NCBI RefSeq assembly: GCF_018977255.1
Contig: NW_024704750.1
Coordinates: 8,370,001-8,434,000, forward strand
Direction: 5' to 3'
Source of the DNA: Callorhinchus milii
Taxonomy: Eukaryota
DNA length: 64,000 bases
Both the position numbers and the translations under genes were made by a program. Shown piece after piece: positions 1-64,000 of this stretch. The stretch's first letter is position 1. Every line of letters begins with the position of its first letter. Under the pieces are notes generated by a model. It was not told where the DNA came from. It made no database searches and saw only the letters and a list, made by a program, of their open reading frames with translations.

Positions 1-1779
1 TTGCGTCAACACTAGCAAATTCCAAACCGGATCCAAAGCCAGCCAAACCTTTAGCCTTTCAGAATTAAGATTTGTGCTATATTCATGTTACTTGTGCAGC
101 TAACCAAACTTGTTTTTTTTCCTAGTTTGTTAATGACAAACCGTTTATAAAGCTGAGCAGATTTACTTGCTGAGTGACAAAGTGAGAAATTACCACTGAT
201 ACTCTGCGCTCCATATTACATCTTGAATACAATCTTAATATTTATGGTCTGTTCTTGCTTACCTGTACAGAGTGCCAAGATGCGAGCAGAGGATTTGAAG
301 TGGCAGCTTTCCACTGGATTGGAAATGTAAAATAGCTCTGACAAGGAAGCAAGTATGCAGATCATGACAAATTACATTTTAGATTTTCAAAAAAAGCTTA
401 ACAATAGAGTAAGTTACACATAAGCTGAGCATTACCCATCCTGGAATGAAATGTTCAATCGGCAGCAGCAGCATATGCTGTGCAGTCTCCTTTGCTGCAG
501 TTTCTCACAATGTTCTTGTAATTGGGGTAATCAGTATTAAGGTAGTGTTTATCAACTAGCCATGTCACATACATACCAATATCCCCTTCCCCGCAAATTT
601 AACAAGGAATTGAAAAGATGTGTATTGGTGGAAGTCAAGCAGATCACTGTAGTTACCAATTTATACAATTTTGTGTTCATTTGAATAACTTTGTAATGTA
701 TTGCTATTCTATGCAATATTTAAGACAATTTTCAATTTAACTTTCAGTTCTACTCATCAACTTTTTAGACTCACTTCAATGTGCCTTGAACAAAGCATTG
801 GCACCATTGCATGTTATTCGATACAGGTTCAAACTATTCATAAAATCTTGAAACATTTAATGTGCTTAAAAAATCCAATTTGTCTATATCCACAGTTTTC
901 ATTTGAAATGTTATACACGGTGCATTTATAACCTAATCCCAGGCAATGTTTCAGTTTCAATTAATTCACAGGTCCTAAAGTTCTTTTGGTCATCTTTTTA
1001 GTTGTAATTTTACAATGGTGTTGACGTTTCTAGTGTCAAGTTGCTGGAAGCCAGTCCAGTGCCGGGGAATACACTTCCACCATCAGCAGCAAACACTCAA
1101 ACAAGCACGGGCTGGATGTCAAATAGAGCAATCTCTATTCAGTCCCAATAGTCTATTAACTACAGTTTCAGATGAGAATTTCTATTTTCTGCACCACCTA
1201 CCCCTGTAACTGTAACAAGTGAGATTACAAAGTTACATCTGTACTGAATTACGAATTGCTTTTGCTTCAGGCCTGTGCACATTAAAGAGTTCGTAATGTC
1301 GAGAATCATTTTATTTGAAGACTTTCATCCCATTATCCATCTTTATGTTGGATTGAAACCCAGGTTTGTGTTAAAAAAACACAGCAAGCTAACCGACCAG
1401 CAATTTAGTTTATTGCCTTCATCATTTTAACTAAATTATTCAGACTGGAAATAAAATCATGCAGTAATTCCGTGGGTAATATAGCACCATTTGTTTTCTT
1501 TTAGTCTGCGCCTAATTACTTTCGAGCTTTACCAAGCTCTATGGGGTACAGTATTACTCGGCTGTAAAAAGTGCAATGCACCAATACAGATGATGAGGAA
1601 AAACAAATCTATAGCTGGATCCATACCAAGATGTGGAATTAGTAAAAGACAATTGTTTTTCATTTCCTCACCAAATAAAAACACCCATCTTTTACACCCA
1701 AAGACTAACTCAACCCAGCATTCAAATGCAGAAATCCTCCATGGGCAAGTCTCACAGGTTTTTATCCATATGAGGAGAT

Positions 1780-2192
1780 AAAGCATTCGACTCAGGGAAT
1801 GCCAAACCTTGCCAGATTCCATTGGCTGCGAGTCTCTCAATGGATCAATTTCATCTATCTACATCCTGGCACCTCCTCATCTCTCTGATCATCTCCTACC
1901 CTATTCCACTCGACCACTCTGCTCAGCTAACTCAGGCTTGCTGCACGTCTTCCATCCTCATTACAATCGGTGGTTGAGCCTTCAGTTTCTACGGCCTTAA
2001 CTTCAGTAACTCTCTTCCTTCAAACTCCCACCCTCTCCTTCTGTCCCAGGTCTCTTTCCTTTTTCAAGTCTAGCTTCCAATCTTATTAAAGCACTTATGG
2101 TCACATTCCCCAACCCCCTCTTCCATCCAGCTTGTTAAGCACTCCAAGATGTTACCCTACGTGAAGAGTGCTCTATAAACGCAAGTTGTTGT
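1780..2192 (+). mobile_element. Degenerate L2 LINE 3' fragment in the DCAF5 3' UTR region
   Basis: Resembles the L2 ORF2 C-terminus (RFHWL-like) and ends in the family tail gtgaagagtgctctataaacgcaagttgttgtt, as in the copy at 45734-46391. Confidence 0.65.
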
Positions 2193-2410
2193 TTTCCCAT
2201 TTAAAGTACAACTTTGTCATAGCAGCTGAACAAAATATTTTGGAAGCAGAAATGTCAAACAAGGTGACCCAAAACAATTATAAACAAGCTAAACATGTTT
2301 CTTCTCAACAGTGAAAACAATTTGCTATCTAGCCTCTGTGCAGAAATGTGGTGCTTTAAATAATTTTTCTGTTCCAGTTCAACTTCTTAATCGTAAACCA
2401 CAAAAAAATC

Positions 2411-2416
2411 TTTATT
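2411..2416 (-). promoter_or_regulatory. Candidate polyadenylation signal AATAAA of DCAF5 (others near 1408 and 1310)
   Basis: tttatt on the + strand about 650 nt downstream of the DCAF5 stop; usage not testable from sequence. Confidence 0.35.
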
Positions 2417-3059
2417 CCTGACCACTTTGTCAATGTCTACTCCTTGTATTCATGAATAAGACAATGGTGTGTTTTACATAAACGACCAACATCCTCAACA
2501 ATTTTCGTGGAGGATCAAACTGTATATCCTTTGCAAGAACAGTAAAAGGGTCGTCATACAAAGGTGACAATGCAAAATAAGACAAAAAAAAGTAACTATA
2601 AAGTGTTAGATCTCAAAAAGTCTTCATTTGTTCCAAACTGGTCTCATTCAATAAGTTTTAATACTTTAACTCCAATGTCTTTTGCGCACATACAAATGGT
2701 TTCATCTTTTAAATTTATATTACTGGAAGCTTTGCAACAATATGGTCCACAATTTCTATCTCCACTCAATAAACCATAAATTGTTGCCCAGCATAATCAA
2801 TACTTAAACAGAAGTATTACCATCCTTCAGATTATATTTGAATCCAATGTTAGAATCACATCAAATAATTTGCATTTTATATATCATTATCATATACATT
2901 CTACAAATTTTTGTTAACATTTCTTCAAGGAATTCGCTTATTTACATAATTGTTAACAAAAGTCACACTGTTTTATAGACCAGTGACTGTAGAGTTCAAG
3001 CTAAATGATTTAAATCAGTGACATTATAACACACAGGTCTTAGGCGAAAGCAAACTATA

Positions 3060-4940
3060 TCATGTCTTGTGTTTTTTTTCAACCGGCGAGTTGTCTGAAT
3101 CCCGCTCTTTTCTGAATCTCTTTGTTGATCCAGAAGGCTGGATGCTCTCAGTCGATGGCACAGTTCCTTGAGAACAGTCTAACAGGTTTTGTTTAGCCGT
3201 TATACCATTCTTCGTATGTTCTGAACGTTCATTTATCCCAGACTGGCAGCAATCTTCCTTGTGATGCAATGAGGCTATTTGTACATAGTTACCAGCTTCA
3301 GACTTGCAAGCTATTGCTGAAGCCCCCTGATCTCGGCCAGTCTGCTCACAGTTGCCTGCGAGTTGCTTATCAATAAATCCATTGTTGTGATTATTACACG
3401 ACGCTCCAGAACACCTTTCCTCAACATCACAAGTCCTGGTTTTGAATTTATCAACACGGTTTCTGGAATAACCATCAGAATTACTGCTTGTTGCAATCAT
3501 ATCAGTTTGAGAAGGTGAGGATTTGTTAAATTCCTGATGAGATTCTTCTCTGACTGTCTGCTGTACATTTTTGGGGGCATTCACACATTCCAAGACCTCT
3601 GTGCAACTGCACAGTTCATGTGTCTGGCTGCCAAGTCCTTGACACTGGTCGATTAGGTTACTGTTGTTTCCTACACAGACAGATTTACCATTAACCTTTC
3701 TGGCCTCAAAACACTCAGCACCGATATTGGGTACATTTTGGACAGAGTGTTCCTGCTCTCCAGATGCCATTTCCCTCACAGGCAGTACAGTACTGTAGTC
3801 ATGACTGTGCAAAACCGAATGCCTCTCCATTGCGTGTACCTGTTGACAGCCAACATTGCTTGAGCTTTCACTATTGAGTTCATCTGAATGCTTTTCCTCT
3901 GCAAGCTTAGTGAAAGTTGCAGCTGTACGTGTTCCTGTCGACTCACTTTCTTGGGAAGTACTTAAAGTGCCTTTATCGCTCGATTCTGGCATATCCTCGT
4001 GTGCCAAAACAGTTATGGAGCTTCCCTTTGTTTTCAACTGTGATTTAAAGGTGCTTTGGATCTTGCTATAGGCTTTATAAACCTTTCTGACTTCCGATTC
4101 ACTGTCTGAGAGAGGAGACACTCTTCCTCTACCATTATCAATATCATTGCTACTTATTTCAGATGAAGTAGAAGCCGACGAAGAATGGTCACCACTCTTA
4201 CGTTGAGCATAGTGACAGAAATCCTTACTTGTACACTCTTTTGCTGTTTTGAGAAACATTATATTCCTTTTTTCCCTACAAAACCTTTGCTTGGATCTGG
4301 AAGCATTCCTTTGGCGTGTGGATGCTCGTCGTCCTTCATTGCTAGAACTGCTTGAATCATTCTCCTCAGGGCTTGGAGAGCGAGGCCTCGTCACTGGATC
4401 TGGATCGGAATCTGTATTCAGTTGTTGATAGTTGTTTTCAGAGGAATCAGAGTCATTAGAAAGAGTCAGCAGTCGTTCATCTTGGTATCGTCTGAGAGCA
4501 GACAATCTCTGCTGACGAGAGCTCAAGTCCTCCCTAGTTACAACAGCGGCGGAGAGCTTCTGTCGATCCAGACTGTACGTTGCTTCATCCGAATCGTCAG
4601 CATGTTGGGGTGACTGTGGCAAGGAGGCAGAAGATTCAGAGTCACTGTATCCTGAACGTTCGCTGGCCCCTGCGTGCAGCTGAAGAATTGTGCTCTCACT
4701 CAAGTCACTGTCCGAGTCAGAACTCCAACCCTCAATCTCACGACGTACAAGAGAATCAAAAAAAGCCATCATTCTTGAGTCTTCTTGGACTGACTGGTTA
4801 GCATAATCATGAGACAGACCGCTCCCACTGTTTAAGACCAGGCTGATGTACTCTTCATGGGTATAAAGATTTCGGGTATCATCTTCCACCTCCCCTTCCA
4901 AGTCTCCTCCACAACCTGGTTGAAGATAGGGACTCCACAC
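3060..4940 (-). CDS. DCAF5: DCAF5 (DDB1- and CUL4-associated factor 5, WDR22) exon 9, last coding exon
   Basis: CAG|GTG acceptor at 4941/4940. VWSPYLQPGC...LYTHEEYISLVLNSGSGLSHDYANQSVQED.RMMAFFDSLVRREIEGWSSDSDSDLSESTILQLHAG and the terminal EKKHKT* match DCAF5 as recalled; long low-complexity tail. Confidence 0.97.
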   Translation of the reverse strand: MWSPYLQPGCGGDLEGEVEDDTRNLYTHEEYISLVLNSGSGLSHDYANQSVQEDSRMMAFFDSLVRREIEGWSSDSDSDLSESTILQLHAGASERSGYSDSESSASLPQSPQHADDSDEATYSLDRQKLSAAVVTREDLSSRQQRLSALRRYQDERLLTLSNDSDSSENNYQQLNTDSDPDPVTRPRSPSPEENDSSSSSNEGRRASTRQRNASRSKQRFCREKRNIMFLKTAKECTSKDFCHYAQRKSGDHSSSASTSSEISSNDIDNGRGRVSPLSDSESEVRKVYKAYSKIQSTFKSQLKTKGSSITVLAHEDMPESSDKGTLSTSQESESTGTRTAATFTKLAEEKHSDELNSESSSNVGCQQVHAMERHSVLHSHDYSTVLPVREMASGEQEHSVQNVPNIGAECFEARKVNGKSVCVGNNSNLIDQCQGLGSQTHELCSCTEVLECVNAPKNVQQTVREESHQEFNKSSPSQTDMIATSSNSDGYSRNRVDKFKTRTCDVEERCSGASCNNHNNGFIDKQLAGNCEQTGRDQGASAIACKSEAGNYVQIASLHHKEDCCQSGINERSEHTKNGITAKQNLLDCSQGTVPSTESIQPSGSTKRFRKERDSDNSPVEKKHKT

Positions 4941-6761
4941 CTGTATTTAACAATATAAAACAGCTTTATCAGTTATTTCAAGTTTTGTTTTCCTGAAAGA
5001 GGATAAGGAACATTTTAAACAAGAGATAAATGTACAAGCAAAAGAGACTTATTTTAAGCCAAGATAGGGCACTGCTTAATAGCCCCACACTAAATGAAAT
5101 TGGTTTTAACAGTTTAAAAATATGGTAAGTTATTTTAAAAAGAGATCCGAGATTATATTTTAACTGTTTTAAAACAATTTTAAACATGCCTTCACATTTA
5201 TATAGTAATGTTCCAGGGTATTAAAGAGAGAAATGTATAGAAAGCAGCCTTGCGATTAAAACTAAATTATTGTTTTCATTTGTAACCATTTTATCTTGCC
5301 ACAATCTTGCCAAAGCATTTCAATTATAGTATTATGTGAATGCACGTCAAGCTGTTTTGCTTCCCCGGAAGCAGGAATGAGATGATTAAGCAAAAAACAC
5401 TACTAAAGAAAATAACCTCCCACCTTCACAACAGATGGTATATTATTTATAAAAATGAATATTGTACTACTGTCAATGTCACCAAGAGAGACCATTCATT
5501 TTCAAACTCCTGAAAATAGTTCTCATTATGGCAGAATTTCTTCTTTGAAAAGATTTATCAATACATTAATTTTTTTTTGCTTGTACACACAGCTAAGTAT
5601 ATCTTGAGTAACGTCATTATAAATTCTGCTGTACAGTGCATCTGTACAACACACTGCAGACCAAATATTTCTGAAACAATTTTTAGTTATTAGATAAGAT
5701 ATATATTATTGCCTTACAGGGCATTCATGCAACATACTGCTGTCCAGATTTTTACCCATGTTTTAATGGTTTGATAAGCGTATGCTGTGAAACAGAGAAC
5801 AGGAATTTCACAGCTGACCAGGAATGCTGGCAGCAGTACTTTGGACAAGTAAGCAGAAAACTGGGCCTTGCTGGAAATTTACTTAGCCTTTAGTAAGCAC
5901 ATTTTCATCAGCATTTGGACAACTCTAGGGTGGCAGGGCAAATCCTGTCCTGCTCTAATCATCTGATGATGTTTGTTGCGCAGAAATAAGGATAGACAGC
6001 TACCCTTATGGACTATGAGTGAGAAAGCCAGATCGCAAATTTAATGCTGTTGGTCCACTCCCACTGGGAACTGGATTGTGACTGCAAAGTAATTTCATTT
6101 AGAAAGCTTTCAGATGGGAGAAAAACTTCCATTCCATCAATCTGAATGAATTCTATCCAGACACCAAAGGATATTGTGCTAAACAACTGCATCATTCATT
6201 CCCCCTATGAAATGTTACTTTTAAGTTAAATCTCTTACACGCTAAAGGCAGTAAATTCAGAAGTATACAAACTGTGTGATTAACCATCGCCATTTTCTCA
6301 GTAAACATGTAATCAATCTTTCACTACTGGAAGTGTCGCGTGGAAAGGTTTGTTTCTTTCTTTGGTTGGATTCAGCACAGAGGATGCATTACACAAATTA
6401 TCGGAACTCACAAATAATTTGTAACAATGGCTCTTCTATTTTTGGTCACATTTACCAAGTCTGCTGCTTTTCCTGACTGGACATCTACTCTTTCCCTGTT
6501 TTCTGTATGAACTGGACATTTTCTGCATCTGATTTATTAAAAAATGCCTCAGTTCCTTTCACACTGCTTTTGTTTTTGTGTCAAAGACCTTCAGTGCTTG
6601 AAAAACTCTTGTTCAGGAATATGTAGCAGGTTCTTGAATGATGTATATGTGGGCTCACTTCAGAACTGGTAGGTAAATAGTGTTCCATTCTACTCTATAT
6701 GCAAATTGTTCCAAGTAGTTAAAATCCAAGTGTCCAGAAAGCTGCTCCTGGCATGACATAC

Positions 6762-6889
6762 CTTAATAATCTTTTCCACTCCCGAGGAACAGATCATATA
6801 CGAATGAGGATTGAAGCGCACTTGATTTACAATGGACCGGTGACCCTTCAAAACCATGAATGCTCCATTCACAATTCTGGCCGGACCTC
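6762..6889 (-). CDS. DCAF5: DCAF5 exon 8 (128 nt)
   Basis: TTTTCAG acceptor, AAG|GTATGT donor; GPARIVNGAFMVLKGHRSIVNQVRFNPHSYMICSSGVEKIIK (WD40). Confidence 0.96.
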
Positions 6890-7541
6890 CTGAAAACAAT
6901 TTAAAAAGAAAGTTTGAAAAAACACATTTTCTCCCGAAGACGACGCTACTTCCTAGCTTCATATTGAGGCTGTAACCACCTCACAAGCGTCATCACAGGT
7001 GAAACCCACAAGCAGACTTTCATTTTAGCAATTAAATCATTTTTTCCCCCATATTTAGCAGTTTCTCAAAATTGTTCTTCTGCTCTTCTTTCTCTGCCCC
7101 CACCACCAAGCTTCAATATAAAAACTTTCTTGTGCTTTGAAAAAGTTATTGGAACAACTTTCAGACAGCTGAATAAATACCACGTGCGGAACAGAACCAT
7201 ACTACACCACAGGATTTGCAGAGTCCCTTTATAGGACACTGGAGGTGCAGACTGGATAGGAACTGAAGTCACCCCAAACTGATTTAGCTTAAATGTAAAT
7301 TTTTTTTAAAGCAAATTCATTCCCAGATTTGAACTAACTTGGATAAAGCTGGTGCACATTTTCCAGACCACCAAAATAAACCTCTCTATTGATTCTTTTG
7401 CCTGTTTAAAAATTAAATTAGCTCCATCCTGTTTTGTTGTGTGCTTGAAATAAAAGTAGGCAAAACAGATTACCATAAAAGGGGAAAAAATGGAGTGAGG
7501 GAATATCACTGTATAATCAGTCAAGGTATGTGATAACTCAC

Positions 7542-7608
7542 CAGTTTCTAAATCAGAAGGAATGCGCCACATGTACAGGTTAAAGTCATCTGAGCCAGAC
7601 AGGACGAA
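7542..7608 (-). CDS. DCAF5: DCAF5 exon 7 (67 nt)
   Basis: TTCCAG acceptor, G|GTGAGT donor; FVLSGSDDFNLYMWRIPSDLET. Confidence 0.96.
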
Positions 7609-8881
7609 CTGGAACCAAAGAGAACCAACATTCATTATGTATCATATCAGGCTACCGTTTGCTCATTTTATAAAGATGTTAAATTAAAAACATTTTTTTA
7701 AAAAAAAGCTTTTTCTCTTCCTTCAGTTACATTCTGCACATTTCTTTCAGCAGTTATCTGGTAGTAATTGTGGTGGTTTCAGAGAAACATTTAGGAGAGC
7801 ATATGAGGGCTTAAGTTTTTTTCCCAAAACCTCTACTACCAACACCAGAACAAAGAGAAGTTGGATTTTTCACAGTTGCTAATCAAAATTAGCAGTTATA
7901 TATTTGCTCTGTTCTGTAACCTATGGATTTCCAAGTTAGTAAAAGTGTGATAAATTATTCTCTAACTTGCTGTATGTAGCTCAATGCGCTGAAATTTTTA
8001 AAATTATTTTTCAGAACTGAGCTGTCAAACAATGCAGTGATACAATTTTGTTTTTCACAGAATTCTCAATATTTCTCAAGTAATATGGAAATAGAGCCAA
8101 AATACCACAAATGGATAATCCTTGCATTCGCAGAAAAGATACCTCATATGAGAATGTAAAAGAGCCTGGAAACAAGTGAATGATGCTGTATGATTTAAGT
8201 GCTGGCGATTCTCTGATGCTAAGTGGAGTTTGTAACTCTGATCTTTAATCCTTATCAATTCCTTAAAATATAGAATGATGCAGCCTTTGAGACAGAGAAC
8301 GATGATCCTTAAATCAGAATATGTAAAACTAGTATCTAATTGTTAAAATAATCTAACTAGTATACCCGAAAAGCATTAGCCTTAAAGTGTTTACTTTTCC
8401 TAAATGAAGCTGCAATTATGATTGGAGAAAAATGCATAAAGCAGGTTTGATCTTTGATAGCTTCAGATTTTTTTTGCAAAATAGACAAGCAGAGAATACC
8501 TCTCCTTAGATACAGTAGTAGATTCCTCAAGCCTGGACTTAAAAGATATGAATGAATCCTGAAAACTGGCAAAAATTGAACCTATACACCAATTATAAAG
8601 ATGGATGTATTTAAACTTGGCTAGTTACCTCAGCACATCTGCTCCACCATTTAGCAGCTGACACTAAGGATATACAGTAATCCACCATGAAATTTAATGC
8701 AGAGGGAAAGAGAAAGAGGTGAAAACGAAGACTATGCACTTAACTAGCCTCCCTGCAAGTCAGGAAAAAAGGAAAAAATAGATCCGACCGAGAAGCCAAC
8801 CACAGAAGAAATAGTAAATCCAGTTCACTTATTAAAAAATAAACTGTTTTGTAATTTTGTAGCTAGTGGAAATTCCAGGAT

Positions 8882-9135
8882 ATAATAATAATAATCCTTG
8901 CAATTGACATAGCTCCTTATCAGGTCTTTGAGACGCCGCAAAGTGCTTCACAGAATATACTTTAAAGTGAATGGACTGGATATTTTGTAGGCAGAACACA
9001 GCAGTCAATTGCACACAGCAGTTTCCCACAAACAGTCGTGGATTGAAGTGACCAATTTATTATAATTTTTTTAAGGAATTATTACCCCCAGAAAAGCGAT
9101 CCGCCAACCGATTAACAACCAAGTTCCAATACGCC
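8882..9135 (-). mobile_element. tRNA/Deu SINE, 5'-truncated, long variant
   Basis: (TAT)n tail, Deu-like core and part of the extra internal segment, similar to 61688-62055. Confidence 0.75.
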
Positions 9136-11496
9136 TATTCTGAGTCTTAATCAATGCAGTACCAGTTTAATGGAAATGTTGCATTCGCTTAAAATGGGGA
9201 ACATACAACAATGGTTCAGTTAGCTACTAAAGTTTTAAAATCACACGTCGCGACTCATCTATGATATAAAACATTTGGGTAAGCCAAGGTTTACGGGCCA
9301 GAACATCATAAGAGTTTGCAAAAGCTGGCTATGTTAGAAAGAAGTTAAAAACATACTCATTACATTATCCATTAATTCATTAACAGAGGCAGCTGGCATT
9401 TCAGCAACATTGTGGAACATATTTCATTCAAATGGTCTTTTGAATGACATATTTATTTTGTTTTCACTATTCTGTGGCATTAAAGAGTGCCAGAAATGGA
9501 GAGCCTGCGATGATTTCCCTGCCAAAGCAACAACTAATTGTGAGATTACCGATGAATTTCTAATGCCAAGATTCACATAAACGCCTAAATATGCAACTTG
9601 GTATTTTTTTCAAATATATGTGGTCATAGAAATAATTAGAAATGAACAACGTAGCTAAGACATTTGATACGTTTTCCTTTGGGGCTGCCAAATGTTCTTT
9701 GTTATTGTTGCATAATTCAAATGATGTTTTTGCCCACAAAATACACAGTCAATTCACAATATAGTATATTCTGTGAAGCGCTTGGAGACTTCTCAACGGT
9801 GTGATAGGATGATATATTAAATGCAAGAATTATTATATGAATGCCTTCCAAGTATCAAGAGATGGGATATCTAAATTGATTGCTTAACTTCAGAAAGTAG
9901 CAATATGCATCTTAAACACAATTTTATTGAAACACGATTGCTTTTTTTTGCCCCTAAATTTAAGAGAAATGCTGCCCTGATTTCAAGATCTCAGTGGTTA
10001 AATTTACTCAGCAGAACAGCTAACCATGTGAACTAAACTCTGGCATTTAATGATTTAAAAATTTGTGATCTCAATCAGTGCCTTTATTTAAAAAGGCAAT
10101 ACAAATGATTTCAAAGTTGAAATGTTATATGCATCAATGAGGCCTCTGTGTAAGAAATCAATAAATGAATGAATACACAAAGAAATGGTCTTGGAGCATT
10201 AAACTGAGAAATTGCCTCGATAATTGTTTTTTTTAAAAACATTGATTACTTTCATTGACAAGTTCTTTAAAAAATTGCTACCAGTGATTAAAATGTGTGA
10301 GGATTTTTGTGTAGCCAATCACAAGTTATAGGAGGAATTCAATATAGGCTTAAATTTCACTATGAAGTTCCATCACATCACAAAGACACAGACAAGTTAT
10401 TAAAACAAAGACAAAAATGCTTTGAAAAAGTGCAGGGAATCAAATCGGCATCCAAAGGAAAAGGTGTTTTTGGTAGGTCTGTTCATCTGAACTCGTGTTG
10501 ATGAGTTCTCTGGCATTTGTGCTTTATCTCAAATAATTTGAGACAAATATTGACTTTAAATTAGACATCCCTGTCATGCTCAGTGCAATTCAGGGATGCT
10601 ATTTGTTTTCCAATGAAGAGTTTTTATTGCTGTCATGTGACATTGTTAACTGTAAATGAGGCTTGGATCGCATGAGATTTCAGACTTTATACAGTAATGC
10701 TCCAATGAAAGACAGTGTTGCAGAATTAATATCACAGTATCAACAAAATCGTTTTGTGATCTTTTCCAGGTTGGGTTGAAAGAATCAGTGCTGCATTTGA
10801 TATGGTTGCTGTAAAGGCTTCACTCAGTTCAGCCCACAACTCCTCCATAGATCAGTGTGTAAATCTGCTCTACAAACCCACTTATCCTGCAGGCTTGTGA
10901 AATATGCATGCAACCTTACTCAACAGCTTATTTTTCAGCAAACCAATGGCTTTACTTATTAGAAAAACCTATAGAACTTGGTGTTCAGCCAACAATTGAC
11001 AACTGTTCTCTCCTTCCATGACTCTTTGAAGAAAGGCAGAGTTTCTGTACTTTTTTCCATTAAATTGTGTTGAATGCAATTTTTAAATAATCAGATGATT
11101 AATTAACAATAACAGAGCAAGACATTACAAAATAAACAGATTTTTCTTCAGGGCTAACTGGAGCGAAAAATGCAACGCTTAATGCATTCAATGTGATTTA
11201 TGGCCATGGAATGTAACATGTCTACCCGCTTTTGAGGTAGGTCAGTTTCCTAATTTTATTCCAATGTTGATCTGTGATTGGGAGCAGCAATCGAACATGT
11301 ATTTCTTCAGGCCCAATTATTGTGCCAAGCCTGAGATGGGGGTAGTGCGGGGGAGGGGGGGGGAAACATAGAGGAGAAGGAATCATTCCTTTAACAGAGT
11401 TCACTTCTTCAAGAAAAAAAAGTCGCAAGGAAGAAATGAAAATACAATGTACAACCTCAGAGACACTGCATTAGTAATTTATGACAAAGCAGCACT

Positions 11497-11516
11497 GCAA
11501 CACCCTCTGGTGGCAA
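11497..11516 (-). promoter_or_regulatory. Possible CTCF motif in DCAF5 intron 6
   Basis: TTGCCACCAGAGGGTGTTGC resembles the CTCF core CCACCAGRGGGCGC; motif match only. Confidence 0.3.
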
Positions 11517-14368
11517 ACTACATCAATTGACTCAATTCCAAAACAGTTTTAACTTTTATCTGGTTTTCCTTTCCCCTTTAGAATTTACATTTAACTTCAT
11601 TTCGATTATTTTTCAGCAGATCCAGCAGAATTGTAGGTAACACATTGATACTCCTGAAAAACGTTTTCCTTGCAGCTCACAAATTGGCTGTGGCATTTGC
11701 CCATAGACACACAGTGACTACACTTCACAATAAAATCTTGCCAAACACTTTTGAGAATTCGACAACATGATAAGAAGCCATAATCAAATGCAAGCATTGT
11801 TATAATTAACTCAAGATATTGCAACAAAGAGAGACTAAACACATGGAGGTAAGCGTCTATAGAACTGATGGAAGGATCCTATTCAAAATATTCTTCTCTT
11901 TCAAAGACTGCCTGCTCTGCTGCGGATGTTTTTTTTTAGCATTTCTGGTGTTATTTTGAAAAAAATCCTAACCTACTGATTGTCGAATTGCCACTCTCTG
12001 GAGTACTGCAGCGCGACTCCCTATGATGTAAATGATGTACAACAATGGAACCTAAGTCTACACATCCGATTCACCATACAATCAATTGGATTTCAATCGC
12101 AACAATTTGTGAATTTCATGAATTGAATCTCGCAAGAGGAAGGGAAAACTAAATGATAATATTTACTTTGATATTCAAAATATTTACCGCTCAACCCCAT
12201 ATCTTTGCAAACATAATATCTTCATGCTAACAATACAGGTAAATACCTTTTGTCAATCAGTCCTCATTTGCTTATTAAGCAGAAAGCAACAGTACATTAT
12301 ACCAACTGCAAGCAGAACCCACCAAAGGTGACTTGCCAAATTATCATTAAATATTAAAATATAGTTGTTATTCAAAATAAATGCCACCAACTCATATTTC
12401 CACATTGACAAAAAANGCTTTAAAATAGCCCCAAATAATCTTCATGAAAATTAGAAGGTAATCGGTCAAGTGCTCAGTTTCTATGACAAAATACACTTAC
12501 CAATATTAAGATTCAACATTTAAAGGACAAGGTGTGTAAAAGAATTCAGGATCCTTATTTAAAAATGGGAATTATACACATCATAACTATGTTGCAATTC
12601 TACCTCCTTGTACATAAAGCGGTTACAAAATGGCAATTTCAAAAAGTATATTGATCCAGATCATGATCAGCATCATTAAGTTACCCCTAATGTGATTAAC
12701 AGCAATTACCTGCGAAGCACTTGAGATGCTTTGACATTACAGGCGCTATACTACTGTGCGCAAATGGGCCTCCGTATTTGCCTACAGAATACACGGTCAG
12801 TACAATTCACAGTAAAACCCTATGAAGTGCTTTGAGAGCTTCTCCAGATTTGAAAGGCAGGCACTATACCAAATGCAAGGCTTTTTTAAAAAAAACGATC
12901 AATTACAAGGATAATTAAAAGGGAGTGAAAATCCTATTCAGCGACTCCAGACCACATCTTCCATTGCAATGTTGCAATAACAATATGTTATCTTCATCCG
13001 TTTTTTTTAAAAACAGAATAAGCATTAACTGTCGCAGGTCACTGGTCAGGTTATCTGCTGAATAAACTGTTCATTGTTTGCATCTGAAATATTTCCACCT
13101 TTCGATTAGCAAGACATGCAGACTGCTACACCACTTCCAGTCCACATAATTTACTATCAGTAACTATTTAAACAGATGCTCCCATTGCTGCAACAGCTAC
13201 AATAGCTCAAACAATTGTGCAGACGGAACACAGCTCTGCAAAAGCCAAGACGGTCAATATCATCTGACGCTCCACACAGGGACTTGCTTTGCAACAGCGC
13301 TTCCTGAACTGAAATTTCTGTTCTTTGGATTTTGTGTTACTATTGCAATTGTTCCAGAGAGAATTGTGGGGGGGAAGGGGGGAAATGAGATATTGTACTC
13401 CATAGTTTATTAGAACAAGCATAGCTCAATCTGAAGTCTGTGAGTTCACTGATGATCCATCCAAGTCTCTTGCTATATAGGGAGATAAAAATCCATTCTG
13501 CATTCCAAACATACTGCATACTGCAGCACTGGATTATGTCAATGGAATGGTTTGCAGTTGCATCGTGCAGATGAAAAATGTAACAAGTACAAAATTAGGA
13601 AAATTATTTGAATCCTTATGTATTAACGGTTTCATGGATTTTTCACATTTGTAATTTTTTTTACTTTACAAAATCAATTCATTTTGTAGTTTGGAAAATG
13701 TTTTTCAACTTCTCCCAGCAATGTTGTGTTTCTTAACAACAGTAACAGCGATGCAAATAGCGATAAATGAAAATCACCAGTTTTATTTTCACAATAAGAA
13801 TGGTGAGGCTACCACCATCGATTCAATACCACTGTCCATCCAAGATTCTCTCAGTGTCCTGTCAAGCAGTCCAGGGAAATGCTGTCTTGTTCTGTTTCAT
13901 ATCCCTTGTGTTCCACTCTGTACGAGTGATTATAATGATTGCTCCAAACGTGACGAGCACTTAAATTGACTTGCCTCTGCCTATTCCATTGCGCGGGAAG
14001 TATTAACTTAACCCATCACTTTGCATGAGGAGCAAATGCATCAAGTTCCTACTACCTGCATAAAAGACCCAATGGATCTCTACAAAATACATTTTGTGCA
14101 AAAGTACTACCACCCATGGGTGCACAAATTATTTTCCTGCAAGATTTTATTATCCCTCATTAAATATATTAAGCTGATGCCTATGCAATAGAAGGTGAGC
14201 AATCCACGGTTTTAGTCTGCTCAGTCCTGCAACTGATAAAAAAAAAGAGGCCCAAGCAGCAAAGCGAGAATGACTACTAACAGCATTGCAGTGACTCTTG
14301 CAGATTACAGTGTACGTAAATAAATTAGATATCTAATCCCGTTTTATTTTGATTAGTTGCACACATAC

Positions 14369-14582
14369 TTGATCACTGTCTCCTGCAAAACAGCAGCTCT
14401 TCATAGTGCAGGAATTGAAATAGCCTTGGTTATCGAACTCAAACACAGATTGCGGTGAGTGAATGTCATATAATACTGGAGGCAGACGACGTCTCAGTGC
14501 CAATAGCTGGGTTCCACTGCTGTTGAAGCGGACACTCATGGCACTCTGCATGGGAAGCTTTCCTCCGTAACGTAGAAGTGAA
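14369..14582 (-). CDS. DCAF5: DCAF5 exon 6 (214 nt)
   Basis: TTTTAG acceptor, CAA|GTATGT donor; SLLRYGGKLPMQSAMSVRFNSSGTQLLALRRRLPPVLYDIHS...FDNQGYFNSCTMKSCCFAGDSDQ. Confidence 0.96.
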
Positions 14583-14863
14583 CTAAAAGCAGAACACAAG
14601 AGGTAAGAAAACTCCCATCAAGTACCTGTAGAAATGGAGTGAGTCACACTGTAGATCATAATACTTGCATTTAGTATTTGCACCTTATCACACCTGATCG
14701 CACTTCACAGAATCCATTGCAAAGTGCTGTGACTGTGAACTTTGTAGGCAATGTATCTAAACCTATCCAATCTGGTCAGGAGAACTAAGTCCCTTAGTAA
14801 AAATAATAGCAATTGCATAAAGAAACATTAACATGAACCAGCATAAAATGCCAATTAACTCAC

Positions 14864-14993
14864 GTTCGGGGTTTTCGAATGTCCCAGAGTCCCACTCCCT
14901 CTTTGGAATTCGCGGTGGCTAGTAGTCTGGGTTCCACAGGATTAAACATTACACTGTGAAACGCCGAGGGGTAATTTGCCAAACAAAAAGGCT
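14864..14993 (-). CDS. DCAF5: DCAF5 exon 5 (130 nt)
   Basis: TTTCAG acceptor, AC|GTGAGT donor; EPFCLANYPSAFHSVMFNPVEPRLLATANSKEGVGLWDIRKPR (translated by hand, not in the ORF track). Confidence 0.96.
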
Positions 14994-15655
14994 CTGAAAC
15001 AAGAGATACATTCAAAGTTAAGAATTAAGATGGAGCTTGGGCATGGGGGGGTGGGGAAGAGAGAGGATTTAGCAATTTGCATTTAATTCAGGACTTTTTT
15101 CTGAAGTCAAGACTTGGCATAGAATTTTAATTCATTCACTGTTACACTATGAGAGCATAAAGAACATGAGAATAAAAGTAACAAACCTCAAGCAAAACAA
15201 GATTAGAAGCAATTCTTCCCAGAAATTAGCAAGTGAAACGATGAAAGTGATAAAAACCACAATAATAGGATATATAATTAAACACTCTGGGATGCTATTC
15301 AGAGTGAGGGTGCTATATAAATGCAGATTGTTGTTGTAATTGATAACAAATCAGAAAAAGAATCTCTGACATCTTAATGGGCTGAATTAGAATAGTGCAA
15401 TGGCACATAAATGTTAGCTGTCTTCTACAGAATAATTGTTTACTAAAATTACAACTCTTAGGATTAAATGATGAACCACTGACAACACAAAGAAAATTAC
15501 TAAACAGCACTAAAGGGGAAGAAACAGCCTTAAGATTTTTTTCAATCACATATACAAGCAATCTAGTTCAGTTCAGATAAAACTAATTATAGCCATTTTA
15601 GTTGTACTCAACTATTCCTTATAAAATGATGCTGGAGTCACTTCTTAATACCCAC

Positions 15656-15792
15656 CTCCATGGGAATCCCTTATGTCCCAAATGAGAACCTTGCCATCAT
15701 CTGAGGAGCTGGCAAACACGTTGTCATTTACAGGACTCACTGATAGGCCATAGACGGCATCATCATGTGGGAAAACATTCAATATTTCAGTG
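15656..15792 (-). CDS. DCAF5: DCAF5 exon 4 (137 nt)
   Basis: CCCAG acceptor, G|GTGGGT donor; TEILNVFPHDDAVYGLSVSPVNDNVFASSSDDGKVLIWDIRDSHG. Confidence 0.95.
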
Positions 15793-16662
15793 CTGGGAAA
15801 AAAAAGCAACATGGAAGTGCACTTACAACTGCAGTCAGTCTGGAAACAGATATTAAAATAGAAGGAAGTAAACTGCTCAACTTCTCACACCATACCCTTT
15901 CAGGCTCTGTTATTGACAAGGGAGATGAAAAGATTTTCCCTACTTACAGGAGATCAGTTTCTCTGCCACAACTACTCCCATAATGGCAATGTTGTGCAAA
16001 AAATATTAATCCAGGATAGGATCAAGAATAAGAGCTGGATCCCACCTTTGAAGTCCAAGATGTCACACCCAATTCTTGCAAGCATCCGTTCCAATGTAAA
16101 CAAACACAACTTCAAATAACTGGAACCATCATGTGGCCACTTTTTGTGTGAGCCCAGATGATGAGTTTTTGAAAGCCATTCATCGGTTTACAACTAAACC
16201 ACTACTTCACCCAAGGCCCAATTTTCTCTCCTCTCCAATAAGCAGCTACCCATGCTGGGTTACAATTCCAGTTATGCAAATTTCCAGCACTCACTATTAG
16301 TACTTAGCTGAGAAGGAAAAATGTTGCGAAACCACACGACTATGGAAAAATGGCCCCCTTTTAATAAAATGGAGCACTTTGATGAAGGGCCTATCGTGCA
16401 GTGCACCATCAAGCATGAATACAGTATCGACAAAAACAAGCAGCGATTAAGTGACACTAAGCTTGTATGAAGAAGGAAAGACTGAGGGTGAAAAAGAATC
16501 TTCAAGTTCAGGGAAATGATAAGCTAGAGCAGGAGATAGTGAAATTAGTTTACAAACAGTGTGGAGGAAGAACACAGAAGATGATGTATTTCAAATATTG
16601 AGCAATAACACGTTAAGGCATTTCTGATGGAACTGCATTAGATTGCAGCTTCTTTTACTTAC

Positions 16663-16699
16663 GTTTCAACATCATGCACAATGACTTGTTCGTCATTTC
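16663..16699 (-). CDS. DCAF5: DCAF5 exon 3 (37 nt)
   Basis: GCAG acceptor, AC|GTAAGT donor; GNDEQVIVHDVET; phases fit exons 2 and 4. Confidence 0.94.
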
Positions 16700-17662
16700 C
16701 TGCAAGATAAAAGTTTATTTTTAGCAACAATTTCTCTCTCTCTCTCTCACACACACACACTATTAAAAGTGTTGCAGGTACTGCGGACACTGGATGGCAT
16801 TTTTATAGAAACTAGTGAATGCCAACATTTATTTATGTTGTGGCAATTTCCTATCTGTATTGTAAAACGCCAACTAGAATAGAATCATCTGGGATATTTT
16901 AAGTTACCTTCTGGATGTTCAACTCAATCTGACCATATTTAGTGGACTGTAGTTACTTTATGCTTAATGAACAATGCTCAACATCTGGTATTAATACTGA
17001 AATTCACTTTAGCTTTCAAACAAGCAGTTGGAAAAGAAACAGGAATTTACTTTTGTTGCAGTATTTGGCAACTCTAGCAAATTGTAAAAAAATATTGATT
17101 TAGAAAATTAAGCATTGGGAAAAAAAGTTATATAATTTAGAACATCTCCCTAGAAACTAATGAATGATACTTAACAAAAACCCTCAGATGAGCAAACTGC
17201 ATGAGTTGCATAGAAACATTGGAATGTACTGGACTGGAAAAAGACCACAACCATCCATCTGGCCAGGCCAAAATCAGCTAGAGTGTAAAAATTATGGTAG
17301 AACAACTCTTAAATCTTAATTAAAGCTCTGTACCCAATTTGCCAAAAAAATTAATCAACTCATTAATCCATAATGCAGACATTAAAAACACTTTGTGGAA
17401 TTAGTTTAATGTATTGCTTCAAATTAAAATTTTCTAGAATTGTTTTGGTTTCAAAATACAATATAAACACAATTTTCCTTTGCTGCGTTTTGTGAGGTTA
17501 ACATTTCCCTAATTTTTTTAATAAATTAGAAGTAATAACTTTTAAAAATCACAAATAAAACTGTTGAATATTATACTGAGGAAAGCCACAAATCTTACCA
17601 TTGAGATCTGAGACTAAGTTTTAAGATATTCAGTTTTTGTTTTGTACATTATGCATTCTCAC

Positions 17663-17806
17663 CTCCAGAGTAGAGACGGGTATTTGTACTGTCAAAAGCC
17701 AGACAGAAGATGTTGGATTGGTGCTCCCCCTTCAGTTGGGTGGGTTTAGCTTTCACCTGAATGGATTTTTCAACATGCCACAACAAGACACGCCGGTCAT
17801 CCCCAC
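17663..17806 (-). CDS. DCAF5: DCAF5 exon 2 (144 nt)
   Basis: GCAG acceptor, G|GTGAGA donor; GGDDRRVLLWHVEKSIQVKAKPTQLKGEHQSNIFCLAFDSTNTRLYSG. Confidence 0.96.
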
Positions 17807-19256
17807 CTGCCATGAAAACAAAATCAAATACTCAAGTTAGTTTCTACTGAGACTAAACAACAATTTTACATTAAACATAAAATACCAAAGGCTTTCATTA
17901 CATCCCACTGGAAAAAACATTTACCAAATTGATTTATACTAAGATGACTGGGATAACCATTTTATTCAGTTACTCCTTAGGGATTTTATTTATTAAGTTT
18001 CCATCCCAGCAGTGTTCTTTGTAACTTGTCTAAATGCATTATACTGTACAAAATATTTAACTAACACAATCACAATGGAATTTTTTCATTTATATTTAAA
18101 CAAGAATGCGAATACGATTGTATCACAATAAGAATTTTTATTCACACTCCCATGTCATGTCATGTCCAACAAAGTGGCAAAATGCAGACTCACAGCAGTT
18201 CCTCTCCACAAGTTACTGATCTCAGGCGAGTTAACCTAGCACGAAGAAATCAAATTGACAGTGTATCTTGGGGGTGGTGCGGGGGTGGGGGGCAGGGAGA
18301 AGATAAGTGCTGAGAGACACATTAGTTGATTATTACAGTTAAGACGTTTCAAATGACAACAGCGATATTTTATATATGCTCACTTATCTCCATCACTCAG
18401 TCTTAAAGGAAAACATTAATCAGGGAGACAGGGAAACAAAAGCTGCAAAATACATAACTGGTGGTAGACTAAATGGGTGAAGTATTCCCGCACACCTCCA
18501 CACAGCCAGCAAAATGCATACCCTTCTAACAGAGTTAACAGAGAAAATCTTGGCACAAAGAAAAGTTGCAGAGTGATTTTATAGCTCTGCATGCACAGAT
18601 GTTTAAAAAATCTCTCTCGTTTTTATAGAATCCACCTTGCAATATAAATGAGGCAATTTCTACACCGGAGAAACAGGGAGCCAACATGAGAGATTTGGTT
18701 CAGGAAGTGGCTCTCCAATAATAAATGGGCCACTAGAGACATGTGGTCATTGAGATTGTGTTCTATTAAAGGCTGCTAACATCATTAAAAGAAAAAACAC
18801 TTCATTCATTACTCTTACCGAAACAGATGCAATAAATAATGAACAGTTCTTTTGTTTGCCATGTGTATCAACAGAGCTAAACCAAAAAGAGCAATGTATC
18901 ACTGGAATATCCTACACAAATGTCTCTGTATCAACAACCCTTCCTATCATGCAATGCGGCATAAATGACCCTTTGTTACAGTATTACTGCATTTTCCTCC
19001 ACTTGACATAAACATTAACAGCAAGACTTGGCGGTCGATTCGCTGTCATCGTCTGGGAGCAGCATTTGAATTATCTGCCTGCTGCTTTTATGGAACCTCT
19101 CAATTTATATTTGGGAGGTTAAGGAATTTACAACGACTCCCACTCAATTGTTTTATAATTGAGCAATGCACACAGAAACAAATCTCTTGTGTGCTGGAGT
19201 AGATTTTTTACCACCAACTTGATCTGGGGAGCTAACAGAGTAGGCAGATACAGGAA

Positions 19257-19484
19257 CAAAAACACCTTGTAGGAGAGTGGGAGCAGTTGGAAGATTTGGC
19301 AGCCTGTTCAATAAGTCTTGAAGATACGGTGTTGTTTCATGGGGAAAACAGCTATATTCATAACTTATCTAAACAATGGAAAGGTTTCTTTTTATATTTA
19401 AAGTTATATTAGTATGACAAATCAAGTTGGCACCTCAAGCCTGGATGAACAAAGGGGAAACATGTTTATTTAGCAAATAACTTT
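19257..19484. repeat. Copy 1 of a diverged ~230-bp direct repeat in DCAF5 intron 1
   Basis: Collinear with 20620-20836, with shared blocks caaaaacaccttgtaggaga and gacaaatcaagttggcacctca. Confidence 0.8.
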
Positions 19485-20068
19485 GAATGGCAGCAATGGG
19501 TGAAGTGCTAAGTTGTCAGGACAATAGATCAAGTGAAACAGCACCTGTCACGTGGCAGCCAATCCAGCAGCCCCAGCTGAGAACTAACAAAATTAGTGAA
19601 TTGAACTAAGCGATTCAAAAGCGATACTCAAGGTGAATCCGCAACTAAAATGTCAACTCAGCTGCGAGATTCCAAACTATGAAATTTACCATGTATTTGA
19701 ATTTAGAGTTTCTACAAACATGTTCAGTTTGTTCCAGATCCCATTAGCATATCTCAGAACCTCACTACTGTTGTCTCAGTATCCACTGAAGAGATCTCAA
19801 CAGAATAGGAATTTGTTTTCTTCACTTTGTAAAACAATACTCGCAAGATCTAATGCCCTAACCAGCAAGTATTGCTTTCAGCAAATGCCAAAATTGAAGC
19901 TACAAAGAAAACATCTTCAAAGACACACAATATCATTTTCTATAATAAAAACATTCAGGTTTCCACTGTCCCCATTCATACTATTGCATAAAGGAGCTGC
20001 TATCATGCAACCTTTAAACCAACTGTTCAAATCCATACATCTCACCATATAACCCACAAAACTATAAA

Positions 20069-20598
20069 AACAACAATAATTCGCATTTATATACCGCCCT
20101 TCACGTGGGGTTCCCGAGCGCTTGACAGTGGAGGAGTCTGATCCTGAATCGGGGAGAGGGAGGGTGACCATAAGCACAATCAAAAAGGAAGGTCTTTAGG
20201 CGGGATGTGAAAGTGGAGAGTGAGGGGGCAAGGCGGAGAGACTGAGGGAGTGAGTTCCAAAGTTTCGGGGCGTAGTGGCTGAAGGCATGGCCACCGACAG
20301 TGAAGCGGAGGGGATAAGGAAAAAACATAAGTAATGAGAGCTTGGGCTGCTTTGGTTGTGAGGTATGGACGGAAGTAGGCAATGTGACTGAGGTGGAAAA
20401 AAGCGGTCCTGGTCAGGGAACGGATGTGGGGTAGAAAGGAAAGCGGGGGATCGAACCTGACGTCTAAGGTGTGCACGGATTCGATGAGTCTGAGGGAGAG
20501 CCCGGGGATGTTGAGGAGTTCAGATCCACAGGAAAGGAGACGTTGACGGGAGCCAAAGTGTATGGCTTCTGTCTTCTGACATTCAGTTACAGGAAATT
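20069..20598 (-). mobile_element. L2 LINE 3' fragment with internal deletion
   Basis: GGHAFSHYAPKLWNSLP...LKTFLF and FDPPLSFLPHI...TAFFHL are L2 ORF2 motifs; (TTG)n-type tail at 20069. Confidence 0.85.
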
Positions 20599-20619
20599 TG
20601 CGCTCATCCTACAAAACTA

Positions 20620-20836
20620 CAAAAACACCTTGTAGGAGAATGGAAGCAATTGAAAATTGGATGGCCTCTTCTATAAGTCGAGTGGATATAGTGTTATTCA
20701 CAGGGAGAACAGCTTATATTCATATCTTATACAAACAACGGAAAGTTTTAATTAATGTTATATTCGTAAGACAAATCAAGTTGGCACCTCATGCCTTGAT
20801 GAATCAAGGGGGAAAATGTTTGTTTAGTAATTACTT
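20620..20836. repeat. Copy 2 of the ~230-bp direct repeat in DCAF5 intron 1
   Basis: Collinear with 19257-19484. Confidence 0.8.
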
Positions 20837-22118
20837 CCAAAGAAGCATTATTTCGACTACTTCTAAAGTAAGGATACTTGTGTCATCTCTGATTTACCTT
20901 TACATCACTCAGAGGGATGAACCAATTCAGTTCATCTTTTTGAAACATGCATGTGGATGTGGACAGTTGACAATTGCAAACGCTGTACAGAAGATTTTAG
21001 TTTCTTGTCAAATTTGTCATGGCATACAACATAAACTTAAAAGATGGGCCATGACCTGTGTGGAAATAACGAGGTAAAAGGTAAAATGTAATGTGAGCAA
21101 AACTGAAGATTAGAACTTTCTAAACTATTTATTGGACCTATCAGATGACAGTGTGATTAATCTGTAAACTGAATCCTTTTAACACTAAAATTTACCCATT
21201 AATTTGCAAACCAAATCCTTTTAATGCGTAGACTCCTCCCCCTTCCAATTTTATACAACTTACGCTTATTTACCATTGGTTATGCAAACCAGTATGTGAA
21301 GCCAGGAAACTGCCTCCAAGTTTTTTTTGACAAAGATGGGCTAAGCAGTCAACTACTTTTACAGGCCAAAAATGTATTCCTTCCCTCAAACCACAAGTTT
21401 ACCACAGATCTGAAGGATCCACCACCGAAAAAGTTTTGACTGAGAAAGAAATTCAAAAACTCACTATAGAAGCACTAACCAGTTATTTTTATATCGCTAT
21501 TAGTGCTTTGGATTTCAATCTCAAAATAAATGGGCCAGGACCATAATACTACCAAAACAAGATTACTTTGGAACCCAATAATAAATAGGTTCTCATTCTA
21601 AAAAGGCATTCAGTGAGAAAGTTATTGCAGGTGGTCGAAATTTGAGAATAACTTTCCTTTCCTTATTTCCTGGCCTATGAGAAAGTACACTGGTTTGAGG
21701 TCAACCCTCCACAAACGGACTGAATTACATGGAACTGTATAGCACTGAAATTGGTCATTTGATCAGTTCCAATGTTTACACTTCACGTGAGCCTTTCCGT
21801 CCATCTGAACCCACCGTTCTCCGCTACTTCTCAATTGCCTTCTCCCTCACGGATGCAAAAATACAGTAAAAGTTCAGCGTCGTGCAAGAGCTACCGCGCC
21901 GTTTTATTTGGGCTGTGGAGAATAAGAGCAAACAAAACGAGAGAATTGGCCACCGAAGGGAGAGCAAACGACGATGGGGACGGGGAATGGGAAACGGCCA
22001 GGCGGCACCACAGTTGTTGCGTGGTTTCGGTGGACACGGCCATTGAAAATGGGACATCCAATCCCAATGAAGGTGCCAGAGCCCCAAATAATGAACCCCA
22101 TTTTCGTTCAGGTGCTGA

Positions 22119-22703
22119 CTGAGTGAGTGAGTGAGTGAGTGAGTGACTGACACTGAGTGAGTGTGGTTTTCGGGCATTTTCTGACTTCCTATCACAAACC
22201 CTATTCAGTCGTGAGATGATCATTGTTCCATCACTGATTACAAAGTGCTGGGATTATAATCTCCCCTCACCCCCCCCTCCCCCTCCACTCTCCCCCTCCC
22301 CTCTCCCCCAGCACAACCCCCCCTCCCCCCAAGATTACACACACACACACACACAGGGGAAGAGGTGTTAACGCTAAAAGGCCAAACTCTCATTAATAAT
22401 AATAATAATAATAATAATATCATTACGTGAGAAAGGGATAAATAACGCGGACAAATGACAAGACCCGACACGGTTACCCTCCTCCTCCTCCTCCTCCGGA
22501 GGCTTTTAATTTGAACGCAATGTTTTCGCCCCAAAAAACCTCCTGTGGTACGAGTCAGCCCCACTCGAGCGTTTTTTTTTAAAAAAACAAGAGAGAGAGA
22601 GAGAGAGAGACGTCTCGACGACGCGCTGTATCCGATGCAAAGACCACGATGATGATTTACCATTATTATTATTATTATTATTATTTTTTGACCGACCGAC
22701 CGA
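22119..22703. repeat. Cluster of different microsatellites: (GAGT)n, poly-C tracts, (AC)n, (TAA)n, (CCT)n, (GA)n, (ATT)n, (GACC)n
   Basis: Directly visible tandem runs. Confidence 0.9.
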
Positions 22704-22719
22704 CTCACTGAAACTGACC

Positions 22720-24050
22720 GACTGAGACGCCGCGGGCAGTGAAGTTATCTGAAGGGGGCCTACAGGTCTGGCTCAGACCTCGGCCTCGATTTATGTCGGT
22801 GCGGAGGCAGCGGGAGGGAGAGTGGGCGAAACCGAGCCCGGGGTCAGCCACCTCTGGCTGAAAAGACTCGACACCGGCGCCGCCACATGCGGAGGCCTGA
22901 CCACCCCCCCCCCCGTCCCCAACCACCCGCCGCCCACCCCGAGGCCCCGACACCGGGAACCCGGCCCCGGGCCCCTCACTCCCTCCCTCCCTCACTCACC
23001 GGACACCAGCCACTCTCCGCCATTGTTGGAGAACTCGATGGCGTTGACGCAGCCGAAGTGGCCGAGCAGGTCCTTCTTGAACAGGTTCTTGCAGCCGAAC
23101 AGCCGCTTCCGCTGGAACCGCTCCTTCAGAAAGCGGTCGCCGCTCACCGCCCGCCGCCCGAGGAACTCCATCAGCGACCGGTCGCCGCCGCCGCCGCGTT
23201 CCCTCATCCTCACCTTCCGCCGCCTTCACACACTCCTCATCCCCCGGGTGGCGGGGAGGGTGGGGGTGGGTGGGCTCGGCCTCGGGGTGTGAGTGAACAC
23301 GGCGCTGAGTAACAACGAGAGCCGAGCCGAGCTACTCCTCCTCCCCCCTCCCTCCCTCTCTCCCTGAACTGGAAGCAAAAAAAAACAGCAGCCGCTTAAA
23401 CGACACTTTGCATTCAAATATTTCAAGGCGTCTATTTTTCTGTTTCTTTCCCTCTCTCAGTGACTTGTCGGCAGATTCATTGCGACGTCTTCGGAATACT
23501 CAGCTGCAATGTTTCGTTCCTTCTTTTCACTCTCTCACACATTCCCCCTCTCTCTCTCTCTCTCTCACACACTCCCTCCCTCTTTGCTAGTGAACGCCCA
23601 CCAAATGTCACTCACTGGTTTGGGTGGTGGTGGTGAGTGGGGGAGTGAGGGAGTGGGGGAGGGAGTGAGTGAGCGTCACTCAATTTGGGGTTCAAAAATA
23701 CGTGACCTATTGTGATGGGTCACTCTTTTTTTTTAACTTAACTTATAGGTATATATAGATATATATGTGTCGATAACGAAAACAAAGACCGCTGCCCCGG
23801 GGTTTAAGAGTGTTTTTGCGACCTGCCGCGCTCTTGCTGCTGAATAGCGTCGCCGCTAACATTTCTTCTCCCCTGTTCTCGATCCCAACGTGGGAATGTA
23901 CAAGACCCGGAAAGTCCACTGAAGCCCACCTGGTGGGACCTAAGTAGAAACAAAGATAGACCGTTCGATCTCTCCTCACCCCACTCAACCCGCTTCCTCC
24001 TCCACACCGACTAAAGGCTTAATTTTAATTTTCTCTCCGTCTTGGAGAGG
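22720..24050. promoter_or_regulatory. CpG-rich promoter / first-exon region of DCAF5
   Basis: Marked GC and CpG enrichment at 22720-23360 and 23790-24050 in an AT-rich background, around exon 1. Confidence 0.7.
23000..23207 (-). CDS. DCAF5: DCAF5 exon 1, coding part (208 nt)
   Basis: ATG at 23207 with A at -3; MRERGGGGDRSLMEFLGRR...FQRKRLFGCKNLFKKDLLGHFGCVNAIEFSNNGGEWLVS; G|GTGAGT donor. The nine exons sum to 2946 nt in one open frame. Confidence 0.94.
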
Positions 24051-24285
24051 CGATGATGACTCAAATGGGACCTTACAAAGGTTTATGACATTTTAGATGA
24101 CATGGAAAAAAGTGGACCCAGGACAACATTTTCTGGTGCAACAGGACAGACGGAGGACATAGGTTTTTAGAGCTGGAAAGGGCAATTTTAGGGCAGTCGC
24201 CAGGAAGTATTTTTTTCACTTTTTAACAGCTGGAATAATTTACGCCTTAACGTAACCTATCTTAACGGAAAATTAACAACTAGAA

Positions 24286-24606
24286 TCACGTCTTCAAGAC
24301 ATCTCAAAGCGCCTCACAGAAAATACCGTAAAGTGAATTGACTATATATTTTGTGGGTGAAGCGCAGGAGCCAATTGCGCACAGCAGTGTCCCACAAACA
24401 GTAGTGGATTGAGTGACCATTTTTTTAAAGTAATTATTACCCCCGGAAAAGCCCCAAATCTGCCAATCGACTAACAACCAGGTTCCTACTTACTGCTAAA
24501 TAAACAGGTCTGTGGAGTAAGGAAACTTGCCTAACATTTTGCCCTGCCCAGGAATCAAACCCAGGTCTCTCGCCTGCGAGGTGAGTGCTCTAACCACTGA
24601 GCTACA
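24286..24606 (-). mobile_element. tRNA/Deu SINE, long variant, lying within a CR1 3' remnant
   Basis: Head TGTAGCTCAGTGGTTAGAGCACTC with A and B boxes on the minus strand; Deu-like core. Confidence 0.85.
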
Positions 24607-26333
24607 AATGGCCTGTTTCTATGGCAGGATTTTCAGCATTGGAAATTATATAAATTAAGGAGTAATTACACAACAGATTATTATTCTTCTAACATTCTTG
24701 ACAACTGTTGAAATCCACTTTAACCAGGATTGGTTGTAGATATATCAAAGCATCGCTGAGATAAGTGTATTGCACTACCTCTGATTCCCATCATAAAGTG
24801 TGTGAAAAGGGTTAGAAACTCTGGGCTCTCGTCCAAGTTGGTAGTAGTCTGAATCCCATGAGATAAGAAAAATGAACACTACCTCTTTCCACCCTACATA
24901 GCCACCTTGCCCCACAAACATTTTTTTCTCCTGAGTTGCTACTGCATGGAAACTGTCTTAAGGAACATGAAGAAAAATCCTGTCGTTAACATGTCCGAGT
25001 GCATGTATTTTCATAATGGTAGTTGAGTCAAAATATAAGCACTGGATAATTTTTAATTCATAAATTCATATATTCAATAAAAAATATGTTAATTCTCCCT
25101 AAACAAATCTCCGAGTCATCCTAAATTAAAAACTCAAATGATAGAAATACTCAAGAGTTATTGAAAGTGAAGTAAATATTTACTGCTGAATATGGGAAGT
25201 TTATTCTTAGTCCAATTTGCTGACATCAAGAAATGTGATAACTTTTAAGTATTAAGCAAAGCTATTTTATTGCATTACAGATACAAAATATTACAGGAGT
25301 CAGATATCCTATGAACAAAACCAGAAAACACAACTTTCATAAAATGATACAGTGGTAGTTGTAATTAACATAAAATAATCCTTGCCACATGAAAATAACT
25401 TGGCAGAATCTCAATTATTTAATCATAAGAAAGGTTTGAATGAAGAATTACGACCTCATCCATACAGAATACTAATCCTTCTGACTTCCCTTTATGTCAA
25501 ACTAATGTTTAGATGAATTCATTATCCTGGCCTCCATACAGTACAGAACAAAGCAAAAACATATGAGTACAGTATCAGTATTAAAAGTTACATGCCATTA
25601 CAATGAAATCTATGATATATTTTAACTGATGATAGAATAAATGATGTGTAGAAAGAAGATATTGTTCTTGCCATTCTTCTAACAAGTGAGTACTTCTAGC
25701 TTGATGTCTTTTTTGGCCTTCATAAGGATATTCAACCTACCTACATGATACAGCGTAAGCCTTTTTGCTTGCCTTAATCTTCTTCAATGTGAAAAACAGA
25801 TGTCAGGTGAAAGAAAGTACATGCCAAATTCTGTCTCCAAAAGACTGAGCATAATTCTATTGGAGGAGGGGCTAGAGAGGAGAACACATTTTACCATTTC
25901 ATCACAATACATTATTAAATGCAGAATGAAGTACAAATGTGGAATGAATTTGGTTCTATTTTAAAAGAATACTTGTAGTCAAGAAAGTGTCATACAAATA
26001 TTTTATTTACAATAAAATCCATATCCATTGTTCTTACAGTGAAAGAAAGAAACTGCCTGTTTTACAGTGATTGTTTAACTCAAGTCAGTTGCTCTGATTT
26101 GATATTGAGCTCCAGAAATAGTTTGCATTTTTACACCCCAAAGAAGCTTCACCCCAAAAAAGTTCCAGTTCAAATAACAAATATGATTTGAATTGTGCAT
26201 GTGGTTTAACAAACGATCACAAGGTATATCAAGCACAAATGACTTGCACAAAAAAGCTTTTCAAATGTTTTTCAAATAATAAACCGAACCTCCTCAATCT
26301 GTCAGTACTCCACACATGTATTGCAGTTTCACG

Positions 26334-26930
26334 TTATTCTTTGAATTGCTGTTTGTTTAGCATTTTATGCAGAAATGCCTGAACTTTTGTCCAGAGGTCT
26401 TCTTGAGCAAATGAGTGTGCTTTGGTATTCCCTCCCCACAAGACAGCACTGTCAACCACAGCATGATAAGAGGCATAGCAAAATGGGAAAAATGGAGGAT
26501 CCAGAAAATGCCCAGCTCCTGGGTAACTGATAAGCTCATAGTTGTCCTTGCCATGTTCTCTCAGTCGTTTAATGGCTTCCTCCATATACAACTTGCTTTT
26601 CCAGTTCCTATCATCTTCCCCCACAACAAATAAGAAGTGTCCCTCAGCTTTTTCTATTGGAATTATACTGCTATGGTTAGCTTTGTCCATAGGATTATTC
26701 ATTACCTCATATATATCTGCAATTCCTGAATCTATGATCTGTAATTTCCTGGCATTAATACCCATACCAGTGAGCACCAGTTTATTTTTGTAGCACATTC
26801 CAAACAAAGCACTTGCATTGCATCCATTGATATTAATCACTGCTGCAACATGTGGCAAAAAGGTGGCTATCGACATAACCAAATCACCACCTTTCGATGT
26901 TCCTATTGCTCCAATTCCAGGACCTTTAAC
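26334..26930 (-). CDS. Type I acyl-CoA thioesterase copy A, exon 3 (BAAT_C catalytic domain)
   Basis: TTCCAG|GTT acceptor; triad motifs GTSKG, VGEDDRNW and GAGH intact; ends NKQQFKE* with no PTS1. Confidence 0.93.
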   Translation of the reverse strand, partial: VKGPGIGAIGTSKGGDLVMSIATFLPHVAAVININGCNASALFGMCYKNKLVLTGMGINARKLQIIDSGIADIYEVMNNPMDKANHSSIIPIEKAEGHFLFVVGEDDRNWKSKLYMEEAIKRLREHGKDNYELISYPGAGHFLDPPFFPFCYASYHAVVDSAVLWGGNTKAHSFAQEDLWTKVQAFLHKMLNKQQFKE

Positions 26931-27040
26931 CTGGAAAATATTTGCAAAACATAAAATCATAGCAACAAACATACTGAATACTGAGGACTATAAGGCATGA
27001 CTTAGCAACAGTAACAAACAATCAATTAAGTCTGTATAAT

Positions 27041-30000
27041 ACATAGGAACATAGGAATTAGGAGCAGGAGTAGGCTATTTGGCCCCTCAAGCCTGCCCCG
27101 CCATTCAATAAGATCATGGCTGATCTTCTAACCTAAATCCATCTGCCCACCTTATCCCCATATCCTTTAATCCCTCTATCCTTTAGAAACCTATCAATCA
27201 AAGTCTTGAATATGTTCAAGGACTGAGCATCTCCAGCCTTCTGAGTGAAGAAGTGTTTCCTCAACTCTGTCCCTTAATCTTAAGACTGTGACCCCTAGTT
27301 CTAGGTTCTCCTACCAGGGGAAATAGTCTCGCACTCTACTCTATCAAGCCTGTAGCCTAGTGGTTAGAGCACTCGCTTTGCAAGTGAGAGACCCGAGTTC
27401 AATTCCAGGCAGGGCGAAACCTTGGGCAAGTTTCCTTACTCCACACGCCTAATAATAATCCCTCCAAAACCAAAAACAATAATTAAATTGGTCATTTTCA
27501 ATCTACGACTGTTTGTGGGACATTGCTGTGCGCAATTGGCTGCCGCGTTCGCCCACAAATCAGAGCTCACTCTCCCACTTAGCTTAGTATCATCCGTGAA
27601 TTTAGATATTTTAAGTTCTATGTCCTCGTCTAGATCATTGATATAGATTGTAAATAGTTGAGGCCCAAGCACTGATCCTTGTGGCACTCCACTAGTCACA
27701 TCTTGCCAATCTGAGAAGGACCCCTTTATCCCTACTCTCTGTTTTCTTCCCATTAGCGACTCTTCAATCCATGCTAATATATTGCCTTTAATTCAGTGGG
27801 CCCTAATCTTATGTAGCAGCCTTTTATGTGGCACCTTGTTGAATGGCTTCTGAAAATCTAAACATACTAGATCTAGGTTCCTCCCTATCTAACCTGCTAG
27901 TTACATCCTCAAAAAATTCTAAAAGATTTGTTAAGCATGACTTCCCTTTTGCAAAGCCATGTTGACTCTGCCTAATCATGTTATGGTCCTCTAAGTACCC
28001 CACTCTGACGACCCTAATTAAGGATGCTAGAATTTTCCCTACCACCAATGTCAGACTGACTAGTCTATAGTTCCCCAACTTCTCTCCTCTACCCTTCTTA
28101 AATAGTGGTCTTATGTTTGCGATCTTCAATCATTGGGAACCATTCCAGAATCCAGAGAACTTTGGAAGATCAAAAACAAGGCATCCACCATCTCAGCCAC
28201 CAGCTTTTTTAAAACCCTAGGATGCAGGCCATCAGGTCTAGTGGATTTGTCATTTTTCAATCCCAACAGTTTTCCTAGTACTAATTCTTTAATGATGTTA
28301 ATTTCCCTAAATTGCTCACTAACATGAGCTTCTTGGTGCCCCTCTATTTTTGGTAAGTTTTCCATGTCTTCTAACGTGAAGACAGAAGCAAAGTATTTGT
28401 TTAATGATTCTGCCATATCTTTATCCTCCGTTATAATTCCTCCTGTTTCTGCCTGTAATGGACCCACATTCACTTTTGTTAGTTTCTTCCTCTTAATGTA
28501 TTTGTAAAAACTCTTGCAGTTTGTCTTTATGTTCCTAGCTAGTTTGCCCTCATAATCCATTTTCTCCCTCCTAATCAGTTTCTTAGTCTTTCTTTGTTGG
28601 TCTCTGAAGCCCTCCAAATCCTCGGGTTTACTGCTCTTTTTGGCAGTATTATAGGTCTCTTCTTTTAATCTAATATTTTCCCTCACTGCTCTAGTTAACC
28701 ATGGTTGAACCACTTTTCCCGTGGTATTTTTAATCCTCAAGTAAATATGTGATCACTATGCATTATGTACTATATCTTTAAAGGTTTGTCATTGCTGGTC
28801 AACTGTCATATCCTTTAATCTAATTCCCCAGTCTGAATCTAGGATTTTTAACTGAATCCTCTCTCATACCTGCAAAGTTGGCTCTATTTAAATTTAAGAC
28901 CTTTGCTTTGGACTTAACTACATCACTCTCTAACTTAATGCTAAATTCCATCATGTTATGGTCACTCTGCCCTAGAGGAGCCTTAACTCCCAGATTGCTG
29001 ATTAGCCCTATTTCATTACATAAAACAAGATCCAGGACCATTCCCTGGTTGGTTCCTCAGCATACTGATCTAGAAAACTATCTCTAATGCATTCTATAAA
29101 CTCCTCCTCTAACTTACTTTTGCCAATTTACTTTTCCCAATCGATACAAAGATTAAAATCACCCACTATTAGTGTATTTCCTTTGCTACATGCTTCTCTA
29201 ATTTCCTGATTAATACTCTGCGCAATACTGTGACTGCTGTTTGGGGGTCTATAAACTACTGCCACTAGTGTTTTCTGCCCCTTGCTATTTCGTAATTCCA
29301 CCCATACTGACTCTACATCCTGATTTTCTGATTTAAAATCCTTCCTCTCTACTGTTTTTATCCCATCCTTTATTAGCAGGGCTATCCCCCACCTTGTTTT
29401 CCACATTGCCTATCTTTCCTATATGCCGATTACCCCGGAATATTTAGCTCCCACCCTTGATCCCCCTGTAACCATGTCTCAGTAATGGCTACTAGATCAT
29501 ACCCGTTTGTTTCTATTTGTGACATTAATTAATCTATCTTATTACAAATGCTTTGTCCATTCAGATTCAGTGCCTTTAATTTTGACTTTTTGCTATTTCC
29601 CCTACTCGCTAATGCCCTATTTTCTTTTCTGAACTTCTTGTCCTTTCTTGACACACTCTCTTTATCTCCCTCGCTAATCTGCTCTACCACCTTCATCGTT
29701 TTTAGTTTTGCTGGTTTACTTCTAACTGTCGTTGTAACCTTGCCTCTCCACCCCCCTTAGTAGTTTAAATCTCCTACCTCACTATTTATTTGTTTTGCCA
29801 GGATATTGGTCCCAGCCTGGTTTAGGTGGAGCACATCTCTATGGAATAGCTCCCTTTTCCCCCAATACTGGTGCCAGTTGCCCATAAAATGAAACCCCTG
29901 CCCTCCGCATCACTCTTTCAGCCACGCATTTAATTCTTTAATTTGTTTGTGCCTGTACCAATTTGCACATGGGTCAGGCAGTAATTCCGTTATTATTACT

Positions 30001-30880
30001 TTGGAAGTTCTACTTTTTAATTTCATTCGCGATTTTTTGAACTCATTTCTCAAGTCGTCCCTACTAGTCCTACCTACATCGTTGGTACCTATGTGGATTA
30101 CTACAATTGGATCCTCCCCCTCCTGCTTCAAATTCTTCTCCAGCCCTGAAGAGACATCCTCCAACCTAGCCCAGTGAAGGCAACTGAGCCTTCATGTCTC
30201 CTGGATGCGGCAGCAGAGAAGTGTGTCTGTCGTCCTGACTGTCTCGTCCCCACTTACAAATAAATTCCGTCTATCTCTCCTCACTTAGGTGGCCTCCTAT
30301 GTAGAGGTGTTGGAGTCAGTTTGCCCATCCTCCTCACAGGCTTCCCTGTCCACACAATTTGCAAGTATCTTGTATCTGTTGGACAAGGTTAAAGCCTGGG
30401 GTTTCTCCGCCACTCTCTATGTGGTCCCCTTACCTGCTTGACTGTCAGTCACCGTCCTGTCCCTAATTAGAAACATAATTCATACGTTCCCTGAGCCTCA
30501 GGGGAGTGACTGGCTCCAGGACAAAACAATCCAGGAAGCTCTCATCTTCCCTAATACTGCGCGATGTCCGCACCTCAGATTCCAGCTCAGGTGCTCTGAG
30601 CTGGAGCTTCCTCAGTTGCAGTCACTTGTTGCAGATGAAGTCGCCTGGGCTCAGGTTGCCCTCTTATCAACTCCCACATACCTCAGTCTTTGCACATTCT
30701 CATGCCATTCTCTCCTCTCTTTCTCACTGTATTTTAGGGATTTTTTTTAAAAAATGTCTTTAAAAAATTTTCTTTAAAAGTTTTTTTTTAATTTTTTTAA
30801 AGTTTTTGTTAGTTTTTCATTAGTGTTTTCATTAGTGTTTGTGCCCCTGCTCTGACCCGGCTCCGCCCTCCGCTCAGCGA
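27041..30880 (-). mobile_element. Near full-length but decayed CR1 LINE in ACOT-A intron 2
   Basis: ORF1 SGNH-esterase remnant (VVIHIGTNDV...LNAWL, 29910-30164); APE endonuclease (VYRPPN, VGDFN, LDLVL, SDHN); RT ([35 protein letters not shown]); 3' tail ending (TTCCTATG)2; many stops and frameshifts. Confidence 0.93.
27348..27560 (+). mobile_element. tRNA/Deu SINE, short variant, 3'-truncated, nested in the CR1
   Basis: tgtagcctagtggttagagcactcgc...gagttcaattcc head, then the Deu core gtttgtgggacattgctgtgcgcaattggctgccgcg. Confidence 0.88.
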
Positions 30881-31465
30881 CTGCTTACCATGCATAATCT
30901 TAAATTAGACAAGTTATGCAACAGCAATAACCTACTCCCCCTCTACAGTGCAGTACATATCTTAAGTCAATGTTGGCGAAAGATGCCTTTTCCCCCTATC
31001 TCTGTCTTTGCCACCCCATTCTTCATTTGATACTTCTTAATTTACTGACATTGCTAAAGTACTTTGCCCCTCATAAGCCCCCTTGCTGAAAATGAAACAA
31101 ACTCTGCCCTTGCATTCAGTGATGCAATCTGTTCACTTATAATGTGGAGTACCAATAGATCAGCTATTGTTCAGAGATTTTCTTTTCTTACTGTTTACTA
31201 AATATTTGAAGCAATATCCATTGTTTTTGTCAGATCAATCCCTCACATAGCCTGTAATTCAATATATATATGATGAAAGCATGATAATACCTTTTCAAAT
31301 GGTATGACATTCCAAAATTCATATTCATGGAAATAAACACTTGTGAAAACAGCAAAACAATTGCCAAGCCATTTGTGATAGAGCATTGTTACACTTTAAT
31401 GCATGATTTTACCTTAATGTAAAGTCTACCCAAGTAGAGGAATGTGTTTGCTTGTTGGTACTCAC

Positions 31466-31668
31466 TTTTGGATGCTGTCTTAAAAAGGTTACAGCTTCTT
31501 TAAAGTATTCCAAGTACAGGTTTGTCACAACTTTCGGGTGGTCATCATGACCAAAGTAGGCTAAAGCCAATGTAGTAAATCCACGGTTTGCCAAGAGACA
31601 GGCTCTCTGTTCAGATAGGCTACTTTGCAATGCATAGATATCAATTACCCCGGGAAAAGGACCATTTC
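31466..31668 (-). CDS. ACOT copy A exon 2 (203 nt)
   Basis: GACAG acceptor, AAA|GTGAGT donor; NGPFPGVIDIYALQSSLSEQRACLLANRGFTTLALAYF...LEYFKEAVTFLRQHPK. Confidence 0.93.
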
Positions 31669-32825
31669 CTGTCAAATTCAAACAAGTTAGTTATATTTAT
31701 TCTATTGTCAAAACATTTCATACATAGTTCCCAATTTCAGGGATTAAGAACAGTTTAAAGCAATCCAGGAACATTGATTATGTTATAAAGCTGGATGAAA
31801 AGTTCCCATGTGGATTTTCTACAGTTTTTTTTATTCTCTCCTGAACTTGACAAACCAATATAAATACTTACTCTCCCACACTCACCCCAACTAAAATAGA
31901 CTTTCTGTATGAATCTGAGTTTGTCGGGTTAAACAACAGTATTGTACCAGCGTATTTTAAGCAGAAACTACATGAATTCATGAGTCATATGTGTAGAAGG
32001 GAGATGCTATGGGCACAGAGGTATCAGAAGGTATAAAACTTGCTTTAGATTTAGATAAAGAGGTTTCCACTGTTATATAGAAACCAGGCTTAGCAACAGC
32101 ATTACAATAATATTTTTATGTTGTTTTGCTCAAGGGGAGTTATCTTTTATGGAACAGAGTATCACATTGCAGGTAATATTACATTTGGCATCTGGCCAAA
32201 TGGTTTAGGAACTAACAAACTTGTGGATACCCTTATCTTAACTCCAAATCTATCCACTTTTGGTGGAGCAATATAAACTGCAAATTCAAATCATGACAGT
32301 ATGAAAATTTGTCTTGTGCTTCAAGCGATCATTCACACAAGTACTTACTGAAACTCAAAAACAGAAGAAGAAATGGACGAAGCCACCCATAGACAGACAA
32401 GAACAATGTCAAAAGATTCTTGGTAGATGTTGCAAAATAAGCAACATTTTGTCAACCTGGTATTTCTGTTTTTAATTCTTAATATTTTGCTGCCTACATT
32501 TCCTTCTCACAGTGCACAAAACTCTCTGACAGGTTATGTAAACCACAGGTGGCAGAGAGGCTCTCAGGATATCTAAAGGACATCTCTGACTCAAATTTTA
32601 AGGTATATAAGGCACATATGCATCCTCTGACATTCTTTTAGATCTTTTTATTGACATAAGAATATAATTTCCGAAAACAAATGAAATCGCAACAATTCAG
32701 GTTATTTATCCAAATATGCTTCAAGGGGCTTGTTCTCCAAATTCTGAACCTTTTTTCTGTGGGGGGGAATTATTTGAATATCCATTTATTAGGAAAGATG
32801 TGGAAGTGTCCGTTAACATATACAT

Positions 32826-34980
32826 TAGAATTCATTAGAATACAGGATAGGATATACAGCACAGAAACAGGCCGTTCGGCCCAATTGGTCTATGCCGGAG
32901 TTTATGCTCCACATGAGCCTCCTCCTGCCCTTTGTTAACTAAGTCTTCAAGCATAATCTTCTATTTCTTTCTCCCTCATGTACCTATCTTGCTTCCCCTT
33001 AAATACATCTATGCTATTTGTCTCAACAACTCCTTGTAGTAGCATGTTCCACATTCCCACTACTTTCTGTGTGAAGGCATTTCTTCTAACTTCGCTATTT
33101 GATCTATTTGTGACTATTTTATATTGATGGCCCCTGGTTTTAGTCTCCCCCACAAGTGGAAACATCTTCCCTATGTCTAACCTATCAAAACCTTTCATAA
33201 TTTTAAAGACCTCTAACAGGTCACCCCTTACCCTCCTCGTTCAAGAGAAAAGAGTTCAAGAATGTTCAGCCTTTCCTGATAGGTATAACCCCTCAAGGTT
33301 CGATAGAAGTTCACCATAATTTCCCTGCTTTTCATTTCTATCCCTCTTGAAATGAACCCCAATGCCTGGATTGCTTGTTTTATGGCCTTATTAACCTGCG
33401 TTGCTATTTTTAGTGATCCCTTTGCTCCTCAACCCCATTTAGGTTTTTATTTTCCAGGATGTATGTGACTTCCTTATTCCTTCTACCAAAATGTACCACC
33501 TCACACTTTTCTACATTGAAATGCATTTGCCATTTAATGCCCATTCAGCAAGTTTATTAATGTCTTGCTGTAATTTGTTGTAGTCCTCCTCTGTATTAAC
33601 TACTCCCCCTAATTTGTGACATTCGCAAATTTTGAAATTTTACTGCTGATTCCCGAATCCAAATCATTAATGTATATTGTGAACAACAGTGGTCCCAATA
33701 CCGATCCCAATATTGCTCACCCCCTGCCAGTCTGAGTAACTACCCTTTACCCCTACTCTCTGTTTTCTGCATTATAGCCAACTTGCTATCCATTCTGCTA
33801 TTTTCCCCCTGACTCCAAATGCTCTAACCTTATTCATTAATCTATTATATGGTACCTTATTGAACACCTTTTGGAAATCTAAATATATTACATCTACCGC
33901 ATTACCCATGTCTACTCTTCCTGATACCCCTTCAAAGAATTCAGTGAGGTTGGTCAAGCGTGGCCTTCCTTTTTGAAATCTGTGCTGACTATTCTTTATT
34001 ATGTTTTCCGTTTCCAGATGTTTTTCTATTACCTCCTTCAGTAAGGATTCCATTATCTGTCCTACCACTGATGTTAAGATGACAGTTCTATAGTTCCCTG
34101 GGCTTGTTCTATCTCACTTTTTAAATATAGGTGTAACATTAGCTAACCTCCAGTCCTCTGGCACTACTCCCTTTTCTAATGAGTTATTATAATGTATAAT
34201 CATGCCTCTGCTATCTCTTCCCTCGATTCTCTTAATATACGCGGATGCAATCCATCTGGACCAGGGTTTTATCCTCTCTGAGTTTCATTAGTTTTTTGAT
34301 TATATCTACCCTTTGTATCTTAAATGTACTTATATTACTTTTGATCTCTTCTACTGTCACGTCCACCTGATCCGTCTCCCTGGTGAATACTGAGGCAAAG
34401 TAATGATTTAATATTTCTGCATTTCGCTGTCACAACCGGTGAGCTTACCTTGTCCATCCCTTAGTGGCCCTATTCCTATTTTGATTTTTCTTTTGTTATT
34501 TATATGTCTGTAGAATATTTTATTATTTATTTTTAGATTTCTTGATAATTCCTCTTTGCCTTCCTAATTGTTTTTTTTTTTGACTATCTTCCTGAACTCT
34601 TTGTATTCTTTTTTGTCAGGCTCGCTAACCCCTCTTTCCTGAGTCTCAACTTTACCCTTATGTCTTTATTTATCCAGGGTATCTCACTAGTATTTAACTT
34701 CGTCTTGCTTTTTAGCGGAATATATTTCTCCTGGACTCTATTGATCACTGTTTTAAATGTTTCCCACTGCTGCTCCAGTTTATTTTCCCAAGTTCCATTC
34801 TCATCCCCTCAAAATCAGATTTTTCCCCCCCCAATCTATCACCCTTGGTCTTTGTCATACTCATGTCCTTCTCAATCTTTATCTTAAACCTTATTAAGTT
34901 ATGATGGCTATTGCCTTAGATGTTCCCCTACTCGTACTTCTTCCCATGACTAAATCCAGCAGGGATTCCTCCCTTGCTGG
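32826..34980 (-). mobile_element. 5'-truncated CR1 LINE, second subfamily, in ACOT-A intron 1
   Basis: RT motifs SQHRFQKGR...LTNLTEFF, VDVIYLDFQKVFNKVP; C-terminus KGFDRLD...TRGHQYK...FTQKVVGMWN; 3' tail differs from the 27041 element. Confidence 0.9.
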
Positions 34981-34987
34981 GCATCTG

Positions 34988-35313
34988 GGAGTCCTGTAGC
35001 TCAGTGGTTAGAGCACTCGCTTTGCAAACGAGAGACCTGAGTTCAATTCCAGGCAGAGGGCGAAACCTTGGGCAAGTTTCCTTACTCCACACAGAGCCTA
35101 ATAATAATCCCTCCAAAACCAAAAACAATAACAAATTGGTCATTTTCAGTCTACGACTGTTTGTGGGACATTGCTGTGCGCAATCGGCTGCTGCGTCCGC
35201 CCACAAATACACAGTCAATTCACTTTACAGTGTGTTCTGTGAAGCGCTTTGGGACGTCCTCCCGACGTGAAAAGCGCTATATCAAATGCAAGGATTATTA
35301 TTATTATTATTAT
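34988..35313 (+). mobile_element. Full-length tRNA-derived Deu-domain SINE with L2-type tail, short variant
   Basis: A box TAGCTCAGTGG (34997), B box GAGTTCAATTCC (35039), Deu-like core, tail gcgctttgggacgtcctcccgacgtgaaaagcgctatatcaaatgcaagga(tta)n. Confidence 0.92.
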
Positions 35314-35553
35314 CTTACAATACTGGGGCAAGTAATGCAACTGTGCTCAACACATGTTCAAAACATAAATACTTCTCACAACGTAGCAAAGCCCAGAATA
35401 TCACAGTGTAAATTACATCCGACAATTGCGAACCCTCTGAAGCAGCGACGGTCCATTCCCACCCAAATGAATTGACCTTTTCGGTCGCTGAGGGTTAGAG
35501 AGGACACCAAACCCAACAGATCCAACGGTGGCCGAGGCCTCACCAGCACTCAC

Positions 35554-36133
35554 CGGGCGGCACGAAGAGAGTCCCTCTGATGTTGCCCTCTCTCACTGGG
35601 ATCCTCTTCACTCCTTCCCTCATAAACCACCGCTCGTTGGTGCCCTTCGCCAAAGACTGGTCGAGCTGCTGCTCTCGGCTCCGGTGGCCATCGAACACCT
35701 CGATGTCTACGCACAGCGGAGAGTTGGCCACGTCCCTCTTCACCAGGCGGGTGAATGGCGTCCTGGGTATGAGTGACCAGAACAGCCCCATGGGCTCAAT
35801 CCCGGAGTAGTGTCCACCCAGGGACGGGGACCGGGACAGGTCCAGCTCTCCCCGCTCGTCAGCCTCGTAGTAGGCGAACGATTCGAAGGTCTCCCCCTTC
35901 TCGTCCGTGAGCGAAGCCTTCATCGTGACCTGTTGGAGCGGAGAGAGACCGTCCGCCCGGATCTGGAGCGGGTCATCAAACAGACACTTGGCGCTGGGGA
36001 GGAGGTGGACGGTCACGGCCCTCCCGGCGCGCTGACCCCGCGGGGCCGCGCTCCTGCACCTGCCGCTGAGCAGCGACAGAGCCGCCGCCGCCGCCGCCGC
36101 CGCCCGTCCCCCGGGTCTGCGGCACAGGTACAT
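35554..36133 (-). CDS. ACOT copy A exon 1 (580 nt): putative mitochondrial presequence plus N-terminal beta-sandwich domain
   Basis: ATG 36133 MYLCRRPGGRA8LSLLSGRCRSAAPRGQRAGR (Arg-rich, no acidic residues), then SLTDEKG...YEADERGELDL...LGG...EPMGLFWSL...RGTLFVPP; G|GTGAGT donor. Confidence 0.9.
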
Positions 36134-36188
36134 CCCAACCGCGATCAGCCTTCGCTGCCCACAGCTTTCCCGCCTTTCTGCACAGCCT

Positions 36189-36318
36189 CGACCGCGACAC
36201 CCGGACCACCCCCCGACCCCGCGACACCCCGACCCCGCGACACCCCGACCGACCCCGACACACCCCGACCGACCCCGCGACACCCCGACCCCGCGACACC
36301 CCGACCGACCCCCGGACC
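36189..36318. repeat. GC-rich minisatellite (ccccga / ccccgcgaca units) in the ACOT-A 5' leader
   Basis: Irregular 17-21 nt tandem units; the minus strand carries many GGGG runs. Confidence 0.85.
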
Positions 36319-36346
36319 GCCCTGGAGTTTTCCTTCTTTTTAAGAG

Positions 36347-36420
36347 TATATATACCTGACGCCCAGTAACGCCCGGGGGGGGGGGGGCGCCCCTCCCCCC
36401 TCCCCTCCTCCCGCGATTGG
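36347..36420 (-). promoter_or_regulatory. Putative core promoter of ACOT-A: CCAAT, GC-rich tract, TATA
   Basis: CCAAT on the minus strand at 36416-36420, G/C tracts at 36371-36413, TATATATA at 36347-36354; order and spacing fit a TSS near 36320. Confidence 0.55.
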
Positions 36421-36469
36421 CTCCTCATCTCGATGCCCGGGGCTGGGAATTCACAACCGCTACATGGAC

Positions 36470-37905
36470 GCGGTGCCATGTGCGGGGGGAGCGGGACCGT
36501 GGAGGGCTTTGAAGGTGAGGATCAGGATCTCCTGTGATGGGAAGCCGGTGGGGTCGGGCGAGGATGGGGGCGATAGGGTCGCGGAGCCCGGTGCGGGAGA
36601 GGACACGGGCGGCAGAGTTCTGGATGATCCGCAGCCGGTGGAGGGAGGGGTTGGGGAGGCCGACAAGCAGTGAGTTTGCATAGTCGAGCCTCGATGTAAT
36701 GAAGGCGTGCGGGAGGGTTTCGGCCGCCTGCGGTGTGAGTGAGTGGTGGAGCCGCGGAGGTGAGGGAAGGCAGAGCGGGTCATCGCACAGATGTGGGGTA
36801 GAAAGGATAGTTGAGGGTCAAACAAGACCCCAAGGTTCTGGACTGGCTTAGCAGGGCGGCGTGTGCAACTGTTAGCATAAGGTGTGCGAAATTAACATAC
36901 TAACAATGGGCCAAAATGGGTGAAGAAAGTCATGGAACATGTAATCATGGAGTCAGTACAAAGAAAGAGTGCTGAAGGAAACATATGATTGGATATGTTA
37001 ATAAAGGATTGTAACATATTCAACAACCATTGAATGGTGTAAGATACGGTATGTAAAATAACAGATTGTAAAAGCAAGACCAATGAGTGGATGTGCAAAT
37101 AACAATTGTAAATGACTGACGAGAGATTGGTGGAAGGTATAGAGAGAGTGGAATGAGAGTATAAAGATAGGGAGAACAAAAAATGGGGAGAAGGAAAAGA
37201 TCGGAGCAGCACGAGTGAAGACTTGATGGAAGATTGAAAGCTGAACATCTCGTCCCGCGGTAGCATTGCTTTGTTGTAACCCTACATGGTGTAACTTTAT
37301 AGAACCAGTAAAGTTTGGCTTAACAGATTTTACCTAAACGGAATGCTGGGTGACCTTTCTTGATATCTAACACAACCATGGATGGCGATGTTGTCAGCAC
37401 CTGAGTTGAGGAGGCGCTGACAGGAGCCAATCATGAGAGCCTCGGTTTTGTTGACATTCAACTAAAGAAAGTTAGCTCTCATCCAGGACTTGATGTCCGA
37501 CAAACATTCAGTCAGGACAGCAGTGGTCCTGGAGTCGAGGGCGGAAGCAGAGAGGTAGAGTTGGGTGTCATCCACATACATGTGGAAGTTGACCCCATGT
37601 CTGAGGATGATGTTACCAAGAGGGAGCATACAGATATTGAAGAAGGACCAAGGACAGAGCCTGAGGAACGCTGCACAAGACGGTCTGGGGATTAGAGGAG
37701 AAACCGTTTTGTGGAGATGAAGTGGAAGCGGTGTGAGAGGTACGATCTGAACTAGTCAAGGACAGAGCCATGAAAATTGAGGTGAGAGGAGAGGCGGTGG
37801 ATGAGGATACAGTGTTCAACGATGTCGAAAGCAGCAGAGAGGTCAAGGAGGACAAGCAGGCAGAGGGATCCCTGGTCGCAGATGGACAGAATGTCATTTG
37901 TCACT
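36470..37905 (-). mobile_element. L2 LINE fragment interrupted by a solo LTR
   Basis: FDPQLSFLPHI...ILILTFKALHG; the RT region at 37373-37905 is collinear with the 43835-44929 copy on both sides of the insertion. Confidence 0.88.
36870..37372 (+). mobile_element. Solo LTR (503 bp), probably Gypsy-like
   Basis: Termini TGTTAG...CTAACA, 4-bp target duplication CAAC (36866-36869 and 37373-37376), internal TATAAA near 37160 and AGTAAA near 37307; removing it rejoins the L2. Confidence 0.8.
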
Positions 37906-39435
37906 TCGCAAGTGGATTGTAGAAGATCAGGTACTCCATCTCAGTATTCCTCTCCAAAGGTGTTTTAACCCCTAGTCAGAAAAGCAATTTGAATTGTACG
38001 ATTGTGTGACATTTGTGCATCCGACACCACCCCCCCACATGTTCAACGTGTGTTCAACTCTGCGAGACTGCTTAGTGTCAAATTGTGATTTTTTTTTGGC
38101 CTGTAGAAAAAGTAACGGTTGAATCTTATTGTAAGAAAGGAAACAAGTCAGCAAATCATCTTGGTTCTTTCTTCCACTTGTTTTTCTTGCAATCCAACTA
38201 TCAGGAAATAGAAAAGGGATTTGGTTTCTGGTTGATAAAACGGTCAAAGAAGGTTACAAGATACATTATATTGTCTGCACATGTTCAACTTGCTCAATTT
38301 TTTCCAGTTAGGCTCCAGGTAACTTCACATCAATATTGTATTTATGTACCCATTTCTATCATGTAAAATAAAACACAAATTATTTTTCATTAAGATTTAT
38401 TGAAAATGGCAGTGTAAGTACAATAAACATATTTCTTCCCCTTCCGTACCTCAATACTAAATGGATCACTGTTTGGAATGAGTTTGCATACAATGCGGGT
38501 GAACTGTAAGCTTTTGTAAAGTGATTTGTAAACAGTCAATCCTGGACGCGTTGTCTCCATATCTCTGGCAATCCACTTGAATGCTGAATTTGTGGAAAGT
38601 GGAACCAAAGTGTGGAACCTGAACTGAGTTCCAGAGAAATTTACTGTTTACAAATTATTTATCAAATCTCACAATTTAAGCCCCAACATTTTTAAAATGG
38701 AAGGTTTCAAGACTATAAAGAGTTTTGAAGATCCTCTGCATAACAAAATACTTATTTCCCCCCAATTGCATGGTAGTATTTTCTAATTTTCTTGAATTGC
38801 CAATTTGGTCCATCCTCATTTAAAGGGAGTCTGATGTAGTGCACCAAATACTTCCTATACTGTAGTAAGGAAGGGCATAGAAGATTGCATTAACAACTTC
38901 AAACAAGAACATTTTAAAATTATTTGTTTCTTCACAGGTAACATATTCTATTTCAATCAATTTTTTTTAATATGCTAGAAAAATGGTACCACAGGCTCGG
39001 CAATACTCCTATATACTTACCATTCCTGGCATAATACTGATAAATAAAGTATTTACATACAATTTAAAAAAATTATTCAACAACTTTGCCTCCGAATTTG
39101 TATTTTCTAGAAATAAAACAGTTTAGTAACCAATATACAACAAAATCAGGAAGTGAGGATTTATTCATGCCCAGTTTATGCAAATTGCATCACGCCTGAA
39201 AACATCAACTCAATTGGCTCCAGGAATAGGTCTTGAGAGCAATTTGGACTGTTTAAGCCCCCGTTCATACTTCACATTTGTTGGTGAATTACTGACAGCC
39301 AAATATCCAGTATAAACACAGCATAAGAAGTATTTTGGGAGATCATTGCATTATTAGTGCTTTGAAGCTAAGCTAAACCAACGAAAATGGATCAGTAAAC
39401 TGAAATATTTTCTGAGAAGATATTTTCTATTGCTC

Positions 39436-39664
39436 GAAATGCAAAATACTGCAGATGCTGGAAATCTGAAACAAAAACAGAAGACGCTGGGAACACTCAG
39501 CAGGTCAGGCAGCATCTAGGGAGAAAAGAAAGTGAGTCAACGTTTCGGGTCCACGACTTTCGGGTTCTGACAAAGGATCGTGGACCCGAAACGTTGACTC
39601 ACTTTCCTTTCTCCATAGATGCTGCCTGACCTGCTGAGTGTTCCCAGTGACTTCTAGTTTTGTT
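39436..39664. mobile_element. Palindromic Penelope-like non-autonomous element with a hammerhead-like core
   Basis: Arms about 39470-39556 and 39578-39664 are near-perfect reverse complements; CTGACAA...GACCCGAAAC at 39567-39592. Confidence 0.75.
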
Positions 39665-39897
39665 CGCTAATGCTGTTATCGGTATTATAATGCTAGTTTC
39701 AGAAAATCATGGGGCAGTTTATTTTACTTATGGTATGACATAAAGTAGCATACAAATTACAGTGCTTCACGTTGTGAAATAATTAATGCCCAATATAAGA
39801 TTAAAATCAAATTACATATTCTGCTGAGTCAAGAGAAATCATGTTGAAATTGTTATTTAACCCATTGGTTTAACGTTGCTTAAAGCTACTCAGCAGA

Positions 39898-40494
39898 TTA
39901 GGTACATTCAACTTCACTTCCACATAAGTGCAAACGAAAGAAGTTTTGAATTTTTTGCCAAGAGTCTTGCTGAGCATGGGCATGATCTTTTGCATTTCCT
40001 CCTCCAACTATTGGAAGCCCAAAGAGTCTATCAATCCTGGCATAACAATATGGAGAACAAGGAGGTTCAATGTGGTGTCCAGCTCCCGGGTAGCTGAGGA
40101 GCTCATAGTTACTTTTGCCATGTTCTTTTAGTCTTTTTATGGCTTGTTCAGCAAAATAACTGCTTTTCCAGATCTTGTCATCCTCTCCTACCACAAATAA
40201 AAATTGCCCTTCAGCCTTTTCTATTGGGATAATGGTATCTTTGTTCTTTTCAGCCATGGGGTTTTCAAGTGATTCATATATATTCAGAATTCCTGTTTTT
40301 AAAAGAACAATTTTATCCATATCATAGGTCAGGCCACGCTTTGTCCAGTCTTTATAATGCAATTCAGATTCAGTATTTGCATTACAGCTGGAGATACAGA
40401 CGGTTGCCGCCACATTTGGTAGAAAGGTGGCCATTGACAAAGCCAGATCTCCTCCTTTTGATGATCCCAGCACTCCAATTCCAGGCCCCTTCAC
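39898..40494 (-). CDS. ACOT copy B exon 3 (catalytic domain)
   Basis: TAG|GTG acceptor; GSSKG, VGEDDKIW and GAGH intact; ends CGSEVECT* with no PTS1. Confidence 0.93.
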   Translation of the reverse strand: MKGPGIGVLGSSKGGDLALSMATFLPNVAATVCISSCNANTESELHYKDWTKRGLTYDMDKIVLLKTGILNIYESLENPMAEKNKDTIIPIEKAEGQFLFVVGEDDKIWKSSYFAEQAIKRLKEHGKSNYELLSYPGAGHHIEPPCSPYCYARIDRLFGLPIVGGGNAKDHAHAQQDSWQKIQNFFRLHLCGSEVECT

Positions 40495-40957
40495 CTATAA
40501 AAATCAAAATCTATTATTATAGTAATGTAATCATACCAATTGAAAAATTTAATGTACACAGCAACTAAGGTCACTTAAATTTTGAAAATAGCCCATTCAT
40601 TAAAATTTCCATTTATTCATTCGTATAAACAAGGTACTGTTAAATGGTGAATTTAATTTCACATCAACGTTTTTCTCCACATGACAAAGGTTTGAAATGT
40701 GAAGTATTCAGTGTTGATACTCTGACCTATTTTCACTCATACTCGTTAGGTATTTATAATGATTTATGAATATAACCTCGTAAAGCAACATTTAGGGTTT
40801 AAAAAACATTTAGGATGCTATTGAAATGCAATCTATTTTCACAAAATGAACTGAACCAATGTTTCAACACATTCATGCACTGGGCCACTGACTGGGAACC
40901 CCAACTTGAATATTTTGAGTCTGGCTCCTCCAGGTAGCAATTGTGCCAGAAACTCAC

Positions 40958-41160
40958 CTTTGGATATTTCTGCAGATAATTTGCAGCACTTTCAAAGTAT
41001 TCCAAATGAAATTCCTTCATGTTCATTGGTAAGTCTTCAAAACCAAAGTAAGGGAGAGCAAGAGCACAAAAGCCCCGGCTTGCCAGCAGACAGGATCGAA
41101 ACTCAGTTAAACCACCAACATCTCCAAACATATCTATCACTCCTGGAAAGGGCCCATCCC
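40958..41160 (-). CDS. ACOT copy B exon 2 (203 nt)
   Basis: TTAAG acceptor, AAG|GTGAGT donor; DGPFPGVIDMFGDVGGLTEFRSCLLASRGF...LEYFESAANYLQKYPK. Confidence 0.93.
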
Positions 41161-42020
41161 CTTAAGGTACAAGCAAAAACAAATTCACAATAAACCATTA
41201 ATGTGAAGAATGACAAGATTTTTCAAGTGGTAGTGAAAACATTTGGTCATCTACAGCAGGGGTCTCAAACTTTGTCTAGCTAAGAAAAAAACTATTACAC
41301 CTCCCTATGCTTTACTAAGGCAACACAAATAACTCAAAATACTCTGCAAGAATATGAGTAATAAAGTAGAAGGGCTTTGATCAATAGTTATAATAAAAGT
41401 AGGAGTGTCAAAAGTACAGTAAATCCTGTGAAGCACCTTGAGATTTTCTCCAAAGGGTAAGGCATTATATCGAATACAATGCTTCATTCATTCATTTATA
41501 TAATCTATTTATTGATTGTTTATTTAACTACTCCATATAGTAATTAACAGTTCAACTCATTCCTTAACCGTAAAGTGTAATAAAAATTGTTTGGATCATG
41601 AGCACATCCAGAGGTAATGTAATTAATTTATCGTTGATGGTTGTATGCTGTAGTCAAATTAATTTATACTTTTTGGCCTCACTCGAGGGGACACTGGCTT
41701 CGAGAAAAGGTTTTCTTTGATGGAAGAGTGAGAATAGTTTGTGGAGTAAACTTGAGTCACTGAGGTAAGTGATATCATGTACTTTTTGTGGGCAGTTTGA
41801 TGTCTGAGACATGCCGCAACCCATTGCCATTCTTAAAGAGATCCAAACTAATCTTTGCAATCCACCAAAACATCAAAATTTTCCTTGGCCTGAAATGTAG
41901 TTTCCAATCAATGATTCGAAGGAAGGCACCCTGTTTGCCGAGTTCAAGAAACTATTAGATGCAGGTTGGAACCAACCAAGGCTTAGGGAGCCCAGAGTGA
42001 TGTGTTCAGGTATTGCCGGA

Positions 42021-42130
42021 GTAATAATAATTCTTGACATTTGATATAGCGCCTTATCAAGTCGTCGCGACGTCTCAAATCGCTTCGAAGAATATACCGT
42101 AAAGTGAATCGACTGTACAATTTGCGGGCG
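42021..42130 (-). mobile_element. SINE 3' tail fragment
   Basis: (TTA)n tail and L2-type terminal segment; the sequence further 5' does not follow the usual SINE body. Confidence 0.6.
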
Positions 42131-42555
42131 GAGTATAACCGGCCAAAACTGCCGAGCTTGCAGCCGCGAGTATCGCCTGGCAAGCTTCCCATACCTTATC
42201 CAGTCAAGACCGCTTTACCAGTGAGGACCTTGGCTTGCAGGGTCAACAGCAGCCGGGAGTGGGAAGAATTCCCTACAAGTCCTGCCGAAGCAGCTCGGTC
42301 TGACATCAGGTGTGTCTTGGTGGTGGGTGGGTGGGTGGGTGGGGAGGGGTGGGGGTGGGGGAGTACTGTGGAGCCACCAGAGATTTTATGCCACCAACCC
42401 CTCGCCCTGGCCAGGTCACTCCCAGTTGCTACAACCTGCGCTTGAAAAGAGTCATAAATAGTATTTTTTAAAAAAAACACCACCACCACCACCACCAGCA
42501 GCAGCAGCAGCAGCGGGTTGTCCCGTGTGGTTTCCTGCCACAGGATCGGAGTTAC

Positions 42556-43147
42556 CTGGAGGCATAAACAATGTACCCCGGAGTCTCCCCTCCCTCAGTC
42601 TGATCTTCCTCAGCCCGGGCTTCGCGAACCACCGCTCCACCTTGTCCTTGGCCAGGAGTAGGCCCGGCAGCACCCCGGAGCCGCTGTGCCCGTCGTGGAC
42701 GAAGATCTCCACCCCCATGGGGCAGGTGGCGGGGTCCTTGGCTATCAGCCGCTGGTAGGGTCTCTCCATGGCGGCGGGGGAGAGCGACCACAGGAGCCCC
42801 ATGGGTTCCACGCCCACGTAGTCGCCACCCAAAGACGGGGCCCTCCGCAGGTCCACCACCCCCCGGGAGTCGGCCTGGTACTGGGCGCAGGAGTCGAAGA
42901 AGTGGCCCCGGTCGTTGGACACCAGGACCCGCAGCGTGACCGGCTGCCGGGGGCACAGGCCCGTCACCTCGATGTGGATCTCCTCGTCCGTCAGGCCGGA
43001 CTTCGGTGTGGCCGACAGCTTGACCGAGTCTTCTCGGCAGGGCCTCCCCGGGGCGGCCGTCGAGTGAGGCCGACAGCCGCCGCCGCCGCCGCCGCCGAGC
43101 AAAGAGAGCGGCCGCCGCGCTCCCGCCTTCAGCAGCGCCGACAGCAT
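42556..43147 (-). CDS. ACOT copy B exon 1 (592 nt) with putative mitochondrial presequence
   Basis: ATG 43147 MLSALLKAGARRPLSLLG7CRPHST; YQADSRGVVDL...LGG...EPMGLLWSL...RGTLFMPP; G|GTAACT donor; CpG island. Confidence 0.9.
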
Positions 43148-43834
43148 CACTGAGCGCTTCACCCCGAGCACCAGAGCAATCGATCCCCGAGTCAGTCAAT
43201 CAGTCAGTCAGTCGCTGCTACAACCGAAAGCACAACCTTTACCCCTCTCTCTTCCCCCTCACACACAACTCCTGGGGATCTGAACTGAACCAGTCTCTTT
43301 GCACCCACTTTTTACCCCCCGCAGTGCTTTCAGTAATCCTTGCACCTGAGTTAATGGCACCTTTCTGTTTCTTTTCTTGCCTGAAACCGAAGGAGTTGAG
43401 AACGATAAGCGCAAAGGACGGTGACGAAGACGGAGAGCGCCAATGGCTTTTGTCGTATTTAGACCTTCCGGTTTCGTTTGGATCGGACGCCTGCGATCGC
43501 GGAATTAGCCACGAGTAAACTTGCATTTATAGTGCGCCCCTTCACACAGGATAGCCCGAATGGGTCGGGTGGTCCCAGCTGGACAAGCAGCGGGTTTCAG
43601 CTGGTTAGACTCCAGCAGTACCCCAACGCACACTCTAGGGTCCCCAGGCCTCGCCTCTTGTCAACTTGGGCCCAATACTTTCCGGAATTAGATAAGCAGG
43701 ATGTGTCCCTCCAGGGAGAATGTGCATTCCATGCCAATGGTCTATCTCTGGGATTTCCACATGTAGATGGGATACTAGGAAATCTCAGCTTGGTTTGGAT
43801 ACGCTTAAGTGCTGTGATGGGTTTCTGTGTGTAT

Positions 43835-44929
43835 CAACAACAACACGATTACATTTGTATAGCGCCTTTCACTTTGGGAGGACATGCCAAGACAGTCAGT
43901 GTTTCGGACTTGAGCTGGGGAATGGGATTGGGGAGTGTGGAGAACGGGGAGGTAAGGCGAGTGATGAAAAGCACGGTCAAAGAGGAGGTTCTTGAGATGG
44001 GTCTTGAAGGAGGCAAGAGTGGGCGAGGTGGAGGAACTGCAGGATGGAGATTCAAAGAGTGGGGGCAGAGTGGTGAAGCAGGCCTGCTGAGCAGAGGGCG
44101 TGGTCAGCATGGTAAGGGGGTTAGGTCGCAGAGGTAGGGGGGAGTGAGGCCATGGAAGGCTTTGAAGGTGAGGACCAGGATCTTGAACTGTACCCTCTGT
44201 GTGATGGGAAGCCAATGGAATCGGGCGAGGATGGGGATGATAGGGACACGGAACCTGTTGCGGGAGAGGACGCGGGCTGCAGAGTTTTGGATGATCTGCA
44301 ACCTATGAAGGGAGGAATTGGGGAGGCCGAAAAGCAAGGAGTTTGCGTAGTCAAGCCTGGATGTAATGAAGGCGTGTATGAGGGTTTCGGCGGCCTGTGG
44401 TGATTCAGTGGCAGAGCCAGGCAATGTTGCGGAGGTGGGGGAAGGCAGAGTGGGTCATGGCACGGATGTGGGATAGAAAGGATAGCTGAGGGTCAAACAA
44501 GATGCCAAGGTTTCAGACTGGCTTAGTAAGGTGGAGTGTGTATCCATGGATGGTGATGCTGTCAGAGCCTGAGGTGTGGAGGCACTGACGGAAACCAATC
44601 AGGAGAGCCTCGGTCTTGCTGACGTTCAACTGAAGAAAATTAGCTTCATCCAGCACTTGACGTCTGACAGACATTCTGGCAGGACAGCAGTGGTCCTGGC
44701 GTCAAGGGTGGAGGCAGAGAGGTACAGTTGGGTGTCATCTACATACATGTGGTAGTTGACCCCCATGTCTGTGGATGATGTCACCAAGAGGGAGCACATA
44801 GATATTGAAGAGGAGGGGACCCAGGACAGAGCCCTAAGGAATGCCACACGAGACAGTGCGGGGCCTAGAGGAGAAACCTTTTGTGGAGATGAAGTGGAGG
44901 CAGTGTGATAGGTATGATCTGAACCATTC
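43835..44929 (-). mobile_element. L2 LINE 3' portion
   Basis: [10 protein letters not shown] (RT), AAETLIHAFITSRLDYANSLL...IIQNSAAR...HWLPI...FKILVLTFK; (TTG)n tail at 43835. Confidence 0.92.
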
Positions 44930-45249
44930 AATAATAATAATAATAATCCTTGCATTTGATATAGCACTTTTCACGTCTTCGAGACGTCTCAAAGTGCTTC
45001 ACAGAATATACTGTAAAGTGAATTGACCGTATATTTGTGGGCGAAACGCAGCAGCCAATTAAGCACAGCAGTTCCCACAAACAGTCATGGATTGAAAATG
45101 ACCAATTTATTATTGTTTTGTTGTTTTGGAGGGATTATTATCAGGCGTGTGGAGTAAGGAAACTTGTCCAAGGTTTCGCCCTGCCTGGAATAGAACCCAG
45201 GTGTCTCGCTTGCAAGGCGAGTGCTCTAACCATTGAGCTACAGGACTCC
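44930..45249 (-). mobile_element. Full-length tRNA/Deu SINE, short variant, inserted in the L2
   Basis: Reverse-complement homolog of 34988-35313; L2 sequence resumes at about 45250. Confidence 0.9.
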
Positions 45250-45445
45250 GCTAAGGACAGAACATGAAGATCAGACACCCAGCTTATCAATAAAAAGAGC
45301 TACAGGATTCTGTTGGAAAGCATAAAAGTGCATCAGGACAGGGTAAATTAATCAAATATCTCAAACTAAAAACATTATTCCCTGAACATTATTGCTTTTT
45401 AAAACATCCTGACTGTACCTGCTTTTGATTCAACGCACAGTAGGT

Positions 45446-46710
45446 TTATAATTTGCTCTTTGCAGTGATCTGATGGTTAAGAACTTTTTGTAGAAATTGT
45501 TGCATTTTGGACCACAAATCCTTCTGAGCAAAAGAATGCGGCTTGGCATGACCTCCCCACAAAATGTTTGCTTTTACAACAAAGTGATAGGAAGAAAAAC
45601 AGAATGGGAAAAATGGAGATTCCAAACAATGGCCAACTCCTGGATAACTGAGAACCTCATAGTTATCTTCGCCATGTTCTCTCAGTCTCTTTACGGCCTC
45701 CTCAGCATATCGTTTGGTGTTCCAGTTCTTATCTGAAACACTGGTCCACGCCTTCATTACCTCAAGGGTAGACTACGGGAACTCTCTCCTCGTCGGCCTT
45801 CCCGGCACCTCCCTCCACAAGCTGCAGGTCATTCAGAACTCTGCAGCTCGTGTACTGTCCGGCACCAGGCTTCGGGACCACATCACTCCCACCCTCGCTC
45901 GCCTCCACTGCCTCCCCATCCCCCAGAGGATCGAATTCAAGATCCTCATCCTCACCTACAAGGCCATTCACAGCCTTGCACCCTCCTACCTCTCCGACCT
46001 ACTATCCCCCCACGTACCTGCCCGTACCCTCCATTCCTCTGGCTCCGGTCTGCTCCACATCCCCCGCCCTAACTGCCCTATCATCGGTGGCCGGGCCTTC
46101 AGCATCTCAGCCCCTAGGCTCTGGAACTCCATCCCCCAGTGCCTTCGCCGCCTCCTCCCTTTCCTCCTTCAAGGCCGGGCTCAAGACCTTTCTCTTCAAC
46201 CGTGCCTTCAGCTCCCCTCTTGACTCTCTACCCCCTCCTCGCTCCCTCCCTTCCCTCCTCACTCCCTCCCTTCCCTCCCCTTACCCTGACCATTTCCCCC
46301 CTGCTCGGGTCCCGACCCAACTGTCCAGCGCCTTGGGACGTCCTCCCGATGTGAAAGGCGCTCTCTAAATGCAATCTTGTTGTTGTTGTTGTTATCATCT
46401 TCTCCAACCACAAACAGGAACTTTCCCTCTGCTTTTTCTATTGGGATGATAATGTGCTTGTTGGCTTCATCCATGGGATCATTCAGTGCATCTGAAACAT
46501 CCAATAATCCTGCATCTATAACCCTTGTTTGTTCTGCATTATAATTCAAGCCAGACAGTATCATTTTATCTTTGTAATAAATGTCATAGTATTTGCATTG
46601 CATCCACCGATAGTAACAACTGGTGCCACATGTGGTATAAAGGTAGCCATTGACAGAACTAGATCTCCACCTTTTGATATTACTATTGCTCCAACTCCAG
46701 GACCTTTAAC
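45446..46710 (-). pseudogene. ACOT copy C exon 3, disrupted
   Basis: TTCCAG|GTT acceptor at 46710; nucleophile motif altered to VISKG; frameshift near 46588 giving TGA at 46561-46563; L2 insertion at GEDD/KNW; distal part has GVGH and ends ITAKSKL*. Confidence 0.88.
45734..46391 (+). mobile_element. 5'-truncated L2 insertion with a 5-bp target-site duplication
   Basis: [19 protein letters not shown]...[18 protein letters not shown]; (TTG)n tail; flanked by TTATC at 45729-45733 and 46392-46396. Confidence 0.93.
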
Positions 46711-47577
46711 CTGGAAGATTTTTTAAAAAGAAAACATTGATACACTTAATAAAATCAACGTGCACACCTAGAAACAAAATGTAAATTTTGTCCCATTTCT
46801 TCAGCTCCCGCCCAGATCCTATACAATCATTCCTTTTATCGTGTATTCTAACCCACTGATTTAATCTAATGAAAATTTATGTATAAATGTTCCCTACTAT
46901 CAAAATCATCATGCAAAATTACAGTATTAATTTATCTTCACATCTCCACCGATCAAACCAGTCTTGCTCCTACCCACAACTTTCCCTCCATCTCTTCTTG
47001 AAGCCGGCACCCTAGTCCTAGAATGTTGCTAGTTGTTCTTATCTGAATCCTCTGCAATACATTTTAAGAGTTAACAATTATATGACTGATAGACATATAC
47101 AGATAGTTTATTTTGAAGATGGATGTTGGGTTTGGCAAGGACGTAATTTTCAGGGTTAAGTATTTTGGACACAAAAGGTAAAGAGAATTCCACTTTGCAC
47201 ACATTACTATATCCAAAGAAATTGTCAACACAACACAAATGTGGGGGAAATATTCTGCAAGCTATTTAAGTACCATAGAACTATTACACAACTGGTCATT
47301 TCATTCATGTATTTTAAGCAGCTCTTCTTTAAGATGTACCATTTATTACAGGTACAGCAAAGTACTACAGCAATATATTTAAAGTACTGAATGAAACAAA
47401 TAGTAATGACAGATACTTCAGTGATATTTAGTGGTTATGAAATGATTAAATAGCACCAATAAAATAAATGATTCATTATATCTAAAACTAAATGCATTGT
47501 ATGTTTTTTATACATGATCTGCGTGTCAAGTGAATGCTTGATTTTACAACATCTATTTTACTTTTAAAAAAACTTGC

Positions 47578-47780
47578 CTTTGGATACTGCCTCAAGAAAT
47601 TCACAGCTTCTTCAAAGTATTCTAGATTAAGTTTGGTGGTATCCTTTGGAAGATTATCAAAGCCAAAGGAGGCTAAAGCCATTGTAGTGAACCCGTGGCT
47701 TGCCAAGAGACTGGCTCTGCAGTCAACCAGCCCACCAATTGACCCATACAAATCAACAACCCCTGGAAATGGGCCTTCAC
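47578..47780 (-). pseudogene. ACOT copy C exon 2 (203 nt, open frame, GC donor); no exon 1 of its own
   Basis: TAG acceptor; [30 protein letters not shown]...[16 protein letters not shown]; AAG|GCAAGT donor. Confidence 0.85.
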
Positions 47781-48209
47781 CTATTAGATTTAAAGCACAC
47801 CAGTTACTTTCACGATGAAATATATCATTGAAATTAGAAACTGTACCAAAACTCAAATTTCTACAAAATACTGTACTCCATATCAGTTGTGCCTTTATAA
47901 GATTATGAAGTTATACCACGATTTCCTGAGCCTTTTATAACCCAAGAAATAAAATCTGTAAGAACATAAAACCTGATAAACTAAATGTTCCCATTATCCC
48001 AATTATTTCATCCTAGGTATTTTTAAAAACTATAACATTATTTTCTAAATGATTAATTTTGATGTTGATTGAGGATCATATCGCTAAAGGAGTCCCAAGT
48101 TCGATTTCAGGATCCTGAAACAATATAAAACATTCAGAGCATTAAAATGAATACAGTATTACATTCATAATGATCACTGAATAAGTAAATTATTGATTCA
48201 ATAACAACT

Positions 48210-48370
48210 TTTAAGAGAGAAGTAGATAATTATTTGGGGCGGATAGGTTTGCAGGGCTATGGGGAGAGTGCAGGGGAGTGGGATTGAATTGGATAGTTCT
48301 TTTCAAAGAGCTGGCACAGAATAATAGGACAAATGGCCTCCTTCTGTGCTGTATAATTCTATGATTATGA
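48210..48370 (+). mobile_element. CR1 3' tail fragment
   Basis: agggctatggggagagtgcaggggagtggga...aaatggcctccttctgtgctgtataattctatgatt; a similar remnant lies at about 62920-63052. Confidence 0.7.
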
Positions 48371-48589
48371 TACAATATATTAAAACCCAAATTTCGATAC
48401 AAATTGCCAATTCACTGTCAGCGAAGCTGGTTGATGGAACTTTTCAGGGTTTTCCTTGAGACACAGTTTTCAACTGCCTTAATACAGTATTTAGTCAAGT
48501 GTACCAAATTGTGAAATGTATGAGTTACAAAAGGATAGTTCTGAAAAAGATTCTCTTGCAATAAAGGTTTGAGCAGCACCCTTGTTTTA

Positions 48590-49269
48590 CATGACATCCG
48601 TGCCATGACCCGCTCTGCCTTTCACCACCACCGTAACATCAACCGGCTCCGCCACTATCTCACATCGCAGGCTGCCGAGACCACCATACACGCATTCATA
48701 ACATCCAGACTTGACTATGCAAACTCCATGCATGTTTGCCTCCCCAACTCCTCCCTCAATAGGCTGCAGGTCATCCAGAACTCTGCAGCCCGTGTCCTCT
48801 CCCGCACCAGGCTCCGTGATCCTATCACCCCAATCCTCCCCCGATTCCACTGGCTCCTCATCACACAGAGAATGCAGTTCAAGATCCTGGTCCTCATCTT
48901 CAAAGCTCTCCATGGCCTAGCTTCCACCTACCTCTGTGATCTCCTAAGCTCCTACCAACCTCGCTCAGCGAGCTCCGTTCCTGCTTCATGTCCCCCACCA
49001 CCATTGGTGGGCGGGCCTTCAGCCACTCTGCCCCCACCATCTGGAACTCTATCCCACAGGCTCGGCGCCTTGACCCCTCCCTTGCCTCCTTCAAGACTCG
49101 TCTCAAAACCCTTCCCTTCGACCATGCCTTTGATCACCCTCCTTCCCTACTTGCTTTCCACTCTTCCCGATCCCGACCTCCAGCTTGGGTCCAAAACACT
49201 GATTGTCCAGTGCCTTGGGGATGTCCTCCTGACATGATGGCACTATACAAGTGTAATTTTGTTGTTGTT
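48590..49269 (+). mobile_element. L2 LINE 3' fragment
   Basis: AAETTIHAFITSRLDYANS...VIQNSAAR...FHWLLI...FKILVLIFKALHG; (TTG)n tail. Confidence 0.92.
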
Positions 49270-50204
49270 TGGTTCTTACAGGCAGATCTGCAGTACTCCA
49301 AGGTACTACTGGTGACAAACCAGCCAGTTTCACTCATCGGTGATATTGGTGTCTTGGCCAACAATGCTCCAGATAAATCAATCATTCGTTTTAATGGTTG
49401 TTTGCAGGATATTGCTGTTGTACAAATTGACTGCCATCAGGAATTTGTGAAATGCTTTGAAATGTTCGACAAATACAAGGACTATGGTTATGCACAACAA
49501 TTGTTTATTTGCAGTTTAATTTTTGGTAATTCGAAATCAACAAAAATCACAAGACATCAAATCTCTGAATGATCTATCCTCCTTGACCCATTAAACCTTT
49601 GCATAAAACCTTTCAATGCTCAAATTAAAAATCTAGCATTAGAGGACCAATGAAAGAGTAATTTGGTTAATTGAATTTAAAAACAAATAATAGGGCCAGT
49701 TTTTTTTCCCCAGTACCTATATACTCTTGCATTCCTAATTACCAACAGTAAATTTGAATTAATTCAAACAAACCAGAACTATAGAAGACATTCACATAAA
49801 ATATAATGAACATTCAACTATATTTAGGTTTTTCCTCCAGTTACATAGTATGGATCAAAAAATTAAAGTTAAAATTGTAGAAAGAGGAAATTGTAATGTG
49901 AATAGCCAATACAAATTTTTGTACATTAAATCAAAGAGGTATTAAACAATTGTCCTGTCTTCCAGCCAAATATTTGTTTGTACAAGTAAGAATTTTGTTA
50001 CACAACAGGATGCTAGTGGATTTTATTAAGATTAAGGCACAGTAACACGATTCAACTTATATGAACTGATAGTGTAGAACAAATTATATTTGCATAGCAC
50101 CTTTCACAGAGTCAGCTGAGCAGAGGGAGCTGACAGGTCAATAAGTACAAAACATAACTCAATTCAGTTTACTCATAGTTTACTCATCTGCTTGTTGAGA
50201 TGTT

Positions 50205-50765
50205 TCAATAAAAATGCCATAGTCTTTGACCAAAGTCCTCCTGAGCCCGTGAATGTGGCTCCATTTTCCCTCCCCACAACACAACATGCCTTGCCAACCG
50301 ATGATAAGAGGCATTGCAGAATGGAAAATATGGAGGTTCTATGAGGTGCCCAGCCCCCGGATAAGTGAGAATTTCATAGTTGTTTTTGCCACTTCCTTTG
50401 AGCTGATTTGCAGCTTGCTCAGCATAACATGCAGTTTGCCAATTCTTATCATCTTCGCCAACAACAAACAAAAAGTGCCCCTCCGCTTTTTCTATTGGGA
50501 TGACACAGTCTTTATTGGCTTCATCCATGGGATCATCCATTGAATCCGAGATATCAATAATATTTGAACTGGTAAATCTTATCCGCTCAGCGGAAAAACC
50601 CAAGCCCGGAAGTGTCATGCTTTTATAATGCAAATTTCCTAAAGTGTTTGCATTACATCCACCAATAGAAATAGCAGCCACCACATGTGGTATAAAAGTG
50701 ATCATTGATAGAACTAGATCAGCTCCTTTAGATGTTCCTATAGCTCCAACTCCAGGGCCTCTAAC
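50205..50765 (-). CDS. ACOT copy D exon 3; triad intact, C-terminus frameshifted (homologous frame ends SKL* at 50173)
   Basis: TTTTAAG|GTT acceptor; GTSKG, VGEDDKNW, GAGH; after AQED the frame reads FGQRLWHFY*, while the shifted frame reads WSKTMAFLLKHLNKQMSKL*. Confidence 0.85.
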   Translation of the reverse strand, partial: VRGPGVGAIGTSKGADLVLSMITFIPHVVAAISIGGCNANTLGNLHYKSMTLPGLGFSAERIRFTSSNIIDISDSMDDPMDEANKDCVIPIEKAEGHFLFVVGEDDKNWQTACYAEQAANQLKGSGKNNYEILTYPGAGHLIEPPYFPFCNASYHRLARHVVLWGGKMEPHSRAQEDFGQRLWHFY

Positions 50766-50904
50766 CTTAAAAATAAAGACATTTTTAAAAAAATTATTTA
50801 AACAGTTGGCAAAAATACACAACTTCCCAGCACCCCAACTGGTATCCCTTTAACTTTTTTGGATCAGCCAACTGTTTCATTTATGTGATTGCAGTGCATC
50901 TTAC

Positions 50905-51107
50905 CTTTGGATACTGCCTCAAGAAATTCACAGCTTCCTCAAAATATTCCAGATTGAAGTCATTAATTTCCTTTGGAAGATCATCATAGCCAAAATAGCC
51001 TAAAGCCAGTGTAACAAATCCATGATTTGCAAATAGACAAGCCCTGTGTTCAATTAGCCCACCGACTGACCCATACATATCAACAACCCCTGGAAATGGA
51101 CCATCAC
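50905..51107 (-). CDS. ACOT copy D exon 2 (203 nt)
   Basis: CTAG acceptor, AAG|GTAAGA donor; [30 protein letters not shown]...[16 protein letters not shown]. Confidence 0.93.
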
Positions 51108-51570
51108 CTAGTAAATTAAAACACAACATATTGCAAATTATTTGTCAGTAGTTAAAGTTTGGAAACATCATTTCAATAGTCATATTCAGAAAGATTAGAT
51201 GATTGAATCAAAATATATAGATATTGATTCAATATAAATATATATTGATATACACATTTGTACATATAATAATCCTTGCATTTGATATAGCTCATCATCG
51301 TGTTGTGGAAACATCTCAAAGCACTTCATAGGATATATTGTAACTGCATTTTGTGGGCGAATGAATGATTCAATATATACATTCGCCGGCGTTTTCTAAA
51401 ATGAAGCACGTACACAATACCTGTGGAAACTTCACTTTAAAATAAGAAACTTGGGACATCTACTCCCTCTCCATTTGCAGAGTTTTTAAAAGAACCGGGT
51501 CCAAGAATTGCAGATGAACACAAAACAACCTATGTTGGAACTGCAAACGCTGCCATTCTGACAATTTTAC

Positions 51571-52144
51571 CGGGTGGCACGAAGAGAGTCCCTCTGATGT
51601 TGCCCTCTCTCACTGGGATCCTCTTCACTCCTTCCCTCATAAACCACCGCTCGTTGGTGCCCTTCGCCAAAGACTGGTCGAGCTGCTGCTCTCGGCTCCG
51701 GTGGCCATCGAACACCTCGATGTCTACGCACAGCGGAGAGTTGGCCACGTCCCTCTTCACCAGGCGGGTGAATGGCGTCCTGGGTATGAGTGACCAGAAC
51801 AGCCCCATGGGCTCAATCCCGGAGTAGTGTCCACCCAGGGACGGGGACCGGGACAGGTCCAGCTCTCCCCGCTCGTCAGCCTCGTAGTAGGCGAACGATT
51901 CGAAGGTCTCCCCCTTCTCGTCCGTGAGCGAAGCCTTCATCGTGACCTGTTGGAGCGGAGAGAGACCGTCCGCCCGGATCTGGAGCGGGTCATCAAACAG
52001 ACACTTGGCGCTGGGGAGGAGGTGGACGGTCACGGCCCTCCCGGCGCGCTGACCCCGCGGGGCCGCGCTCCTGCACCTGCCGCTGAGCAGCGACAGAGCC
52101 GCCGCCGCCGCCGCTCGTCCCCCGGGTCTGCGGCACAGGTACAT
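51571..52144 (-). CDS. ACOT copy D exon 1 (574 nt), nearly identical to copy A exon 1
   Basis: ATG 52144 MYLCRRPGGRA6LSLL...RGTLFVPP; G|GTAAAA donor. Confidence 0.9.
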
Positions 52145-52465
52145 CCCAACCGCCAACTTCAGATGTCCAGTTCCCCCAAAACCGCAGTAAATATGGCGTC
52201 GGAGTGACCGCTTGACCAGTGAACGCCGCCGGGCGTTATGGGAGATGGAGTTCGCCAGGTCTGGGAGAAACTTCACCTCCCAGCAGCTCCCGCTCCCCCT
52301 CCCCCGCCGCGTCACCGGAGGCCCCCCCCACCCCGAGGCGGTGCTGGTCACGTGTTGACCGCTCGCTCGGTGTTCTGGGCTCCTCTCGACGGCCTTGAAG
52401 CATCTCTTTATCCCTCAAGATTAAGAAAATGTGCCAATGAACTCCATTTGCACACTTATCCCTTT

Positions 52466-52593
52466 GGGAGGATTCCCGTGGGAGGCCTCAGTGGGAGGAT
52501 GCCGGTGGGAGGCCTCAGTGGGAGGATGCCGGTGGGAGGCCTCAGTGGGAGGATGCCGGTGGGAGGCCTCAGTGTGAGGATGCCTGTGGGAGG
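52466..52593. repeat. 27-bp minisatellite, about 5 copies, upstream of ACOT-D
   Basis: Unit gtgggaggatgccggtgggaggcctca; seen in the ORF track as (GRMPVGGLS)n. Confidence 0.92.
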
Positions 52594-55559
52594 GCTCCTG
52601 GCACACAGACAGACATTTTCTCTCTATAAGTGTAAGATAGGTGTATCGCTCCCGTATTAGTACAGATAATAATCCGGTGCCTTATCACCCCTTAAATAGC
52701 GCCCCGCTCGCAGGGTGGTGTCCCAGAATGCTTGACAGTGGCGGAGCACAACGGGAGGGGCAGGAAGGGAAGGGAAACTGGTCTCTTGCACAAAGCCTTG
52801 ACGTTGGGTCATTGACGTTGAGAGCTTCCCAAAGTATTGGATGTTAAATGACTGAAGAATTTAATAGCGCCTTGGGACATCCTCTTGACATGAAAGGCTG
52901 TATACAAATGTAATTTGTTGTTGTTGAAGAAAGTAGACCCTCACCCCACACCCACACTTTCTCATAATGCCTTTTAAAGGGTTCAGGTAGCTAAGTTAAC
53001 TTACCGTGTTTTAGGTCAATTATTTGAGACGTCTCAAAGATAATGACAAGGCGCTATATCAAGTGCAAGGATTATTATTATTATAGTTGTTGTGGCTCTA
53101 CTTTAGAGAGCGGCTCAGCCAAGTTGCTAATGAAGGACCATGACCCGGAACCCGGTCCGCCTTTCCTCTCACTAACCCTGGTAAGGCCAGGGCGAATTTT
53201 TCACCTCCCCATGCAGTCCAACAGACAAGCAAACACTGGGATTTGAAAGTACAATAGAATACAGTATATACTGAAGCAACTGCAATGCATTGCAATCACG
53301 CAACAGATAACTTTAAAAACAAGTTAGTTCAAATATATGGTAAATTCTGAGAAATTAAATATGCATGAATTGACCCACAAAATACAGTAAGTCCACTTTA
53401 CAGTTTATCATGGGAAGCGCTTTTGAGACAAAATACAAGGATTATTATATTATGATATATTAATGTGAAGTTTCTGAATTAAAACATTTTCCACACAATG
53501 ACTAAGAATGATTTATGAGAGCCTTTAAATGGAAGTCCGAATGATGAATAGATATAATTTGTGCCAAGCTGCAGGGGATATAAACAAAACTGAACTGCAT
53601 TGGTCTGCAAATTCACTATTACGATACTTTCCAACATTTCCCTAAAGCCTTTTCTGGTTTTTGCCTTTAGGTGGCAGTATCAAACTGTTTTAGAGGTCTA
53701 ATTTTTTGGTCAGCCGGGTGTCTGACGTATGTGGCAACCCATCATCACCATGCATAAGAATATCCAAGCCAAGCTGAGATTTCCGTGCATCCCACCAACA
53801 CATTTAAGAGTCTACAGCAGCAATAGGATTGTGCCATTTAACTCTACATCAAACCAAATAACTTAATTGATTTGTGACTGAACGGGTTGGTTTGGAATCA
53901 TGTAGTATGTACATAGATTTTACCTGGCTGTTCAGACTCTGTCAAAGACTAGTGACATATTAAGCAATGAAATGTATCTTTAGACTTGTTTAGTGTAAGG
54001 GTGATGGCAGATATTATTTGAGTGCCAAATACAATCAGGACAAGATGAGGTGTGTGCTTAACAATTGCTGGTTAATTGTGTATTCACCATCTTACAAAGG
54101 ATTGCTTTTCATCTCGTGATGAATTATTGCAAAGCCTCATCAGTCAATGTTTTGGACATTCTAGGAATTTAAATACCCATTGTGAATGGTGCAATTTTCC
54201 TATAATTTTTCATTACGTTACAATATAAGTCGTTTATTCGTGTGAATTATGCAGAGTAATTGTGTTTTGGAAATGCATTACTGGAACCATAAACATCTTG
54301 AAACATATGGAAATCAGACCATTATGTGCTCACTTTAAAGTTAATTAACTTCAAAAAGCAAAAAAAGCATGGTAGTGGAGTTGTAAAATTCAGCACATTC
54401 ACAGGGGTCTCTTATTTACTCCCCCATGATCGCTAACACACATCTGGACTTTTGATGCACACTAGAAGAGAAATTCATGTTTTGTTTTTGTAATGCCATT
54501 AGACAAGCAACACTCACTTCAAATATGTTGTATATTATTGTTTCCTTCAATTATGTTGTGCATTATTTGGTTAAATGTTTTGACTTCAATTTTGACCTTC
54601 AAAGTTGCCTAAATAAGAAGGCGTCCTCAGGAGTGCAGTATAAGGTCAACCCTCCAATTGTACCAGTACTCTGTCAAATACTTTCATTCATGATTGTGCT
54701 CCATTTCTGGTCTGTCTGATAATATCATTATACAGTTTCTCCCTTCTGTTGCCGCCAAATTTCTAACCTCCAGCTATATTTCAATCTTCATCTTTCATTG
54801 TGTTTATTTCTCGCCTCTTGTTTATGTCTCGTCTCTTGCTTCATTGTTCATTTGAACCTAGCTTCCATTGTCTATCTCTGTTTTATATTGTATTCTGCAT
54901 TCTCTCTCTTCATTTTTATCTTTTTCCTTTTTTTAATTCAACTAAATCCTATTGCCTGTCCTTTGTGTTTAGGTTTTGCATTGCTTATCTCTCTCTTAAA
55001 TGTTTTGAAGAATGGGACATAGCAGAAGAATCCCCAGCCAGGTTTAACCCATTATTCAATATAAACCAATATATGTTCATATAACCACCCCACATTCACT
55101 GCATAAAAGTTGAGCTTAGACATCCAATAATGGGAGTGAAATTGCTGTCCAAAGTTTTGGCAGATCATGTGGAAGAGAAGAATCATCAACTTATTTGTAA
55201 AAGGTGATTCATATAATCAGGGCTGGATGGGTCATAAATAGCCATAAAAGTCACCAACAATCAAGTACCAGCGTTATAAATAGTGAAAGAGAGTGAAAAG
55301 TGATCTTGGTAAAAGATTCAAACACCAGACACCTTTTAATGAATTCTGAATCCAAACATGTGGGACAATTCTGAAATGAACTTCAGTGCAAAAATGCCAA
55401 ATCTTACCTTTTTAACCTTACCTTAAGTTGTGTCTCCTCAAGGAGAAATCGAAATATTCATTGTACAACAAAGACAGTATGTAGACAGGTGGTGGGTGAA
55501 CCTGCACACATCTGTTAAGGCATTTTGCCAGTGTGCTCGGAGCCAAAAGAAAGGTATCT

Positions 55560-55860
55560 GTGACCTGCTAACCCCATATCTACATGTCGGTCTACTCCCC
55601 CATTGGCGGTCGGGCCTTCAGTCTCTCTGCCACTACCCTTTGGAACTCCATCGGATATTCCCTTTGCCTCGCTCCCTCCCTTGCCTCCTTCAAGGCACAC
55701 CTCAAGATCCTCCTCTTCACCCGTGCGTTCGGCCACCCTACTACCCTTCCAAACCTTCACCCTCCTTGATCCCAACCCTCTGCTCGGGTCCAAATCCCTG
55801 ACTGTCCAGCACCTTGGGACGTCTTCCTGACGTAAAAGGTACTATACAAGTGTAATTTTC
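55560..55860 (+). mobile_element. L2 LINE 3' end fragment
   Basis: IGGRAFSLSATTLWNSI...ASFKAHLKILLF; family tail gcaccttgggacgtcttcctgacgtaaaaggtactatacaagtgtaa. Confidence 0.88.
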
Positions 55861-57711
55861 TTTGTATTTTGTATTGTATCTTCCATATTTTTACACAGTT
55901 GTTTTCTAACCAGAAATATTTAATATTTCCTTAAATGACAAATGTCCAGCAAGTTACATGTTAAAATGTTTCTGCTGTAATAGGCAAACAAACACATTGC
56001 TCTATGTTATTAGGAATACAAAAAGAGGCAACATTTTCTCACATTCTCCTCTGACCCAAGTATGTATCTATATTTTATATATACTTTCAGAATAATAAAC
56101 CAAAAATAAAAATATTTAAGTATCAGCTTGTTTCCAAAATTCCAAATATAATGCTTCAGTTGCAGTGTTTAAATCATACTCATATAATTTACCATTTAAA
56201 ATTAATGTGTGTTCATATCATCTTTAGAGCAGTATGTTGCTTCAGTATGTTTTTTTAAAAAATATATGTTCTGTTTGTTTTTAATGATAAAAATCCTATT
56301 TCTACCAACTAGAGGACAATTTTACACAGAGCTTCCAGGTCATTTCCTAGCATAACAAATATGTCCAGGGCCATTTTGTATTAGTATGTTCATAAATATT
56401 ATTCATAGATACAAGCCAAAACACCGGAATGTGCTCTCATACTTAAATATTTATGAGTATATGACTCAGTCACTCTTCAAACCCACAGTCTAGTCAGCCT
56501 TCCGACCGTGCAAGCTCTTGTAATGAAATCATATAACCTTAGCAATTCACGTTAAGACCACTCTCATACAGTGTTCACACATTCTGCTGTTAGTGTATCA
56601 CTCATATTCTTGATGTTCTCATGCAGCCAATCTATTTCAATCTCTTGCACTGGGTTATCCATTAAGAATGTTACATAAATTATTAACCACTTGAAGAAAC
56701 CAGAGTTTTAATTCCTGGCAGCCTGGAAATCATAAATATCCATCTTGGCATTACAATGTGATATTGCACCATTTTATTCGCAGAAAGCCAATTGCCAACT
56801 GGCATGAAGCACAAGCCTTCAATATAAATTGTATCAGCAGAGTTTTTCTTTGGAAATAAATCTGTAACAGTGACAACAAAAGTAGGCAACCGTGAATGTT
56901 AAGGATTAGTAGGAGTTATTTATCAGATAGATGGATGTCTAGCTGAAGTCCGATAAAAACAACTCACGTTAAAAAAGTCAGGATTTTAAAAAGATTTTCA
57001 TTGTAAACTTATCATTGATAATGTGAAATGCATACATAATGAGCTTCATGGGTGATCATATTAAAATAGAAATAACTAATGTCTGACTTTTTTCCATTGA
57101 TACTGAACGTGACACTTAAACATCACAGAATTAGTGATTATAAAAAGTTTTAAAAAGAATCCACTACGGTGTCATAAATAGCAGATGGCACATATAATAC
57201 TGCGTAAAAAAGCAGCATGGAAGTGAATAAAAAAAACTTTTGAATATGAAAGACTGTCTGTCTTTAATTTTGTCAACCTTTTAAACCCATGGTTTAGCAC
57301 AACTACTTGAGATGATTATTTCCCAAGTAGAAATTTCCTTAACTATCCATTGAAAAATGTAGAAGAAATTGTCAATTAATATTCGAATTGCCGAAATGAA
57401 AGAGTGAGTACTAAATAGAATGCATGTGCTTTATTCTTTTCAAGCCTTGAAAAAAGTAACTTGTTTATGTTCACTTCAAACTGAAATATACTTATCGTTG
57501 GCTGGTCTCAGTTTCCATGGTCTATTTAATTTTGAGAATCAATAAAGTGTAATGGGAGGAAAATAGTATAGGATATTAATTTGACAACTGGTAGATGAAT
57601 AAAACAAAGAGAAAATGTTAGTTTTTTCCATGGTGAATTGTACATTATTAATGATACCACTACCTATGGGAGACTTGAACTGACACAGCCTACTGCAATT
57701 CTGCGTACAGA

Positions 57712-58128
57712 AAATAATAAGAATCCTTGCATTTGATATAACACTTTAGCATGATGAGACATCAGTGTAAAGTGAACTGTGTATTTTGTGGTCGAAACCA
57801 ATATGAGATTGGGAAGGCTTCCACTTAGGGAGAGGAATTCTTACAAAAATTTTCTTCGGGCAGATTTTGTACCACTCTATTTTGCCATCAGCAGTAATGT
57901 GGAAAAGGGATTTTCTGCTTTCCTTTGTATTTTGGTAAAAGTATTTATAACCAGGCAATCAATTTAACTTATTTAAGAATTTAACTTATTGCTGTGGGCA
58001 ATTGGCTGTCGTGTTTCGCCCACAAAATATACAGTCAATTTACTTTACAGTATATGTTCTGTGAAGCGCTTTAAGACATCTCGAAGACGTTTAAGGCGCT
58101 ATATCAAATGCAAGAATTATTATTATTA
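57712..58128. mobile_element. Two oppositely oriented SINE 3' fragments (about 57712-57800 minus, 57990-58128 plus)
   Basis: Both carry the tatcaaatgcaag(g)attatt tail and part of the Deu core. Confidence 0.7.
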
Positions 58129-61100
58129 GTTATAATGTCAAATAGAACTAGCTGGAGCTTGGTTGTCCACCAGTTCAGCAAGACATGAACGAGCTTTGGA
58201 TTCCAGTCTGGATCAGTATGTACACTCATGATTTCCTCAGAAGGCAAGTTGTTGTTGACATCAGTTGCTCATCCGGGGCACTTACTGACAATAGAAAATC
58301 TCTTACACTGCAAACTCAGAATCTGGGAAAGAAGCATGAGAAGGGGAAGGGAAGGAAAAGGATTGAGACAGAAAGATCAAATAAAAGAATGACATAACCA
58401 TAAAACACAGGTACAAGAGAGAAAAAAATTGAGAAACAAATAATACCATGTCATTAAAGTAATTTTCTTTGTTCTGATAATTTAATGCTGGGTTTCCAAC
58501 AATTGGTAAAAGGTATAGTATAAATAGCTAGATAATTTAGAAAACTGTGGTAGAGAGGAAAACTAGGTGGTGAATTCTGAGACCATGAGGTCAATGAAAA
58601 TAAGTAAACATTCTTCCTGGGAATGCAATTTCATCATCCTACCCCTTTAGGCCAGTCACAGAAAAGATACGTAGCCTGAAGAAATACCTGTGCCCAACCA
58701 TTGATTTTCTGAGCCAGAATCTTGGGTGTAGGCCTTCAGCTACAAATAGGAGTGAAGTTTGATGATTAAAAATCCAATAAATTATATTAAAACAATTTCC
58801 AAAAGGGCATTTGGACAATATTCAACATTTCTTTGTGTTGTTTTGAGGTAGTTGACATACTGCGAGACTGGTTGTGGACTTAGCACAAACTGAAGTTGGT
58901 GACATTTGTTTATTTTTCTCTTTGTTTCTTTGGGACACATTCTCCAATTATGACAGCCCTGTGCTCATCTTCAACACATTTCCCCAGAAAGTAACCTAAG
59001 GTTTGCAATGTCAGTGATGCCACTGATGCCAGTGAATCTAGCAGTTCTTGGAACATCTCCCACAATGGCAGGCACGCCAAACATGAGTGGAAATCCTTCC
59101 TTTGCACCTCAGAAGATTTTTATATTTCCGTGGAACACCTGTTATATTTTATCTTGGCTACACTACATCACATGCCAGGATACCCAAATTGACTCCTGTC
59201 CAGTACTATACACCTAAACCAGTTTTCCATATCTACAGATTTTCCTACAGTTCACAATGTAATAGAGCTAAATTAATCATAGAAAAGAATGTTCAAAAGA
59301 ACAAGTATTAACAGAGATTTGCATTCATTAATGACAGCCAATTTCAAAGGGGCAGCACCAGAACCAAGTGTTTGAAAAATCCTCTTGGGAAGGTTGAAAA
59401 ATCAGAGTCACTATCATCAAGATGCAAGGGCTGGAATAACGTGCATTACCACATTTTTTAAAAAAAAAGCAAATGGAAGAAAGTTTGCTAAATTTATTTC
59501 CCTGAAGACTTTGTAATTTTAAGCCCACCAACAGGTTTTGATTCGAAAATTATCCCCAAGTGTTCCGTGCAAATGACACCACAGGTTGATCAACAAATTG
59601 AGCAGCCTCACAAGACATCTTGGCATATAATTAGGTTTTCCCTTGTAACCTGATGAGAAATGCTAGGGCCATGCTTCTCAGTCTGAGGTTCAGCTGAGCA
59701 CAAGATGAACAACAACAAATTGCATTTATAGATAGCCTTTCACGTTGGGAGGATGTCCAAAGAATAACCAATGGCTGTGTGAAAAGCTGGCTTTACAAAA
59801 CATAGCTTCATTTTCAAAGCTTCATACACTAGCTCTTAAGCAGCAACTGCCTGGCTGCCTGGTTATACATTTTGTACTTGTTGTCTTGCCTTAATCAAAA
59901 TATTTAAAGTGTCATTGTTTCTATACTTTTTTTGCATGTGTTTACACTTATTGTCATTCTGTGAGGAATAACACACAGGAAGACGATCCAAGCTTTTATA
60001 AGAATAACAGACTACACAAATAAGATCCCATCAAACATCATGCTGTTTTCTCAAATTCATCAACAGTGTATCACCCATTACAAGTATCGCACTTTAGATA
60101 TGTTTTCCCTGAACTGAAAATGAATGAGAAACTTGTTGCTTAATAATGAATGCAACAATTTTTTTTAAACAACAAAACCTGTTTTATGTGTTTATCTGAG
60201 GTTTTAGTGTGTGCATCTCATTCAACCTTGAATTGGCATTGAGAATAATCTGCGCTCCATTTTGTTTTAAAATAAGTTGAAATTGAACAAAACTACATTG
60301 AAGTGTTTCACTTGCACTAGTTTCTTTAACAAGCAAAGGTCATCACAGATTCATAAGACTTCCACACTGTTTTTTATTTAGATAAGTAAAAGTCTTTTTA
60401 CTAATTACAACGCAGCTGCTAGGCCAATGTGCATTTACAAGTGCTGCTACACACTGAAGTAAATAAATAAGCATTTTAGAAATCTATGTTTCAACAGTAA
60501 AGAATTAACAAAATAAATCCATTAAGAACTTACATAAAAAGTACAGCAAAGGGGTTTACAGGTTTTGTTTAAAAGATATTTATCTGCCAACAGCATTACC
60601 TCAGCGAAAGGGCCAGCAACCAATGCATAGCCAAAGAGCTCTGCCACACCTTCTCCTCATATTGGACTGTTGACCACAGTAAGTGAAATGGAGGTAAACA
60701 GAATCGTTAAGCCCTCTGCTATTCTTCTATACAGATTCTACTTAGATTAATAAATAAAGCTATTTGAAAAAATAAATTAAGAAACTCTCCTCCCTTTTGC
60801 TTAATTATCTGCAAACTAAGTATCTACAAAAATACTTGCGACTTCTTACAACTTAGATGCTCACAACCCGGAATTAATAATAGGGCTACTTTCAAAATCA
60901 TTAAAATCATTAGTAACATTGACGACAAAGTGCCACAGCTTACTGACATAATCCCCAACCCCCCCCCCCCCCAGGTTTATAACCAGAGCAGCCACAACAT
61001 TTCACCCTTGCTTGATGCTTCAAAATACAATGCGTATTTTGACAGTCATTTTATCCACAACTTTAGCTATTGAGAGTGTTTGGAGAGGCATGTGTGTTCT

Positions 61101-61687
61101 TCTCCATTCTGCTGTTACTTATTCTGAATTTTTGATTGCTTGTCCCCTCCCCACCTATACCATCACCATGTCTCTAAACTATTTTAGGAGACTCTCGGCT
61201 AGAGATTGCAACAGCAGGAGCAAGCTTATCCTGCCTCACCAAATCAATCAACACTTTTAACTTAAAAGCTGATGATGCACTCCTGTCGATGTTTTTCCCT
61301 CTATTTGGCATTTCTATTGAGCTCTGTTTTTTAGCCAACCAAAAAAGCAGCAATGCTTAGTTCATTATTTAAAAAAAATGGAATGACAAACTGCCCACAA
61401 ACAAAAATTGTGGATACATTCAACGTAATGAAAACATATACAGAGTACTGATATAGGAATCGATACACCAGGTGAAACACTGTCATAGCAAGTTTTAACA
61501 GCAATATTAGTAATACTACAGTTAAATAAATCTGACTGCTGGAAGAGGAGTGTTCATTAGGGCCAGACCATTCTGGTATCAGCCATCTATCGTATTGAAA
61601 TCTATTGGCATCTTCTGTGTCAAATCACAGTAACATCTTTAGAAGATGCAAAACTGCACCAGAAGAAAGACTACAGCAAATGCTATT

Positions 61688-62055
61688 ATAATAATCCTTG
61701 CATTTGATTTATCCCCTTATCACGTCTTTGAGACGTCTCAAAGCGCTTCACAGAATATACTGTAAAGTGAATTGACTGAGTATTTTGTGGGTGAAATGCA
61801 GCAGCCATTTGTGCACAACAGTGCCCCACAAACAATTGTGGGTTGAATGACCAATTTATTATTATTTGTTTTTGCAGAGATTATTACCCCTGGAAACATG
61901 ATCCGTCAATCGACTAACAACCGGGTTCCTATTTACTGTTAGGTAAACAGAGGCGTGTGGAGTAAGGAAACTTGCCCAACATTTTGCCCTGCCGGGAATC
62001 AAACCCAGGCCTCTTGCTTATGAGGCGAGTGCTCTAACCACTGAACTAAAGGATT
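61688..62055 (-). mobile_element. Full-length tRNA/Deu SINE, long variant
   Basis: Tail, Deu core, extra ~65-nt internal segment and tRNA-like head (TAGTTCAGTGGTTAGAGCACTCGCC). Confidence 0.9.
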
Positions 62056-64000
62056 ACAAGGGCATTTCTAGAATGTGGAATAAAATCCCCATCATTCTTT
62101 TTCCTTTTCTCCTTACCTGAAGAGACCATCTCTTGCTCAGGTAACACCCAGTGCCACTTCTCAAGTGACTAATCATCATCTGTGATCCAAAGCAATTGAG
62201 TGCCATCAGGTTATTTGACCACAGAGAACATCACAAAGGAGCCCAATTCTATTTTTAATCCTATCTTCACCTGTGTGGATTTATCCAATGGTGGACTAGA
62301 TTGCAATCAGAAATGGGAACTCCAGGTGAATTTTCACTTCCCAACCTTGAGTTGCTAAGGTTAACTGTAGTATTTTACAACAACCTTGGCAATACAAATG
62401 TACAGCTCAGAAATTGTACCCTTGACCTTGATGTAAATGTTAAAAAATTGGTGTTGTAGTTGATGTACACCCACTTAGCCACTGACAGCCAGTCCCCATT
62501 TTTCCAATGCATGTATTTTAGCAGAAGCCGACTAAGTAATTGAATTGACTATTCTCTAACCAATTCTCCATTTTTCAGTTGTTTATTTTAGTACTTTGGA
62601 GAAAAGCTATCACTTTTTTCAGTCTTTACAATTGTTCTTAACTGGTTCTCCTTACTCAGATAAAGAAAAGCACATTTAGCATCAGATGTTGAATATATAT
62701 ATAATATATATATTCTAACATTACCATCAATGTTTCTGAACCATAGATTTTAGACTAAATTAAATCTGCCAGGGCTTGTATGTACTAAATCTTTGACCTT
62801 AAGAGCAATTTAAAAAGAAGAATTTACTCGATAAATCACTCTCGGAATAAAGTGGTTACAGTAAATCACCTTAAGCTCTACTCCTCCCCTTTACTCTTCA
62901 CATATTCAGATGCCTCGGCAGGCCTATGAAAGAGAGGGGCTTGAAGGGGTTTAGGGATAAAGCGGGTGGTGGGAATGAATTGATTTCCTTGCTCTGTGAG
63001 CTGGTGCGGACTCGATAAGCCTCCTTCTGCACTGTAGATTTCTATGTTTCTATTCACTTTTTCCTTCTTTATGAACCCTTTCATACAAAATCACTGGTAA
63101 AGTTCGGCATATGCACCCTGGCTTTGTTGCACTTTTTTTTGGCAACTTTCTCCGCTCTTAATTCTTTTGGGCATTTTAAAAGGACAAGAAAGTAAATAAA
63201 GACATATGGTTTTAACAAATAATAGTTATTTTGCAAGTACCTGAATCAAACACATTACAAGCTGGAATCATTAACTCGTAACATAATGGAAACCAGAAGA
63301 AGCAAGGCCATTGAATGGAGCACACTCTTTGAATTAATGCCAGGACTCCATCAGTTCATAAGCCAACAGTTTTCATGTTTCTATCCAAGTAGTTTGTTTT
63401 GCTGGCGGTTGCTTTGTTTTTCTGCACGCACACTGTATTTCTCATTGCTTTGGGAATCTGTTTCTGCCATTAAATCCATTCTGCAGCAGTTATTAACATT
63501 GTGCATTTTGTTTCCTCTTCCAGAGTCCAGGTAGACCACAGTCTGTCTGTCAACTGGATTTTTCAAAAACTGTGTCTGTGACAGAAAAAGATAAGAAAAA
63601 AAAGTCGCTTAAGGAAGTCTCTGTGTAAAATCTTTCACTGGGATTGTAGTTTTGGTGCCAATTCTACAGCTTTTCTTAAAAAAAATTGGCTCACAGTGTT
63701 TTGATATTGGAAAAACATTTTGAACGAATACACAAAACAGACATTATTCATTCCTACTATAAACAGTTGCAAGCTACAGCATTTAAGGGGATTTCCAAAG
63801 ACCTCGTTACAACAAGTGGAACTTTGGTCCTGATTTAGAAGCAAATTCATTATGATTCATAAGTTATTGCATTTTGACTGTTCCCCGGGGAGCTATTTTA
63901 CAGTTATGGTAAAGGGGTTTGAGAACAGTGATATTCAGCAGGAGAGATGATAGTATAACATACATCTTAACCCCCTTCAATGTTGTCAGCCTTAGTTGGT

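What the first reader, a model, noticed from the sequence alone, without database searches (positions are those of the whole stretch)
35554..52153. Two ACOT paralogs share an almost identical exon 1, with identity ending at the exon edges
Seen: by eye, 35554-36142 and 51571-52153 differ only by two synonymous changes (CCG/CCA, CGG/CGA) and the poly-Ala codon run (8 vs 6). Identity stops at the splice donor (GTGAGT vs GTAAAA) and about 9 nt upstream of the ATG. Exons 2 and 3 of the same genes are clearly diverged (DIYALQSSL vs [19 protein letters not shown] vs IGGCNANTLG). The intervening copy B has a very different exon 1. Inference: exon-restricted gene conversion homogenises the presequence and N-terminal domain while the catalytic exons diverge. 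The high GC of exon 1 would fit GC-biased conversion, but a CpG island alone could also explain it.
Basis: partly seen in the sequence, partly recalled or inferred. Interest (0 to 1): 0.75.

Follow-up and report, generated by a model that had tools for sequence, protein, structure and literature searches.

The report
Ancient enzyme twins share first exon
Two fat-metabolism genes of sharks, rays and chimaeras have an almost identical first exon within each of 13 species while the rest of their proteins differ at roughly 40% of positions, most likely because that exon has been copied between them repeatedly for about 400 million years, and the mammalian relatives show a looser version of the same pattern.

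Summary
The window is an elephant-shark type-I acyl-CoA thioesterase cluster (genes A, B, C, broken D). Exon 1 of A and C shares a 539-nt perfect run (dS 0.014, dN 0); exons 2-3 have dS about 1.3; identity ends 9 nt before the ATG and 2 nt into intron 1. Contigs of four public runs argue against an assembly collapse. In 13 of 13 cartilaginous fish species with both genes, exon-1 protein identity between A and C is 95-100% (74% across species), while exons 2-3 group by gene across chimaera, sharks and rays. The duplication is therefore about 400 My old or more, and exon 1 has most likely been homogenised by recurrent non-allelic gene conversion in every lineage. Placental ACOT1/2, ACOT4 and ACOT6, a separate expansion, show the same exon-1 pattern more loosely. 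GC-biased conversion is not needed: unconverted B is GC-richer. C's frameshift is an assembly error; C ends in SKL. Long-lived partial conversion is known (TLR1/6, BMP8A/B); I found no report of it for ACOT genes.

The parts
35552..36142 (-). Homogenised tract, copy in gene A: 9 nt upstream, exon 1 coding part (36133-35554), donor GT
   Evidence: PF04775 at residues 53-182
51569..52153 (-). Homogenised tract, copy in gene C: 9 nt upstream, exon 1 coding part (52144-51571), donor GT
   Evidence: covered by contigs of four runs, one joined to both C flanks
31466..31668 (-). Gene A exon 2
   Evidence: AG/GT ends, open frame
26334..26930 (-). Gene A exon 3; catalytic Ser, Asp, His motifs; ends QQFKE, no PTS1
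42556..43147 (-). Gene B exon 1; ancient paralog outside the conversion; CpG-island-like, GC3 0.90
40958..41160 (-). Gene B exon 2
39898..40494 (-). Gene B exon 3
47578..47780 (-). Broken copy D, exon 2 (GC donor); no exon 1 of its own
   Evidence: no exon-1 remnant in 47781-50170 (best E 2.3); PF04775 finds three first exons on this contig
45446..46710 (-). Broken copy D, exon 3: frameshift near 46585, about 658-nt high-copy repeat insertion (45734-46391), ends SKL
   Evidence: 3 of 4 listed contigs over the frameshift match the window without a gap
50905..51107 (-). Gene C exon 2
   Evidence: joined to exon 1 in one contig of run X9
50173..50765 (-). Gene C exon 3; catalytic motifs; one base missing near 50232 is an assembly error; true end QMSKL (PTS1-type)
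   Evidence: 4 of 4 runs carry one more base at 50231/50233; record P0095 ends SKL

Best explanation
Genes A and C are ancient tandem type-I acyl-CoA thioesterase paralogs whose first exon is near-identical within each species, most likely because recurrent non-allelic gene conversion keeps overwriting it while exons 2-3 long ago escaped. Shown: the mosaic in the window, its presence in public runs, and the opposite trees for exon 1 and exons 2-3 across 13 species. Inferred step 1 (about 0.9): a DNA break in one exon 1 is now and then repaired from the other copy 16 kb away; tracts stop where homology stops, at the exon edges. Inferred step 2 (about 0.7): selection for different catalytic domains and targeting tails (27 positions where A and C never share a residue, all in exons 2-3; SKL in C only) removed conversions there until those exons and the repeat-filled introns were too diverged to pair, whereas exon 1 is interchangeable, so its identity sustains itself. 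Inferred step 3 (about 0.4): exon 1 is singled out because it is the CpG island, where breaks would concentrate if recombination goes to promoter-like features. Predicted consequence: both enzymes carry the same basic leader (likely a mitochondrial presequence) and N-terminal sandwich on different catalytic domains.
For: Window: dS 0.014 vs 1.32/1.24, 539-nt perfect run, unrelated flanks. Species: 17 same-species A-C pairs in 13 species, exon-1 core 98.8% (94.8-100) vs 73.6% across species; exon 2 63.8 vs 63.7, exon 3 52.8 vs 53.4; the nearest exon 1 of A is own-species C in 12 of 13, in exons 2 and 3 in 0 of 13. Trees: exons 2-3 give clade A (100/96) and clade C (93/76), each with the elephant shark as first branch; exon 1 pairs by species; AU rejects A as a clade in exon 1 (p 2e-6) and own-species A+C in exons 2-3 (p 1e-4, 2e-5). 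Shared derived change: the internal Met found in all elasmobranch A/C rows and in two lungfish rows is Arg in both elephant-shark genes. In skates the 5' edge has shifted: A starts MCQ(P/A)W and C starts MLCG, with the C-type stretch reaching further into A in Rhinoraja than in Leucoraja. Poly-Ala lengths are shared between the genes across records. B is a control: its exon 1 forms its own clade. Mammals: ACOT4 vs ACOT6 exon-1 halves 94.7/91.6% within species (12 pairs) vs 86.7/85.2% across, exon 3 57.3 vs 57.6; that expansion is a separate clade. For step 3: CpG o/e 0.82-0.88 in first exons vs 0.10-0.37 elsewhere; elephant-shark PRDM9 lacks SSXRD, is not fast-evolving and was not detected in testis RNA (PMC5519329, passages); promoter-like hotspots are active in most placentals but depleted in humans (10.1101/2023.11.17.567540, abstract), and human ACOT2 vs ACOT4 differ at about 25 of 152 exon-1 residues by my eye count, more than 7 of 7 other-mammal pairs: one case, weak.
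Against: Outside the window only annotated proteins were compared: no synonymous sites, introns or gene order. In 3 of the 12 other species (Leucoraja, Hemiscyllium, Chiloscyllium plagiosum) the exon-1 cores are identical, so one shared exon in the gene models is not excluded by the core alone. Stegostoma A is nearer to Rhincodon A than to its own C. No A-type protein was recovered for 8 species that have C. Clade C is only 93/76 (95/82). Copy number is not constant (extra C copies, D), which leaves room for unequal crossing-over. No intron shares the identity, unlike the published mammalian pairs. Short-read contigs cannot phase 580 nt, and table rows were cut. Mammalian hits were chosen by likeness to one exon 1 (120 of 392 listed; 44 rows used), ruminants are over-represented, one row was mislabelled and one has an aberrant exon 3, and ruminant ACOT4 keeps its own patch (FWRFL). 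B's exon 1 is also a CpG island and is not converted, so a CpG island is not sufficient. Steps 2 and 3 were not tested.
Confidence: 0.88

Rival explanations
1. Repeated unequal crossing-over (expansion and contraction of the tandem array with crossovers inside exon 1), not conversion, renews the shared exon.
For: C is duplicated in several sharks and skates; D is a copy without exon 1.
Against: A single crossover would join one gene's promoter and intron to the other's; here both flanks stay gene-specific and A and C gene bodies stay orthologous for the whole clade. Two crossovers inside 590 nt equal conversion in effect.
Confidence: 0.06
2. In other species one physical exon 1 is spliced to two alternative exon 2-3 cassettes, or gene models borrowed one exon, so only the elephant shark has two copies and they are a one-off recent duplication.
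For: Exon-1 cores are identical in 3 other species; D sits downstream of C without its own exon 1; no DNA of other species was seen.
Against: 9 of 13 species show 1-8 residue differences between the A and C cores, Leucoraja and C. plagiosum differ at the leader start, and the A and C records whose names were listed are not named as isoforms of one gene. Two of the 9 (Scyliorhinus, Mustelus) compare records from different contigs or assemblies, so their differences may be allelic.
Confidence: 0.03
3. The identity is an assembly collapse or polishing artefact.
For: The window does hold one base error in C; short-read contigs cannot phase the whole exon.
Against: Run X1 has one contig across both C flanks and exon 1 with 1 other letter; run X2 has exon 1 as one contig at depth 20.5 against 10-15 for C's unique neighbours, ending at the identity edges; run X9 joins exon 1 to C exon 2 with no other letter; other database versions of both proteins share the exon; 12 further species show the pattern.
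Confidence: 0.01
4. Strong purifying selection or co-evolution keeps exon 1 alike without DNA exchange.
For: dN is 0 in exon 1.
Against: Synonymous sites are equally alike (dS 0.014), and exon 1 drifts by 26% between species, as fast as exons 2-3 of orthologs.
Confidence: 0.02

Closest known systems
Mammalian gene pairs in concerted evolution for over 100 My: BMP8A/B, DDX19A/B, TUBG1/2 (PMC2720389; abstract and Discussion read, supplements held as text searched)
   Same: Neighbouring paralogs, mosaic of homogenised and diverged segments with conserved boundaries, repeated in every lineage; cause of persistence stated as unclear.
   Different: Here about 400 My rather than over 129 My; the tract is one exon with no intron identity (their screen required a similar intron); copy number varies.
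Vertebrate TLR1 family: TLR1/TLR6, avian TLR1A/B and TLR2A/B (PMC3125219; abstract and one Results section read)
   Same: Part of the coding sequence converted in many species after old duplications (270-359 My by their estimate); seen in both birds and mammals.
   Different: Immune receptors with heterodimer partners; here metabolic enzymes, with the tract bounded by ATG and splice donor.
Chondrichthyan LeftyA/LeftyB (PMC12344233; passages read)
   Same: Tandem pair in cartilaginous fishes with lineage-wise grouping ascribed possibly to conversion.
   Different: One pair per major lineage (three events), not species-level homogenisation of one exon against orthologous remaining exons.
Human ACOT2 and ACOT4 (PDB 3HLK, 3K2I); mammalian ACOT1/2/4/6 cluster
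   Same: Same family and fold (Foldseek TM 0.86, 47% identity); mammalian paralogs show exon-1 homogenisation too.
   Different: Shark A/C/D are a chondrichthyan expansion, not one-to-one orthologs of ACOT1/2/4/6 by exons 2-3; shark homogenisation is tighter (99% vs about 93%).
Paired receptors such as SIGLEC5/14 and CCR2/CCR5 (SIGLEC recalled, nothing read; CCR2/5 as cited in PMC2720389)
   Same: Partial conversion keeps one module common to two proteins with different outputs.
   Different: Much younger; driven by ligand or pathogen recognition.

Membership tests
Type-I acyl-CoA thioesterase / BAAT family | N-terminal PF04775 domain plus C-terminal PF08840 domain | tested here: met
   A, B, C all far above curated cut-offs
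Type-I acyl-CoA thioesterase / BAAT family | Ser-Asp-His triad motifs (motif roles recalled) | tested here: met
   GxSKG, GEDD, PGAGH in A, B, C
Type-I acyl-CoA thioesterase / BAAT family | Beta-sandwich plus alpha/beta-hydrolase fold as in ACOT2/ACOT4 | tested here: met
   Model of C (P0095), pLDDT 90.7; top matches 3HLK and 3K2I, E about 1e-56
Type-I acyl-CoA thioesterase / BAAT family | Acyl-CoA hydrolysis; substrate range | not testable with these tools
   No assay
Long-lived concerted evolution by gene conversion | Paralogs more alike within than between species in the tract | tested here: met
   98.8% vs 73.6%; 12 of 13 nearest neighbours; tree
Long-lived concerted evolution by gene conversion | Duplication older than the speciations, shown by unconverted parts | tested here: met
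   Exon 2-3 trees and AU tests
Long-lived concerted evolution by gene conversion | Synonymous sites homogenised as well | tested here: met
   dS 0.014 vs 1.2-1.3, in this genome only
Long-lived concerted evolution by gene conversion | At least one intron stays alike (screen criterion of PMC2720389) | tested here: not met
   Intron ends score like shuffles; 2 identical intron bases
Long-lived concerted evolution by gene conversion | Constant copy number of two (argument against unequal crossing-over in PMC2720389) | tested here: not met
   Extra C copies in several species, copy D here
GC-biased non-allelic gene conversion | Converted tract GC-richer than a comparable unconverted sequence | tested here: not met
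   GC3 0.83/0.82 in A/C exon 1 vs 0.90 in B exon 1; substitutions could not be polarised
Mitochondrial presequence | Basic, acid-free, disordered N-terminal leader; import and cleavage | tested here: inconclusive
   8 Arg/Lys and no Asp/Glu in 36-38 residues, pLDDT under 50 for residues 1-34; no predictor or import test
Peroxisomal targeting signal 1 | C-terminal SKL-type tripeptide | tested here: met
   C ends SKL once the base error is set aside; most C-type proteins end SKL, 0 of 14 A-type do; localisation untested

The most novel reading that the evidence does not exclude
Exon 1 of type-I ACOT clusters is a recurring conversion trap: because it is a promoter CpG island that draws meiotic breaks and encodes an interchangeable module, independently duplicated ACOT genes in cartilaginous fishes (about 400 My, longer than the vertebrate cases I read) and in placental mammals have locked it into concerted evolution, so one shared leader-plus-sandwich module evolves as a single unit on several catalytic domains, with the tightness set by each lineage's recombination landscape.
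Probability: 0.35. Interest if true: 0.8.

Novelty: new member of a known kind. Interest (0 to 1): 0.65.

Why it matters
Why partial gene conversion persists for over 100 My in a few gene pairs is stated as open in PMC2720389. This case is older than the vertebrate examples I read, has exon-sharp edges, has a non-converting neighbour as control, and appears twice in one family, so selection and recombination-landscape explanations can be tested against each other. Practically, whole-gene trees and names of ACOT genes mix two histories, short reads cannot be assigned within exon 1, and targeting leaders and start codons (such as the Met-to-Arg change in the elephant shark) spread between enzymes of likely different compartments.

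Tried and rejected
GC-biased non-allelic conversion as cause of the high GC: not needed. C as a truncated gene: rejected, base error. A third copy of exon 1, or a remnant before D: none. D spliced to C's exon 1: no joint seen, but the joint table was filled by repeats and cut, so no verdict. Expression: no holder on record as RNA; X9's exon-joined contig is from a run only guessed to be RNA. Same-species pairs in birds, lizards, amphibians and lungfish showed no exon-1 homogenisation, but most pair B-type with ACOT1-type genes, so this is no real test; among 6215 pairs of 113 non-chondrichthyan rows none had exon 1 over 90% with exon 3 under 80%. Literature: nine searches listed no paper on conversion in ACOT genes; ACOT1+ACOT2+gene conversion gave 0; the one ACOT4 hit concerns a human ACOT1 deletion (PMC13755911, passages); 5 supplement files of PMC2720389 held as text lack ACOT. 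The library misses most subscription papers, an ACOT family review I tried by a recalled id was not held, and supplements of genome-wide conversion surveys were not seen. The newt paper (10.1101/2021.03.25.437018, abstract only) was not close. Earlier scan findings: none. Pfam found nothing on four other ORFs. An earlier count gave 7 Ala for run X2; the right reading is 5.
Full report
Anatomy. The minus strand of 26334-52153 holds three complete three-exon genes and one broken copy of the type-I acyl-CoA thioesterase family: A (36133-35554, 31668-31466, 26930-26334), B (43147-42556, 41160-40958, 40494-39898), D (exons 2-3 only, 47780-45446) and C (52144-51571, 51107-50905, 50765-50173). Pfam, catalytic motifs and a predicted fold place them beside human ACOT2 and ACOT4. 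Searches of G000 find no further copy on this contig and one multi-intron relative on contig C5. Database proteins 99-100% identical to these genes are labelled Callorhinchus milii.

A and C exon 1 differ by two synonymous bases and two Ala codons, with a 539-nt perfect run; identity extends 9 nt before the ATG and 2 nt into the intron. dS is 0.014 in exon 1 and 1.32 and 1.24 in exons 2 and 3; dN is 0, 0.23 and 0.32. Intron ends are unrelated; the upstream flank has at most a marginal trace (1 of 200 shuffles reached its score).

Not an artefact. I laid 4 of the 24 listed runs (three studies, contigs only) on 45300-52500. X1 has a 1194-nt contig over C's intron, exon 1 and upstream flank with one other letter, the A-type base at 52115. 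X2 has exon 1 as one contig (51576-52153) at depth 20.5 against 10.2-15.4 for its unique neighbours, as expected for two collapsed identical copies. X9 joins exon 1 to C exon 2 with no other letter. All four runs carry one more base at 50231-50233, so C's apparent frameshift is an error of this assembly and C ends QMSKL, as in record P0095. Contigs cannot phase the whole exon and several tables were cut, so long reads remain the clean test. Poly-Ala length varies: 8 or 7 in A, 6 or 8 in C, 5 in X2's contig.

The pattern is clade-wide. Two homolog searches and one cluster look-up gave 14 A-type and 28 C-type full-length chondrichthyan proteins; 13 species have both, 8 only C, 1 only A. Partial and isoform records were left out. 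Cut at the window's exon edges, same-species A-C identity is 98.8% (94.8-100, 17 pairs) in the exon-1 core against 73.6% across species, while exons 2 and 3 give 63.8/52.8% within and 63.7/53.4% across. Exon 2-3 trees give one A clade and one C clade, each with the elephant shark branching first; the exon-1 tree pairs A with C species by species and keeps B apart; AU tests reject the opposite arrangements. The chimaera-shark split is put at about 400 My in PMC12344233 and PMC5519329 (passages), which is the minimum age of the pair. Scaling dS 0.014 against about 1.3 suggests a last homogenisation within a few million years (rough inference; exons 2-3 are near saturation). One exception: Stegostoma A is closer to Rhincodon A than to its own C. 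All 27 positions at which 14 A and 19 C proteins never share a residue lie in exons 2-3. The internal Met before the sandwich domain is Arg in both elephant-shark genes and Met in all elasmobranch A/C rows, a derived change copied to both.

A second, separate case in mammals. A chance signal led to a search with walrus ACOT4 residues 1-150 (120 of 392 hits listed). In 44 mammalian rows that I picked for same-species pairs, ACOT4 vs ACOT6 exon-1 halves are 94.7/91.6% alike within species (12 pairs) and 86.7/85.2% across, ACOT6 vs ACOT1/2 96.6/97.5% (6 pairs) and 85.5/86.7%, while exons 2-3 show no within-species excess and group by gene. The effect is looser than in sharks, ruminant and carnivore ACOT4 keep a private patch, and the set is biased by the query. 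By exons 2-3 the mammalian genes form their own clade (96/89) apart from shark A/C/D (100/97), and B has orthologs in lungfish, amphibians and sauropsids, so the two cases rest on separate duplications as far as those exons tell.

Mechanism. Homogenised synonymous sites, gene-specific flanks on both sides and repetition in each lineage are what recurrent non-allelic gene conversion predicts (established knowledge; same reasoning as in PMC2720389, Discussion). Why exon 1 only is inferred. Selection for different catalytic domains and tails would have purged conversions in exons 2-3 until homology was lost; exon 1 stays above the pairing threshold because it keeps converting. Exon 1 is also the CpG island of each gene; breaks go to such features when PRDM9 is inactive and in many mammals even when it is present (10.1101/2023.11.17.567540, abstract), and elephant-shark PRDM9 is partial and was not detected in testis RNA (PMC5519329, passages). 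That could explain why the same exon was caught twice, but B shows a CpG island is not enough, and no break map exists here. The tract covers the leader, the sandwich (residues 41-169) and two further strands (176-191), so it follows the exon rather than the domain. The leader is basic and acid-free, likely a mitochondrial presequence; C also has SKL; targeting was not tested.

Comparison and verdict. Long-lived partial conversion is a known kind (BMP8A/B, DDX19A/B, TUBG1/2, TLR1 family). Nine searches listed no report for ACOT genes, in a library that lacks most subscription papers. The case is a new member of that kind, unusual in age, in its exon-sharp edges without intron identity, and in recurring in mammals. 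Interest 0.65.

Noticed in passing
window 50231-50233: One base is missing in the assembly, probably at a two-allele site (runs add G or A); it hides C's SKL end, and the matching database record P0002 inherits the truncated tail.
   Followed up: yes
window 45446-47780: Broken copy D: no exon 1, GC donor, frameshift, repeat insertion, still ends SKL. Exon 2 is closer to C (dS 0.48 vs 1.15), the 3' part of exon 3 closer to A (199/279 vs 186/277 nt): possibly an old mosaic, or once an alternative cassette behind C's exon 1.
   Followed up: partly
proteins P0201-P0311: Mammalian ACOT4 keeps a short FWRFL patch inside the otherwise homogenised exon 1 in ruminants and carnivores; it is overwritten in pig and has spread to other paralogs in manatee, beaver and sifaka: a likely island held by selection.
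   Followed up: partly
   Followed up: no
G000:C5:68169557-68178188 (L006-L008, L014, L016, L017): A further PF04775/PF08840 gene with many short exons, unlike the three-exon cluster genes.
   Followed up: no
window 3063-23330, minus strand: Neighbouring multi-exon gene with a 628-aa open last exon and a CpG-rich first exon near 22750-23330; looks like DCAF5 (name recalled; Pfam found nothing on two internal ORFs).
   Followed up: no
window 36195-36320 and 52480-52590: Short GC-rich tandem repeats upstream of A and of C, unrelated to each other, beyond the converted tract.
   Followed up: no
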